DNA from: Diplonema japonicum
Taxonomy: Eukaryota > Protista > Euglenozoa: Diplonemea
Reading direction: 5' to 3'
DNA: 64,000 nt
NCBI GenBank assembly: GCA_964019335.1
Contig: OZ025742.1
Span: 124,001-188,000 of the forward strand
How positions within the stretch are numbered: position 1 is the stretch's first letter; each line of letters starts with the position of its first letter. The notes below the pieces were generated by a model. The model saw only the letters and a list, made by a program, of their open reading frames with translations. It was not told the origin of the DNA and ran no database searches. A program made the position numbers and the translations under genes. Below are positions 1-64,000 of the stretch, one piece after another.

Positions 1-75
1 ACAACAACAACTGTGAGAGCCAAACAAGCAGCAAAAAAAGAATTTTTTTTTTTTTTACGGACATTTTTTTTTTTT

Positions 76-407
76 TTTTACTTAATTTTGTAAAGTTACA
101 TGAGGAAATTTCTAAAGAGCCATCAAAATCAGAAATCACTTTACCGTTCACGTGTAAAAATATAGTGGACCATAAATGTAAAGTAATAGGCCGAATTTGG
201 CTTAAAAAAATGCCATAAATGTAAAGTAAAATCTGATTTTTACGCTGAGCAATTTCGGACTTTTTCGGCATTCGTCTTCATTTTTTGCATCGTGGCCGCT
301 AACACCGATCGGGCTAGCCTTCGGGCTAGTGGTAGTCTGGCCGGCTATTTACAAAAATTAAGTAAAATATCATACTAAATAAAAATCAGCCAGATTTTTA
401 TTTAGTA
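76..407. mobile_element. Non-autonomous element with subterminal inverted repeats plus distal hairpin (Helentron/HINE- or Crypton-like)
   Basis: Inverted repeat ttttacttaattttgtaaa (76-94) / tttacaaaaattaagtaaaa (348-367). Perfect 15-bp hairpin 373-387/393-407 and an internal ctagcc-ttcg-ggctag hairpin (314-329). Confidence 0.45.
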
Positions 408-822
408 AATAGTCATTACTTTTTTTTTTTCTCCAAACAATACAAAGTTTTGCAGTTATTTTTTATTTATTTTTTTTTTTTTTTTCCTTTTCATTCACAG
501 CACCACCTAAAATTTCCTGTGATACTTTAGTATTTCCATTCAAAAACAAAACAAAAAACAAAAAAAAAACCCAGTTTTGCTCTCCATAAGTTAAGGTATA
601 TGAATTAGAGAAAGGTTGGACTTCAAAAAAAGGGGGAGGGAAAGAAGAAAAAAAAAAAAAAAAAACCACATCCCCCCTTTTTATTATTTCTAAATATTTT
701 TTTTTTTTTTTTTTTTTTTTCAAAGAAAAAAAAAAAATCTCTCCTTTTTTTTTTTTATTTTTTCCCCTCACCAAAATTAAACCAAACTTTTTTTTCCGGG
801 GGTCAGCTGAGGGTCTCCTTGA

Positions 823-855
<33 letters not shown>

Positions 856-861
<6 letters not shown>

Positions 862-1797
862 GCCCACTTTTCAAAAGAGCCCGAAAAGCTCAAAACTGTG
901 GAAAAGCACAGCGAGTACGTGACAAGGGTGATGGGACACAATCCGGGCCCGTTCACACTGCAAGGAAGTAACACATATCTAATCGGAAAGACCAACTCAA
1001 AGGTTTTACTAGACAGCGGAGAAGGAAAAGAAGAGTGGTCCCACACCATAGAAAAAGAGCTCTCCGGCGGCAGCATCTCCAAGATCCTGGTCAGCCACTG
1101 GCACCCGGACCACGTCGGCGGCCTAAAACACCTAAAAAAAATGGATTGCTGCAAGAACGCTGTCTATTACAAGAAACCTGAACCGTATCACGACACCGAA
1201 GCCTTAAAGGACGCAGCAGAGATAGACTTTCAACCCTTGGCCGAAGGCGACGCAATTGAACTACCCGGAGGGGGCACACTAAAAGCCCTACACACCCCAG
1301 GCCACACCACAGACCACATCTGCTTCTATCTTGAAGAGGAAGACACCATTTTCACTGGCGATATCGTGCTTGGAACAGGATCCTCTCACTTCTCCGATTT
1401 ATCAGCCTACATGGCCACATTGAAACGCTTGCTGGGGATCTGTACGGAGGCAACAAAGATCTGCCCCGCGCACGGCCCTGTCGTATTGAACGGAAAAGCA
1501 AAAATTGAGGAGTACATCTCGCACAGGGAAGCTCGGGACGTGCAGATCCTTGCCAACATAGACGGCAACACAGCCCACGTTCTTGTTGCAAAGCTTTATA
1601 AAGATGTGCCTGAGCATCTTCACAAGGCAGCGGAGACCAATATCATCTTGCACCTTTTGAAACTCGAGACGGAGGGGAAGGTAACGGCCGACCGCACGCC
1701 CCATGAGGATCTGTCCAACACCACCCCACCCCCCGAGCTGCATGACATCTTCCATCTTGTCATGCCCAACTTGAAAACTATTTGGAATCGTGTGTGA
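856..1797 (+). CDS. LACTB2: Metallo-beta-lactamase fold protein, LACTB2-like endoribonuclease
   Basis: 313-aa ORF with NPGPFTLQGSNTYL, HxHxDH (SHWHPDH), HTPGHTTDH, FTGD and PAHGP motifs, and a C-terminal winged-helix-like HLLKLETEGKV. Confidence 0.9.
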
Positions 1798-1991
1798 AAA
1801 AAAAAAAAGGAAAAAAAAAAAAAAAAAAAAGAAAAGGAAACGTAGCGTAACGGTAAAGGAAGATTACCCGCCACATTTATTTGCCTGTACACAAGAGGCA
1901 CTTATTTGAACACCGTTCTTTCCCCCGTTCTTGATCTACTTGATAAAACTTTTTAACAAGAGGGAGGGGAAAAAAAAAAGAAGAAGAAAAG

Positions 1992-2540
1992 ATGGACAGG
2001 TTGGAAAGCAAACAACTCTCGACCCTTCTGAAGGCGATGTCCAAGGCTATGCTTTCTGATACGGACCAGGAGCTGACGGACGAGGATTTGGTGATGGCGT
2101 TGCTCGGGGACGAGGCTGAAGGGGACCTCGCAAGGAGCGTGGCGGTAGAGGTGAGGTGTCTCGCAGAGGGTATTATTGAAAATGACTACTCGGAAGAGGA
2201 GCTAGCTGCTTACCTGGGTGGGCTGACGTGGGTGAAGGATGACAAGGATAAATCTAGAGTGGTGTCCAAGTGGTGGCGGTCAAGCAGGGACCTGATTCAC
2301 TTTGCAAGACTTGCGCAAAATAGTGTTAAACCGGTCCTTGAGAACTTCAAGTGGGACATTATCACAACAACCACGTCCGCTGGGACGTCCGAAAATATTT
2401 GCAGAATTTCGTTGAAGATTAGACAGGCGGACGGGACGCTGCTTCAAACGTCGTTTGACGCAGACGAGCCGACACTGGCAGAGGTGGTGGAGATCGTGTC
2501 GCAAATAGAGGGAACTGTGTCGGAGGCGAACGGGCAGTAA
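1992..2540 (+). CDS. COMM domain protein, COMMD1-like
   Basis: 182 aa. The segment KWWRSSRDLIH...LENFKWDI...ICRISLKI...SFDADEPTLAEVVEIVSQIE resembles the COMMD1 helical and COMM domain layout. Confidence 0.65.
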   Translation: MDRLESKQLSTLLKAMSKAMLSDTDQELTDEDLVMALLGDEAEGDLARSVAVEVRCLAEGIIENDYSEEELAAYLGGLTWVKDDKDKSRVVSKWWRSSRDLIHFARLAQNSVKPVLENFKWDIITTTTSAGTSENICRISLKIRQADGTLLQTSFDADEPTLAEVVEIVSQIEGTVSEANGQ

Positions 2541-2626
2541 AAGACAGTTTTTTTTTTTTTTTTTTTTTTATTCTTTTTCTCGTACGTTGTTTTTTTTTTT
2601 TTTTTTCCCTTAGTCTCGCGTGGAGG

Positions 2627-2659
<33 letters not shown>

Positions 2660-2691
2660 CCCCGTGTCTTGTCCAATTTTTTTAAGTGTCC

Positions 2692-2728
<37 letters not shown>

Positions 2729-2792
2729 CGGGAAAAAAAAAGGGGGAAAAGAAATCAACAACAATAAAGCTACACTTTCACAAAAAAACAAA

Positions 2793-3122
2793 ATGCCAAG
2801 CAAAAAGAACTCTGTGCCCAGCGGTACCCTTGGAGGTACTTATGAATTCGAGACGGGCACTGACATCGTGGACACAGGGGACGAGATAAGCAACTTCGAG
2901 AATAGACTAAACGGCGGCGAGCCGAAGGGGAGACAACTCCCGCCTTCCGGGGGAGCTGCGAAGACGAGACTGACCTCCGTTCAAAAACCGAATACAAAAC
3001 CCACCACCCACACAACCGGCAAGGGACAAATATCGGACGAAATGCAGAACAAGCTAGCGGATATCAAAGCGGTACGAGAACTCGATAAATTCAACGGGGA
3101 TGGCGACGAGGACTCTGAATAA
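2793..3122 (+). CDS. Hypothetical 109-aa hydrophilic protein
   Basis: ATG at 2793 after an A-rich leader; homopolymer-free, coding-like composition up to TAA at 3122. Confidence 0.6.
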   Translation: MPSKKNSVPSGTLGGTYEFETGTDIVDTGDEISNFENRLNGGEPKGRQLPPSGGAAKTRLTSVQKPNTKPTTHTTGKGQISDEMQNKLADIKAVRELDKFNGDGDEDSE

Positions 3123-3136
3123 TTTTTTTTTTTTCG

Positions 3137-3270
3137 GGTGGTGGGGATAACATGAAAATATAAGAAGTACATCAGATGTGTTGTTCGCTGTTGACCTCCT
3201 CGTCGGTCATCACCGGTAGCGCCCGAGTGGAAGAACGTAACGCAGATGCTCAGGGTGACGAACAGGCAGC
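3137..3270 (+). ncRNA. HDV-like self-cleaving ribozyme (family A)
   Basis: P1 GGUGGUG 3137-43/CAUCACC 3208-14; P2 GCUGUUG 3187-93/CAG(G)CAGC 3263-70; P3 ACC/GGU; L3 UCCUCGUC; P1.1 GG 3215-16; P4 3220-28/3248-57; J4/2 A-C3259-GAA. Confidence 0.8.
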
Positions 3271-3461
3271 AAACTGCACGAGCGCAGAATCTTGGTTACC
3301 CGGGACGCCCCGGCTAGGGTTGAGCACCGCACGCATTAAGGACACGACGCGGAACGCAGAAGAAGCTACAACTCGGCCGCGGTGCGCCCCCTGTAATCAA
3401 GTAGGTAGTTCGTGCTTCATTTGCACGCTTACCGCCACCTAGTGTTGCAATCAAAGCCCCA
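3137..3461 (+). mobile_element. Ribozyme-headed SINE-like retroposon, family A, full-length copy 1
   Basis: Near-identical to 48059-48383 and 22199-22445 and flanked by T-runs. The 3' stem-loop (taggtag...cgtgc/gcacg...ccaccta) is followed by aatcaaagcccca and poly(T). Confidence 0.85.
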
Positions 3462-3543
3462 TTTTTTTTTATTTTTTTTTTATTCCACAAAACCTTCACT
3501 TTCCTTAACACCACCCAGTACAAAAAAAAAAAAAAAAAAAAAA

Positions 3544-4950
3544 ATGGTTCTCGCAGAGCTGGGCGGGCAAATCAACCAAGCCTTGGCGAAAATTTCAAGG
3601 GCCACAGTAGTCGACGATGCAGCGGTAGAAGAAATGGTGGATGAATTGTGCAAGGCACTGCTCATAGCGGACGTCAACGTCGGTCTAGTGAAGCAAATGA
3701 AGGAGTCCCTGAAGGAGAAGATCTCCCTTGAGGACATGGCCCAGGGTTTCAACAAGCGAAAGTACGTCCAAAACACTGTTTACCAAGAGCTGAAATCCCT
3801 CCTAGACCCCGGCATCAAGCCCTATAAGCCCATCAAAGGCATGTCGAACGTAATCATGTTTGTCGGCTTGCAAGGTTCGGGAAAAACAACAACGTGCACG
3901 AAGTTCGCAACTTACTACAAAAACAAAGGCTGGAAGGTGTGTGTAGTCTGTGCGGACACATTCCGAGCCGGAGCGTACGACCAACTGAAACAAAATTGTG
4001 CCAAAGTCAAGGTGGACTTCTACGGGTCCTTAACAGAAACTGACCCGGTAGTGATCGCGCAGGAAGGTGTCGAAAAGATGAAACAATCCGGGTGTGAGAT
4101 CATTGTCGTTGACACCTCAGGCCGTCACATGCAAGAAAAAGCACTTTTCGACGAAATGGAGCAGATCCAAGAAGCGGTTCAACCCAACGACATCGTTTTC
4201 ACCATGGATTCCTCTATAGGGCAAACCGCCTACGAGCAAGCCTTGGCTTTTAAAAACGCGGTGCCGGTCGGTTCAGTTATCATAACAAAATTGGACGGTC
4301 ACGCGAAAGGTGGTGGTGCTCTGTCCGCAGTCGCTGCTACACGATCCCCAATCATATTCATCGGTACTGGTGAACATTTCCAAGATTTCAAAGCGTTCGA
4401 TCCAAACACTTTTCTGTCGCAGCTTCTAGGGTACGGCGACGTTGGTGGGCTCATGGAGGTTATAAAAGACGCGGGAATTGATTCGAAATCGGAATTATAC
4501 CAACGATTCTCTGAAGGGGTGTTCACCCTGAGGGACATGTATGAGCATCTTCAAAATATGATGAAAATGGGCCCCATGGGAAAAATCATGGAAATGCTCC
4601 CCGGGATGGGGCAACAAATGTTTTCGGGAGAACACTCTTCCAAAAGACTCCGAGTGTACATGACTATTATGGACTCAATGACCGACAAGGAGTTGGACGC
4701 AGATAATGTGAAGAAATTCCTGACCATAGAAAGGCAGATACGAATTGCACAGGGGTCCGGGAGGGGGATGTACGAGGTGCGTGATCTTATGGCGGCGTAC
4801 CAGAAGTTCGAAGACATGGTGAAGAAAATGCAGAAGCTCGATTTAAAGAAATTTGAAAACCCCTCCGCGCTGCAAGGAAAACAAGGTGTTCAACAGGTTT
4901 CTCAGCTTGCTCAGGCACTTGATCCCCAGGTTTGTTAAAATTATGGGAGG

Positions 4951-4981
<31 letters not shown>

Positions 4982-5127
4982 TCCTCCGGCAGCTTGGTGG
5001 TATGGGCGGTCTCCAGCATATGATGCAACAGCTTGCCCAAAACGAACAAGCGGAGAAAGAATCTGGAGGTGGTGGTGGTGGTGGTGGTGGTGAGAAGAAG
5101 AAAAAAGACAAAAAGAAGAAGAGGTAG
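3544..5127 (+). CDS. SRP54: Signal recognition particle 54 kDa subunit; join(3544..4929,4981..5127)
   Basis: MVLAELG N-terminus, GLQGSGKTT, DTFRAGA, DTSGR and TKLDG motifs. Splicing a 51-nt GT-AG intron restores DPQVLRQLGGMGGLQHMMQQL. Confidence 0.97.
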
Positions 5128-5444
5128 GAAAAAAAAAAAAAAAAAAAAAAAAAAGGAAAAGAAAGAAAAAAAAGACAAAAAAGAAAGTTTTTCTTTTTTT
5201 TTCCCTTCTCGTTTTTGCTACTTTTTTTTTTTCACCCCGCGTGCGACAGAAAAAAAAAAGTCTTGTTTTTTTTTGTTTTTGTTTTGGTCCCCCCACCCCA
5301 TTCACAGTTTCCATGCAGGTTTTTTTTTTTTTTTTTTTTTGAAGCAGTGTGCCCTTACTTTTTTTCACTCACCAAAAAAAGAGAAAGAAAACGTTTTTTT
5401 TCTTTTTTTTCTTTGTTTTTTTTTCCGATTTCTTTCACTCATTG

Positions 5445-5477
<33 letters not shown>

Positions 5478-5606
5478 GTGCGTTTCCTTTACATCTTTCT
5501 CTTTTTTTTTTTCATTTTTTCATTCGTTCTCCCCCCCCCCCCACTACCACCAAAAAAAAAGGAGAGAAAAAAGAAGAAAAAAAAAGGAAAAAAAAATGCC
5601 CAACCG

Positions 5607-7169
5607 ATGAGGGAGGCAACGTTAGCATGCACGATTTATTCAGTACATGGGGAGGGGAAACTGGAGAGGTTCATCGCCCTGCAAGAGGAGGAAAACATAA
5701 CGGTAAATTGCGACGGGCTATGGATGCGGATAATCAGACGCGGTGGCCATGAAATGTTAAAATGCCCCTTGGAAGAAGTTATAGGAGTCTCGGTGGGGGG
5801 TGGCTTGGCAGATGTAAGACTGAAAAACACGGTCATCCGGCTCACAGGAGATGCTAGCGAAGTAAGTACCACCGCCCAGTCGATTTCAGGTGGAGTAGAA
5901 CGCCTCACCGATCTTGAACGGGATGTCCTTGATCTCAGGCAGCACGTGTTCAATCTGGAGAATAGTATTCTGCAGTCCCCAAGGGCTTCCTCAGTTGTAA
6001 TCGCGACAAATTCAACTAAAAATCGTCACATTGTCCCGTCAGTTGGGACTAAGGTGTCCTCCCCCTCCCACCCTTCGCAGGTTGGCACGGTTCTTTCTTC
6101 CTCGGGACCGGTGATCCAGGTGGCGTGGTCGGGGCCAGGGTCGCCCCACACAGTGACGTCGCACGTGTCCGAACCTTTTGAGACGTCAGGGTTGCGTTTA
6201 CTCTCTCCATCCCCACCGGCACCCGTCTCATGCATCATGACACCGCCCAAGGCGAACGGTTCCTTTGTGTCGATATCCCCTTCCTTGAAAGGGAGCGAAC
6301 CACCATTTTCCATGAACAATAGGCCGAGAAAAGTTTCCATGGAGGTGTGGGAGGGGGAAAAAAAAAATTTTTTTTTTTTAAAGACAGTAACGTCTTCAGA
6401 GGGCATCAACACCCCTGCAAGGAAAAGCTCGTGTGTGAGCAGCACACCTGAGAAAGCGGTATAGATTTTTTTTTTTTCCAAAAAAAAATAATTCTTTATG
6501 ACTATATGTCTTTGTTGTTCGCACGAGCAAAAAAGATTTTTAAAAAAGCTGCGAAGGTTTTTGCTCGGCACAAGTTGCATATAGTTATAAAATCATTTTT
6601 TGAAAGATAAATATTTGTAACAAAAAAAAAAAAAAAAAAAGAAACAGATTCAGCTAGATTCTACGATACCCGTGGGTGCTGGAAAACGGTTGCCGTTGCT
6701 GTCCATTCTGGACCCCGATCTGGTGTCAGGGAGCAGCGTCCAAACGGAGTCCAGTGTCGCGATGGCCACCCCGAGGAGTAACAACACACAAGGGAGCGCG
6801 AAGGACAGCAAAAAGGGAACGCGTAGCGGTGCGAACACGCCGGTCGGCCCTGGAAGTGATAAATCGCTCCCCTTTGAAAAACTGAAACTGAAGCTGTCGA
6901 AGGCGATCCAAAACAGACCCTTTGTGACATCGCCGAGCTCCTTGAACTCCACAGCTGTCAACACACAGATTTTAAAAACTGCGTGCAGGTGGTGCGGACT
7001 AACTGCGACAGCAGAACACGAAACGCGGCGGTGCGCTTTTCGCCAGTTAACGTGCCCTCACTGCACCCAAGCGATGATTGCCAGAGACTATCCTTACCAC
7101 TCTCAAATGTGTGTCAAAAATCCTAAGAACGGGAGGACTTCTGCACCATCTACACCATTGCCATTGTAG
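5607..7169 (+). CDS. Hypothetical S/P-rich protein with C-terminal TRAF-type zinc finger; join(5607..6344,6384..6458,6648..7169)
   Basis: Two ORFs are joined in frame by GT-AG intron 6459-6647, with a probable 39-nt in-frame intron at 6345-6383. C-terminal CRWC...HETRRC...CPHC...H...C. Confidence 0.7.
6493..6621. repeat. ~130-bp foldback MITE-like repeat inside an intron
   Basis: Reverse-complement copy at ~16562-16696; internal inverted repeat ttatgactatatg/catatagttataa. Confidence 0.75.
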
Positions 7170-7759
7170 TTGTTATTATTTTTTTTTTTTAATTTTTTTT
7201 TTTTTTTTAGAGTGAGGGGATTGGTGAGCGCCTTCACAATCCTCCCCCCCCCTTTTTTTTTCTTTTCCCCCCTGTCTATTATGTGTTTTCAAAGTCAAAA
7301 AAAAAGGGGGAGGGGGGAACAAGAGATATTTGATATTTGTTTTTTTTTTGTCCCCATGGCGCGTACAAACAACGGCCAGTTCCTTTTTTTTCTCCCCCCC
7401 CCTCCTTTTCCCTTTTGCAAGGAAAAAAAAAAAGAGAAGAGAACAAAAAAAAAAAAAGAAAAAAGCATAAAAGAACGAAAAGAAAAAGGAGAAAGAACGT
7501 TATGGTCCCCCCCCCCCCCCCCCTATTCCCCATGTAAACTTTATTAGGTATTTTTTGATTCTTTTTTTTTTTTGGTTTAATTTTTTTCTTTATTCCACCA
7601 TCTGCTGAAATTCGTTTCTGGCTACGCCTGATTTTTTTTTTCTGAGAAGCTAGGGTAAAAATGTACACAACAACGGCACGATTGACTATGGGGTGCTAGT
7701 GTGATAGTAGGGGGGGGGGGGAAAGAAAAAAAAAGGGGGGAAATATTCTGTTCTTTTTT

Positions 7760-7799
7760 AGGCGTCCTGCCACATACCGCAGGTACCCTTAAATGTCTC
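7760..7799 (+). mobile_element. 40-bp T-tailed micro-retroposon (copy 1 of 3)
   Basis: aggcgtcctgccacataccgcaggtacccttaaatgtctc followed by poly(T); identical at 39872-39911 and 61015-61054 (-). Confidence 0.8.
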
Positions 7800-8028
7800 T
7801 TTTTTTTTTTTTTTTTTTTTTCCCTGCGAAGGCCCTTAATTGCTGTGCAGGCAGTGCCATCCGGTAATACGATATGATTTTCTTCTTCTTTTTTTTTTTT
7901 TTTTTTTTTTTTTTGTCTTTATTTTGTGTTTCGTTGTCTCTTGGAGGGGAGCAAAAAAAAAAAAAAAAAAAAAAAAAAGAATACACCTGAGGGAGGAAAA
8001 AGAGGAAGAAAAAAAAAAAGAAAAGGAA

Positions 8029-8129
8029 ATGGACGCCGCTATGCCTTCAGGATCTGTACCAGCTGGTGCACCCGTGGCCTCTGGGCCTGTTGCAGTTGCG
8101 GCGCCGCTTGGAGTATGTTGGAGGGGAAT

Positions 8130-8168
<39 letters not shown>

Positions 8169-8302
8169 AGGCGCCTGCTGTGCGAGTAGCCGCCCCAGCA
8201 GCAACAGCCAAACCTGCACTCTCATCAAAGAAGCAGCTCCCTGCAGGCCAATGTGTGTTCCCTGGGTACCACATTCAGTCCATAAAACTCTTCCCTGCGT
8301 GA
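8029..8302 (+). CDS. Putative 71-aa Ala/Pro-rich microprotein; join(8029..8112,8171..8302)
   Basis: ATG after an A-rich leader; phase-0 GTATGT...(A)nCAG intron; ends KKQLPAGQCVFPGYHIQSIKLFPA*. Confidence 0.6.
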
Positions 8303-8556
8303 AATTTAAAAAATAAAAAAAAAAAGTTTTAAAATTAAAATTGAAGAGTTCCTCTTAACCAATTACCGGTTTTTTTTTTTTTTTTGTTTTTGTTTCTTCT
8401 TTTTTTTTTGAGTACCCAACCCGCCCCAATACCGCCCTCTTCGTCCTCTCCCTTTTATTTATTTCTCTCCATCCCATCCATGCTTTTTTTTCTTCTCTTT
8501 TTTTTTTTTTTTTTTTTTTCTTTTTTTTTTTTTACATTCTATTTAAAATTTATTTG

Positions 8557-9114
8557 TTTATTTCACTCTTCGTCATTTTCTTCACTCACTAGGGGCCTCA
8601 TAATTTAACGCGAAACGGCCATTATTTAACGCGAAATCGCCATTATTTCTAGTTAAATAATGAGATTTTGCAGTTAAATAACGGCCCTTCAGAGTGAAAT
8701 AATGGCCCTTCAGAGTGGAAAATGAGTCGCCGTGGAAAAAAATGCCCCCAACCCCTCGAAAAGTTTTTTTGGGGTGGGGGTATTTTGACTATTTTTGGCC
8801 ATCTGAGGCCATTCCAGCCCTTAAAAGTGGGAATAAGTGCCTTACTTCCCCTTTAAATGCCACGGCGAAATAGCAACCCCATATTACCTTAGGAAAATCC
8901 CCAAAAAGGCTGACCTGCGTGAAAAAAAACAGCAGTGAAAGCAGTGAAGAGTGAGTGACTCAAATGACGAAGAGTGAAATAAAACAACTTACTTGCCGCC
9001 AAATGAGCCATTATTTAACTCTCGTTACCCGTTTTTTTGCACTCGGGCCCTGCGGGCCCTCGTGCAAAAAATTCGGGAACTCGAGTTAAATAATGACTCA
9101 TAATTTGTTGGCAA
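8557..9114. mobile_element. Non-autonomous element with subterminal inverted repeats plus long 3' hairpin (Helentron/HINE- or Crypton-like)
   Basis: Perfect 22-bp inverted repeat 8557-8578/8962-8983, a ~120-bp imperfect hairpin at 8992-9114 and internal short direct repeats. Confidence 0.6.
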
Positions 9115-9327
9115 TAAATAGTTATTTTTGCGTTACACGAAGAACGAAAAAAAAAAAAAGAAACACCAACAACAAAAAAAAAAAAAAAAAAAAACGCCCC
9201 CTTTCATTCTTCAGCTGTATTTTTTTTTTTTTTCAGTTTTCGTTTTTTTTTTTTTATTATTCCTTCTCCTTTCTGCAATAATAACCAACACAAGCCGACT
9301 TTGAAGAAAAAAAGGGAAAGAAAAAGT

Positions 9328-10619
9328 ATGTCGGCCAACCCAATGGAGAAAAGCGTCGGCTTCCTGCAAGAAGTCGGCGTGCTGCAATGGAAGGCACGAA
9401 ACGAGCCAGCGATGTGGAATTTACTCAGAAGGGCGGCAGCGGCGGCAGCGCAAGCGACATCAATAAGCCACAACAACGAAGCGATGATCAACCAGCTGGC
9501 GGAGGACATCATCAAACGAGCGGACACGGACATGACAGTGTTCAAGCTGTTACAGCACGCTGCCTCCGCCGCCAGGGGCGAGGTGAGCGAGAGCTCAATC
9601 GCAGGAGAGGAACACCCACCAAGCGTCTCCGAACTCCCAGCACCCCAACCCGCCGCCCAAACTGGCGACATGGAAAAGGCCTTCGCAGAAGCATTGGGGA
9701 TAATCGACCATAAAAGTGCATCCTCACTCCTTGCCGTTCCCCACCCCGACACCGTTTCCATAGTTTCCTGTGACACTGACGGTCCTATGCCCATTATACC
9801 TATCAGAACCGAAGCACCGAGAAAAACCCCGGTTTCAATTTCTCAAGCGGAGCCATCCCCGTTAGCGGAGGTGAGCGCGTTGTCAGAGGTCCCCACTACG
9901 AGTGAGGCATTTGCAGAGAGGTTGAAAACGGTGCTCGACCGCTATCGGGCAGGGATGGCGGGCAGGAAACAAGACGCCATTTCTGACCAGAACGACAAGC
10001 TGGAACTGTTAAAGGCAGCTTTTGACGCTGGCGCCTTGACCCCCGCTGCATTTGCCGATGCTGTTTCTTCATTGACGAGGCCCGTCCCGCCTGCAAACCC
10101 CATTCCTGTTCCTATAACCACCCCGCTTCCATTAGAACCGAAGCCTCTTTTGTCGCCCATGCCAGTGCCTGTTGTTCCTGCAGTACCAGTGCCTGTTCCG
10201 GTTGAGGGTAGAGGGAGGTCTGGTGCGGCGGTGAACCCCAACCCTAGAAGGATGATGTCTCCGATGAGGCCTCCCACCCGCACGCCAGCGGGGCCTGTTG
10301 ATGTTGCTATGGTCTCGCAAACTTCGGCGCCTGCATTGTCCCCGCGGCCTGTGCCGCCTGTTTCACCGTTGGGAAGGCAGTGCAGGGAGTATGTTGGGGA
10401 GAGAAAAAAAAAAAAAAAAAAAAAAAAAAGTGTGTCGCCTGCGAATAGAGCGTCTCAACGGTCGCATAGCACCCGGATTATGAATGCAAGGAGGCATGCA
10501 GCAACTTGCCTTACTCCTAAAGGTGTGAATTGAATGGGAGGGGGGGAGGGGGGAATAAGAAATAAACCGCAGATCCTGGCAACGCTTCTTGGGATCCTGT
10601 AGTGTCTGAGGATTTGTGA
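9328..10619 (+). CDS. Pro-rich hypothetical protein with SHOCT-like motif; join(9328..10388,10431..10522,10573..10619)
   Basis: Long ORF with DKLELLKAAFDAGALTPAAF (SHOCT-like). Two purine-rich GT-AG introns (42 and 50 nt) give the C-terminus DPGNASWDPVVSEDL*. Confidence 0.7.
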
Positions 10620-11008
10620 TTTTTTTTTTTTTGAAAAAGAAATTAGAGTTAGAGTAGTATCCTCTTCTTTTTTTTTTTTTTTTTTTTTTTTTTGTTCTTT
10701 CCCTTCATCTCTCCACCCCGTTGTTCTTTTTCTCCCCCCCCTTTTTTTTGTTAGTTGCTTACGCCAGGCGGTTTATAAGCAACCAAAGTCATGCTTCTTT
10801 TTTTTTTTTTTTTTTTAAAGGAACTGTATAGCCTGTTGTATAACCACCTCCTTATCTCCCTACCTCCTTCTTCCCCCTCACCCCCAAGCAAATAGATGTG
10901 AAACAAGAAATAGAAGAAAAAAAGAAAAAAAAAAACGACCCCGAACTTTTTTTTAAATAAAAATGTTTGATGTGATTCTCGACTTGACCCTTGATCTTTT
11001 TTTGTTTT

Positions 11009-11056
<48 letters not shown>

Positions 11057-11357
11057 GTGGGCCGTTGCAAACCACTTCGTTTCCTATCAATAGAGAATTC
11101 CCCCCTTTACCCTGCACACTGAATATCGATTTCCCCCCCCTTCCCCTTTCCCTCTCTCTTTTTTTTTTTTGTTTTCCGATGTCATTGTAAAAGAAAGAAG
11201 GGAAAGAAAGGAAAAAAAAAAAAAAGAAAAAAAAAAAGTGAGGGGGCGCGGGGAGGAGGGAGGAATTAATTTTTCTCTTTCTCGTTCCTTTTTTTTTTTT
11301 TTCTTCTTTTTTTTTTCCCTTCAAAAAAAAAAAAAAAAAAGGAGAGAGGGGGGGAAA

Positions 11358-12053
11358 ATGACAGCCTCATTCACAGTCCTGCTTGTCGGCGGGTTGAAAG
11401 TTTCATTAAGCACGGAGGTGGTGCAGAACTTGGAGTATTTGGGCGACAAAAGACTGGAGCAGGAGATTATCGAGGAAGCCATTCGATTGGGGGTCGAAGA
11501 GAAGTCAGGAGGCTTGGAACCTAAAGCCATGCAAAGGGGCACTGTAGATGGTATGTACAAGGCAGAAATCGACTTGTCTGCCTTGCTACATAAATTTTCA
11601 GCCATGATAGGGTTTGTAGACCGTGCGGAGGGAAAAGCAGAAACTGCGATGCAGATGCTTCAAGAGGTTCAGCTCATTCTCGATAAAAGGCTCAAAGAGG
11701 CCATTTCACAAAAGTCCTGGGAGGCCGTGCAGGACATTTCTAATGACTTGTCGGCCCTCAGGGAAGGGATCCATACCCTTCTCGACGGTGTGCAAATAAC
11801 TGCAAAAGATATCGAGTCCGTTGAAAAATCCCTCCCGGCCCCTGTTCCCATCCCCTCCCTCTCCTCCTTCCCCGACACCGACAACCCCCACAACAACAAC
11901 GTTGAGGAGCAGGACGAAGAAGAGGAAGAGGAAGACCCGTCCACCTACGGATACGTTCAATTGGATGGCCCCGAGGAGAACAGCGAACCCGAAGGAGACG
12001 ACGACGAGGAGGACGGGATTACTTTGGAAAACAACACCCCACCGCCGAGCTGA
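11358..12053 (+). CDS. Hypothetical protein with acidic C-terminal tail
   Basis: 231-aa homopolymer-free ORF from the ATG at 11358. Confidence 0.7.
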   Translation: MTASFTVLLVGGLKVSLSTEVVQNLEYLGDKRLEQEIIEEAIRLGVEEKSGGLEPKAMQRGTVDGMYKAEIDLSALLHKFSAMIGFVDRAEGKAETAMQMLQEVQLILDKRLKEAISQKSWEAVQDISNDLSALREGIHTLLDGVQITAKDIESVEKSLPAPVPIPSLSSFPDTDNPHNNNVEEQDEEEEEEDPSTYGYVQLDGPEENSEPEGDDDEEDGITLENNTPPPS

Positions 12054-12100
12054 GATAAAAAAAAAAAAAAGAGAAAATACAAAAAAAAAAAAAAAAACTT

Positions 12101-12978
12101 GAGAATAACAACGTACATGGTAACCAAATAACTTTTTTCCACTCAAGTCTGTAAGCAGAATTTCCACCACTGTTTACGGTAACCCACAACTTTTTTTTCC
12201 ACTCAAATGGTTTTTTTGTAAAAAGATTTTCCACTCTCCACGGTAACCTATTTTTATTTCCACTAAACCATGTAAGTAAGAACTTTTTTCCACCGTCCAC
12301 GGTAACCTAAAACTTTTTTTCCAACGTCCACGGTGGAGGATTGTGCACTTGGGAAAAACGTATAGGCACAGCCAGAGCTCGAAAAAGACACCAAGAATTT
12401 CTCCTGGAAGTTGGCAAGGGCGATTTCCAAAGACGATATAAAGCCAAAGCCGAGGTATCTGGCGTCTGATGTACTTCTCCACCCCTCGCCCCCCTGCCTG
12501 TGAAGGATATGCCAAGGATGACCTCAAGCCCCCTGTTGTCACGAAGTCACAGATAGGCCAGCAAAGAGGAAGCGAAGTGAGAGAGAAGGGGAAAATAAAT
12601 GCAGCAACTTGTAAAAACCTTTATTACTCAACTGTTGCGCCAGCCACAATCATTCCTCGAAGTGCTGTCCCGGTGTAGTCCCAGCCTTCAGGGTAGTCAC
12701 CCATTTCTCTTAAAAGGTCTCTTTTCCTTTTCTTTTGCTATGACATCATGTTTTGCCCCCCTCGCTACATTTCGGACTAAACCCAATGAGGCATAAAGAT
12801 GTCGGAGGTTACCGTGGACGGTGGAAAAAAAGTTAGTGGTTGCATAAGGGAAATTGTTGGTGGTTACAGTAAAAAGTGGAAAAAAAGTTGTGGTTACCGT
12901 GGATGGTGGAAAAAAAGTTGGAGGTTTATGGCAATGGTGGAAAAAAGTTATTTGGTTACCGTGTACGCTGTTTTTCCC
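12101..12978. mobile_element. Non-autonomous Mutator-like (MULE) element
   Basis: ~42-bp imperfect TIRs (gagaataacaacgtacatggtaaccaaataacttttttccac / ...gttatttggttaccgtgtacgctgtttttccc) with tandem subrepeats and a 9-bp TSD aaaaaactt. A second copy lies at 19491-20185. Confidence 0.85.
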
Positions 12979-13044
12979 AAAAAACTTTTTTTTTTTCTGA
13001 ATTTTCAAAAGAAAAAAAAAAGAGGGGAATAAAAAAAAAAAAAA

Positions 13045-13718
13045 ATGAAGTTTAAGTTATTCGGCAACCTCGATTGCCCCGATTGGTTCCTCTCGCTTTT
13101 AGCGACGGTATAGAGGGGAAAAAAAAAAAAAAAAAAAACAGGTCTCGACCATATCAACAGAAAGCGCTTTGTCGCTGTGCAAGGTGGCTGTGGATAAAAT
13201 ATATGAAAGGGAGCTGGATTGGGATTCAGTGGACGAAATTGCAGAAAAAGAGGGACTGGACCTGCATAAGCTGAAGGAGGTGTTTCAAATATAAAAAAAA
13301 AAAAAAAAAAAAAAAAAAGGTTCTTGGCTGCCTGCATAGCATTGCAATGAACAGTACTCGATTTGGGTTATCATCCTTGCAGCTTTCACAGGAGCTAACT
13401 ATGCTCGGGCTCCCGAAAGAGATCTCCGATGGTGTTGCTGAGCACCTGGCTTCGTTAGATAATCTTCGCGCACGGCTAGTAGCCCTCAACCCCAAGAAGG
13501 ATACCATCAAATCTTCCTCATACAAACTATTCCATGTGCCTCTTTCTTCCACGGACTCCGCTGCCCCGCAGCCTGTCGTCCAACTGAATCTGAAAATCGG
13601 TCAATCCACCCACGAAGCCTCCGACCGAACCTGCGACATTGAAATCCCTTCAGACAAGCTGCGATTCATGCGGTCGGAGCTAATGTCTGCCTATGAAGTT
13701 CTGCAGAAATCTTCCTAG
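13045..13718 (+). CDS. COMMD4: COMM domain-containing protein 4; join(13045..13107,13142..13279,13320..13718)
   Basis: MKFKLFGNLDCPDWFL and LSQELTMLGLPKE match COMMD4 signatures; two phase-0 introns of 34 and 40 nt. Confidence 0.9.
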
Positions 13719-14031
13719 TTTTTTTTTTTTTTTTTCGTGTAATCTTTTTTTTTTTTTTTTTTTGTATGGGTACCGTGTGACAAGATAACCGTATGATTTT
13801 TTTTTTTTTTTTTTTTTTTTGGAAAAAAAAAAAGTGTTTTTTTTTTTTCTTTTTTTTTTTCATTCTCTTTCCCTACCCATTCGTTCACACTTTTTTTTTT
13901 TGCTTTTTTTCCCCATCCTCTATCACAGTTCACAATACAGTGGGGCAGGGCTTTTTTTTTTTTTTTTTTTTTTTTCGGGGAGAGGGACGGAAACAAATAA
14001 AAAAAAACAAACAAACAAAAAAAAAAAAACC

Positions 14032-15840
14032 ATGGACGAGGCAAAAAAATGGTTGCAAGACAACGGGGTAGCCTCCCTAATGGACAGGGGCATCAAGGCC
14101 TTAATCGAAACCAAGCCCGCCGATCCAGCTTTGTTCCTATCACAGTACTACGCTACCGTTCACGAAAAAGAAGAGAAGGTGAAAGGCGTTGTGGAGATTA
14201 ACGCCACAACCCTCGTCGTGGTCATGAAGGGAGAAGGAAAGGAAAAAACAACCGTCATCGATGTAAGAGACAGCACAAAAGGCGGGAAGATAAAGGGCAG
14301 CATCCACATTCCGTCTGACCAGTTCCAGGCTCGACTCGAGGAAATTACCAGTGACAGTGTAGAAACAATAGTTGTCGCCTCAAACAAGCAAGGTAGCGAC
14401 ACCAGAGCCGCGGAACTACTTTTATCTTACTTGACGGAAACAAAGCATAAAAACATCAATGTGTACACTTTGTCAGGGCGTTTACAGCACTGGATGAGTT
14501 CGTACCATACCGATCCAGTTCTTGTCGAGGGATTCACGGCAGCGTCATGGCCGATGTTGAACCTTCGCACGGCGCCTAGAATCGCGTCTCGACGAGGTTC
14601 GATCCCCGGCTTGCGAATCGATGTTCCAGAAGCTCCGGAAAAAATGACATCAGCTTCGCTTGCAATTCTGATGAGAGACACGTCAAACCTCGTTGTGGTG
14701 GATGTTAGAGACGCGACGGACGGAGGCACCATTGCTGGTTCGGAGCACATTCCTGTAGCTACCTTTCAAACCGACATCGACGATCTGACAGCAAAATGGA
14801 AGAATAAATCGATAATTGTTATCGCGTCACACATGTCCCCCGATCTTGATTTAACCGCCGCCACACCATTATTGGCAGCTCTTCACGAAGCAGAATCCAC
14901 GGCATCAGTCTTTATACTATCGGAAGGGATCAAAGGATGGGTTGCATCCTACGGTACAGATGAAAACCTTGTAACGGGCTACACCGGAAGCTTAACAAGA
15001 CGGGGTTCGCAAGGATTGGACTGCCTTCATGAAAGGAAACGGCGATCGACGGGGTTGGATATGAAGGTTGAAGTCCCCGATGCTCCACCGAAACTCGCCG
15101 CGGCCGACCTCGCAGCTGTTATTTTAAACACGAAACAAGGCAGCGACGGGGAGCTGCCTTACATTGTTGTCGATGTCTCCATCGATCCCAACACTGCTGG
15201 GAAAGGGAAGATCGCCGGTTCTGTTCAGATTTGTTCGGATGCTGTTTTGGCTAACGTTTCAGGGTTTGCTGAAAAACACCGTTTCAAAGATATGATCATC
15301 GTTGCTTCCACTGTGTCGTCGGATCTGGACGAGGCCGTCGCGGCACCGCTTCAACTCGCGATTCACGAACTCGGTTCAAAATGTTCCGTCTTCACCCTCC
15401 TCGGAGGGGTAAAAACCTGGATCCATGAAAACTACACCTCACCCAGTCTCTGCGAAAACGTAGACCCAACAGCATGGGGCATCTCGTTACCCCGAGGAGG
15501 CAGCAATAACACTAAAAGACACCGTCCTATGCATATTGCCATTCCGGAGGCTCCTTCAGGTGTCCCGCCCATCGAACTTGCTCTTCTTGTAAAGGCGCAG
15601 TCAGAGTCTGTCATCGTGGTGGACGTTCGCATGGAGTTGGCAGGGGGATCTATTTCCGGTAGTGTGCACGTTCCGTGTGACAGAATTCTGACCGACACAG
15701 ATGAGGTCTCACAAGAATGGGTGAACAAGGATTATGTTATTTTCGTCTCGCACCAATCTCCTGACTTGGATTTGGTTGCAGCCACTGCCGTGATGCAGTC
15801 GCATAGGGTTAAAGGGGGTTCTGCTCAAGTATGTGGAAAT

Positions 15841-15872
<32 letters not shown>

Positions 15873-15995
15873 TAGATTTCGTTTTTAATGGGTGGAATCG
15901 TCTCTTGGATGACGCACTACGGGGATGACCCTACACTTACCGTAGGGTACGAAGTAGATCAATGGTCGGATAAGAGTAGAAAAAAGTCGGTTTGA
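14032..15995 (+). CDS. RIIa/Dpy-30-like dimerisation-docking domain plus four catalytically degenerate rhodanese (Cdc25/ACR2-like) repeats; join(14032..15828,15876..15995)
   Basis: N-terminal WLQDNGVASLMDRGIKALIETKPADPALFLSQYY. Four repeats of VxDVR...GGxIxGSxHIP...LxGGxxxW; splicing the 47-nt intron completes repeat 4 (ISFLMGGIVSW). Confidence 0.8.
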
Positions 15996-16130
15996 AGGGA
16001 GGGAGGAAGAAGGGATATTTTTATTTAAAAAAAAAAAGAAAAGTAGGTTTTATTACACGGTTTGGGGGTTGGGGGGGGGGGTCCTTTTATTTTTAAGGAA
16101 GCTGCGGTACGTGCTGAGACGTGTCCCGAC

Positions 16131-16299
16131 CTAGGGCTATGCTGGCAGGAAACGTGGAAACCGTTTCCGTTTCCGTTTCCATACTTTTCAAAATTCTTAT
16201 GGAAACGGCTTCCTTCTTAAGGAAACGTTTCCGTTTCCGTTTCCCTTTTTTTTTTCAAAAAATGCATGGAAACGTGTTTCCATGCCAGCATAGCCCTAG
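16131..16299. mobile_element. MITE (~170 bp)
   Basis: TIR ctagggctatgctggca / tgccagcatagccctag, with internal (tttccg)n and ggaaacg repeats. Confidence 0.75.
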
Positions 16300-16561
16300 G
16301 GGGACAGTGTTCCCGGCATTACGAGTGAGGGGGGGGGAAATGCATACCTTAAAAAAGGCACAGTTTTTTTTTTTTTTTTTTTTTTTTGAAATAAAATCGC
16401 TATTATACCTCTCCCTCCTCCCCTCACGTCTGTTTTCTTTAGAATGGGTATGGTGTTCCTCCTACTTTGAGGCGGGGGGGGGATCGCTAGAAGGAGCCAT
16501 TAAAGGTACCTCTGGAACCAAGAGTGCCTCTACGGTCTCCCCACCACCGTTTTTTTTTTTT

Positions 16562-16696
16562 TGTTACAAATATTTATCTTTTCAAAAAATGATTTTATAA
16601 CTATATGCAACTTGTGCCGAGCAAAAAAACTTTGGCAGCTTTTTTAAAAAACCTTTTTTGCTTGTGCGAACAACAAAGACATATAGTCATAAAGAT
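16562..16696. repeat. Second (inverted) copy of the 6493-6621 foldback repeat
   Basis: Reverse-complement similarity to 6493-6621. Confidence 0.75.
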
Positions 16697-16910
16697 TTTT
16701 TTTCCCACCCCCCGTACTTTGCATAAATTGAGTTTTTTTTTTTTTCCGGGGAAAAAAAAAAAAAAATACCGGAGATTTTGAAGTTCTTCGGCGTCTGAAA
16801 AAAGAAAAGAAAAAAAGGAGGGGAAAAAAAAAATGTATGGACCGATGGATTGCGTTCGATGGCAGGAAAACACTGGAAGGAGGGAAGGGGTTTGTCTGAA
16901 GACGGGGGAT

Positions 16911-16953
<43 letters not shown>

Positions 16954-17954
16954 CTGTAAAACAAAAATCCACCGGAAGAAAAAATATCCGGACCGCCGAA
17001 ACATCCGGTGATTTTTTTCTTCCGGACATTTTTTTGGAGCACTTTTCTAAGGGGGTACCTAGCCTGCCCTACGCACTGTACCCTCTGTCTGGAAAACTTA
17101 TATTTCTGTTGCAAGAGTCTTAAGAACGGCAAAAATAAAATTCAAATTAACAGACGAAAGCTGCATGCTCTAAAAAGGGGAAGGACATATCCCGCGACCC
17201 CTCCAGGTGCTGACCTCTTCAGGTGACTGAAATGATATTGCAAGTGGACCCTTCAATAGCTGCGTCCCAGCAGGTTGGAGAGTCCCGACCAATAAAACTA
17301 AAAAGGGGGCGAGGAAAGCGCTACCTGTCCGCGCGTCTGGCCGTCTTGTCTGCTGCCTTCGCAGTCTTGGCAGTGCGCCTGGCCTCGGCCTCAGTAAGCC
17401 TTGGGCTGGCACAAATAGGTGAAGTCTGGGGGGACAAACGCTAAGTGAACGTTTGTTTTCTGAAAACAAGTTCACAAAAACCTGCGTAGTGTGGACATTG
17501 TGGTCATCAATGAGGTTGTAGCAAAGGGGGGAAACAAATCTTTTACCAGAGCCGAAGCGTTTCCTGGGTGGCCCAGTGAGATTTCGAAGCTGTTAAACTC
17601 TTTTTGGGGGTGTGCAACACGAGGGACGGACCCGGGGTATTTCCTGCCGCGAGCTGGTTCTGTTTTTTCCCGTGTAAATTGACCCGGGTTTGCCACTTCG
17701 TGGGTGCAGTTTGCCACCAGACAGGGAAACGCAAAACTGTCCGGTGACGGCGCGCTTGTCCCAAACCCCTAACCTTGGACCCCTTTTCGTCTTCTTCCCA
17801 GCGGAAAAGTCCGTAATTCAATTCTCTGATTTTCATTTGATTTTCTCTTGCTACAGAAACTAGTTTCATCTGAAAAAAAAATGTCCGGAAGAAAAAATAT
17901 CCGGACCGCCAGAGCTTCCGGACATTTTATCTTCCGGTGATTTTTGTTTTACAG
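16954..17954. mobile_element. 1-kb non-autonomous DNA transposon with TA flanks (Tc1/mariner/pogo-like)
   Basis: TA|ctgtaaaacaaaaatc(c)accggaaga... and ...tcttccggtgatttttgttttacag|TA, with subterminal ccgga repeats at both ends. No recognisable transposase ORF. Confidence 0.8.
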
Positions 17955-18467
17955 TATTTATTTCTCCGCATGGGGTTTGATTTGGTTTCCCCTCGAGTGA
18001 GGAAATAAATCTGAACTAAAAAAAAAAAAAAAAAAGAAGAAGAAGAAGAAGAAAAAAACCCCCTTCTCCGGAAACCCTCTGGAAAGAGGCCATTGGACAT
18101 TTTAGCGGAAAAGATATTTAGACGAATTAAAAAAAAAAAAAAAAACGGTATGTAGGCCTCCCCTAATTTGAGCGAAGACCTTAACCCTTCACAAGTAAAG
18201 GGGTCTCTTCTTCTTTTTTTTCTTCTTTTCCTTTCCTGTAGAAAGATGAAGAGGACACTCCCTGAGGAGCTTCAAGAAGGAGCGTCTACCCAAACAGCTC
18301 CTTGCAAAACCCGACCCAGTCCACGGTGCGCGCCGCAAAAAATAAATCGTTTTTTTTTTTTTTTTTTTTTTTTTTTTTCTTTTTGCGCATAAAAAATGAA
18401 AAGAGAGAAATAAGGGAAAAAAAAAAACTATTCGTCGAAAAAGCGCTTTTTTTTTTTTTTTTTTTTT

Positions 18468-18647
18468 ATCGGAGGACCGACCACACACGGGTAACCATGA
18501 GTAGCATCGAAGGCTTGCGGGACAGGTACCTGTCGCAGACACCGACAAGGCTGCCCCGCAGTTTGACCACAACCCGCCAGAGCCCCCAGAACGGGGACAA
18601 GCGCAGCTCGGCCGGTGAGCGCAAAAACGCATACCTTAAAAGAATAG
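18468..18647 (+). mobile_element. 5'-truncated T-tailed retroposon, family C
   Basis: Matches 40927-41149 with internal deletions; both copies end gcataccttaaaagaatag followed by poly(T). Confidence 0.8.
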
Positions 18648-18993
18648 TTTTTTTTTTTCTCTTTCTTTTTCTTTTCTTGGAGAAAAACTACAAACACGGC
18701 GAGCAACTGAGAAGGTACAGAGCGCGTCGCTGCCCATTAGAATAGTAAGGAGGTTCTTGCAAATCCCTCACATCAAACACTTCACGTTGTAGGGAATCTG
18801 ACTTTCGAGACACGCCACCGGGTCCGGTCTAAACACGAAATTATGTTTATGCTGCGTGCTGTGTGGTGGATATGCACTTTAAAAAAAAAAAAAATAAAAA
18901 AAATAAATAAATAAATAAATAAAAGTAGGGTGTCAGAGTTTGGTGGAAAAATCCAAATTGTAACGTACCGTGCTTGTAGCTTTTCTCATTTTT

Positions 18994-19026
<33 letters not shown>

Positions 19027-19298
19027 TTTAATAGGCTATACAAAACGGCCAGAATAGTTTCTTTTGGTTTTGTCGGGTTTTTTTTTTTTTTTTTTTTTTT
19101 TTATTTCCCACCTACACTTTTTTTTTTTTTTTTTTTGCGATTTTTTTTTTATTTAAAATTTTTTTTCATGTATTTATCTGTTTTTCTTTTCCGATGGTGG
19201 GGGGTACGCGAAAATAAGGGGGGAGAAAAAAAAAAAGGTGGGGAGGGGGGAGAGGGGAAAAGAAGGGGGAAAAAAAAAGAAAGGGGGGGGGGGGGAAA

Positions 19299-20376
19299 AT
19301 GCCACTGCCCTTGCAACTGCTTAAAAATGGGATCAAGCATCCTCTGAATATAGAAATGAAGGGGGGAGACATGTACAATGGGTACCTCAAGAGCTGTGAC
19401 GACTGGATGAATGTTCACTTAATTGACGTAACACTTACTACTGCGGTATGTAGGGGGGTGGGGGGAGGGATAAAAATAAAAAATAAAAAAGGGAAAAACA
19501 ACTTACACGGTAACCTACAACTTTTTTTCCACTTTTTACTGTAACCACCAACAATTTCCCTTATGCAACCACTAACTTTTTTTCCACCGTCATTGGGTTT
19601 AGTCCGAAATGTAGCGAGGGGGGCAAAACATGATGTCATAGCAAAAGAAAAGGAAAAGAGACATTTTAAGAGAAATAGGTACAACCGGGACAGCACGACT
19701 GTGGCGCAGCGGTTGAGTAATAAAGGTTTTTACAAGTTGCTGCATTTATTTTCCCCTTCTCTCTCACTTCGCTTCCTCTTTGCTGGCCTATCTGTGACTT
19801 CGTGACAACAGGGGGCTTGAGGTCATCCTTGGCATATCCTTCACAGGCAGGGGGGCGAGGGGTGGAGAAGTACATCAGACGCCAGATACCTCGGCTTTGG
19901 CTTTATATCGTCTTTGGAAATCGCCCTTGCCAACTTCCAGGAGAAATTCTTGGTGTCTTTTTCGAGCCCTGGTTGTGCCTATACGTTTTTCCCAAGTGCA
20001 CACACACCTCCACCGTGGACGTTGGAAAAAAAAGTTCTTACTTACATGGTTTAGTGGAAATAAAAATAGTGGAAAATTTTTTACAAAAAAAAACCATTTG
20101 AGTGGGGAAAAAAAAAGTTGTGGGTTACCGTAAACAGTGTTGAGTGGAAAAAAGTTATTTGGTTACCATGTACGTTGTTATTCTCAAAAAAAAAAAAATT
20201 AGGACGGAGATCGTTTCTTCAAGATGAAAGAATGCTTCATAAGGGGAAACACGGTAAAATGCATTCGTCTACCAGACGTCGTGCTTGCTGTGGCAGAAGA
20301 AGCTCAACAAAAGCTAAAGAAGAACAAACGGGGGAAGAAAAGGCCACGCGATGAGGATGACAGCAAGAAAAAATAA
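19299..20376 (+). CDS. LSM4: U6 snRNA-associated Sm-like protein LSm4; join(19299..19445,20203..20376)
   Basis: MPLPLQLLK...YNGYLKSCDDWMNVHL (Sm1) spliced to DGDRFFKMKECFIRGNTVKCIRLPD (Sm2) across a 757-nt intron. Confidence 0.92.
19491..20185. mobile_element. MULE-like element copy 2, within the LSm4 intron
   Basis: Inverted, internally deleted copy of 12101-12978 with both termini retained. Confidence 0.85.
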
Positions 20377-20906
20377 TTTTTTTTTTTTTTTTTTTTTTTA
20401 AAAAAAAAAGATCTTCCCTCCCCATCATAGTGAATTTTTTTTTTTTCTATCCAGTTTTCTTTTTTTTTTTTTAAAAAGAAGAAAAAAAAAATCACACCAC
20501 AGGGTTTCCTAGCCCCACCCACCCCCTCTCACTACCCCCCCCCCCCCCCACCCTTCCTTCCACTTCATCCAGACTAAAGAAAGGGTGGGGGGGGGGAGGA
20601 GGACAAACAAGTGAGAGGAGGAGGAAAAAAAAAACAAGAAAAATAAATACAACCTCCAAAAAAAAAAAAAAGGCAACAAAAAAAAAAACAAGGAAACGAA
20701 AGAAAAGAATTTGAAAAGAAAAAAAAAGAAAGAAAAAAAAAAGAAAAGAGAAAAAACCCTCCTCCTCTCCATTTTCTTCCTCCCGACAAACACAGACTTA
20801 CTCCCCCCTATCTCTGGTTTTTTTTTTTTTTTCTTTCTTTCTTTCTTTCTTTTTTTTTTTTTCCCTCTCCAAAATAAAATAAATTAAAAAAAAAATACAC
20901 CAAAAT

Positions 20907-20956
20907 ATGGAACATGTTGCTGCAGAGAAGTATGGCCATCTCAATTAAAAAAGATT

Positions 20957-21004
<48 letters not shown>

Positions 21005-22141
21005 AGGGAAAAAGTGTCAACTATACATATTTCTGGGCTTCCCTCAGACTTCAAAGAGAGGGAACTGTTCTTGTTGCTGAGAAAAGAAAAAGGATTTAGA
21101 TATGGCTTTTTGAAGTACGGAGAGGGGAAGATGACTCTAGCTTTTGCACAGTTTGACACACACGACCACGCACTGCTAGCGGCGGAGGGATGCGACAACT
21201 TGAACATAGAAGTGAACCAGAGCTCTCAGAAAATTCACGTTCATGTTGCCTCTACGAATATGAGGAAGCGGCCGGTAGACACCCAAATTGGGTCCAACAA
21301 CCCCCGGTTCATTACCAACCGCTCTCCCCCTGCAGGATTTTCAGCGGCGCATGGGAGCTACCACCACCACCATCATCATCACCACCACCACCACCACCAG
21401 CATCATGGGCCACACCACTCCTTCCACCACCACCACCATCATCACCACCACCACCACCACCAGGATGACCAGATGCACAGGCCGTGCAGCACGCTGTTCG
21501 TGAGCAATATCGATCCCCATGTTTCTTTTGAGCAGTTGCATGATCTCTTTTCAAGGTATTAAAAAAAAAAAAAAAAACCCCCCGAGAGGTAATTCGCGAC
21601 TCTGAAAATTACTTCACCACAAAAGGGGGAAGAGAGGGGTTGCAAAAGGTTACAATATAAAGTTGTTTTTCCTTCACCATCTCTAATCAGGCGGCCGCTC
21701 GTATTTTGAAAAGCTGAAATCGGGAACTTGACAAACTGAGAGGAAAAAAGTTGCCCCACTGGGAACTGAACCGAGGCAGAAATTGGCCTACCGAGGCATA
21801 TTATTTACCGGAAACCCCTATTACAGGGGATTATTTCACCGTGAAGTAATGGGCCCCCGAGTGCGTGAAGTAATTTCAGAAGAGTGAAAATAATAATAAA
21901 TAAATAAATAAATAAAAAGTTACCGAGATTTCAATAAAGTGACGTTAAGGTCCGGGAAGGCGTGGGCGGATTTTTTGACCACTGCCTCTGCAACACAGGT
22001 GTGTGGGGATTAAATGAAGGGAAGAAAAAAAAAAAAAAAAAAGAAAAAAAAAAGGCGCTCCAACTGAACGGGTGGACAAACGGCTCCTCTTGTTCGCCAA
22101 TTCGAGTAACTTTTGCTCGCACAGAGACAAAAATGAAGTAA
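20907..22141 (+). CDS. Two-RRM RNA-binding protein (RBPMS/MEC-8/Scw1-like) with poly-His linker; join(20907..20929,21007..21555,21920..21998,22055..22141)
   Basis: STIHISGLPSDFKEREL and PCSTLFVSNI RNP2 motifs. Three GT-AG introns complete RRM2 (KAWADF...ALQLNG...IRVTFAR). Confidence 0.85.
21601..21880. mobile_element. Degenerate inverted-repeat element within intron 21556-21919
   Basis: Inverted repeat tctgaaaattacttcac (21601-17) / gtgaagtaatttcaga (21865-80). Confidence 0.45.
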
Positions 22142-22198
22142 GAACAAACACAAAAAAAAAGGGGGGGAATGGAAGGAGGGGTTTTTTTTTTTTTTTTT

Positions 22199-22445
22199 AG
22201 AAGTATATCAGATGTGTTGTGCGCTGTTGACCTCCTCGTCGGTCATCACCGGTAGCGCCCGAGTGGAAGAACGTAACGCAGATGCTCAGGGTGATGAACA
22301 GGCAGCAAACTGCACGAGCGCAGAATCTTGGTTACCCGGGACGTCCCGGCTAGGGTTGAGCTGTACACCGCTTGCATTAAGGACACGACGCGGAACGCAG
22401 AAGAAGCTACAACTCGGCCGCGGTGCGCCCCCTGTAATCAAGTAG
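22199..22445 (+). mobile_element. Family A SINE copy 2, truncated at both ends, ribozyme predicted inactive
   Basis: Near-identical to 3163-3404; lacks the P1 5' strand and has T in place of the catalytic C at 22295. Confidence 0.85.
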
Positions 22446-22577
22446 ACAGTTCTTGTGCAGGGCGCCGCCAACACCGGCCTCCTTTAACTCATATATATAT
22501 ATATTTTTTTTTTTTGGTGGATCGTAGCTAACCACTTCGCTCCCCCTGTTATAGTGAATTCTTTTTTTTGTTTTGGT

Positions 22578-22611
<34 letters not shown>

Positions 22612-22621
22612 TTTCCCTTAA

Positions 22622-22768
22622 CCATCTAAACCCGAAAGCATAAGATGGTCTTTTAAAGAAAAATAGAAAAATAATTCATCCTCCGAGCACCTTTGGGCCC
22701 CCGAAGTTTTTTTTTTTTTTTTTTTTTTTCAAATATTACCCATGCTCCAAGATCTCGGGTCTAGATGG
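22622..22768. mobile_element. piggyBac-like MITE
   Basis: TTAA|ccatctaaacccga...tcgggtctagatgg|TTAA: a 14-bp TIR with 1 mismatch and a TTAA TSD. Confidence 0.8.
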
Positions 22769-23307
22769 TTAAAGTAAGTTAGTAAAAGCTTTTCGCCACA
22801 CGTTGTTGCGAGTGTAGGGAACGGCTTTTTTTTCTTTCAAAACCCAGAAGCTTTCTTTCTTTTGGAAGCTTGGTAAGGACTTTTTTTTTTTTTTTCCTAT
22901 TTTTTTTCTATTTTTTTTAAAAATTGACTTTTGGATTCAATAAAAAAAAATAATAAAAAAAACAAAAAGAAGAAAATAAAAAAAGGCACAGGGGGGAGGA
23001 CCGTCTGTCTGAGCTTGTTTCCATATTTTTGAGGTTTTAATATTTCGTCTTTAAAAGAAAAAAGTGTTCTCTTTCTTTCCTTCCTGCTATTTCTAGTTTT
23101 GAAATCATTGTTTCTTTCAGCAAACTTCTGTCTACAAGAAAAAGAATAAAAGGGGGGGGGGGAAACGGAGGGGTAAATGGGGAGTAAGGGGTTTCTGTTT
23201 CACTTTCTTTTTTTTTCTTTCTTCCGTGATTATTTTTTTTTTCATTTCTATTTATCTACCACCTATACCACGCACCCCATTCTATTGGAACACAACACAA
23301 GAAACTT

Positions 23308-23351
<44 letters not shown>

Positions 23352-23416
23352 GGCTGTCCTCGAGTGGGATTGTCTTTTACTATGAGTTTTTTTTTTCTCC
23401 GGTTCTGTTTTTTTTT

Positions 23417-23448
<32 letters not shown>

Positions 23449-24196
23449 GAGCAATGGTTGTGTTTTGGAGGAAAAAAAAAAAAAAAAAGAAAAAACTTTT
23501 TTGTTGACAGAAAAGAAGTTTTCCGTATCTAATATTTTACGTTAAGAAAAGAATTATGTTCCCCCTCCCCCCCCCCTCCCCTTTTTTATTTCCAGGTACT
23601 CCGGCGGTAATCCGGAGAACAGTAGTAAGGCAACCCGCGTAGCACTTGAAAGGATACCCATACTTAAAGAAGAGGTCATGGGACTCAGAAAAAGCGGCGT
23701 TTGAGCCAGCACTCAGCATTTTTTTTTTTTTTTTCCCTTAGGAGTCCTCGCGAGGCGGGAATACATAAGCCTGAAAAAAGAGGAAGAAGAGAAAAAAAAA
23801 AAAAAAAACCCACTCCACCACTTTGTATTTTTTTTTTTAACTTTTAAAAAGGAAAAACGAAAAAAAAGAACCGATTTTTATACAACAATCTTGCCCAAAA
23901 CTCTTATCATATGCAGAGAGCCTTTTTTTTTTTTTTTTTTTTTTTTTATTTCTTTTTTTTTTATATTCTTGTTAAAAGCTGCACCCATAATCTCTTTGTG
24001 GCGCAATTTTACACTTTTTTTTTTTTTTTTTTTTTTTGCCACCAGAGATGGAACCAGAAACGAAGGGGGGGAAAGGAAATCTGGTTGCAGCGATACAATA
24101 TTGCAAAAAAAAAAAAAAAGAAAAAAGGCATCTGCTAGTCATCTTTACCATACGTATAAAAAAACATCTTTTTTTTTTTCCTTTTCTTTTTTCTTC

Positions 24197-24230
<34 letters not shown>

Positions 24231-24520
24231 CTCTCCTTTTTCTTCTTCCCCCTCTGCCCCATCTTTAAGCAAAAAAAAAAAGGGCGGGGGAAAACAACAA
24301 AATGCAAAAGCAGCTGCTTTTTAGGGAGAGTTCAAGGGGGGGGGTGAAATGACCAGTGTTCAACAATTTTTTTTTTATCGCATAGGAAATTTTTTCAGGC
24401 TGGACCGTTATCTGCCTGCGGAACTTTTTTGGGTTTGGGCCAGAAATTTGTCAGGCAAGGGGTCTAGTTCCGGGTACTTGGTCAGCCCGACTTTTCACTT
24501 AACAGTACGGTGCGTCTTTT

Positions 24521-24564
<44 letters not shown>

Positions 24565-24729
24565 GCACAGCCTGTCAGAGGAGGTGTGCAGCCCATTTGA
24601 TTCTGTGTAGCCTCACATGAAGCAAAGCCCTGATGGGAAAAAAAATAAGGGGAGGCAGGCACTCTCTTTTTTTTTTACTTTTTTTTTTTTATAAAAAGTT
24701 TTGTTTCTTATGACATTTCACCTCTTTTT

Positions 24730-24761
<32 letters not shown>

Positions 24762-24984
24762 TCCTGGTCCTATTTAACTCCCGTTGCAAGTTTCCACTTC
24801 ATAAACTCACTTCCCTTTTGCTTTCTCTGCTTTATATCTCTAGTGTGGGGGAGAGGGGAGGGAGGAAAATGAAAAAGAAATTCCATTTTTCTTTGCCCTG
24901 AGAGATATAAGGCGGGTGGTATATACTTCCCCATCCCAGCGGGAGCATGCTTAAACATGAAAGTTTCAGTAGAGACCTCAGTCT

Positions 24985-25016
<32 letters not shown>

Positions 25017-26386
25017 CCCCATCCCCTAGTTCAAAAATAGTTCAGTTTTCTCTCCGTTTTATGGTTCAGTTATTCGAAAAATGTGAAGGGGGAAAAAAAA
25101 AAAGAAAAAGAAAAAAAAAGAAAAAAAAAATGGCAACACCTTAACGAAGTACCCTAGAGATGTGTAAACATGACGAAATATTACACCCCTGCACAGCACG
25201 GAACTCAGACGAGTGTTTGAGTTGCCTTTTTTTTTTTTTTTTTTTTAAACACCTAATTTTTCGTAAACCCATCAAAAAAAAAACAAGCTTAGATGTCTTT
25301 AGTGGACACACGGTGGTGACGGACACGGCTTTTAACAAAGGCAACAATAGGGATTTTTTGTGCTGCCAACCGGTTTTGAAGATGTTTTGGAAAAAAATAC
25401 AAAAGCGACCATAAAACTCCTTCTTTTTTTTTCTTTTTTTTTTTAATCCGGTTTTGGAGAATACTTATTGGAGAGTACTGGGAACAATTAAGAGAAAAAG
25501 ACTATAATACCGCAATAACTAGAACTTGATGAACAAAAAAAAAAGAAGGGTGGGGGGGGGGCAAATAATTTTTTATTCTTTAATCGCCGGAAACTTCCAT
25601 GCTTCTGTTTATCAGATAGAAGAATGGGGTCGAGGGATTGTGAAGGCTCGTATGTTTGTTTTTTTTTTTTTTTTTTTTTTTTTTTCTCCAGGTTCCAGCA
25701 CCTGAGAAAATGAAAGTGCTGACAGCTGAGAAAATACTAGGGGTGCACAGAACAAGATCACAAGAGAATGTAAGATAAACTTGCACCATAAAAGAAGGTT
25801 TTCTCGAGTGGGATTGCTTTTTTACTTTTTGATTTTTTTTTTTTTTTTTTTTTTTTTGGTTTCCAGAGCGAGGTATTCCTTTCATAGTCATTGCCTAAAA
25901 TCTAACTACTGCGAAAAGGGGGGGGGGGGGTAAATACATGTTTTTTATCTCTAAGCTAGGCTTAGACCCAGCGACGGTTAACTGGATACCTATGGGATGT
26001 TTTTTGAGGGGGGGGGGTCCAGAGTTTTCCAGTCATTACGTATTTGCCTGTATTCTTGGTGCCGTGACCTTTTTGTTTTTTGTTGTTTTTCTTTTCTTTT
26101 TTTTTTTTAAAGTCACTGTAGTACAAGCTTTTCTAAGGATTCTGTTGGGCAAAAAATACATGAAAATGGGCCAAAAAGAAAAAGAAAAGAAAAGAAAAGA
26201 AAAGAGAAAAAAGAAAAGGGAAAAAAAAAAAAAAAAGGAAAACTTTTTTGCTACTAAAAAAAAAAGATTTTTTTTTTTCTATTTGGATCAGTGCAGTTTT
26301 TTTTTTCTTTTTTTTTTTCTTTCTTTTTTTTATTGGAAAAAAAAGCATGAACGAAAAGGGGGAAAAAAAAGAGAGAAGGGCTTCTA

Positions 26387-26434
<48 letters not shown>

Positions 26435-27518
26435 CATTGGATTTCGAACCGTATCTGTCACAGAGCATTAGTACAGTGAAATGCCTCAAATGACGAAAGG
26501 ATGACGCCTTACCACCCGGTGGTAAACCATAGTTTTATTCTTGGTAAAAGAAAATTCAAAAACTCGAGTTAAAAGTTATGGATCCCACTTCTTCTTTCAC
26601 CTTCTTCCCTACACAAGGACCAGCAGCTACCACCCAACCCAATGTAAAAGGAAACTTGTGCCGAGAGCCACTTCTCTGCTGCACCTAGCAGGTAGGGCTG
26701 CTGTGTCCTTGATTAGAAAAAAAAATTTTTTTTTTCTAAGATTGCAATTTTTTCCTTCCCCCCCACGTCCCCTGTTTTGTTCCCCCCTCCCACTGCTATT
26801 CTGTTTTCAATTCTAAAGGGAGAAAAGAAAAAAAAAAAGGGAGGGGGAAGAGGGGGGAAAGGTTTTCCCCTGCCTTTCCATCTAATATTCTTTACTCTAT
26901 CCCCCTACACCCTCCACATGAGCAGAGGAGACAGAAAGACAGAAATCTTTTTTTTTTTTCTAAAAGTGGACCACACCAAGAAAAGGGAACAATGGCATTC
27001 AGATTATTTTTTTTTCTTTTTTTTCGAAAAGCTCTTAGAAACACGCACGGTGAGAAAAAAAAAAGAATAAGAAAAAGGGGAGGAAATAAAAATAAAAAAA
27101 AAGAAGCAAGGGTCCCCCCTCTGTCTCGAATTATTATTTTTTTGGGTGGTCCTTGAGTGGGATTTGCCCTTAAACATCGCCTTTTTTTTTTGTTATGGTC
27201 TTTCCCGCAAGAATTAGTCTGTGATTGTCTGAACAAGTGGAAAGAAAGGTAAGAAAAAGAAGAAGAAACAAGTAGTTGTCTATAGGTTTCGCCTTCATAA
27301 CAAAACAGGGGGGGGGGGGGGGGGGGGGGCTTTCAGGGCAGCCTACAAGGTGAGTAGCGACACTTCCCAAGGCGAGCTTTTTCTTTTTTTTTTTTTCTTT
27401 TTTTTTTTTTTCCCGTCTTCCTTTCCCCCGTGTACAAACCGGCTGCTTAGTGCGTTGAGAGAAATTTAAAAAAAAAAAAAAGTGGAAAAAAAAGGATTTG
27501 AAACACTGGGATGGACGG

Positions 27519-27722
27519 GCTCTGCCCACACGTATGAAAATTCACATCCAGATCCAGTATCCCCAACCGGGTCTATACGAGTCAGAATGGACCGGCGAGC
27601 GTAACGCTTCGAGGAAACCTGCCCAGAGCTGGAGAGCAGCCAGGTTCGCCTGGTTAGGGTCCTCCGGGACCCGTAGCTTTTCCGATTCCAGCGACAAGCA
27701 GACTTCGGTCTGTGGCAGAGTT
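27519..27722 (+). ncRNA. Candidate structured RNA of unknown class
   Basis: GC-rich island with three UNCG-tetraloop hairpins (27638-55, 27657-72, 27698-713) and enclosing helices gctgga/tccagc and ctctgcc/ggcagag. Confidence 0.45.
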
Positions 27723-28128
27723 TTAATCTAACAACTTTGCAACAATTAATTAATAGCTCTTGGAAAAAAAAAAAAAAATAATAATTTGTCTCCCCCCCCC
27801 CCCCCCCTTCTTTGTTTTTATTTATTTCTTTTTTATTTAAAATCTTATTTATTCATTTCTTTTTTTTTTTTTCCCCTCTCTCTCCCTTTTTTTTTCTCCT
27901 TCTCGTCGAACAGGCTTGCTTTAGAAAAAAGAAAAGAAAGCTGAGAAGAAAAGAAATACTTTAAGCACGAACTTTCTCTCTTACACCCCACTCCTCTGAG
28001 GGCAACTAGAGAGCAAACAGAAGAAGTATTTTAATTACCAGCTCCATCTAGAGCCTAGAAGAAAAAAAAAGGGGGGGGGAGGAAAAAACGAGAAAGTGCG
28101 ATGTACCTACGATTAAATTTATAAAAAG

Positions 28129-28171
<43 letters not shown>

Positions 28172-28454
28172 ATTATTAACGGGGGGAGGGCTTTTGAAAT
28201 TATCTCAAAAAAAAAAAAAAAAAAAAAAAAAAACAGGGCCGTACTTGAAGAAGTACAAGGGTGGGCAATTAGGGTCACTACCCCTGGTTTCAAAAAAAAA
28301 TCTTTTTTTTTAAAAAGCCTGAAGATAATGTGCATCCCCAGTGGGCCCTTGGTGTGGTGTGCATCGGGTAGAAATGGATTGTTTTTTTTTTTTTTTTTTT
28401 TTTTTTTTTTCTGCATTGCTCCGCTACTGCCCCCATAAATATATGGTACTTACA

Positions 28455-28485
<31 letters not shown>

Positions 28486-29545
28486 CCGAGGCAGCTTTGT
28501 TCTGCTTTTAAGCTTCTGCGGGATAAAATCCGACTTTGCACAATTTTCTTTTTTTTAATTTTCCAGCCTGCTATTATGTAAGTAAAGGGAACGCTCTGTT
28601 TTGAAAAATGTTGGTAATTTTGTCAAAAAAGAAGAAAAAAAAAAGATTATTTTTTTTTTTAAGATACAAGGCCGGTGGAACCCCCTTTTTTTTTTTTTTT
28701 ACTTTCTCCCCTCTTAACACTGCTGATATTGGTGGTTTGCTGTGTAAAGAGAAGGCTGAAGCCTCGCTTTAACTTTTTCTCTCCCTCTCTCCTTCCTCCC
28801 TTTAAAACTTTTTTTTCCCCTTTCTCCCCCCCCCCCCCCTTTTTATTCTCCTATTCTGTGAAATCCTCCTGTCATTGGATACTCAAAAAAAAAAAAAAAA
28901 AAAAACCTATCTTGTTGGCGATGGGGTGAATTAAAACTGCCGGAATTATCTTTTCTTCTCTTATTCTCTTTTTGAGAGGGGTGAAGGAGACGTCAGGTTT
29001 AAAAGCTCCTTTATATTTTCTCTTTCTTTTTTTTTTTTTTTTTCTTCTTCCAAAGTGCATCTTCAGCATCAGTGAAATAGGTTTTTTACAGGAGAATATT
29101 AAAGAAAAAAATAAAGGGAGGGGAAAAAAAGAAAGAGAAGAAAACAAAAAAAAAATAAAAAGAAAATATTATAGCGCTCTGCCAATCCGTTGGGTGGCCT
29201 CAGATGTTTAAAAAAAAAAAAAGAAAATAAATAAAAAAAATCAAAAGATCAACAAAAAAAATAAGAGAAGAGGATAGAAAAGAATTTTTTTTTTGAGATT
29301 GTTTAAACCCGGAGGAAAAAAATTTTAGAATGGGAGGGGAAAAAAAATTACCACAGAACCACAAAATTATTACGCACTTTTTTTTTTCTTTCTTTTTTTT
29401 TCTTCTTTTTTTTTTTCTCTTTTCTCCCTCCCTATGATTTTATTCGCTTTTTTTTTTCCCCCTTTTCTTCCCCCCCCCCCCCGCAAGTTTCGCCAACAAA
29501 AAAAAAACAAAAAAAAAAAAAACCAGCGCTCAAAAAAAAAAAAAA

Positions 29546-30904
29546 ATGGGTTTTGATGACACATTCAAGCAAATGTTGGAACTGGGCCCAAGCGGCATCA
29601 TGACCCGCCCAGATACGCTCTTTGAAATGCTCCTGTGCCTCTGCAGCAGACAAGAGGAAGCGGGGAGGAATCTGAAGCAAATGGAAATGGTGCTAAGCGG
29701 CCAGAACGAACAGTTAAACAACGCAAAACGGGCTATAAATCTAGTGTATAAACAGCAAGGAAGAACTCTCGACACAGAGACCCCACCACCACCACCCCCC
29801 GCGATTGAGGACACTGAAGTTAAAGACCGCCTCGACAGGCTTGACAGAATGCACGACATAACCAGCGAAAGGGTCAGCGTGAATCAAGAACTAGTGACAA
29901 AACTGCAGAGCAGTATCGAGTCCATTGGGACAGCAAAAAACAACCGTTTTCTGAAATTCGAATCCAAGATAACAGAGTTGAACTCTCTAGTCGCTCATCA
30001 CAAACAAGTCCTGACACAGCTGGAAAACAAAGTTAGAAAACTCGACGAAACGCCAGCACCACCACCACTACTCACTGAAAATTGTTCTTACGAAAAACCC
30101 CTCAAAACCCTTGAAAAGAAACTCGTCACCGCCATCACCGAAGTCGCCGAGCGAACCGACACCCACAAGAGCAACGAGGAAGGTGTCCTTCATGCAAGGA
30201 TGCGGGAGATGGAGAAAGCTATGTCAACAAGAGTAAAACAGATAGATGCTATGTACGACCTGTGGGAGGTGTCCAAGCAAGACGCACAGTGGGGCGTGGA
30301 AGGGACCCCCGACGACAGGATCAAGGTCCTCCACGCCACACCTTCCTTTGCAGGGCTCATCATGGCAGTGTCCAGACTCGGCAAAGCACAACAACAACAA
30401 CAACAACAACAGCAGCAGCAGATTCAAGTGCAACCCGCTCCGCAAATCGTCGAAGCACCTCAACCATCTCTTCCACCTGCTACCACAATTATTAGACAGC
30501 AGGTTCAGGAAGACCAGGGAGCGGGGCAGGGGCAGGGGCAGGGAAAGGCGTATCCTGTTGTTGGGTTAGAGATTGTGGATGGTCCCGGGCCGTCGACTGG
30601 TGTAAGAGTGGTATCGGTGTTGCCCAGCAGTCCTGCGCAGCAGGCGGGGATCGCGCCTGGGGACCGGTTGCTCACCTTCAACGAGCACCCAACTGACACA
30701 CGTGCTGCCTTCATGGCCGCGGCCCTCCAGAGCCTGCCTAACAGCACCGTCACTCTGCAGCGCATCACCCCCTCGTCTTCAAAGGTGCAGCTCGTTTCCC
30801 TTGTCCTCGGCTCCTCCACCGTCTCACCGGCTGCCGCCCAACAGCTCCGTGCAGCCTCCAAACGCTCACTTCAACCCCAACACGAGCCCACACCTTGGAG
30901 GTAG
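29546..30904 (+). CDS. Coiled-coil protein with C-terminal PDZ domain
   Basis: 452 aa; VVGLEI...GVRVVSVLPSSPAQQAGIAPGDRLLTFN is a PDZ signature; contains a polyQ tract. Confidence 0.85.
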   Translation: MGFDDTFKQMLELGPSGIMTRPDTLFEMLLCLCSRQEEAGRNLKQMEMVLSGQNEQLNNAKRAINLVYKQQGRTLDTETPPPPPPAIEDTEVKDRLDRLDRMHDITSERVSVNQELVTKLQSSIESIGTAKNNRFLKFESKITELNSLVAHHKQVLTQLENKVRKLDETPAPPPLLTENCSYEKPLKTLEKKLVTAITEVAERTDTHKSNEEGVLHARMREMEKAMSTRVKQIDAMYDLWEVSKQDAQWGVEGTPDDRIKVLHATPSFAGLIMAVSRLGKAQQQQQQQQQQQIQVQPAPQIVEAPQPSLPPATTIIRQQVQEDQGAGQGQGQGKAYPVVGLEIVDGPGPSTGVRVVSVLPSSPAQQAGIAPGDRLLTFNEHPTDTRAAFMAAALQSLPNSTVTLQRITPSSSKVQLVSLVLGSSTVSPAAAQQLRAASKRSLQPQHEPTPWR

Positions 30905-30912
30905 GGTTTTAG

Positions 30913-30951
<39 letters not shown>

Positions 30952-31116
30952 TTAGATTTTTTTTTTATAAATATTTGTTCCCCCCCCCCTTCTCTTGTTC
31001 TCTTTTTTTTTTTTTTTTTCCTAATGTCCCAGCTGCAAAGCGCAAAACCACCCCTTAAAAAAAACACAAGAAGGGGCGCGACACCCCCCCATTAAAAAAA
31101 CCTAAACTTCAAAGTC

Positions 31117-31845
31117 ATGCACCGTCTAGCGCTGTTGTTGCTGTGCGCGGTGGGCGTGGCGTCGATCGACCTGGCCAAGGTGCGGGCCGTGTCCTACAAG
31201 GAGATCGAAAAGCCCGCGGGGGGCAGGGGTGTGGTGGACACGGATGGGGTCCTAGAAAAGGGGGTTGTGGAGGAGGCCATCAAGAAGGTGAAGGGCGAGG
31301 TATACATCGTAGTGGTAGGGCGCATGCTGGTAGAGGACGGGTGGAAGGAGGAAGAGGAAACAAGCGATGAGGGCGAACGTGTGGTGAGGTTCTCAAACAG
31401 CTTGGCACACAGGTGGAGGTGCACAGGTGACTGCATCCTGTTCGTCCTCAGCGTCTCCGACAGGCAGCTAAAGCTCCGCTGTGGGGCACTTGCGGACTAC
31501 CAGATAGATGACATCATCAGCACCATCAAAGAAGACCTCCGAGAGCGGTCCTACACCCAAGCCTGCACTCGCATCATCTCCCTCACCTATTCCACTCTCT
31601 CGGGGACTCCTCCTTCGTGGACTTTTCTTACCTTCGTTGCCGTCCTTCTCCTCTTCTCCATCTCCGCTGTGCTTCTTTTCCCCAAGCATGCTGCTGTTTG
31701 GCTTGCGCTCTTCATCCTGTACCTCATCACGACGCACTGGACGGTGTTGGTCGTTACCTTTGGTGCCGCGCTTGCTGCCGGGTTTAACAAGTTCAACCAG
31801 CAACGGCCCTTGTCGCCTGTTCCCGATCCCTGGGCTGTGCTTTGA
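31117..31845 (+). CDS. TPM-domain (TLP18.3/Psb32/MOLO-1) membrane protein
   Basis: Signal peptide, ILFVLSVSDRQLKL...IISTIKEDLRERSYTQAC (TPM-like) and C-terminal hydrophobic helices. Confidence 0.7.
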   Translation: MHRLALLLLCAVGVASIDLAKVRAVSYKEIEKPAGGRGVVDTDGVLEKGVVEEAIKKVKGEVYIVVVGRMLVEDGWKEEEETSDEGERVVRFSNSLAHRWRCTGDCILFVLSVSDRQLKLRCGALADYQIDDIISTIKEDLRERSYTQACTRIISLTYSTLSGTPPSWTFLTFVAVLLLFSISAVLLFPKHAAVWLALFILYLITTHWTVLVVTFGAALAAGFNKFNQQRPLSPVPDPWAVL

Positions 31846-32305
31846 TGGGGAGGGGGGGAGTTAACCACTGAACCCACGACATTCAACAAAAAAAAAAAGA
31901 AAAAGTCCATAGCACCTTTTGGTCAAATAGCAACCTGCCATTCTCTTTTGTTTGGCGTTGCGCGATTTTTTTTTTTTTTTTTATTATTCCACTTTCGGCA
32001 TTATTTTAAGAACTCGAGGGGTTTAAAATCCGGGGGAAAGTGACAATGAAGAATATTTGACCCCACCTGAAGGAGGGCGTCACCGTGATCTTCAGGAGCC
32101 CGAAACACCGACAAGTACCAGAAACTCACCGATAGGCCCCCCGGACGCCAGAGAGTGAAATGCAAGCTAAATCTGGGCTAGATTAGTTTTTTGTATTTAG
32201 TGGTTTAGAAGTTTTAGAAGAAGAAATTTGAAGGGAAAAAAAAGAGAAAAGTGTGAGAATGAGTGGAAAAAAAAAAGTTTGACGAGTTTAATTTTTGTTT
32301 TTTTC

Positions 32306-32345
<40 letters not shown>

Positions 32346-32489
32346 GTTCCCCCACCTCCGTTTCCCATAAAGCAACTTCTCTATTTTTTTTTTTTCTTCT
32401 TGTGTTGCTGCAAGAGGATTTAAATATAAAATAATAATAATAATAAAAACCAGAAACACACACACAAAAAACTTTTTACAAAAACAACT

Positions 32490-32739
32490 ATGGGTGCCAT
32501 CACTGACCTCAAGAAGACCGGGCTTACTGGCGTTCACCACGTGCACACTCTTAAGCCCGCGAAGCCTGCAGCACCGATCCCGGCAGCCCCCGCTTCGGGC
32601 CCGAAGAAGCACCACCACTACATTGCTGCCATTGTTTCTGGTGTGACATGACACACAGGGAGAGGGGGGAAGAAGAAAAAAAAGGGGAAAAAAGAAGAAC
32701 TAACAACAAACAGCGCCTGCATTAATCCAGATCGACTGA
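32490..32739 (+). CDS. Putative 58-aa microprotein; join(32490..32640,32714..32739)
   Basis: GC-rich coding-like island absent from the ORF track: MGAITDLKKTGLTGVHHVHTLKPAKPAAPIPAAPASGPKKHHHYIAAIVSAPALIQID, with a 73-nt purine-rich GT-AG intron. Confidence 0.55.
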
Positions 32740-32974
32740 ACGTACACAACATTTGGCATGCCTTTAAATGAAGCTTTAAATTTAAAAAAAAAAAAAGAAA
32801 TTAAACAAAAATACCCTCCTAAAGAAAACTTTCTTTTCATTACACTTTTATTAAAAAAAAAAAAAAAAAACTGGTAGTTTATTTGTACGTGCTACCCCTT
32901 TGGGAAAAAAAAAAAAAAAAAAAAAAACCACACACAACAGGAGGAGGGGGGGGGAAGAAAAAAAAGAAAAAGAA

Positions 32975-34369
32975 ATGGCATTTCAAGACAACAGCCTCAC
33001 GGGGATGGAAGACACCCCCGAGGCGCGCATGGATAGAATCCGCGAGCTGCTGCTGAACAACCGGCCGAAACAAGTGGTGCTGGCGAACGTGAAAAGCCCG
33101 CAGCAAAAAGTTGCGGAGAGGCTCGGCTTGGCACAGCACCCGAAGGCAGCCGCACACACCCCTCCACCCCAACAACAACAACAACCACTAAGCCAACAAC
33201 CCAATCAACCCCCTCAAACACCAGACGCTTCCGAAGCCAACATAAAAGCTATGATGATGTCTTTAAAGGTTCAAAACGATCACCTTCGAGCAGCACTGCA
33301 CCGAACAACACAAGAGATCACCTCCTTACGTGCGGGTGCCTTCCTATCACTCCAATCAGACCAGTTCAAAGACCGCCGGTTCATTGAAGAACAGGAGCAG
33401 CACTACTGGGATTACATCAAGGTGGAACACGCGGTGGGGGAACGGGAAGAAACTTGGAAGAATATCGTGAGGGATATCGAGGCAAAACGGGTGGAGGAGG
33501 TTCAAAAGAAAGTTCCGGTTTTATCACCGCCTGTGGTGGCGTTTACCCCACAACCGCAACAGGTGGACGGGGGTGTGAAACGAATTGTGGCCGAGCTTCG
33601 AGACGAGCTCACAATGTTACGCAGGCAGTACAACAACGACAAGGCCCTGCACAACAAGGAGCGGGATCTTTGGAAGCAAGAACGAGAAGACCTCCTTGCC
33701 GCGTTGAAAATGCACAAACAATCTTCGAACAAACGCTCCACGTCTTCAGGAGCAACCCCTACCGCAACGTCACGACAGTACCACCCCAAGGACACCTACC
33801 CTCAAGTTTCCGAAATCGAAAAACAATTGCGAGCACGAGAGAAGAAGCGTGCCAGGATGGACAACATGCGGGAGAAGGAAAATTTTATGGCACGAGTTGC
33901 CTTCGGAAAATTGGAAAACACGGAACGAAGCGGCCTCGAGGTACAAGAGGACGACGAACGGAACAATTTAATCGTGAGGAGAACCTCTCAGAAACCCGCT
34001 GCGGTTGTTGCAGCGCGAAGTGATATTGAAGAAGTCCTCAAGTTGCTGCGGAATGGTATATCATCTGGTGCCATTTCAAAGACAGCTTTGCAAGGTGTTG
34101 TTGAAGGAAGCACCATCCCCCCTGCTTACGACGCGAGGTACGACCTTCTCTTTGCGCACCAAAGGGAGGCGCATGAAAATTTTGAAGGTCTCGTGCCCAC
34201 AGAGCAAGCTCCCCAACACCTCCCTTCGCTCCCATCGACCGCTGCGGGGACCCCCGCCACCACGCCTAAGGAGGCGAATCTCAACTCGCTCCTCACCACT
34301 CAGCTTCAAGAACTCGCCGTGCAGAACTCCGATCTTGCTTTGGACGGCTTCGACACCGATATTTTGTGA
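32975..34369 (+). CDS. Hypothetical coiled-coil protein
   Basis: 464-aa ORF from the ATG at 32975, with E/R/Q-rich heptads. Confidence 0.8.
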   Translation: MAFQDNSLTGMEDTPEARMDRIRELLLNNRPKQVVLANVKSPQQKVAERLGLAQHPKAAAHTPPPQQQQQPLSQQPNQPPQTPDASEANIKAMMMSLKVQNDHLRAALHRTTQEITSLRAGAFLSLQSDQFKDRRFIEEQEQHYWDYIKVEHAVGEREETWKNIVRDIEAKRVEEVQKKVPVLSPPVVAFTPQPQQVDGGVKRIVAELRDELTMLRRQYNNDKALHNKERDLWKQEREDLLAALKMHKQSSNKRSTSSGATPTATSRQYHPKDTYPQVSEIEKQLRAREKKRARMDNMREKENFMARVAFGKLENTERSGLEVQEDDERNNLIVRRTSQKPAAVVAARSDIEEVLKLLRNGISSGAISKTALQGVVEGSTIPPAYDARYDLLFAHQREAHENFEGLVPTEQAPQHLPSLPSTAAGTPATTPKEANLNSLLTTQLQELAVQNSDLALDGFDTDIL

Positions 34370-34614
34370 CAGTCTGAAAAGCAGAATCCCACTCGAACCA
34401 AAGTGATACATTAATAAATAGATTCCCCACCCTTCCCCCCGCTCCTCTTTTTTTTTTTTTTTTTTTTTTTTGTGTGTTTTTTTAGAAATTTATAGGGAGA
34501 TAGGTGGGGGGGGGGGGGGGTACATAAGTTAACAAAACAAAAAAACAAAAAAAAAAACAAAATATAAAAAAAAAAAAGTTCACACCCCCTCCTCCTATGT
34601 ACATCTCATTTTAT

Positions 34615-34647
<33 letters not shown>

Positions 34648-34721
34648 GCCGACACGAAACTGTAAAATCCACAACAAGGGAGGGGGACCCCCCACCCCCT
34701 TATTTGTTGGCCGTTTCGCCA

Positions 34722-37091
34722 ATGAAGCCAGGGCTGAACGAGCCTTTGAACAGCACTTACAACAACAACGATGACACAATTATCTTCAGCGACAGCGGGT
34801 TGGGGTACAGCACGGGGGAGCTGCTGAATGAGAGAAGCTGGCAGTTCAAGAACAGCGAGGCGGCGCCGGGCGAAGACACGGGCACAGGGACAGAAAAACC
34901 CGCCCCGCCCCTCTCAACGCTCACCAAAATCGCCTACGGCGCCCCCAACTTCGCCATGACCTCCTTAACCATGTTGATAGGCATCCACGGCACTATATTC
35001 TACATAGCAATAGGAGCAGATGTTGCATTCCTCGCCTTCTTCATCTCCATTGCCAGGTCTTTTGACGTCATCACAGATCCGGTCATGGGGTTCTTATCGG
35101 ATTCTACAGAGCCTGAATCGTGGAAACGGCAGTTTTCAAAACTGTCGTTTGTGAAAACGATTGGGCCACGCCTTCCAGAAGGCCGGCGGAGACCTTACAT
35201 GCTTCTTTTTGCTATAGGGTATTCGCTAGCGCTAGTGCTGCTTTTCATCCCGCCGACAGGGTTGAAAGACGGGTGGAAGATCTCATCGTGGTTCGGTTTT
35301 TTTTACATTATCTTCTACCTGTTCGACACATCTGCCAACGTTCCCTGGGGTGCACTGGGACCGGAACTGTCTGACGATCCTAAGGAACGGGACGGTTTGT
35401 TCTTCGTGTCGAACCTCTTCAAGGGAATGGGAGTCTTGGTGGCCGCGACACTGCCCGCGATTCTAACCATTGTTTTAAAGGGCGACACAACCACAGAAGC
35501 AACCCCTACATTGGTAGCTGAACCCGGTGTAACGTGTCCAAGGGAGGTTGAACACATCGTTAAGGGTTGCAGCGATGCCACGCATCTCAATGGTACCAGC
35601 GAGGTTATTATTGAAACGGAGAATTCTGACTCTGCGGAGCTCGACGCGAAGAGGCTTGCGATGGCGCTGGTGGCCGTTTTCTTTGCTGTGTATTATTTCG
35701 CGACGATGATGACCGCTGTTGTTAAAATACGGGAGAAGAAGCACGACGACAGAAAACCGTCCCCGCCGCTTGTCCCGTCCATCATGGCAACGCTTCGGAA
35801 CAAACCGTTCATGTTGATCCTCCCTGCATGGGTTCTCGACATGACCGCCATCACAATGCTTGGAACAATGCTCCCATTCTTCACGGAGTACGTTGTCATG
35901 CCGAACTCCGTCTCGCAATGCGATCCATTATGCTGTGGGGACGACTGTCGATCAGAAGCGTTATGCGGAACAACACTATGGCTTGCCATAGGTTTGGTCG
36001 CGCTAATGGGAGCCAACGTTGTGTCAATGCCATTCTGGCTTCTCGCGACGAGGTACTTCGGAAAGAGAAGAGCGTGGCTGTCGTTCAATTTAATGACCGC
36101 TGTTACAGATTCGTTGTTTGTGTTTGTTGGTGCTGGCGATCCAAAACTTACTGTTTTTCTGGCGTTTTTGAACGGGCTGCCCTCTGGGGGGCAATTCTTA
36201 ACAGAGTCTATTGTTGCGGATGTGATTGATTATGACGAATTTTTGACGGGTTTGAGAAGCGAGGGCCGATTCACGATATTCCAAACGTTTCTCCCGAAGC
36301 TTGTGTCCATCCCCGCGCAGACCATCCCGCTTGCGTTGCTGTCCGCGTTCGGGTTTGTTTCGCCGTGCTCCGACGGGTCGCCGTACCACCCGCAACCGAA
36401 AAAAGTCAAAATTTTCATTCAAATCGTGTTTTTCATCATTCCGTCAATGTGCGCTTTCGCATCGTTTCTGATCAAACGGAAGTTTCCGATCACGGAAAGT
36501 ATGGTGGATGAGATTAGGCTGGGATGTGCGAAGCATTCTAAGAATCAACCTGCATTTGATCCAGTTACAGAAACCATGAAAAACCTCCCTTGGTACGCGA
36601 CGGATCTGGATGTACTTTCAGAGTCGGTGTGGAAACTCGACAATTTTTTCCTCCCTCAGCTGTTGCTTTTTCAGAACGATGCGAAAATAACCGGGGAGAC
36701 AAGCGGGCGTGAAAAAGTGATCGACGGGCTTTCCAAGATGTTTTGGTGGTTGCTGGTATCTGGTGTGGTTCTCCTTTGCCTTACCATAGCTGCTGTCCCA
36801 TTAGGGTGGCTCAGCGATCCGTCAACGTCTTGGATCCCGTCCTTCAGTGTCATCCTCTGTGGGTTGTCGTTCGCCTCTGCAGCGTTCAATAAAACGCGGC
36901 TCACGACCGCTCAGGAGCTCCTTCATAATCCAGACACGTGGAACAAGGTTGTTAAGGTTATCGACGATGTCCTCCATGACAGGAAGGGGACCCGCCCTCC
37001 TGAGACGCAAAGCAACCCCCTCTACCTCGGGATCTCATCGCACTACACCACTATTGAGAATGGACAGCCGGTGGTTAGAGGAACCATCTAG
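34722..37091 (+). CDS. MFS transporter, GPH/MFS_2 (sugar:cation symporter, MFSD2-like) family
   Basis: DVITDPVMGFLSD, GRRRPY, PWGALGPELSDDPKER and ADVIDYDEFLTGLRSEG motifs; 12 or more hydrophobic segments. Confidence 0.92.
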   Translation: MKPGLNEPLNSTYNNNDDTIIFSDSGLGYSTGELLNERSWQFKNSEAAPGEDTGTGTEKPAPPLSTLTKIAYGAPNFAMTSLTMLIGIHGTIFYIAIGADVAFLAFFISIARSFDVITDPVMGFLSDSTEPESWKRQFSKLSFVKTIGPRLPEGRRRPYMLLFAIGYSLALVLLFIPPTGLKDGWKISSWFGFFYIIFYLFDTSANVPWGALGPELSDDPKERDGLFFVSNLFKGMGVLVAATLPAILTIVLKGDTTTEATPTLVAEPGVTCPREVEHIVKGCSDATHLNGTSEVIIETENSDSAELDAKRLAMALVAVFFAVYYFATMMTAVVKIREKKHDDRKPSPPLVPSIMATLRNKPFMLILPAWVLDMTAITMLGTMLPFFTEYVVMPNSVSQCDPLCCGDDCRSEALCGTTLWLAIGLVALMGANVVSMPFWLLATRYFGKRRAWLSFNLMTAVTDSLFVFVGAGDPKLTVFLAFLNGLPSGGQFLTESIVADVIDYDEFLTGLRSEGRFTIFQTFLPKLVSIPAQTIPLALLSAFGFVSPCSDGSPYHPQPKKVKIFIQIVFFIIPSMCAFASFLIKRKFPITESMVDEIRLGCAKHSKNQPAFDPVTETMKNLPWYATDLDVLSESVWKLDNFFLPQLLLFQNDAKITGETSGREKVIDGLSKMFWWLLVSGVVLLCLTIAAVPLGWLSDPSTSWIPSFSVILCGLSFASAAFNKTRLTTAQELLHNPDTWNKVVKVIDDVLHDRKGTRPPETQSNPLYLGISSHYTTIENGQPVVRGTI

Positions 37092-37315
37092 GGGGGGTTT
37101 ATACACTAAAGAAAAAAAAAAAAAAAAAAGAAAAATCAATGCCGTATACATTTTTTTTTTTTGTGATTTTTTTTTCTTTTGCGAGACATTTTGTGATTTT
37201 TTTTCGGGGGGGGAGGGGGTAATTCACTTAATACCTAAGAGAAAAAGAAGGGGGGGGAAAAAAAGTCCAAAATTCACCCAGTGCCCAAAAAAAAAAAAAA
37301 AAAGGTTTTTTTTGG

Positions 37316-37571
37316 GGTCTGGGAGGTCCATCCAGCTGTCCTCAAGTGAGATTGTCTCTTGAAACCCCATTTTGGGTATTAATTGAACTTTCAACTTTTT
37401 TCTGGGTACTATTAAGGTGAATTGCCCCTTCTTTGGGGGGCAGCAACCGCCTTACCGCGCCGCACTGGTTAAAAGCTCGCCCCAACGTGTAATTTGACTA
37501 CAACCACCCCCCGCCCCGTGTACTTTATGGCACACTTGGGGCCGACTGTGTCACCTTGATATTAAAAAATC

Positions 37572-37574
<3 letters not shown>
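37316..37574 (+). mobile_element. Probable degenerate T-tailed retroposon
   Basis: Complex island between T-runs. Its end (ggccgactgtgtcac...aaaatcgag plus poly(T)) resembles the 3' end of 38090-38537. Confidence 0.4.
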
Positions 37575-37604
<30 letters not shown>

Positions 37605-37605
<1 letters not shown>

Positions 37606-37659
37606 ATAAGTAGAGACAAGGGGGACGTTCCAAAACAGGAACCTCCTTTATCTCATCTC
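37605..37659 (+). mobile_element. 55-bp 3'-terminal fragment of the LINE at 44577-46317
   Basis: Identical to 46263-46317 and embedded in poly(T). Confidence 0.9.
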
Positions 37660-38089
37660 TTTTTTTTTTTTTTTTTTTTTTTTTTGAATGAGAAACCAAT
37701 ATGTTGTTCTTTATTTTTTTTGGGGGGGGGTAGATTACTGCGGTACAAACTAAACACAAATTACAAAAAAAAAAAAAAAAAAAACATGAAAAGAGATTAG
37801 TGATCTTTGGATTTATCTTGTATTCTTTTTGATTTTTTTTTTCTTACCGTTCCCCCGTCACGACGCTAACGTGGAAGGTTCCTTAAGACCATTCACTTAT
37901 TGCTATTGAAAAAAAAAAGGGGGGGGCAGCAGCATTCCACGGGGGGGTGCGTCAAGACGCGGGTGAGTGGAAACAACCTTTTTTTTTTTTCTTCTCACTT
38001 TTCTTTCCTAGATTTTACCTTTAACACACAACAAAAAAAAGGGGAGAAGAAGGCATCCGTTGCTTCTTTTCTTTCTTTCTCTTTTTTTG

Positions 38090-38165
38090 GGGGACCAATG
38101 TTTCCAACCTCCCTGTGGTGGTTCCTGGTAATTGTGGTTTGGAGAAACACAAGCGAAAGGGAAAC
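38090..38165 (+). ncRNA. Compact HDV-like self-cleaving ribozyme (family B)
   Basis: P1 GGGGACC 38090-96/GGUUCCU 38120-26 (G1-U wobble); P2 GUUUCC 38100-05/GGAAAC 38160-65; P3 ACC/GGU; L3 UCCCUGU; GG 38127-28; P4 UUGUG/CACAA; J4/2 G-C38154-GAA. Confidence 0.85.
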
Positions 38166-38537
38166 TCTCGTTCTAAAGCCGTACACGTGGGGATACCTGG
38201 ACGGGGGTGGAGAGCCCACCCTACGCGTGGCGCCAGTTAGCATCGCCCTCAACGGAGAGTCCCTTATCCCATTACATCGAACAAGGAGGTGGCTTCACCA
38301 GGTCAGGCAAGTAGCCTCCCCGCGGCATCGTGCCAGTGAAGCAAGCCTCCCACAACTCTCCAGTTGGTGTTTAATTGCTTCTGTGGCCCCTCTCCCTATT
38401 TCAATTTCCAAGCTTTCTTTACCTCTCCACTTTTACTTTCTACGGGACCACAGGGGACTTGGGAGGCTTCGGGGCGAAGTTTCACAAGGGTGGCCGCTGT
38501 GTCACATACTGCATGGCACCACTAAAATCGAGACAAC
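38090..38537 (+). mobile_element. Ribozyme-headed SINE-like retroposon, family B
   Basis: Complex island bounded by T-runs. It starts at ribozyme P1 and ends aaaatcgagacaac plus poly(T); single copy in the window. Confidence 0.65.
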
Positions 38538-38973
38538 TTTTTTTTTTTTTTTTTTTTTTTTTCTTCCCTCCCGAATCGGGAAAATCACAAGACACCGTTT
38601 GCTGCAAGCAGTTCTTTCCCACACACTTCAAAAAAAGTGGTAGGTTGGTAATTCACTTGTTGCCCAAAAAAAAAAAGTCGAAAATTTCACTAATGGATTT
38701 TTTTTTTTGGGTATTTTTGGTTCCCTGAGAGGCTGAGCAAGGGGGGGACTACTTTAGACATTTTATAAAATAGTTTCAACTCTAAAGGGTATTTTCGACT
38801 TTTTTTTTGGGTTATTAGGTGGTTTTAAACAGCTTTTTTTTCTTTTTTTTTTTTTTTTTTTCTTCCCTTGGCGCTGCCCTCTCCAGCAAACAATTGCACA
38901 TGACGCAGCGTTTATTCACATTATTATTATTATTATTATTTTTGCCCCCTTTCTCTTATATGTTACTAAATCT

Positions 38974-39015
<42 letters not shown>

Positions 39016-39871
39016 GAATGGGGAAAAAAACACCCCCTTCCCCCCCCACCCAACGACACCCAGCAACACCGCCACTGATCACAGGTGGGGTCCTTTTTTT
39101 TTTCCAGAGGCAAAAAAAAAAAAAAAAAAAACTAAAAAACCAAAAGATATTTTCTTCGTTTACCAGAACGAGTCACCTGCCTAGGTGTGAGCCTTGCAAC
39201 GCCCCTTAAGCTGACCCTGATGTCTCTGGTAATTTGGAAGTAAATAAGATTTTTCTTGAAACCAAAAAAAGGGGGGGGGGGGAAGAAAAGGCCTGAAAAA
39301 CGCCAGAAAAAAGGGCAATTTGGGAAGGGTGTGTGGGGGAGGAAAATATATGGGGGAGAAGACACTAGTTTTCCTTTTCCCCCGCCCAGCCTTCCTTTCT
39401 GTTCTTTTGTATTTCTTTTCCTTTGTCCAGTGGGTGGAGGGGGGGGGGGGCTGCAGGTATCGTTGTTATCACTGTTGTTGTTTTCTTCTCTTTTTCTTTT
39501 TTTTTTTTATTTTTATATTCGGTCATTTTACTTCTCCCTCCCCCCTCTCCCCTCCCACCCTATTTTCCATCTTAAATTCTTGAGAAATAAAAAGAAAGAT
39601 ACTTCAAAAAAAAAGAAAAACCCATGAATAGAACAAAAGGGAAAAAAAAAAGAAAACGAACTAGAAGAAAAGAAAAGAAAACATTTGTAGCCATTTCTAC
39701 GGTTGGTGTCATCTCTAAGAAACACAAGCTTAGTTAGGCGAGACAAAAAAATAGCCCTCTTGTGCCGGGCTGCGAAATGCTTAAAATTTGCCCGAGCATT
39801 GGCGGCTTTAACACTAAACGTGTAGCAACTTCCTATGTAAAAACGGCACCTTTTTTTTTTTGTATATTGTG

Positions 39872-39908
39872 AGGCGTCCTGCCACATACCGCAGGTACCC
39901 TTAAATGT

Positions 39909-39911
<3 letters not shown>
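39872..39911 (+). mobile_element. 40-bp T-tailed micro-retroposon (copy 2)
   Basis: Identical to 7760-7799 and followed by poly(T). Confidence 0.8.
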
Positions 39912-39942
<31 letters not shown>

Positions 39943-40466
39943 GATTTTCGGGTTTTCTGTTTATCATTTACCGTAGAAATGCCCAATATATATCGTTGTG
40001 CTTGGAGTAATGGTGGAGTGCTTTTTTTTTTTTTTTAAATTTTTTTTTTCTCTCTCTACTCTTTTTTGAAAATATTATTCACATTGAGAGTTGAGTTTAA
40101 AAAAAAAAAAAAAAAGAAGAAGAAAGAAGAAAAAAAAAAAGAACTTGCCCCTTGCTTGGGGAGGGTGGGAGTTAATTCAGTTTTTTTGTGTGCGGGAGGG
40201 GGGAAAAAAGGAGAGGAGACGGGAGGGTCGCACTATTCGAACTCGAGTCCCTTTCTTCAATGATGGGGCTTTCTTTTTATTTTTCCCCGAGTTCGGGAGA
40301 GAAAAAAAAAATAAACAAAAAAAAACAAAAAAAACTGAGAGTTACTTTGGTACTACCACGAACCTCCCCTGCCGAAGGGCTGTTACTGCAAATGCCCTTC
40401 TTTTTTTTTTTTTTTTTTTTTCTTCTTCTTCTCTTTCTTCCAACAAACTCAGCGCATCATCAAAAA

Positions 40467-40506
<40 letters not shown>

Positions 40507-40513
40507 TTTTTTT

Positions 40514-40858
40514 CCGTAAAACGAACGAAATGCCTGTTGTGGCCGCACTGTGATATTAGGAACCAGCATCCCTCATTTTACTCCCCAGGGCTGATCCCGT
40601 TTGCCCTCAAATTGCTGTCGACTTCATAGCAACCGAGAGGATCCACATGGACAGGATGCACCGAAAAGGAACCAGGAACCATCCTGATATTCCGGCAGAA
40701 ACCCCGAAGGCCACCCGATCCTAGAGGAGCAACTGCGAACACATTAGATTGCATCCGCTAGTTGGTTTCACGCCCAAGCTGCTGAATAGATACCACGACG
40801 GGCCTAAGGCACTACCACGACAGAAGGGATCAAACACTAGGTTCCCTTCAAAGACACC
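40514..40858 (+). mobile_element. Probable retroposon 3' fragment
   Basis: Complex island between T-runs ending in the hairpin gaagggatc/gttcccttc, then aaagacacc and poly(T); single copy. Confidence 0.4.
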
Positions 40859-40876
40859 TTTTTTTTTTTTTTTTTT

Positions 40877-41149
40877 GGCGTTCCCAGCAGCGCGAGTGGA
40901 TCGCGTCAACTCCCTGCGCTGTATAGGAGGACCGACCACACACGGGTATGACAGGAGGCCAGTACTCCCGGAGCGAACCATGAGCAGCATCGAAGGCTTG
41001 CGTGACACGTACCTGTCGCAGACCCCGACAAGGCTGCCCCGCAGTTTTACCACCGCAGTAGGAACCCGCCAGAGCCCCCAGAACGGGGACAACGGGGACT
41101 AAGTACAGCGCGGCCGGTGAGCGCAAAAACGCATACCTTAAAAGAATAG
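40877..41149 (+). mobile_element. T-tailed retroposon family C, longer copy
   Basis: Shares its 3' portion with 18468-18647 and is flanked by T-runs. Confidence 0.8.
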
Positions 41150-41239
41150 TTTTTTTTTTTTTTTTTTTTCCCACTCTACCATATGTACCCCCGTTCTATT
41201 CATTTAAAAAAAAAAGCAAAAAAAAAAAAAAAAAAAAAA

Positions 41240-42012
41240 ATGGCGAAAACAATCCAGAAGCTAGGCATACCAGGTGTTAAGAACATCATAGCAGTGTCGT
41301 CCTGTAAGGGGGGCGTCGGGAAAAGCACCACTGCCGTCAACCTCGCAGTGGCAATGAGCAATTTGGGAAGGGTCACTGGGCTGCTGGACGCCGACGTGCA
41401 AGGCCCCAGCATCCCGCGAATGTTGGGGATGCACAAGCTGGAAGGAGTAAAAGGGACAGCAGAGGGGAAATTCCTCCCCCCTCAGAACTACGGCGTCAAA
41501 GCCATGTCCCTGGGGCTGCTGGTCGATGACGATAAATCCGTAGTGGCTAGAGGGCCTATGATATCACAGCAAATACAAGGCTTGATCACACAGGTTGACT
41601 GGGGCGAGTTAGATGTACTTTGCATCGACATGCCACCTGGGACACATGACGTCCACCTCACCATCGCACAGCACCTCTCGCTTGATGGTGCTGTGGTAGT
41701 CACTACTCCGCAGGAGATTGCGGCGATGGACACGCGGCGGGGGATGCAGATGTTTCGTGAGGTGAAGGTACCCCTCCTCGGGCTTATCGAGAACATGTCT
41801 TACTTTCTCTGCCCGAACTGCACCGAGAAGCACTACCTCTTCGGCAAGGCGAACCTTGCAGAGGAGGCCGCGAAGAAATTTCAGATCCCCTTGTTGGGTG
41901 CCATACCCTTCGAGCTCTCCACACGTGAGGGCGGCGATCTCGGCGCCCCTGTGACACACCTTGGTGAAAATGGGCATGTTATGGCAAAACCGTATGAGGG
42001 GGGGGGAAATAT

Positions 42013-42044
<32 letters not shown>

Positions 42045-42141
42045 CAGTTACTTCAGCATTGCAAAGGAGATTCTCCAGATTTTGGACGAGAAGGACAAAA
42101 AGAAAGACGGCCAGAAGCTCGAAATTGTGTTTGAGGATTGA
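41240..42141 (+). CDS. NUBPL: Mrp/Nbp35-family P-loop NTPase, Ind1/NUBPL-like; join(41240..41991,42048..42141)
   Basis: KGGVGKST, DADVQGPS, DMPPGT, TTPQ, ENMS and CPNC motifs, with no Nbp35 N-terminal Cys cluster. A 56-nt intron gives PYFSIAKEILQIL...IVFED*. Confidence 0.85.
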
Positions 42142-42295
42142 AAAAAAAAAAAAAAAAAAAAAAAGAATATTTAACTTAACCTGCTAACAACGTATTGCCC
42201 CTTCCCCTGTTTACAACACGCATAACCATTTTTTTTAAAAAAAAAAAGAGGGGGAGGGGAAAGAAGAACAAAAAAAAAAAAGAAAAAAAAAAAAG

Positions 42296-43225
42296 ATGCA
42301 ACCGAGTGTAGCGAACCTCCGCACAACGGCCACGACATGGTGGTGCAACCTTCCGATGGCTACAAGAGCGGTGCTCGTCGTGTGCACTTCTATGTGGTTT
42401 CTTAACGGCATCGGTTTGTATCACATATCAGGCGCGTGCTCGGGGGGGTACACATTACTCGGAAAATGGCAGATATGGAGACTGCTCACCGCCCCGATCA
42501 CCCACGTCGGCCTCCTACACCTGGCAATGAACATGGCCGCACTGCTGTCTCTTCTTCCACCGTTGGAAAAGGCACACGGGACCGCAGCTGCCTTCACGAT
42601 GCTGTTCTTATTCATGGTGCTCTCGCAAATCATAGCGATCACCCCTTGTACGGTATTCCACGTTCTGTTTGGGGTCGACTGGGTATTTGAATGGCGTGCG
42701 TGTTCTGCTGGGATTTCCGGGGTTTTGTTCAGCCTTTTGACATTGCACGTGACAACTGATGAATCGGGGCTTCTGCCTGTGAAGCGGGTTTTGTGTGGGT
42801 TTGCGATTCCCAATGCGGCGTATCCTTGGGTTCTTATCGTGCTTATCCAGTTGTTGATGCCCGGGGTGTCGTTTATGGGGCATGTTGGAGGGGTGCTTGC
42901 GGCGTATTTGTTCCCTCCTGCGACCATCCGTGGTCCCTTTGTGGCGCTTGACGGGCGGTTCCCCACTATCTTGAAATCGTCGTCTAGCTACGTGCCGACG
43001 AACCGTAGTTCCCTCCCCACGCACGAGCCTGCCGTTGTGTCCGGGGTGTGGTCGTGGTCCTCTGCTGCAGCGTCGAGCACCGTCACCTCCGCCTCGCAGG
43101 AAAAAAGCTTCCCGGGATCTGGTCGTGTTCTCCGTTCTGAGTCCCCTGCGTCATCCTTGCCCCATGTTACCGCATCCCCACCTGTCGCCGTCGCTGTGGA
43201 AGAAGAGGCCCCTAAGCATGAGTAG
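42296..43225 (+). CDS. Rhomboid-family intramembrane protease (RHBDL4/RHBDD1-like) with C-terminal SHP box
   Basis: QIWRL, HLAMNM, catalytic GISG and GHVGG motifs; FPGSGRVL resembles the p97-binding SHP motif. Confidence 0.88.
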   Translation: MQPSVANLRTTATTWWCNLPMATRAVLVVCTSMWFLNGIGLYHISGACSGGYTLLGKWQIWRLLTAPITHVGLLHLAMNMAALLSLLPPLEKAHGTAAAFTMLFLFMVLSQIIAITPCTVFHVLFGVDWVFEWRACSAGISGVLFSLLTLHVTTDESGLLPVKRVLCGFAIPNAAYPWVLIVLIQLLMPGVSFMGHVGGVLAAYLFPPATIRGPFVALDGRFPTILKSSSSYVPTNRSSLPTHEPAVVSGVWSWSSAAASSTVTSASQEKSFPGSGRVLRSESPASSLPHVTASPPVAVAVEEEAPKHE

Positions 43226-43860
43226 AACGGAACGGTTTTAAAAAAAAATATATATATATATATATGGGTCGATTTCAAAACCCCCCCCCCCCCCAAAAAT
43301 GAGGCCAATTGACACTTTCGTTGCATCTTTGGGCATGCCGCCCCCTTTAAAAAAAATTCTCCATATTTCCCGGCCCATATTAGGAAAGAACCCGGGTCAG
43401 AAATCGCTCAAGGGTGCTATTTTGACCTATGAAAAATTCAGTCTTAGGGTCAAAATCGGGTTTTAGTGGTTTTGGTAAAGTCAGAGATTATGCTTTCAAT
43501 AGCAAGAAGTAGCGAAACTCACTGCTAGAAGGTGGCTGAAATGATGTTGGAAGTGGAAACCTTCATTTCCTAGTCTTCTGCGGCTGAGATGTGCTGCTGC
43601 TGAGTGGGCGACCTCGTTTCTTTTTCATACTATTAGGCCTTCTACCGCATTTTGGGGGGGTTTTAAGAGGCTCATTCATAGGTGTACTTGTGCTTTGGGC
43701 TTGTCATGGGGTGGCGAGTATTTTCGTAATTTGGTTACCATTCTTTCTCGTTTTTCAAGTCCGGGAAGGCTATCAGGAACGTCCTCGTACTCATCACAAG
43801 ATTCATAGACTGGGGGCCTTTTCTCTGCCCTGTCTGCATCGAGTTCTTTGATGATGTACT

Positions 43861-44304
43861 TTAGTTCCTTCTAGCTCGTGGACGCACACGTAGCAAAACA
43901 CCCTCCGGTGTGCTGAGCTCATATGCACCTGTAAAATCCGGAAACTCAAGAATTTTCTTTTTGTACGGGCCAAAGACATCAGTAACTACATGCACGGCAC
44001 ACTGTATCGTATTGGTGATGTTAGCTATTTGTTCCACAGTTTTAATTGTTGTGGAGCGAGGCACCCAAAACCAAACACGAGAGAGCACACCAAAGTGGCT
44101 GTCCCTGTTGTTTTTGCCGTGTTTCTCCCCCAGAAACCACAGGGAAAACGTCCGATCGGGATATACATAACGAAGACCAAAAAGAACAAAGTAGCAAAAT
44201 TCCTTTGCACGAAAGTGACGCCCACCGTCAGTCCAGAGTATCCACTCCATTTTTTTCTTTATTTTTTCCTGTGCCCATGCTACTGTGGAACAAGACTTTT
44301 CCAA
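43861..44304 (-). pseudogene. Transposase remnant (Sola-type DDD catalytic region)
   Basis: WTDGGRHFR...FLGEKHGKNNRDSHFG resembles the SDG...HGKxxxD motif; the upstream part is broken by stops and the LINE insertion. Confidence 0.65.
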
Positions 44305-44576
44305 CAGTAAGGCCAGCTGCCCTTATTTCATCATGTGTGATGTGGTCAAGCCTCATGCCTCTGACCAATTGGCGCCGTGTGGTGTCTTGTTGGCTACTAA
44401 ATCAACCAGAAAATGATAGCAGAAGTGCCGCTAGAAGTTCCCTTTTACACACCACTTCACAAACTAGTGCAGCACAGTCGTTGCCACTGAGCTTCTCAAA
44501 AACCTCTGTGGCGAGTGTCCTGATCGCCGTGGTGTTCCCATTTACCCTTTCTCGGTCCGAATACCATTTTTTTTTT

Positions 44577-46317
44577 GGATGGTCAGACGCAGACGGACAA
44601 CACCAGGGCCAGGGCGGCGGGCGACACGCTACGGAGGCTCGCGACCACTCAGCTCTCTTTCTGGCAGAAAGCGGAAGTCCTGCGAACAACGGTGCTACCC
44701 AGCTGTCTGTATGATGTTGCATTCGCGCCGCCGTCGGAAGGATACCTCAAATCGCTCACATCAACCGCGACATACGCCTTGTGGGGACCGAGGTACAGAA
44801 CAAGATCACCAGCGGCGGTGCTGTCAAACCTGTTCAGCGGACACACACACGACCCAGAGGTAGCAGCGCCCTACAGAGCACTAGCAGCCATATACAGAAC
44901 GAGACGAAAATTGGGAGAGGTGTGGGAGCGGTGCCAGAGACTTGCCAAAGGGTACCAAGACCCGACAAGAACGACACCTTTGGGCCCGATAGGCAACGCG
45001 ATGAAGCGGTGGCTCCCGAAGATCAGCACAAACTGGGGGCAGTTCACCGAAATGCTAGCTGAGAACAAGGACAAATTCGCACATGTAGTGCGAGAAAAGC
45101 TAAGGTCGGGACGTGCGGAACACATACAGGACAGAAGACGCTCGATGGAGGGGTTAGACCGGGGGCGCAGACCCACGCACGAACGACCTGTGGCGAGAGC
45201 TGATGAGACTCGGACCACAAGGAGCAATGGCAGCGAGAGACCTCCGGAGGATCGTGGCGGGAGGGGTTTTCTACACCCACCCAAAGGCGTGGTACCAGGA
45301 CAAAATCACCAGACGGGTACCACCCCCAGAGGGCGAGCAGAGCGAAAGCGAGGACAGCTCGGAAGAGGAAGGGGACGAGACACACGAGCGTGTGAACAAG
45401 AGACCAACAACAGACGAAGTCACATGCGACGCGTGCGGTGCGGAGGAGGACGAGAGCAACATGCTGCGACACGCATTATGGGAATGCAGTGTGGCGAAGG
45501 AGGTGCAACAGAAGGAAGTACATGCAGAAGTAGTGGCCAGCAAGACGGAAATGCCAATCTGCATGCAGCTACATGGAACGCTCCCGCGTGGTCACCGAAC
45601 ACACCAACACCGGCTGAGGAAGACGCAATACTACCTGCTGGAAGTGGTGGCAAAACGGGACCAGCTTCTCCAGGACAAGAGAAAGCTAGAAACGTACACG
45701 ACGCACCCCTGGGAACAGATAACGGAAGGAAACGCTCATGCGCCACCTGAATGGAAGGAGCTGAGGAAGCATGTGAGCGGGAGCCTGATGATGAAGCACG
45801 GTGAAGACATCGTCAAGTGGCTCAAAAAGCTGAAGTGGTACGATGGACCGAGGAAGACGACAGTCACCACAATGGAACTCGTACTAGACTTCGAGAACAC
45901 GCTGGGCGTCGAGCCGATCACGGGGAAGAAGGGTGATCTAGACATGATACAGAAGAAAGCGCGGAGTTTCCACGGCCTCATGGAAAGAATCCAAGAGGGG
46001 TGGGACACAGCACGCATACAGAAGAAGGTCAGAGGCAAGCGGATCTTCCCAGCGGAGAGCCAGAAGAACCACGCGCTTAGAACCATAGGTGCGAAGAAGA
46101 GTCTGGGATGGAACAGAAGGCCAGTTTTTGCATCAGAGAAAACCAAGAAGGACCTTAAGAAACTGGGCAGAAAGTGGCAAGAAGAAAGGGAGGATACTTT
46201 GAGGAAGGCAACACAGCCAAAAAAGAAAGAAAGGCCGAGGCCCCAGAAGGGAGAAAGGGGTAGATAAGTAGAGACAAGGGGGACGTTCCAAAACAGGAAC
46301 CTCCTTTATCTCATCTC
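44577..46317 (+). mobile_element. 5'-truncated non-LTR retrotransposon (RT C-terminal region plus CCHC zinc knuckle), frameshifted
   Basis: VLPSCLY...ALWG (RT thumb-like), then after a frameshift near 45170 LRRIVAGG...CDACG...HALWEC. It ends in a 3' stem-loop abutting T5, with T10 at the 5' junction. Confidence 0.8.
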
Positions 46318-46808
46318 TTTTTACCCCTAGCTTCTCAACAGCAAGTTTAAAAGCATCCATTTTTGTCACCCCCTCTTTTACTGAATTTGTGCAAAGTGAA
46401 AAAACCCATTTTTGCCCCTAGGACTGAATTTTCTGGGTACTAGTAACACTCACTTTCCCATTTTCTGGGGTGTTTTCTTTCCTAACCTGGGCCGGGAAAG
46501 TTGTAGAATTTTTTTTCTTTGGGAAAAAGTACTTAGAGAAATATTGAAAGTGTCAATTGGCCTCATTTTGGGGGGGGGGGGGGTTTTGAAACGATGCCAT
46601 ATAAACAAAAAGAGAGGAAAAAAACGAAGAAGAAAAAAAGTGTTTTTTTTTTTTTTTTTTTTTTTAATTATTTTCTTACCCCTCCATAAATATTATATTA
46701 GTTTTGTTTCTTGGTTTTTTTTTTTTTTTTTTTCTTTTTTAGAAAAAAAGCTCAGAGCAGGGCAAAAAAAAAAAAAAAAAAAAAAAAAAAGAGAGAAAAA
46801 AGGGAGAA

Positions 46809-47480
46809 ATGCCCAAAAAGGGTGGGAAGAACAAAGGAAGCAGCAAGAAGGGCCGGGCGAAACCCGAGGCCACGGACAACATCGACCAGATTCTGGACGA
46901 GTGGTTCTACATGGGACCGAACTTCAACGAGAAGAGGAAGGAGAAGTACAAAAAGGAGATCGGGGCCGCCTTCAAGATGTTCGAGCGGGTCGGGGAGGGA
47001 GGGGGCAGGGAAAAATCCTGCGACTGGAGGGAGGTCAAGACTATCGTAAGAAGCCTGAACCTAAACCCCACAAAGGACCAGCTGGCACAGATGTTAGATG
47101 AAATGGAGGACCCCGAACCCTCCGCCTTCATAAAATACGAGCGCCTAGAAGAGGTCCTCCTCAAAATCCTTCTAACAAAGGAGTACATCCCAAAAACAAA
47201 ACGCGCTCCCCAAGAAGGAGAGGTTGACGACTATGCTTCCAACCTTCTGGTGCGCGACTCTGAAGAAACCATTGTCAATGCCTTCAAAGTCCTAGACACG
47301 GCCAAACGGGGTGAACTTGAGGCAGAGGCCTTCGGCAATCTCATGATGAAGTCCGGCCGTCCAGGAGAGGACTTCGAACGTGAAGAGGTCGTAGATATGA
47401 TACAAGCTGCGGCAGACCCAGACTCGGGTCTTGTGAAGTACGAGGATTCCCTTTATGTTGACCAGCTTGCAAACGACTAA
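46809..47480 (+). CDS. EFCAB2: EF-hand protein, dynein regulatory complex subunit 8-like
   Basis: IGAAFKMF...REVKTIVRSLNLNPT...AFKVLDTAKRG...MIQAAADPDSGLVKY matches the EFCAB2/DRC8 pattern. Confidence 0.8.
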   Translation: MPKKGGKNKGSSKKGRAKPEATDNIDQILDEWFYMGPNFNEKRKEKYKKEIGAAFKMFERVGEGGGREKSCDWREVKTIVRSLNLNPTKDQLAQMLDEMEDPEPSAFIKYERLEEVLLKILLTKEYIPKTKRAPQEGEVDDYASNLLVRDSEETIVNAFKVLDTAKRGELEAEAFGNLMMKSGRPGEDFEREEVVDMIQAAADPDSGLVKYEDSLYVDQLAND

Positions 47481-47632
47481 AAAAAAATGAGGGGAAAATG
47501 TGCACATTAACATGTGTGTTTCTGTTTAATTTTTTTTTTCTTTTTTTTTTTTTTTTTTTTTTTTTATTACATGGTCAGGGTGGGGGGAGGAGGGGAGGAA
47601 AATGTTGTGAAAAAGAAAGAAAAAAGAATAGA

Positions 47633-48037
47633 ATGAACAGAAACGGCGGGCCGCGGATGCTGTCCTCGCCTGCACCGCCGCCGCCTCCGCCGTTGCCTGC
47701 GCAGGTTCACACTGTTCCTGTGTGCTATTCAAAGGTGGTGGTCGAGAAGAAAGCGGTGACCCCGCGCCGTCCACAGCATTCTCATGACGTGCAGCCTATT
47801 CGGCATGTGTACTGTTGGAAGTGTGGAAGCCCTCTCGCACTGCCAGAAGCGGTGTTCTGCACGATGTGTGGGTGCAGGGTGCCCGACGGCCCCAACAAAC
47901 AACCACCCCCGCCCCCCTCATCCGCAAAACCCGCGCATTTTGGATACCCGGGGAATCCCAAGAAACAAAACGGCTGCCAGGACGAGCAATCAGTGCTGAA
48001 GTACCTTCAGCGGACCGTTCGGTATAACATGAAGTGA
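47633..48037 (+). CDS. Small Pro-rich zinc-ribbon protein
   Basis: YCWKCG...FCTMCG zinc ribbon; ATG after an A-rich leader. Confidence 0.7.
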   Translation: MNRNGGPRMLSSPAPPPPPPLPAQVHTVPVCYSKVVVEKKAVTPRRPQHSHDVQPIRHVYCWKCGSPLALPEAVFCTMCGCRVPDGPNKQPPPPPSSAKPAHFGYPGNPKKQNGCQDEQSVLKYLQRTVRYNMK

Positions 48038-48058
48038 GCTCTTTTTTTTTTTTTTTCT

Positions 48059-48383
48059 GGTGGTGGGGATAACATGGAAATATAAGAAGTACATCAGATG
48101 TGTTGTTCGCTGTTGACCTCCCCGTCGGTCATCACGGTAGCGCCCGAGTGGAAGAACGTAACGCAGGTGCTCAGGGTGACGAACAGGCAGCAAACTGCAC
48201 GAGCGCAGAATCTTGGTTACCCGGGACGCCCCGGCTAGGGTTGAGCACACCGCACGCATTAAGGACACGACGCGGAACGCAGAAGAAGCTACTGCTCGGC
48301 CGAGGAGCGCCCCCTGTAATCAAGTAGGTAGTTCGTGCTTCATTGCACGCTTAACGCCACCTAGTGTTGCAATCAAAGCCCCA
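48059..48383 (+). mobile_element. Family A ribozyme-headed SINE, full-length copy 3
   Basis: Starts at P1 GGTGGTG (48059). The catalytic C at 48180 is retained, L3 is UCCCCGUC and one C is lost from P1'. Confidence 0.85.
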
Positions 48384-48471
48384 TTTTTTTTTTTTTTTTT
48401 TTGTTTCCCCCTACCATGCCCCATAGCTTCACAGGAGGGAGGGGGAAAAATCTACCAAAATTCATCCCGAG

Positions 48472-49409
48472 ATGGAACTGACCGTGGATGCCTTCACGAG
48501 GGACAGAGGCAACAGCGCGTGGGACCGGTTCTTAAGACACATCGATAAAAAAGGCGGGATAGAGAGGGTGGATGTCGACGAGGAGCTGAGAAGGTGGGAG
48601 GGCGGAAGTGCAGGAAGGGACGTCTTCGACGCAGCTATACGGTACCAAGTGAGGAAGATCAAGGCAGAACTAAGACGGACAAAAGAGAGCAAGGAGCTGC
48701 TAGAGATGCAGGTTACAACCATGAAGAAAACAATGAACACAACACCACCACCAACACCGGTAGAGAACCAGGTCATCCCGCCCTTTGCAATTGAGAAAAT
48801 GGAGGACACTCTTAACGCTACCTTGACACCTAAAAAACTATCAACAACAAGCGCATTCGCAACACCTAAACCAGCTCCCGCGAAGCAAAGATCTCGAAGC
48901 GCGTCACCCTCCGCCACCAGGAAGAGGGCAGTGTTTTCATCAGCGATACCACCGCAGCGCAACAACATCAGTCCACAGTTTGGGGATATGTCCGACCTTT
49001 TTGAATTTTATAAGTGCAAGGACACCGAGACGGTCAAGGTTGGCCGGGCCAACGCGCTGCTTCTGCAGGAGAATGAAACGTTGAAGAAGAAGCTTCAGTC
49101 GCAAGATAGAAGCCTGTCTGCAGCAGCAACTGCTATCGACGAACGGACTAAGATCCTCACAATGATCGCGGAAGCATTGAAGAGCTCAGACCGAACTCTC
49201 GGCGGTCTCTCCAAGCTCTGTGCTGAGACGGACGCACGTCCATTGTCAAGACCGGAGATCACACAGGCGTTGTCCTCCGTGCAGGGGGGTGCGAAGTCCA
49301 CCCACTCCAGTCTGAACAACCTTGTGCGGAGCATGTTCACGGAGGCGGAGATCCTGCACGTGGGGATCCCGTCTCCTCTGCCCAGCTCCGCCAGGAGGGC
49401 TCCTTCCCC
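48472..49409 (+). CDS. Hypothetical coiled-coil protein, 3'-truncated by the assembly gap
   Basis: Open frame of more than 310 aa running into the Ns. Confidence 0.75.
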
Positions 49410-49609
49410 NNNNNNNNNNNNNNNNNNNNNNNNNNNNNNNNNNNNNNNNNNNNNNNNNNNNNNNNNNNNNNNNNNNNNNNNNNNNNNNNNNNNNNNNNNN
49501 NNNNNNNNNNNNNNNNNNNNNNNNNNNNNNNNNNNNNNNNNNNNNNNNNNNNNNNNNNNNNNNNNNNNNNNNNNNNNNNNNNNNNNNNNNNNNNNNNNNN
49601 NNNNNNNNN
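49410..49609. other. Assembly gap (200 N)
   Basis: Run of n. Confidence 1.
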
Positions 49610-50739
49610 AGTAATTTTATCTCTCGAAAACAAAAACAAAAACAACAAAAAGAAAGAAATGGGCAAAACCACCAAAATCAGATTATGGGCAACATCATGG
49701 CAATTCCAACAATAGGGTGGTCTACTTACTAGCTGCTATCTGAGCTGGAGTCCTTGTCAGGCTGTCTTTCTTAGGTATCACAGGCACAGGAGGGGGCAAG
49801 AGACTCTCTTCTTCTTTCTTTGACTTCGGCATCTGGTTCAACTTTTCGCGATCAAATTATGAGCCCCGGCCAATAAGATAATAGGGACTTCCGGAGTGAA
49901 GAAATTCTGGTGAAATATTCGTATTAAAAATAAAAAATTAAAAAATAAAATATAAATATGTCTGTTTTATTCAAAAAAAAAGGGGGTCAATAACATTAGG
50001 AAGAATGCATCAAAAGCTTCCAAGATGCAGGCTCACGGGAAGGCGTTTCTGTTACTGTTTCCACAAATAAAAAACTTCCGGGGGGGGGGGGGGGGGGGGG
50101 CAGCTTTATTAGAATAATCTTTCTTTTTCTCCTCCCAATGAACGAGAAAAGTGATTTGGATATTTAAAAATAAGAAGAAAAAAAAACACACTTTTTTTTT
50201 TGATGATTTAAAAAAAAAAAAATTATGAATAAGTTTTCTCAGGGAAATAGACGAAGAAAGAATATATGAGTTAAGAAGACGCCCCCTTGAAAGAAAAATA
50301 CCAAGTATGGTAGACCAAGGTCACAACAATAACAAAAAAAAAGAAGGGAGGAGAGAGAGAATAGGACTGTTTACGATCAACAACGTACCTTGCTAGATTC
50401 GTTGGAAATCATTGGAATAAATAGACTTTTTTTTTCCTTCTTCGGAGGGGGGGGAGTGGAATTTTACTTCCTTTTTTTCTAAAAAATACTTTGGTTATTA
50501 TTTGCCTTTTGTATTCCTCCCCCCATACCCCTTCCCAAAGAGGATTTTTTTACATAGAACGGGCTCTTCTCCCCCCCCACCACCACTTTTTTGTCAAGAC
50601 AAAAAGAAAAAATCGGAGGATTAGTGTAGGGAGGGTGGGAGAAAAAAGAAAGAAAAAAAAGAAGAAAAAGAAAAGGAAGGCAATGTTTTTTTTTTTTTTT
50701 TTTTTTTTTTTTATTTTAGAGACATATATATATATATAT

Positions 50740-51915
50740 GAGCTCGTCTGAAAAAAAAAAGTCAACACTTGGGCACCTCCGAAAATTTCTTGTTTTGATT
50801 ATTTGAGCAAAAAAAGGGCAGCATGCAACCATAGGAAGATGACATACATGGTGTACATGACGCCGTTCTTTCAATTGCGATGCTTGTTTTGCCATGAGGG
50901 TGGCAGGCTTTGCAACCGGCTGCCCCCGGGAAGCGAAAAACAGAGGTCAGAAAGACGACGAAAAATGTTTAAAATGCAGTTTAAAAGCTTGAAATGCAGC
51001 ACCTAGGGTGCATAAAAGTGGTGAACACACACCTTTGTGACCCCTGGGTACAACCCAGGGTCGGGTTACTGTTAAAAGTACTTAGCGAAAATTATATGGC
51101 ATTGCATAGTCCCCAAAAAACCGGCTTTTTTAGTTCCTAAGGGAATTGGCCTAAAAGGCCCATTTTCCTGAAAGCCCAATTCTTAACACTTGCCTGCTCA
51201 ACATCGGTATCTTTGGGGCCAAATATGCATTCTCTACCCATCTGCTGAGGTTTGTCATTCTTACTCATGACAAATTAAAAATTGAGAAGTTTGCTTTTAA
51301 AGGGCCCTTAAGGGATTTTAGCCTAAAATGGGTGTTGTAGCCTAAAATAGGCCCCCATTTTAATGGTGATAAAGAGCCCAAACCACCCAAAATGACCCCT
51401 TAAGTTTCACAGATTTCCCATCTGCGTCCATTTCTTCTCGCTTTTCATTGAAGAAAGCAAAAAAGGAATATGGAGCCTGGGTCATTTACAATTTCCGGAT
51501 GCCAAAAACTAAAAAAAACCATTCTAAAAAGCATGTTTTTGCACGCGCGTTTTAGAAACGAAACAAACGGCGCGCATTGTACCTATATGGTGAACACACT
51601 TAGACTGCAATTCTGCACACAAAGTGGTGTCGGACTACTTTTGTACTTAGAAATTTTCCGAGGATTTTCCGTTGCAAAAGAGGGTCATTTGTTGACATTT
51701 TTTTCCGGACGAGCTCATAAATATATATATATATATATTTTTTTATATGTCTGTCCGGAAAGAATGTCAACAAATGACCTCTTTTGCAACGGAAACCCCT
51801 CGGAAAAAACTCTAAGCACAAAAGTAGACCGACACCACTTTGTGTGCAGAAGGTCACAATACGCGCCGTTGTTTCATTTCTTAATCGCTTGTGCAAAAAC
51901 ATGCTTTTTAGAATG

Positions 51916-51957
<42 letters not shown>

Positions 51958-52125
51958 AAGCAAAACAAGCATCGCAATTGAAAGAACGGCAACAGGTACA
52001 CTATATATGTCATCTTCCTATGGTTGCACGCCCTTTTTTTTGCTCAAATAATCAAAACAAAAAATTTTCGAACTGCTAAAAAAAAAAAAAAAAAAGTGTT
52101 GACACATTTTAATCCGGACGAGCTC
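50740..52125. mobile_element. Two tail-to-tail copies of a GAG...CTC-terminated (Sola-like) non-autonomous element forming a large imperfect palindrome
   Basis: 50740-~50895 is inverted at ~51960-52125, and ~51520-51716 is inverted at 51749-~51920. Termini are gagctcgtc/gacgagctc with (AT)n flanks. Confidence 0.75.
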
Positions 52126-52279
52126 ATATAGAATATTTTTTTTCCTTTTTTTTCCTTCCCCCCCCCCAAAAAAATGTTCAGTTGCAAAAAAAACAGCATT
52201 TCCTTGAGAAAAGTCGTTTAGAAAAAAAAAAAAAAAGAAAAAGAGAAAAAAAAAAGAGGGGGGAAAAAAACCATTGTCA

Positions 52280-53722
52280 TCATTCCTGCAACATGAATGG
52301 GTGCAGCAACAGCTCGCTAGCACTACACCTCTCCTCGGGGTCTATCGCAAGACAGGACTTCAAAAAATCATGGAGGTGGGGCGTCGGTGCGGCCAAAGCA
52401 GGAGAGATGCAAGGCAACACCTCCGGTTTAAGGTTTTGCAGCCTATAGTTGAAAATCTCAGGAAAACTCATAACCTGAGGGGAAAACGGCAACGTAGCCA
52501 GAAACAACTGGTATGCTATCACCCCCAACGACCATATGTCAGATGACGAACAAGCCCGGCCCGAACACGCCTCGGGCGACATATAAAATGGCGTACCTGC
52601 AGGAAGTGTAGGGACGCACACGGAAGTTGCTGCACCAAAATCAGCAAGCTTGCATTTTCCTTCAGCAGTGAGGAGGATGTTAACAGGCTTCAGGTCACGG
52701 TGCACCACCGATCGCCCGTGAAGAAACGCTAGGCCACTAGTCACATCGTTCATGTAGCCCTTCAAACAGCTGTCTGGGAGCTTTTCAAACTTTTCAATGA
52801 CATCAGCAAGAGTCCCTCCGGATAGGTATTCCAGAACAACATATAAATACTGCCCTGAAACCCCCGATCCTAGATAAGCAACAACATTGTCATGGCGAAG
52901 TGTGGAGAGCAGCGTCACCTCGTTGACGAAGAGGTTGATTTTCTCTTCTATGGTGTTGCGGCGTGCCTTTCTCCTGCTGGATGGCGGGGTGTAGTTTGTT
53001 AGAAACTGCGTTTTCACGGCGACGAACTTCCGTTCTTTTTTGGACACGCCAAGCAAGACCTCTCCAAAGCACCCCCGTCCAAGGGTTCTCTTTGACACGC
53101 ACCACTCCGAGTCCAGCTCCGTCGATATCTTCTGAGGAAATAAAATATCTGTTTCCGGGGTGTACTCCGACGCCAGGTTGATCTTCTTCCTAAGGTTCGT
53201 CAGCGAAGGGTACCGCTGGGTACCAAAACCTTCTTCCTCGTCACCATCGTCGTCTATAAATGCCTTCTCACATCTATTGTCAGTGTTGCAAGTATCGAAC
53301 TTCACGCAGCACGGTATACAGATAACGGCCAGGGTCAGGACTCTCTTCAAGAATTCCATGCCTGCTTGTTGGGACATGAAGTAAAGCAGGCTTGGTAGTA
53401 AGAGTCCGGTGACCAGCCCTTTGTCTCTTACCCATACGCCGACGCTTAAGAAGACCAGGATGTTTGGCCATAATGGAAGTTGGGCCCATGTTCCCTCTTG
53501 TAGGTATTCGCCCACAGCCCATCCCACACTGCATAGAAGCCCGGCAACGGGTTTGCAGTTTCCCCAGAGTCCTACGCATCCGCCTGCAACCCAAAGAGCG
53601 TCACCCGGTATCATCTTCAGACCTACCGTGCCCCCGATCACAGTACCCCTAATGAACCCAACTGCGAGGGTGACGCACCATAGGGCTGATTCAACAGTTG
53701 CTGGGGTTAATTGAAACGGCAT
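52280..53722 (-). CDS. STE/MAP3K-like protein kinase with N-terminal multi-pass membrane region
   Basis: GRGCFG, VAVK, HRDLKPVN, DFG, GTPFYMSPE and DIWSLG motifs; several hydrophobic segments in the first ~140 aa. Confidence 0.92.
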   Translation of the reverse strand: MPFQLTPATVESALWCVTLAVGFIRGTVIGGTVGLKMIPGDALWVAGGCVGLWGNCKPVAGLLCSVGWAVGEYLQEGTWAQLPLWPNILVFLSVGVWVRDKGLVTGLLLPSLLYFMSQQAGMEFLKRVLTLAVICIPCCVKFDTCNTDNRCEKAFIDDDGDEEEGFGTQRYPSLTNLRKKINLASEYTPETDILFPQKISTELDSEWCVSKRTLGRGCFGEVLLGVSKKERKFVAVKTQFLTNYTPPSSRRKARRNTIEEKINLFVNEVTLLSTLRHDNVVAYLGSGVSGQYLYVVLEYLSGGTLADVIEKFEKLPDSCLKGYMNDVTSGLAFLHGRSVVHRDLKPVNILLTAEGKCKLADFGAATSVCVPTLPAGTPFYMSPEACSGRACSSSDIWSLGVIAYQLFLATLPFSPQVMSFPEIFNYRLQNLKPEVLPCISPALAAPTPHLHDFLKSCLAIDPEERCSASELLLHPFMLQE

Positions 53723-54142
53723 TATTTTTTTATTTTTATTTTTTTTTTCCCCGTCGTCCCTTGCGACGTCTCTCCCCCTTCCTGAGATGGATATGAAGAA
53801 TGGTGGGGGAAAAAAAAGGGGGGGGGGGAAGAATGAAGACAAAAAAGTATGGGAAAAGAAATGTTGTGGGGGGGATAGTGGGGTGGAGAGAGAATTTTTT
53901 AAAAAAAGGAATTACGACAGGATGGGTGGGGGAAATAAAATTTCCTCCTCCCATCCCTGTGGCTCTTCTCTTTCTTTTTTTTTTTTTTTTTTTTTTTTTG
54001 CATTCCCCCTTGACCCCTTCTCTTTTCTTGTTTTAACTTCACATTTTCGTGATCCGTGGGTTTCTTTTCTTTTTTCATTTTTCGTTTTGTTTTTTTTTTT
54101 TTTTGCCCCCATTTTTTTTAAAGTGTGAATCAGAGTCCAAAA

Positions 54143-54175
<33 letters not shown>

Positions 54176-54838
54176 AAAAGAAAGAAAGAAAAAAATATTA
54201 AATTCACAATGGGGAAGTTCTGGGGTAGGGCATTTTTTTTTTCTTTTTCTAATTTCTTTTCCCTCCGGTAAACATTGGCTTTTGTTAAATAAATCCCGGC
54301 ATGCTTACTTTGATTTTTGTTTTCCTTTTTTTTTTCTCGTGTTTTGTTGCAAACGTGAGGTGTGCTGCAATCTGAGAGTGCCCCCTTATTTAGTTCTGCA
54401 CATTGTGCAGTAATAGGGGGAGGCTTTAGCCTTTTTTTTTTCCCCCTCTTATTTTTTTTATGCCGGACTGTAATGCTGTCCTTTTCTTAAGAAACGAGAG
54501 AAGAAAATATTGTAAACCAAAAAAAAAAAAAAAAAAGAGGGGAATAATAATAATAATAAAAAAAAAAAAACAACGTGGGCGTTTTTAAAAGGGGGTGAGA
54601 AGATCTGGTTCTGTCTAGTCATACAGATATCCTCCCCCCTCCCCCCCATGTTGATTCATTTTCTTTCTTATTTTGCATTCGGGGCTTCTTTTAGTGACTG
54701 CATTTAAGAAAAGGAAAAAAGAATTCCCCCTGTAATAAAATCAGCGGAGACGGTGTGTCTTCTATCCTCCACATTTTTTTCTCTGTCTCCTTAGCCATAC
54801 TTATGGCTTTTGTTAGTCGACAAGCAAAAAAAGAAATT

Positions 54839-54881
<43 letters not shown>

Positions 54882-56283
54882 CGTTCCTCTTTTTTTCTGA
54901 AACCTCCCATTCCCACATTGTTTCTTTTTTTTTTTTTTCCACAGGGTGGATAGGGGGAAAAAAAAGGGGGATACAAAAAAAAAAGAGAAAAAAAAACAGC
55001 AATTTAGGGAATGATCGAAAAGGGAGGGAGGGGGGGGGGGGGAATACAGTAAAATTTGTCGTTTTTTTTTTCTCTTGAGTAAGGCGCAAATAATAAAAAT
55101 AAAAAATAAAAATAACTGCATAGAAGTGGAATCCTTACTGGGCACAAAGAAATACAAGTTTGTAATCATTTTTCTTTACCGTATTGCATTTGAATAAAAA
55201 AAAAGAAAAATAAGTAGATTAGGTACAGTAATTAAAAGAGGAGTAAATTGGAAAAAAAAAAAAAATTGGATCAGCGAAGTACAAGAAAAAAAAGAAGGGG
55301 GGGAGGAAGGGGGGGGGAAGAGGAATATCTGAAAAAAGAAGAAGAGAGACATTTAGATGTTGAAAGAATAACAAAAAACAGAAGAAGAAAAAAAGGGAAA
55401 CAAATGTTGGGGGGATAAACCTGAGAGGAAGAAGGTGCCAGTTGGGTTTCTTTCTTTTTCTTTCTTTTTTGCTTTGCAACCACAAACCTGAGAACTCGCG
55501 CGCAGCCTGACGTTGCTTGCCTACAGCTGAGGAGCAGAAAATAAAAAAGAAGAGAGGAATTGGGGGGAAAAAAAAAAGCTTGTCCACGCTGCTCTGAACC
55601 GGCCGGGATGGACCCAGGCATCTCTGTAAATCTTCTTTTTTTAATTTTTTTCATTTTTTTTAAATCTAAACTTTTCTTTGGTTGCCTTTCTCTCTTAACT
55701 TCGCTCGCAAGCCTTTTGTTTTATTATTCAAAAATAAAAGGGAGTGCAACAGAAATTCTTAAAAGATAGGCAAACCAAAATAGAAAAGAAAAGGAAAAAA
55801 AAAAGAAAAGAAAAGAAGGAGAGAAGGGTGGCAAAACAAAAAGGAAAAAAAAGAAAAGAAATCCTGTCGGCGAAAGAAGTAAAAAACAAGAAAGAAGAAA
55901 GAGGAAAAAAAAATAAGCAAGTATAAAAAAAAAGTTTTTTGGGGGGAAGAGAACAAGAAAAAGAAAAAGGGAACAGGGAGAGAAGGGAAAAAAAAAGTAA
56001 GAAATCTTTTTAAGCTTCTTCTTTTTTTCTTTTTTTTTTCCCCTACACTCCTTGACCTTTTAACTTTTTCATTCCTTTCTTTTTTTTTTCCCGGCCAATC
56101 TTTTTTTTAATTTTTCCCATTCCCTCCCATTGGGAGGGTTTTTTTTTTACCCCCTTCTTTTTTTCTCCTTGTTCTGCTTCTAACAAAATGGGTTTATAAT
56201 AATCAAGATTCAAAAATTGCAGTGGCTTATCCCGGTTTGTTTTCCTTTTTTTTTTTTAAAGAATACTACTTGTTCAATCGCAT

Positions 56284-56327
<44 letters not shown>

Positions 56328-56592
56328 AAAATCAAAGAAAGATAAAGAAGGGGGGAGAAAAAGAAATTCACCTCCATTCTTCTTCAATTTTGCCTACCGC
56401 TATTTAAAAAAAAAAGAAGAAGAATCATTGATGAGAGAGGGGGGGAAGAAGTGCTGTCAGCAATGGACAAAACCCTTCTCATACAACTCATGTTAGAAGA
56501 ATCATGCTCTTTCAAAAAAAAAATTTTTTTTATTGTATTCCTTTTTTTTTTTTTCGTTGAAAATTCGCTTCATTTTTTTTTTTTTTTCCTTC

Positions 56593-58011
56593 TCATTCAC
56601 TTGAACAAACCGGGGGGCATGAAGCAGCTCTGACAGGCAGACCCCCAGACGAACGACGCGAACGGGGCGTCGAGCACCTGGGCTCACGTGTGCACTGGGT
56701 CACAGTCTCAATCGCAAACTCCGTGGTCTCTGTCACCTCAGCATCTGAAGAATACTGAGAGTGGGAGGCACTAAGAGCTCCCGAAGAAGAGCACGACCCA
56801 TAGCTCGACTGCTCTGAAGACACTGCTGAATTCTTGCCCTGTTTCATTGAAACAATAATCGAAAAGAGCTCGTTGGCCTTCTCAGTCGCGGGCAGGGTGA
56901 CCGTCCCATCGTAGCAAGCACACCTAGCAAGGCAAAGAGTGACTGCCTCCCATTGAGGGTGCGTGGAGAACCCCACAGACCCCGTTTCATGGATGACATA
57001 CACTTCACAGCCCACTGGTGCCTTGACTGTGAAGACGGACCCTGCCTGCACCCCAGCCGACGGCCCCTGCATGAGGACACCCCCAAGAAGGATCTCAGGT
57101 ACGTTCCTGTGCACAGCACCACTGTCGTACCACCCCCTCACACCTTCCTCAACCAATGCCTGCGGCCAGTACATCTGGACACCATCGCACATCACCGCCA
57201 CGTCGTGCTGCCCAAGGGGGCCTGACCACACAAACGGGGGAACCCTCTGAAGAATGGTCTCTCCATGTGTCCCCATCCTCTGCGCAAGCGACTGCTTGAA
57301 AGCATGGAGGTGAAGGTTCGGGCAGGCAGCTCCCTCGGGGCATGAGGGGAACAGCGGGCACCTTGGAAGGTTCTCCAGCGGGCGGCGCCACTGTCCCTGG
57401 CACATCCTGCAGCGCAGTGTGACGAGCCCCTTCTTCACCCTCACGTTGTCCCACGAGTTGTGCATGCAGGGGCGCTCGGAGTGGATCTTCGGCTCGCTGC
57501 GCTTCAACGACGATGTTGAAGAAGACGGTGAAAGCTCCTCCTTCTCGTCACCCTTCACAGACTGGGGGATGGCCTCCACAGGAACCTGTGCAAGAACGGT
57601 GGACCCGTGCAGGTCTACCCTCTCGCTGAGGGACTGCTTTCTGGCATGGAGGTGGAGCTTGGGACACTTGCTCGCCAAGCAGCACCCTTCGGCAGTGTTG
57701 AAGTACCCGCACTTCCTCTTCCTCCATACGGCATCGACGTGTGTGCGCCACTGCACCTGGCACACCCTGCAGCGCAGGGTCACCTGACCTTTGATCACAC
57801 GAACGTTGTCCCAACTGTTGTGCGCGCACGCGGGGCTTGTGTCCTTCTTCTTCTGCTCCGCTTCCTGTGCCTGCAGCTGCTGCTTCGCTTTGCTACCGCT
57901 GCCTCTTTTCTTCGGTGCGGTGCTCATCCCGACGGGCTCCACACATGCACGGATGCCATCGTCGTGGAAGAGGGGCAAGACAGGCACAAAGCAAGGCAGC
58001 TGGGACAGCAT
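56593..58011 (-). CDS. Protein with two tandem zinc-ribbon plus CCCH modules
   Basis: Two repeats of CxHNSWDNVR...LRCRxCQxQW...C-C-C-H...KQSLxxR; the first CCCH has canonical x8-x5-x3 spacing. Confidence 0.8.
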   Translation of the reverse strand: MLSQLPCFVPVLPLFHDDGIRACVEPVGMSTAPKKRGSGSKAKQQLQAQEAEQKKKDTSPACAHNSWDNVRVIKGQVTLRCRVCQVQWRTHVDAVWRKRKCGYFNTAEGCCLASKCPKLHLHARKQSLSERVDLHGSTVLAQVPVEAIPQSVKGDEKEELSPSSSTSSLKRSEPKIHSERPCMHNSWDNVRVKKGLVTLRCRMCQGQWRRPLENLPRCPLFPSCPEGAACPNLHLHAFKQSLAQRMGTHGETILQRVPPFVWSGPLGQHDVAVMCDGVQMYWPQALVEEGVRGWYDSGAVHRNVPEILLGGVLMQGPSAGVQAGSVFTVKAPVGCEVYVIHETGSVGFSTHPQWEAVTLCLARCACYDGTVTLPATEKANELFSIIVSMKQGKNSAVSSEQSSYGSCSSSGALSASHSQYSSDAEVTETTEFAIETVTQCTREPRCSTPRSRRSSGGLPVRAASCPPVCSSE

Positions 58012-58136
58012 CTTATTTTCGGTGTACGAATAAATATAAATATAAACTTTTAAAATAAACGTCGGAACCTGTAGAGGGCATGCAATAAGGAAGAGTCAAT
58101 ACTATAATTGAAAAAAAAAAAAAAAGAAAAAAAAAC

Positions 58137-59576
58137 TCAGATAATAAGAGGAGGAGCGACCGTTTGCATGTTGCCGAACAAAGCGTCCGCCAGCACAGCC
58201 TGCGGGGCGCGGGACCTGAGCACCCCCAGCAGGGCCTCGGGAGGGGTGACACAATGCTCTAAAAGGCAGTGGTAGACAGCTAGAAGATCTGTTGTGGTCG
58301 CATTCTTTAAAATCGGTATTGTCATCCGCCCGAGCAGCCCCCTGATCAGTTCAGGGTGCAGCCCCACGTGGGGTGCGAGTGACACAGTGCTGTGCGTCAA
58401 TGCGACAAGCGAATCACGTGGCACAACAGCAGGATCGACACCCTTCAGGGTTTTATATGTGAATGCTATGACGGCATGGTGCAGCTCTATGTCACCGTCG
58501 CATATCTGCAGAAGCCGTGCCACCACCCACAGCCAGCCCTCGGCAGGCACTTGAACGTTGCAGTACCACGCCCCGTCACTCAGTATCTTCAAAGTGTGGT
58601 GGACAACATGCACGGCATCTTGGTTCTGCTCCTCCAGGTTGTCAATGGCGTTGCGAAGCAGTACCAAGGGGTGGTCATTGGGAAGGGCAATGGAAACCTC
58701 CTTGATCAACCCTGCTGGAGGAGCAGGAGGACTGTCGCACACGTGCACCCGCACGCTGTGGAAGGCTGCGAGGATTTTGGACAATTCGGAAGGCAGCATC
58801 TCGTATTGAACCTGGTTCCGGAAGAAATTCTTGAAAACTCTTGAATAGGCCAGCAGATGGTACTTGGCAGAAAGTCTTGCAGAACAGTGGAGCACTGTTA
58901 TATAATGTTGTACGTCTGTAGGGTTGGCAATGGCAGCGCGGGATAAAACGGTTGTGGGGACCGCAGAAATGTTTGGAAGAGGTGTTTTACCGTTCGTAAG
59001 GCGAAGCCAGAGCAGCCCGCAGGTTTTTAAATACGTTGCGGCCGTCTCAAGTCTCGTTGCGTGCGTCAACAACCCCTTTTGGAACCCTTCAATAATTTGC
59101 AGGCTGTGCCTTGGGATCGACTGCTCCCATGTGGCGTCCATGTTTGTTTCAAATTGTTTCAACAGACATTGTAAATAAACACGAAGGCATTGCACTCTAG
59201 ATGGGACACCTTCCGCTGCCAGTGCCCGCCAATTTCTCTCGATTGTCTCTTTGATGTTTGCAGCATTCACTTCTTCACATATCAATACGGTTCTGGAGTC
59301 GGTTTCTTTCTGCATTTTCAGCCATTCCCGGACTCCTTGGAGCACCCCAGCGTGGCCACCAACAGCCTTGTATACCTCAACTATTTCTTTGACGGCCTTT
59401 GTGTTCGTTTCTGAGACCACTTCGCCGCCCCTTCTGTCTGCGAGGCCCAGCAAAGCCTTTCTAGTGCTTGCAGGCAGCCTTTCTTTTACAAACCCGGTGT
59501 TCTTTCTGATTGTCTTCCCCTTTAGGAGGACCACTATCTCTTCGTAAAGGCTTAGTTTTAAGGGTTGCTTTGGAAA

Positions 59577-59579
<3 letters not shown>
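58137..59579 (-). CDS. Hypothetical alpha-helical protein
   Basis: 480-aa ORF with the ATG directly after a poly(A) leader; no motif recognised. Confidence 0.8.
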
Positions 59580-59628
<49 letters not shown>

Positions 59629-59783
59629 TTTTTTTCTTTTTAATTCCTTCAGATATTGGGATGAAACAAGAGGGTTGAAAAAAAAATATATACTTCACAC
59701 TCATTTTTTTTTTTTTTTCCACCATCTGATTATAAGAAAAAAGAAAAGAAAAAAAAATAATAAAGCCAAAAAAGAACACACTA

Positions 59784-60627
59784 TCACTCGTCCTCTTCCG
59801 ACTCTTCGTCATCTCCGTCTTTACCTTCAAATGCTGTCACGGGCACAATAACGTGGCCTGATTTTTTTTGGGGGGGGGTAATTTTTTCTTCTTCTTCTTC
59901 TTCTTATTTCCCCCTTTCCTCCCCTCTTTTTCATACCATTTGGGTCAACAAAAGCCCCATGATCGGGAGTGTCAACAAGCCGTGCAAGCATCATGAGCAA
60001 CTGGCTGGTGGAAACTGGGTGGTTGCCCTGGGCGGATGGGTCGAGAGCGAGAGTGACACGAGAAGATGTAGTTGGATTTTCATCAGGGCGATCTTCGAAG
60101 GTGAAGTCCACCCGGAGAGAGGTCCCGCGCCACAAGTTCCCGTTCAACTCCCTCTGCGCACGGATGGCCTGGTGGAGGTGGGTCATTGTCACCAAGCAGA
60201 AAGGCGATTTAGATGCTGAGGCATGGAGTTCCAATTTATGTATTTCACCATGCACGGCGAAAAGAGCTTGAAGAGCCTCTTCTGTTGACTCTGCAGGAAA
60301 TCCGTTCACAACTAGAATCCTGCTGGACCCACTGGTATCCGTTCTCGCCCTCTTGCCCTCCACTACCCATTCTTCTTCCCTCTCCCTCTTCTCATCTGTC
60401 ACCCGGAGTGTGGTCTTCACCAGCCCCAACATCAACCCCACCCTCACCGCCTCGACAGCATGTTCATGGCTTTCAAATGTTAGGAACGCCACCCCCTTCG
60501 TTTGCTGCCTGTCTCCCATCATCACCATCACATCCTTCACACCCTTCAACTGTGCGACAACCTCCTTCTTGATGTCCTCCAAGCCCATCTCCGTTGGGAT
60601 GCCCCCCACATACACCCTGCGTGACAT
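59784..60627 (-). CDS. Two-RRM RNA-binding protein; complement(join(59784..59857,59937..60627))
   Basis: RRVYVGGIP/KGVAFLTF and RILVVNGFP/PFCLVTM RRMs. A 79-nt purine-rich intron gives an acidic C-terminus. Confidence 0.85.
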
Positions 60628-60834
60628 TTTTTTTTTTTTTTGTGTTTTTTTTTTTTTTTTTCCTTTGATGCGTTTGTGACAAGAGGATTGCGGGGAAACA
60701 TAGAAATATAAAAACAAAACAGAGAGGAGAAAATTATTTTTTTTTTTCCAGTTTTTCTTTCAGTGTTCCCAATAATTCACCCGGAAGGGCTACAGAATAA
60801 AGGTGCTAAACAAACTAATAAAAAAAAAACAAAA

Positions 60835-60978
60835 CTCGATAATTTATGTATGCGAGACAAAGGAAGCCAGTGTTGGTGATACGTTCTTCTACTAAGGTGC
60901 TACCGGTGATGACTGACATGGAGGTCAACAGCGAACAACACCAGATGTACTTCTTTATATTTCCATGTTGTCCCTACC

Positions 60979-60980
<2 letters not shown>
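60835..60980 (-). mobile_element. Diverged or chimeric family A head with a different 3' tail
   Basis: 60880-60978 matches the ribozyme-containing head of family A (mutated, truncated in P4), then ends attatcgag plus a T-run. Confidence 0.7.
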
Positions 60981-61014
<34 letters not shown>

Positions 61015-61015
<1 letters not shown>

Positions 61016-61054
61016 AGACATTTAAGGGTACCTGCGGTATGTGGCAGGACGCCT
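61015..61054 (-). mobile_element. 40-bp T-tailed micro-retroposon (copy 3)
   Basis: Reverse complement of 7760-7799. Confidence 0.8.
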
Positions 61055-61064
61055 GAAAAAAAAA

Positions 61065-62429
61065 TTAGGTAAACCTGAACACAATAACGAATCCCATAAG
61101 CGGTAGGCTCTCACGTGATGGGATGCTCACCCCGCCATCCTGAGCTCTCGCCCGAGAAAGGGAAAGCCCGGCAGGACCAGCAATGGAAGCAGAAAGGTGG
61201 GGATGCGGGTGCAGATGGGCTGTAAACCTGCCGTAGTGTGTGAGCGACGGGAGTTTTTCCGAAACCTGTGCAGAGCTGTGACTGGGTCTGAGCTGCCGTG
61301 CCTGAGCACGTGCGTTCGCTGCGCCAGAAGCGTTGCTGAGCAACAGGTTGCCCTCCTCGATCCCGCGCAGAGCAGCAGCCTCGCCCTCCTCCCACTGCAA
61401 CCGTCTGGCAGCACGCAAGGCCCTTGCAAACCCCATCAAAGCATCAATGGGCTTCTCTGATACACATCTCACAGCTCTGTTGTATCCTATAATGAACTCG
61501 CTAAGTGTGTCATTCCCCTGAACCTCAGCGGCTCCATGTGCCTGTCCCACCAACGACCCAACAAGCCGTTGCTCAAGCGAGTCCATCCCCACGATGGACT
61601 GTAGCCTGGATATTTCACCTGAGACAGACGCTCCAGAGCTTTCCGAGAGGGATATTATGCTCAAGGTGAGAGCCGACCGGGTTTCAAGGGTGGTGGCTAT
61701 GTTGCGAAGTGCTTTCAACTCGGACACAGCTTCTGGGACTGAAAGCGAGGGGTCATCCCCTGTGCAGGTTCGCACTATTTGGTTGGAGAGGTGCTCCGGT
61801 GTGCTAGTGGAGTCGGAGGACTTCTCTCTAGAGCGTTTGTCCTGTTGCTCGGAGATCTTGTTGACCAGAGATTCACACGCGTGTCTGATGCCCACTGCGC
61901 TTCCTTGTTTCGCTGCAGTTATCGGTTTCGTTTGTGTGTGTTGGGTATTATTATAGACGGCATTGACAGCTGCCTGCAGGCTGTATGATGTGTCTTCTAA
62001 AACCTTTTTCGACGTAGCTTCTGTGAGCCCCGTCAGCCCTGATAGTTTTGTCACCATTTCAGGTTTATGGTCGATGTGTCTCTTTAAGATCCCCACGCCT
62101 TGTAGCATGCCCTGCAGGTCGCACCCGGTGTGGAATGTGTAGTGCGAGCCCTGCTCTTCCCACCCCAGGCACAGTATCAGCTGCTCTCCTCCCTCCAGCC
62201 TCAACACTTTGTCCTTCAAGGAGGCGTTCTCCTTGCGAACCTTTCTGTACTTCCCGTCTGTGGATGCCTCGATGTTCTCTGCCATCTTCTTCACCGTCTC
62301 GTACAAAACTTTCACATCTGCAGCGGGGTTGCGCTGCATTAGGACAGTGGTGACCTTTTCTTGCAAGGCAGCTAAGTCATGCCGCATCTCTTGCTCTCCA
62401 TAGTACCCGCTTGCAGGCAGAGTGGGCAT
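61065..62429 (-). CDS. PUB-domain plus UBA-like protein (probable p97 cofactor)
   Basis: KYRKVRKENASLKDKV...GGEQLILCLGW (PUB); LTGLTEATSKKVLEDTSYSLQAAVN (UBA-like). Confidence 0.8.
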   Translation of the reverse strand: MPTLPASGYYGEQEMRHDLAALQEKVTTVLMQRNPAADVKVLYETVKKMAENIEASTDGKYRKVRKENASLKDKVLRLEGGEQLILCLGWEEQGSHYTFHTGCDLQGMLQGVGILKRHIDHKPEMVTKLSGLTGLTEATSKKVLEDTSYSLQAAVNAVYNNTQHTQTKPITAAKQGSAVGIRHACESLVNKISEQQDKRSREKSSDSTSTPEHLSNQIVRTCTGDDPSLSVPEAVSELKALRNIATTLETRSALTLSIISLSESSGASVSGEISRLQSIVGMDSLEQRLVGSLVGQAHGAAEVQGNDTLSEFIIGYNRAVRCVSEKPIDALMGFARALRAARRLQWEEGEAAALRGIEEGNLLLSNASGAANARAQARQLRPSHSSAQVSEKLPSLTHYGRFTAHLHPHPHLSASIAGPAGLSLSRARAQDGGVSIPSRESLPLMGFVIVFRFT

Positions 62430-62544
62430 GCCTTGTTGAGGGGGGGGGGGGGGGGGGGGGGGGATAAGCTTGCCTTACAAACTGTAATAACTAAAGAAGA
62501 AAATGTTCGCAACGGGCGACGGTTCCGGAAGAAACCGTTCCCAT

Positions 62545-64000
62545 CTACGCGAGGATATGGTCTGTAGCTTCGGGCGGGAGGATGTTCCACACCCCGGGCT
62601 GTGCCCTTGCGTCTGAGGGGAGGAGCACGCCGTCGGCGAAGCGTACTTTTCGCTTCGAAGTAGGCTGGGGGTACGAAGGCTTCTTCGGTGGCAGTGTGTC
62701 GTCCGCTTTTCTGGACTCACCGTCACGTATTGCCCGAAGCATTTTTGCACGGTCCCACGCTGTGATGCCGCTCAGACGTGTCTCCACGTTGACGGTGGCG
62801 TACTGCTTCACCTCCATGTATTCCTCCCACCCCACGCTCCCTGCGGTAGGGGTCCGCACCTTACGTGACGGGTTGATGCACAATGGATACGCAGGTCTAC
62901 CCCTCGGGCTGGGGTGGTGCAGGTTCTTGTTATTCGGCAGCACTGTGAACCTGTAGTCCACCTCTTCGTTCGCACACGTCTCGAGCATTTTTTCCAGCAG
63001 CTCACATCGTTGGCGCATCATCCCTGCTTGCCGGTACCCTGTGTCTTGAAACTTCTTCGCCAGAGTAACTAACTGCATCTCTGAGTAGCTGTTTGCTCTT
63101 GTGCCCTTGCACAGCACGTTCAACCTCGCCCTGAGCACCACCCTCCTCATCACTTCGGCCACAGTATCTTTCATAAGTGCGGAAACCTTTTTCTTCTGCT
63201 CCCGGACAACACGCAGTCCGTCGAAGGTGCTGTCCCTTGCATCGACGATGTCCCGCACCTCTTGGATGTCGTCGTTGAGGGCGCTCCGCACGTGCCAGTT
63301 GGAAAGGATGTCGGGCAGCTTCAGGATGTCGATCACATGGGACACTTGTTCTGCCGCCATCACGGCAGCATCTGCACACACGATGAGGTCCAGTGTGCCC
63401 AGCGGAGGACCCTTTTGGCAGCCCCACTCCTGCGTGGCAACCGTTGCTTGCACATCACGATCTTCGACACAGACCGTGTGTGCGTCGTTGTACAGCGACT
63501 CCACCAAGCTCTTCCGTGTGGAGCTCCTCTTGCGGGGTACAGTCGACTTGCGGCCCTCGGGCAGCAAGTTCCTGAAGATCTCCTGCTCTGGGCTGTAGTC
63601 GCTATGTGAAGGGGTGAACTCCAGCCCAGCGAGGTTCTCCGACCACGGTGTGCCCTGCTGGCTGCTTTGCCCCGCATCAAAAACGGTGCTTGCACGTCTG
63701 CTCGCAATCGATGGCCGTGCGGACGTGACGGGTAGCGCCGACTGGTCATCGTTCTGGTTGATGGAGATGTTGTCCATAGATAAGGAGTGGGAGTGGGAGT
63801 GGGAGCGGGAGTAGACTTGAGAGCGTGAGGAGTACACATCCTGCTCCATGAAAGCAGTGAGCAAGAGGTACGATTCCGGGATGGGGTGTTGCCACTCCGC
63901 AAGCTTCATGAGTTCTGAATACACCTCCTGGAAGGCGGGGTGCTCTGTCTGGCAGTAGAGGAACAGCGAATGGCTGGGTTTGTATTCCTGCAGTATGGTC
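62545..64000 (-). CDS. Hypothetical protein, 5' end outside the window
   Basis: The frame stays open from the window edge to the stop at 62545. Confidence 0.8.
   Translation of the reverse strand, partial: TILQEYKPSHSLFLYCQTEHPAFQEVYSELMKLAEWQHPIPESYLLLTAFMEQDVYSSRSQVYSRSHSHSHSLSMDNISINQNDDQSALPVTSARPSIASRRASTVFDAGQSSQQGTPWSENLAGLEFTPSHSDYSPEQEIFRNLLPEGRKSTVPRKRSSTRKSLVESLYNDAHTVCVEDRDVQATVATQEWGCQKGPPLGTLDLIVCADAAVMAAEQVSHVIDILKLPDILSNWHVRSALNDDIQEVRDIVDARDSTFDGLRVVREQKKKVSALMKDTVAEVMRRVVLRARLNVLCKGTRANSYSEMQLVTLAKKFQDTGYRQAGMMRQRCELLEKMLETCANEEVDYRFTVLPNNKNLHHPSPRGRPAYPLCINPSRKVRTPTAGSVGWEEYMEVKQYATVNVETRLSGITAWDRAKMLRAIRDGESRKADDTLPPKKPSYPQPTSKRKVRFADGVLLPSDARAQPGVWNILPPEATDHILA

What the first reader, a model, noticed from the sequence alone, without database searches (positions are those of the whole stretch)
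38090..38537. Second, unrelated HDV-like ribozyme heading a 450-bp T-tailed element
Seen: a compact 76-nt fold with a G1-U wobble, ACC-UCCCUGU-GGU, GG, P4 and G-C-GAA, starting 1 nt after a T-run ends. Its helices differ completely from family A while the catalytic core is conserved. Inference: at least two independent ribozyme-headed retroposon lineages occur within 64 kb, suggesting a large undescribed ribozyme repertoire genome-wide.
Basis: partly seen in the sequence, partly recalled or inferred. Interest (0 to 1): 0.85.

Follow-up and report, generated by a model that had tools for sequence, protein, structure and literature searches.

The report
Ribozyme-headed short retroposon in T-runs
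A 448-base jumping element, present about 150 times in the marine protist Diplonema japonicum, starts exactly at the predicted cut site of a hepatitis-delta-type self-cutting RNA and sits in runs of T; the trick is known from trypanosomes and R2 elements, but cutting has not been shown here and the T-run habit is unusual.

Summary
Window 38090-38165 can be drawn as a complete 76-nt HDV-like double pseudoknot: P1 with G1-U, P2, P3, L3 UCCCUGU, GG for P1.1, P4, and GCGAA with the candidate catalytic C at 38154. It begins one base after a T7 run.

It is the exact 5' end of a 448-bp non-coding repeat ending in ...GAGACAAC plus a T-run (T25 here). The genome holds about 105 heads and 149 tails. Full-length copies differ about 0.3% from their consensus.

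Some copies are cut short at the 5' end, one has a 59-bp target duplication starting with the T-run, and copies point the same way as the genes. This indicates LINE-type target-primed reverse transcription into T-runs.

A strict descriptor hits only this site in the window. Shuffles give 0.8 hits per window, so the argument rests on the hit lying exactly at the repeat's first base. Other families in this genome (A, D, E, a 1444-aa LINE) keep the same P3/L3/GG core with different, still complementary P1, P2 and P4.

Self-cleavage is untested: only assembled contigs were served, so read ends were not visible. No partner LINE was found. "Unrelated" is overstated.

Other windows of this genome were reported earlier in this scan with the same kind of system. 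This is a new variant of a known strategy.

The parts
38082..38089 (+). Upstream T7 run plus one extra G: the insertion-site side of the 5' junction
   Evidence: Among the 29 full-length copies printed, most have a T-run within a few bases of G1, followed by 0-6 extra G, an A or a C. In L011, L025 and L026 the A belongs to a T(n)A target duplication.
38090..38165 (+). Predicted HDV-like ribozyme, 76 nt. Cleavage is predicted between 38089 and 38090.
   Evidence: Only hit of the descriptor in the window. All 26 pairs are standard in five sequences of the B lineage, with six one-sided changes, all to G-U. No Rfam match.
38090..38096 (+). P1 5' strand GGGGACC; pairs with 38120-38126 (GGUUCCU)
38100..38105 (+). 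P2 5' strand GUUUCC; pairs with 38160-38165 (GGAAAC)
38107..38119 (+). P3 (ACC/GGU) closing L3 UCCCUGU. C38111 and C38112 pair with G38128 and G38127 (P1.1).
   Evidence: The same P3/L3 core is seen in families A, D, E and a LINE head.
38132..38152 (+). P4 hairpin, eight pairs with one bulged G, loop GGAG
38153..38159 (+). J4/2, GCGAAAG. C38154 is the candidate catalytic cytosine, the counterpart of HDV C75.
   Evidence: The comparison with HDV numbering is from my own knowledge.
38166..38488 (+). Non-coding body of the element
   Evidence: No tRNA, no Rfam family, no Pfam hit on the one open frame. The only similarity in the held DNA is to copies of its own family.
38489..38537 (+). 3' module: hairpin 38489-38523 with loop CACAUACU, then CUAAAAUCGAGACAAC. 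Probably the part bound by the reverse transcriptase (inferred).
   Evidence: Fold. It resembles a roughly 43-nt micro-element with a related loop (ACAUACCG in the fold) that has at least 267 copies.
38538..38562 (+). T25 run: tail and/or duplicated target T-run
   Evidence: 3' T-runs of 1-26 nt follow all 42 copies measured. L023, L024 and L041 have T14-T26 at the 3' side and no T-run at the 5' side.

Best explanation
Window 38090-38537 is a full-length copy of a young, non-autonomous non-LTR retroposon (family B) of Diplonema japonicum.

Shown:
- About 150 copies exist, about 70% of them full length, and they are near-identical.
- The 3' end is constant and the 5' ends are variably truncated.
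- Copies sit in T-runs. Target duplications, where readable, start with the T-run.
- Copies point the same way as the neighbouring genes.

Inferred mechanism:
1. The element has no promoter of its own. It is transcribed as part of the host's long same-strand (polycistronic) transcripts.
2. Its first 76 nt fold into an HDV-like double pseudoknot that cuts the RNA just 5' of G38090, which gives the RNA its exact 5' end.
3. The 3' hairpin (CACAUAC loop) plus a U-tract, copied from the T-run behind the element, is bound in trans by a LINE reverse transcriptase.
4. That enzyme nicks the A-run of the opposite strand of a genomic T-run. The A-run anneals to the U-tract and primes cDNA synthesis. This is the mirror image of the L1/Alu poly(A) mechanism.
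5. Early stops give the 5'-truncated copies.
For: - Fold present and unique in the window. It sits on the first base of the repeat, where chance gives about 6e-6 per position.
- Copy census: tail 22-mer 149, head 22-mer 105, reversed controls 0. The top 40 matches are 99-100% identical. Once the three flank columns are removed, copies differ by about 1.5 substitutions each from the consensus.
- 5'-truncated copies start at element positions 13, 100, 221, 248, 268, 290, 318, 325 and 342, all with an intact 3' end.
- L046 has a 59-bp target duplication beginning with TTTT. T(n)A or T(n)G duplications occur in L011, L025, L026, L015 and L016.
- Orientation: in 19 loci only the element's strand has stop-free frames of at least 200 aa. 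In 0 loci only the opposite strand does. In the window the element lies inside the + strand gene cluster.
- Other families in this genome keep ACC/UCC.../GGU, GG and C-N-A-A while P1, P2 and P4 change and stay complementary: A GGUGGUG/CAUCACC, D GGGGGC/GCCCCU with P2 CCCGGCGC/GCGCCGGG, E GGGGCU/GGCCCU with P2 GCUGGGG/CCCCAGC, and a LINE head GGGGUC/GGCCCU. The LINE head belongs to a 1444-aa reverse-transcriptase element.
- The diverged relative B2 (L092) has about five helix changes in P2 and P4 (two in P2, three in P4 as counted, some dependent on where the 3-nt P4 insertion is aligned). All go to G-U.
- Precedent: HDV-like ribozymes at the 5' end of L1Tc/NARTc, ingi-clade elements and R2 (PMC3185411, PMC4035085, PMC3414825).
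Against: - No experiment and no read-level RNA data. All runs served were assembled contigs, which cannot show RNA ends.
- No Rfam HDV-type model matches, even at E up to 10.
- The nested MFE fold is no better than shuffles, z = +0.86. Pseudoknots are not modelled there.
- Within family B there is no two-sided compensatory change. Substitution density in the head equals that of the body, as expected for dead copies but uninformative.
- Many 5' junctions carry extra G or A before G1. This also fits a capped or otherwise started RNA.
- No partner LINE with this head or tail was found.
- Whether the T-run is carried by the RNA or is only the target cannot be told from DNA.
Confidence: 0.7

Rival explanations
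1. The element is a LINE-mobilised retroposon, but the head does not act as a ribozyme. It could be a relic of one, or an internal promoter or protein-binding module as proposed for Pr77 at the DNA level. The 5' end would then be set by transcription start or by the reverse transcriptase.
For: Extra G (1-6) or A before G1 in many copies. L017 has a partial duplication of the first 13 nt. No Rfam hit. No RNA ends seen. Pr77 is reported to be both promoter and ribozyme (PMC3383444 abstract).
Against: Every core feature of the fold is intact in the consensus. The same architecture with different helices heads at least five other families, each starting 0-3 nt after a T-run. T(n)A and T(n)G duplications explain part of the 'extra' bases.
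Confidence: 0.15
2. The 3' T-run is not a tail of the element's RNA. The element ends at ...GAGACAAC, and the Ts on both sides are only the split or duplicated target T-run, chosen by a T-run-specific endonuclease.
For: In L011 the upstream run (T14 A) is longer than the downstream one (T10 A). Most readable duplications are just T(n) plus one base. Two copies have only one T after ...CAAC, followed by T-rich sequence.
Against: L023, L024 and L041 have T14-T26 at the 3' side and no T-run at the 5' side. Priming from an A-run needs U at the RNA 3' end. The two readings overlap if the U-tract is copied from the downstream T-run at each round.
Confidence: 0.3
3. The HDV-like drawing is a chance fold on an ordinary repeat.
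For: The descriptor gives 0.8 hits per shuffled window. MFE is not special.
Against: The hit lies exactly on the repeat's first base, about 6e-6 per position. The same holds for other families with different helices. The core pattern is 7-fold over its control genome-wide.
Confidence: 0.03

Closest known systems
L1Tc/NARTc and ingi/RIME of trypanosomatids (Pr77 hallmark, L1TcRz HDV-like ribozyme; PMC3185411, PMC4035085)
   Same: Same phylum (Euglenozoa), with polycistronic transcription. An HDV-like ribozyme of about 77 nt forms the first bases of both the LINE and its short non-autonomous derivative, and frees the element RNA from co-transcripts.
   Different: Those ribozymes were shown to cleave in vitro; this one was not. 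They share one conserved Pr77 sequence, whereas D. japonicum has several heads with different helices. From my own knowledge, L1Tc/NARTc carry poly(A) tails, not T-runs. Sequence homology to Pr77 was not tested here. NARTc is an internal-deletion copy of L1Tc, while no parent LINE was found for family B.
R2 elements and their short internally deleted derivatives (PMC3774820, PMC3414825)
   Same: A 5' HDV-like ribozyme cuts the element out of a host co-transcript at or near the 5' junction. A 3' RNA structure is bound by the element's protein for target-primed reverse transcription. Non-autonomous copies keep the head and the 3' end.
   Different: R2 is specific to one site in 28S rDNA. Family B lands in T-runs all over the genome, and its partner is unknown.
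HDV / CPEB3 / drz-type HDV-like ribozymes (fold family)
   Same: Nested double pseudoknot with a 7-bp P1 closed by G1-U, a 3-bp P3, a C-rich L3 pairing with GG (P1.1), and C-G-A-A in J4/2. The numbering of P1, P3, L3 and G38/G39 coincides with genomic HDV (own knowledge).
   Different: No Rfam model of the family matches. J4/2 is 6-7 nt rather than about 4. Activity is untested.
L1/Alu-type priming on homopolymer tracts, and microsatellite-targeting R1-clade LINEs (own knowledge)
   Same: The homopolymer or repeat at the element's 3' end matches the nicked target. Target duplications start with that tract. Copies are 5'-truncated.
   Different: The tract is T on the sense strand, not A. One search of the held papers turned up no sense-strand T-tailed LINE/SINE, so this is weak evidence of absence.
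Family A of the same genome
   Same: Head with ACC/UCC.../GGU, GG and CGAA. Starts 0-2 nt after a T-run, ends in a T-run, and points the same way as the genes.
   Different: The family A ribozyme is 134 nt (43-nt J1/2, longer P4). P1 is GGUGGUG/CAUCACC, with G1-C in the main form. Body and tail show no similarity to B. The B-derived covariance model does not find A heads.

Membership tests
HDV-like self-cleaving ribozyme | Nested double pseudoknot: P1, P1.1, P2, P3 and P4 in the canonical order | tested here: met
   Descriptor hit at 38090. 26 of 26 pairs are standard in five B-lineage sequences, against 36-62% when partners are slid.
HDV-like self-cleaving ribozyme | Cleavage site 5' of G1, with G1 in a wobble or Watson-Crick pair closing P1 | tested here: met
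   G38090-U38126. The repeat starts at this G. The cut itself was not observed.
HDV-like self-cleaving ribozyme | Catalytic cytosine in J4/2 followed by purine-A-A | tested here: met
   C38154 G A A. The motif is kept in all five aligned B-lineage heads. Position 67 of the alignment, which starts three flank bases before G1, maps to about G64, next to the cytosine; it changed in 1 of 38 copies.
HDV-like self-cleaving ribozyme | Self-cleavage activity | not testable with these tools
   Only Logan contigs were served, so there are no read ends.
HDV-like self-cleaving ribozyme | Match to a curated covariance model (Rfam HDV-type families) | tested here: not met
   No match at gathering score or at E up to 10 in 37900-38700. 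As far as I know these models are lineage-specific and do not score the pseudoknot.
HDV-like self-cleaving ribozyme | Covariation supporting the helices | tested here: inconclusive
   Within B and B2 there are six one-sided changes, all to G-U, and none two-sided. Across families P1, P2 and P4 differ and stay complementary, and E copies L097/L099 show a U-A to C-G change in P4. These families are not alignable homologues throughout.
LINE-mobilised non-autonomous retroposon (SINE/SIDE-like) | Dispersed, high copy number, no coding capacity | tested here: met
   149 tails and 105 heads on many contigs. No Pfam, tRNA or Rfam hit.
LINE-mobilised non-autonomous retroposon (SINE/SIDE-like) | Constant 3' end with variable 5' truncation | tested here: met
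   Nine distinct truncation points among 16 tail-only loci.
LINE-mobilised non-autonomous retroposon (SINE/SIDE-like) | Target-site duplications of variable length | tested here: inconclusive
   One clear 59-bp duplication (L046) and several T(n)N ones. Most flanks are only T-runs, where a duplication cannot be read.
LINE-mobilised non-autonomous retroposon (SINE/SIDE-like) | A partner LINE sharing the 3' end or the head | tested here: not met
   - None of the listed heads has a reverse-transcriptase hit within 5 kb downstream, and none of the listed tails has one within 5 kb upstream (coordinates compared by eye; lists capped at 150 and 100).
- Four heads without a canonical tail are mutated, truncated or internally deleted B copies, with no ORF or RT attached.
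- The truncated copies abut host genes such as Patched and PSS.
- The search was not exhaustive.
LINE-mobilised non-autonomous retroposon (SINE/SIDE-like) | 3' poly(A) or simple-repeat tail | tested here: met
   A homopolymer is present, but it is T on the sense strand. This is where the element departs from described families.
Trypanosomatid Pr77 / L1Tc-ingi clade | Sequence homology to the 77-nt Pr77 hallmark | not tested

The most novel reading that the evidence does not exclude
D. japonicum hosts a modular retroelement system built for polycistronic transcription. An interchangeable 5' HDV-like ribozyme cuts the element out of host transcripts. A roughly 45-nt 3' hairpin plus a U-tract, copied anew from the T-run behind each insertion, is enough for a LINE enzyme to prime on the A-run of a nicked T-run target. 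This would be a mirror image of poly(A)-primed LINE/SINE integration, with strict co-orientation to transcription. The roughly 43-nt micro-element would then be the minimal mobile unit.
Probability: 0.35. Interest if true: 0.75.

Novelty: new variant of a known kind. Interest (0 to 1): 0.55.

Why it matters
It would extend ribozyme-headed retrotransposition from trypanosomatids and R2 to diplonemids, one of the most abundant groups of marine protists. Their first genome papers do not describe these elements: the D. japonicum genome note does not mention ribozymes or transposons at all, and the D. papillatum paper mentions no ribozyme and leaves the non-coding parts of its transposable elements for later study.

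It offers a set of natural HDV-like ribozymes with one core and many helix sets, useful for structure-function work.

It also points to a LINE/SINE integration mode primed on T/A-tracts in the opposite sense to L1. This is directly testable by cleavage assays and by RNA end mapping in a culturable organism.

Tried and rejected
- **Rfam.** Nothing at gathering score over the whole window, and nothing relevant at E up to 10 around the site.
- **Nested MFE fold of the head.** Not better than shuffles. It cannot see pseudoknots.
- **RNA evidence.** All 23 runs are kept as Logan contigs. The four laid show only that the repeat is several hundred to a few thousand times deeper than its flanks, and that one contig of a differently labelled organism covers 38090-38509 with 7 extra bases at its 5' end. 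No ends, strand or level can be read.
- **Partner LINE.**
  - PF00078 gives at least 625 candidates in at least 10 score/ORF-length classes.
  - I read six LINE 3' regions; none has B's tail. One LINE family is followed by A34.
  - The one place where a CACATAC-type tail lay 2.6 kb behind a reverse-transcriptase hit (C30) is only a 43-nt micro-element.
- **Heads lacking the canonical tail** (C9, C17, C28, C33). These are mutated, truncated or deleted B copies, not longer elements.
- **Open frame through the element** (37900-38643). No Pfam hit, taken as chance.
- **tRNA-derived SINE.** No tRNA found.
- **Metagenome scan** with a B-type core pattern. Ten of the 11 hits look unrelated, mostly one bacterial coding gene. 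One (L103) is a doubtful HDV-like look-alike. None is a B relative.
- **B-derived covariance model.** It finds B, B2 and decayed copies strongly, other families only at E 0.07-3, and family A not at all. B is therefore a distinct family at sequence level.
- **Earlier-findings look-ups by sequence** were blank.

Full report
**What is there.** The window reads T7 (38082-38088), g, then GGGGACC.... Counting G38090 as 1, the next 76 nt can be drawn as an HDV-like double pseudoknot:
- P1 1-7/31-37, with G1-U37 and G4-U34
- P2 11-16/71-76
- P3 18-20/28-30 (ACC/GGU)
- L3 UCCCUGU
- P1.1 C22, C23 with G39, G38
- P4 43-51/56-63, with one bulged G and a GGAG loop

By my recollection of the genomic HDV ribozyme, the numbering of P1, P3, L3 and G38/G39 coincides with it.

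**More than chance?** A descriptor that I wrote before looking at controls finds this site and no other on either strand of the 64-kb window. Dinucleotide shuffles of the window give 48 hits in 60 shuffles. That is 0.8 per window, or about 6e-6 per position and strand.

One hit in a window proves nothing by itself. The weight lies in where it is: its G1 is the first base of a repeat (next section). Rfam has no match at gathering score or at E up to 10. The nested MFE is ordinary, z = +0.86. Neither method scores the pseudoknot.

**The element.** The 451-base query finds at least 40 places at 99-100% identity. Whole-genome pattern counts with at most one mismatch are 149 for the last 22 nt and 105 for nt 2-23 of the head, with 0 for reversed controls. 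That gives about 150 copies, roughly 70% full length.

Thirty-eight full-length copies differ from their consensus by about 1.5 substitutions each, about 0.3%, once the three flanking columns that my fuzzy match included are removed. The window copy has one private base (38194), which all four sequencing runs read as the consensus A. Substitution density in the head equals that in the body. This is expected if copies are dead on arrival, so it says nothing about function.

The 3' end is constant (...CGAGACAAC) and is followed by 1-26 T. The 5' junction is a T-run followed by 0-6 extra G, an A or a C, then GGGGACC. Copies truncated at element positions 13, 100, 221, 248, 268, 290, 318, 325 and 342 keep the 3' end. 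The DNA upstream of three of them encodes host genes (Patched-type, phosphatidylserine synthase), not a LINE.

One truncated copy (L046) has a clean 59-bp target duplication that starts with the target's T-run. L011, L025 and L026 have T(n)A duplications, and L015 and L016 have T(n)G. L012 sits in a (TTTTTA)n array. 5' truncation, variable duplications and a homopolymer at the 3' junction are the marks of target-primed reverse transcription, with the + strand as the RNA sense.

**Orientation.** In 19 loci the flanks have stop-free frames of at least 200 aa only on the element's strand. In none are they only on the other strand. In the window all long frames from 856 to 49614 are on the + strand, and the element lies among them.

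T-runs and A-runs are about equally common on the coding strand (203 versus 181 runs of 7 or more). Target supply therefore does not explain the bias, and I have no tested explanation for it.

**The organism.** Contigs C43 and C95 are 553,867 and 380,443 bp long. These are exactly the scaffold N50 and N90 lengths given for the Diplonema japonicum YPF1604 assembly of 62.30 Mb (PMC13598402). That paper mentions neither transposons nor ribozymes. The D. papillatum genome paper lists LINE-type ORFs and leaves non-coding parts of elements for later (PMC10161547).

**Is the head a real ribozyme motif?** Family B is too young to show covariation. Five B-lineage heads give 130 of 130 paired cells and six one-sided changes, all to G-U, with none two-sided. 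The diverged relative B2 (L092) was picked up only through its P3-L3-P1 core. It has about five changes in P2 and P4, all pair-preserving.

The stronger argument comes from other families in the same genome. The core ACCTCC-N4-5-GGT-N6-7-GG occurs 1101 times against 159 for the reversed control. The first 100 places show at least six different P1 3' strands. I fetched examples and parsed them:

| Family | P1 | P2 | Other |
|---|---|---|---|
| A | GGUGGUG/CAUCACC | GCUGUU/GGCAGC | 134 nt |
| D (L096) | GGGGGC/GCCCCU | CCCGGCGC/GCGCCGGG | 7-bp P4, J4/2 CAGAC |
| E (L097) | GGGGCU/GGCCCU | GCUGGGG/CCCCAGC | |
| E (L099) | GGGGCU/GGCCCU | CUGGGGA/UCCCCAG | one U-A to C-G exchange in P4 relative to L097 |
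| LINE head (L085) | GGGGUC/GGCCCU | | |

The downstream sequence of the LINE head is 98.8% identical to the 5' part of a 1444-aa reverse-transcriptase element. Most of these heads start 0-3 nt after a T-run. L097 and L094 do not show one in the bases printed.

One core with several helix sets, each complementary in the right places and each at the start of a repeat, is hard to explain without a conserved fold. It does not prove catalysis.

**How 'unrelated' is B?** Body and tail have no similarity to family A. A covariance model built from B heads finds B, B2 and decayed copies, reaches other families only at E 0.07-3, and does not find A. On the other hand P3, the start of L3, GG and CGAA are shared, and B2/B3 carry the L3 (UCCCAGU) of the LINE head. 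'Distinct family with a shared core' is the fair wording. Common descent of the core can be neither shown nor excluded.

**The 3' end.** The last 49 nt fold into a hairpin with loop CACAUACU, followed by an A/U-rich stretch. They resemble a roughly 43-nt micro-element (AGGCG...CACATACYGCAGG...) that stands between T-runs. It starts at the same base in 7 of 8 copies I hold, and one 30-mer variant has 267 copies.

I take this hairpin as the likely reverse-transcriptase binding site. That is inference. No LINE with this tail or with B's head was found:
- No reverse-transcriptase hit lies within 5 kb of any listed head or tail (lists capped).
- Four heads without canonical tails are damaged B copies.
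- Six LINE 3' regions have other ends, one of them A34.

**Tail or target?** L023, L024 and L041 have long 3' T-runs and no 5' T-run, which speaks for a tail. L011 has more T upstream than downstream, and two copies have a single T, which speaks for the target. Both fit one model: the RNA runs into the T-run behind its source copy, and the A-run of a nicked target anneals anywhere on that U-tract.

**RNA data.** Only assembled contigs could be laid. They show the repeat at several hundred to a few thousand times the depth of its flanks, and one 431-nt contig from a run labelled as another organism that covers 38090-38509 with seven further bases at its 5' end. Contigs of a repeat break at its borders for assembly reasons, so this says nothing about cleavage.

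**Comparison and verdict.** The strategy is that of L1Tc/NARTc and R2 with its short derivatives (PMC3185411, PMC4035085, PMC3414825). What differs is the lineage (a diplonemid), the plurality of heads on one core, and the sense-strand T-run with insertion into T-runs. One search of the held papers found no precedent for the last point.

Earlier notes of this scan describe the same kind of system in other windows of this genome.

Noticed in passing
window 7760-7800 (+), 39874-39911 (+), 61050-61007 (-); L006, L046, L048, L100: A roughly 43-nt micro-element (AGGCG-[A/T]-CCTG-Y-CACATACYGCAGGT...) lies between T-runs. Its 5' end is fixed in 7 of 8 copies held, and one 30-mer variant has 267 copies genome-wide. 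The last 49 nt of family B look like a diverged copy of it.
   Followed up: partly
window 3137-3461 (+), 48060 onward (+), about 60980-60860 (-): Family A elements with a 134-nt HDV-like head (P1 GGUGGUG/CAUCACC). The minus-strand copy is degenerate, with P1 and L3 changed. All are co-oriented with the local gene cluster.
   Followed up: partly
window 44577-46317 (+) and 37605-37659 (+): A 5'-truncated LINE with a T-run at its 3' end (tail ...CCTCCTTTATCTCATCTC, hairpin z = -3.0), and a 55-nt fragment of the same tail. In L005 a family-B copy sits directly in the T-tail of this LINE.
   Followed up: partly
L090 (G000:C7:542480-543160, minus strand): The first roughly 64 nt of a B-type head (no J4/2, no P2 3' strand) are joined to a different tail (...CTCGGCCGGTGAGCGCA...AAGAATAG-T(n)). 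In L096 that tail precedes a D-type head. It looks like a chimera from template switching.
   Followed up: no
L082 (G000:C51:120600-123100, minus strand) about 700-735: The ORF of a 1444-aa-type LINE is followed by a short 3' stretch and A34. A-tailed and T-tailed LINEs therefore coexist in this genome.
   Followed up: no
L017 (G000:C18:585108 junction): The full-length B copy is preceded by a partial duplicate of its own first 13 nt (GGGGACTAATGTT-A). This suggests a jump or slip of the reverse transcriptase at the RNA 5' end.
   Followed up: no
window 37900-38643 (+): One frame is free of stops through the whole element (247 codons including flanks). It has no ATG and no Pfam hit, and some copies carry indels that are not multiples of three. 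Taken as chance.
   Followed up: yes
window 1-64000: Homopolymer load is extreme: 203 T-runs and 181 A-runs of 7 or more in 49 kb, and G-runs of over 20. Strand switch of the gene clusters lies near 50-52 kb. There is a 200-N gap at 49410-49609.
   Followed up: no
window 12342-12891 and 19517-20002: Inverted repeat of about 550 bp in three blocks (301 nt at 99%, 91 nt, 75 nt), with arms 6.6-7 kb apart.
   Followed up: no
L103 (metagenome contig Ga0222719_10036300) 43-64 (-): An environmental contig holds ACC-UCCCAGU-GGU-GGUCCCU-GG with a possible P1 partner GGGACC about 45 nt upstream. It may be an HDV-like ribozyme of another organism; the R1 model scores it 11.8 bits.
   Followed up: no
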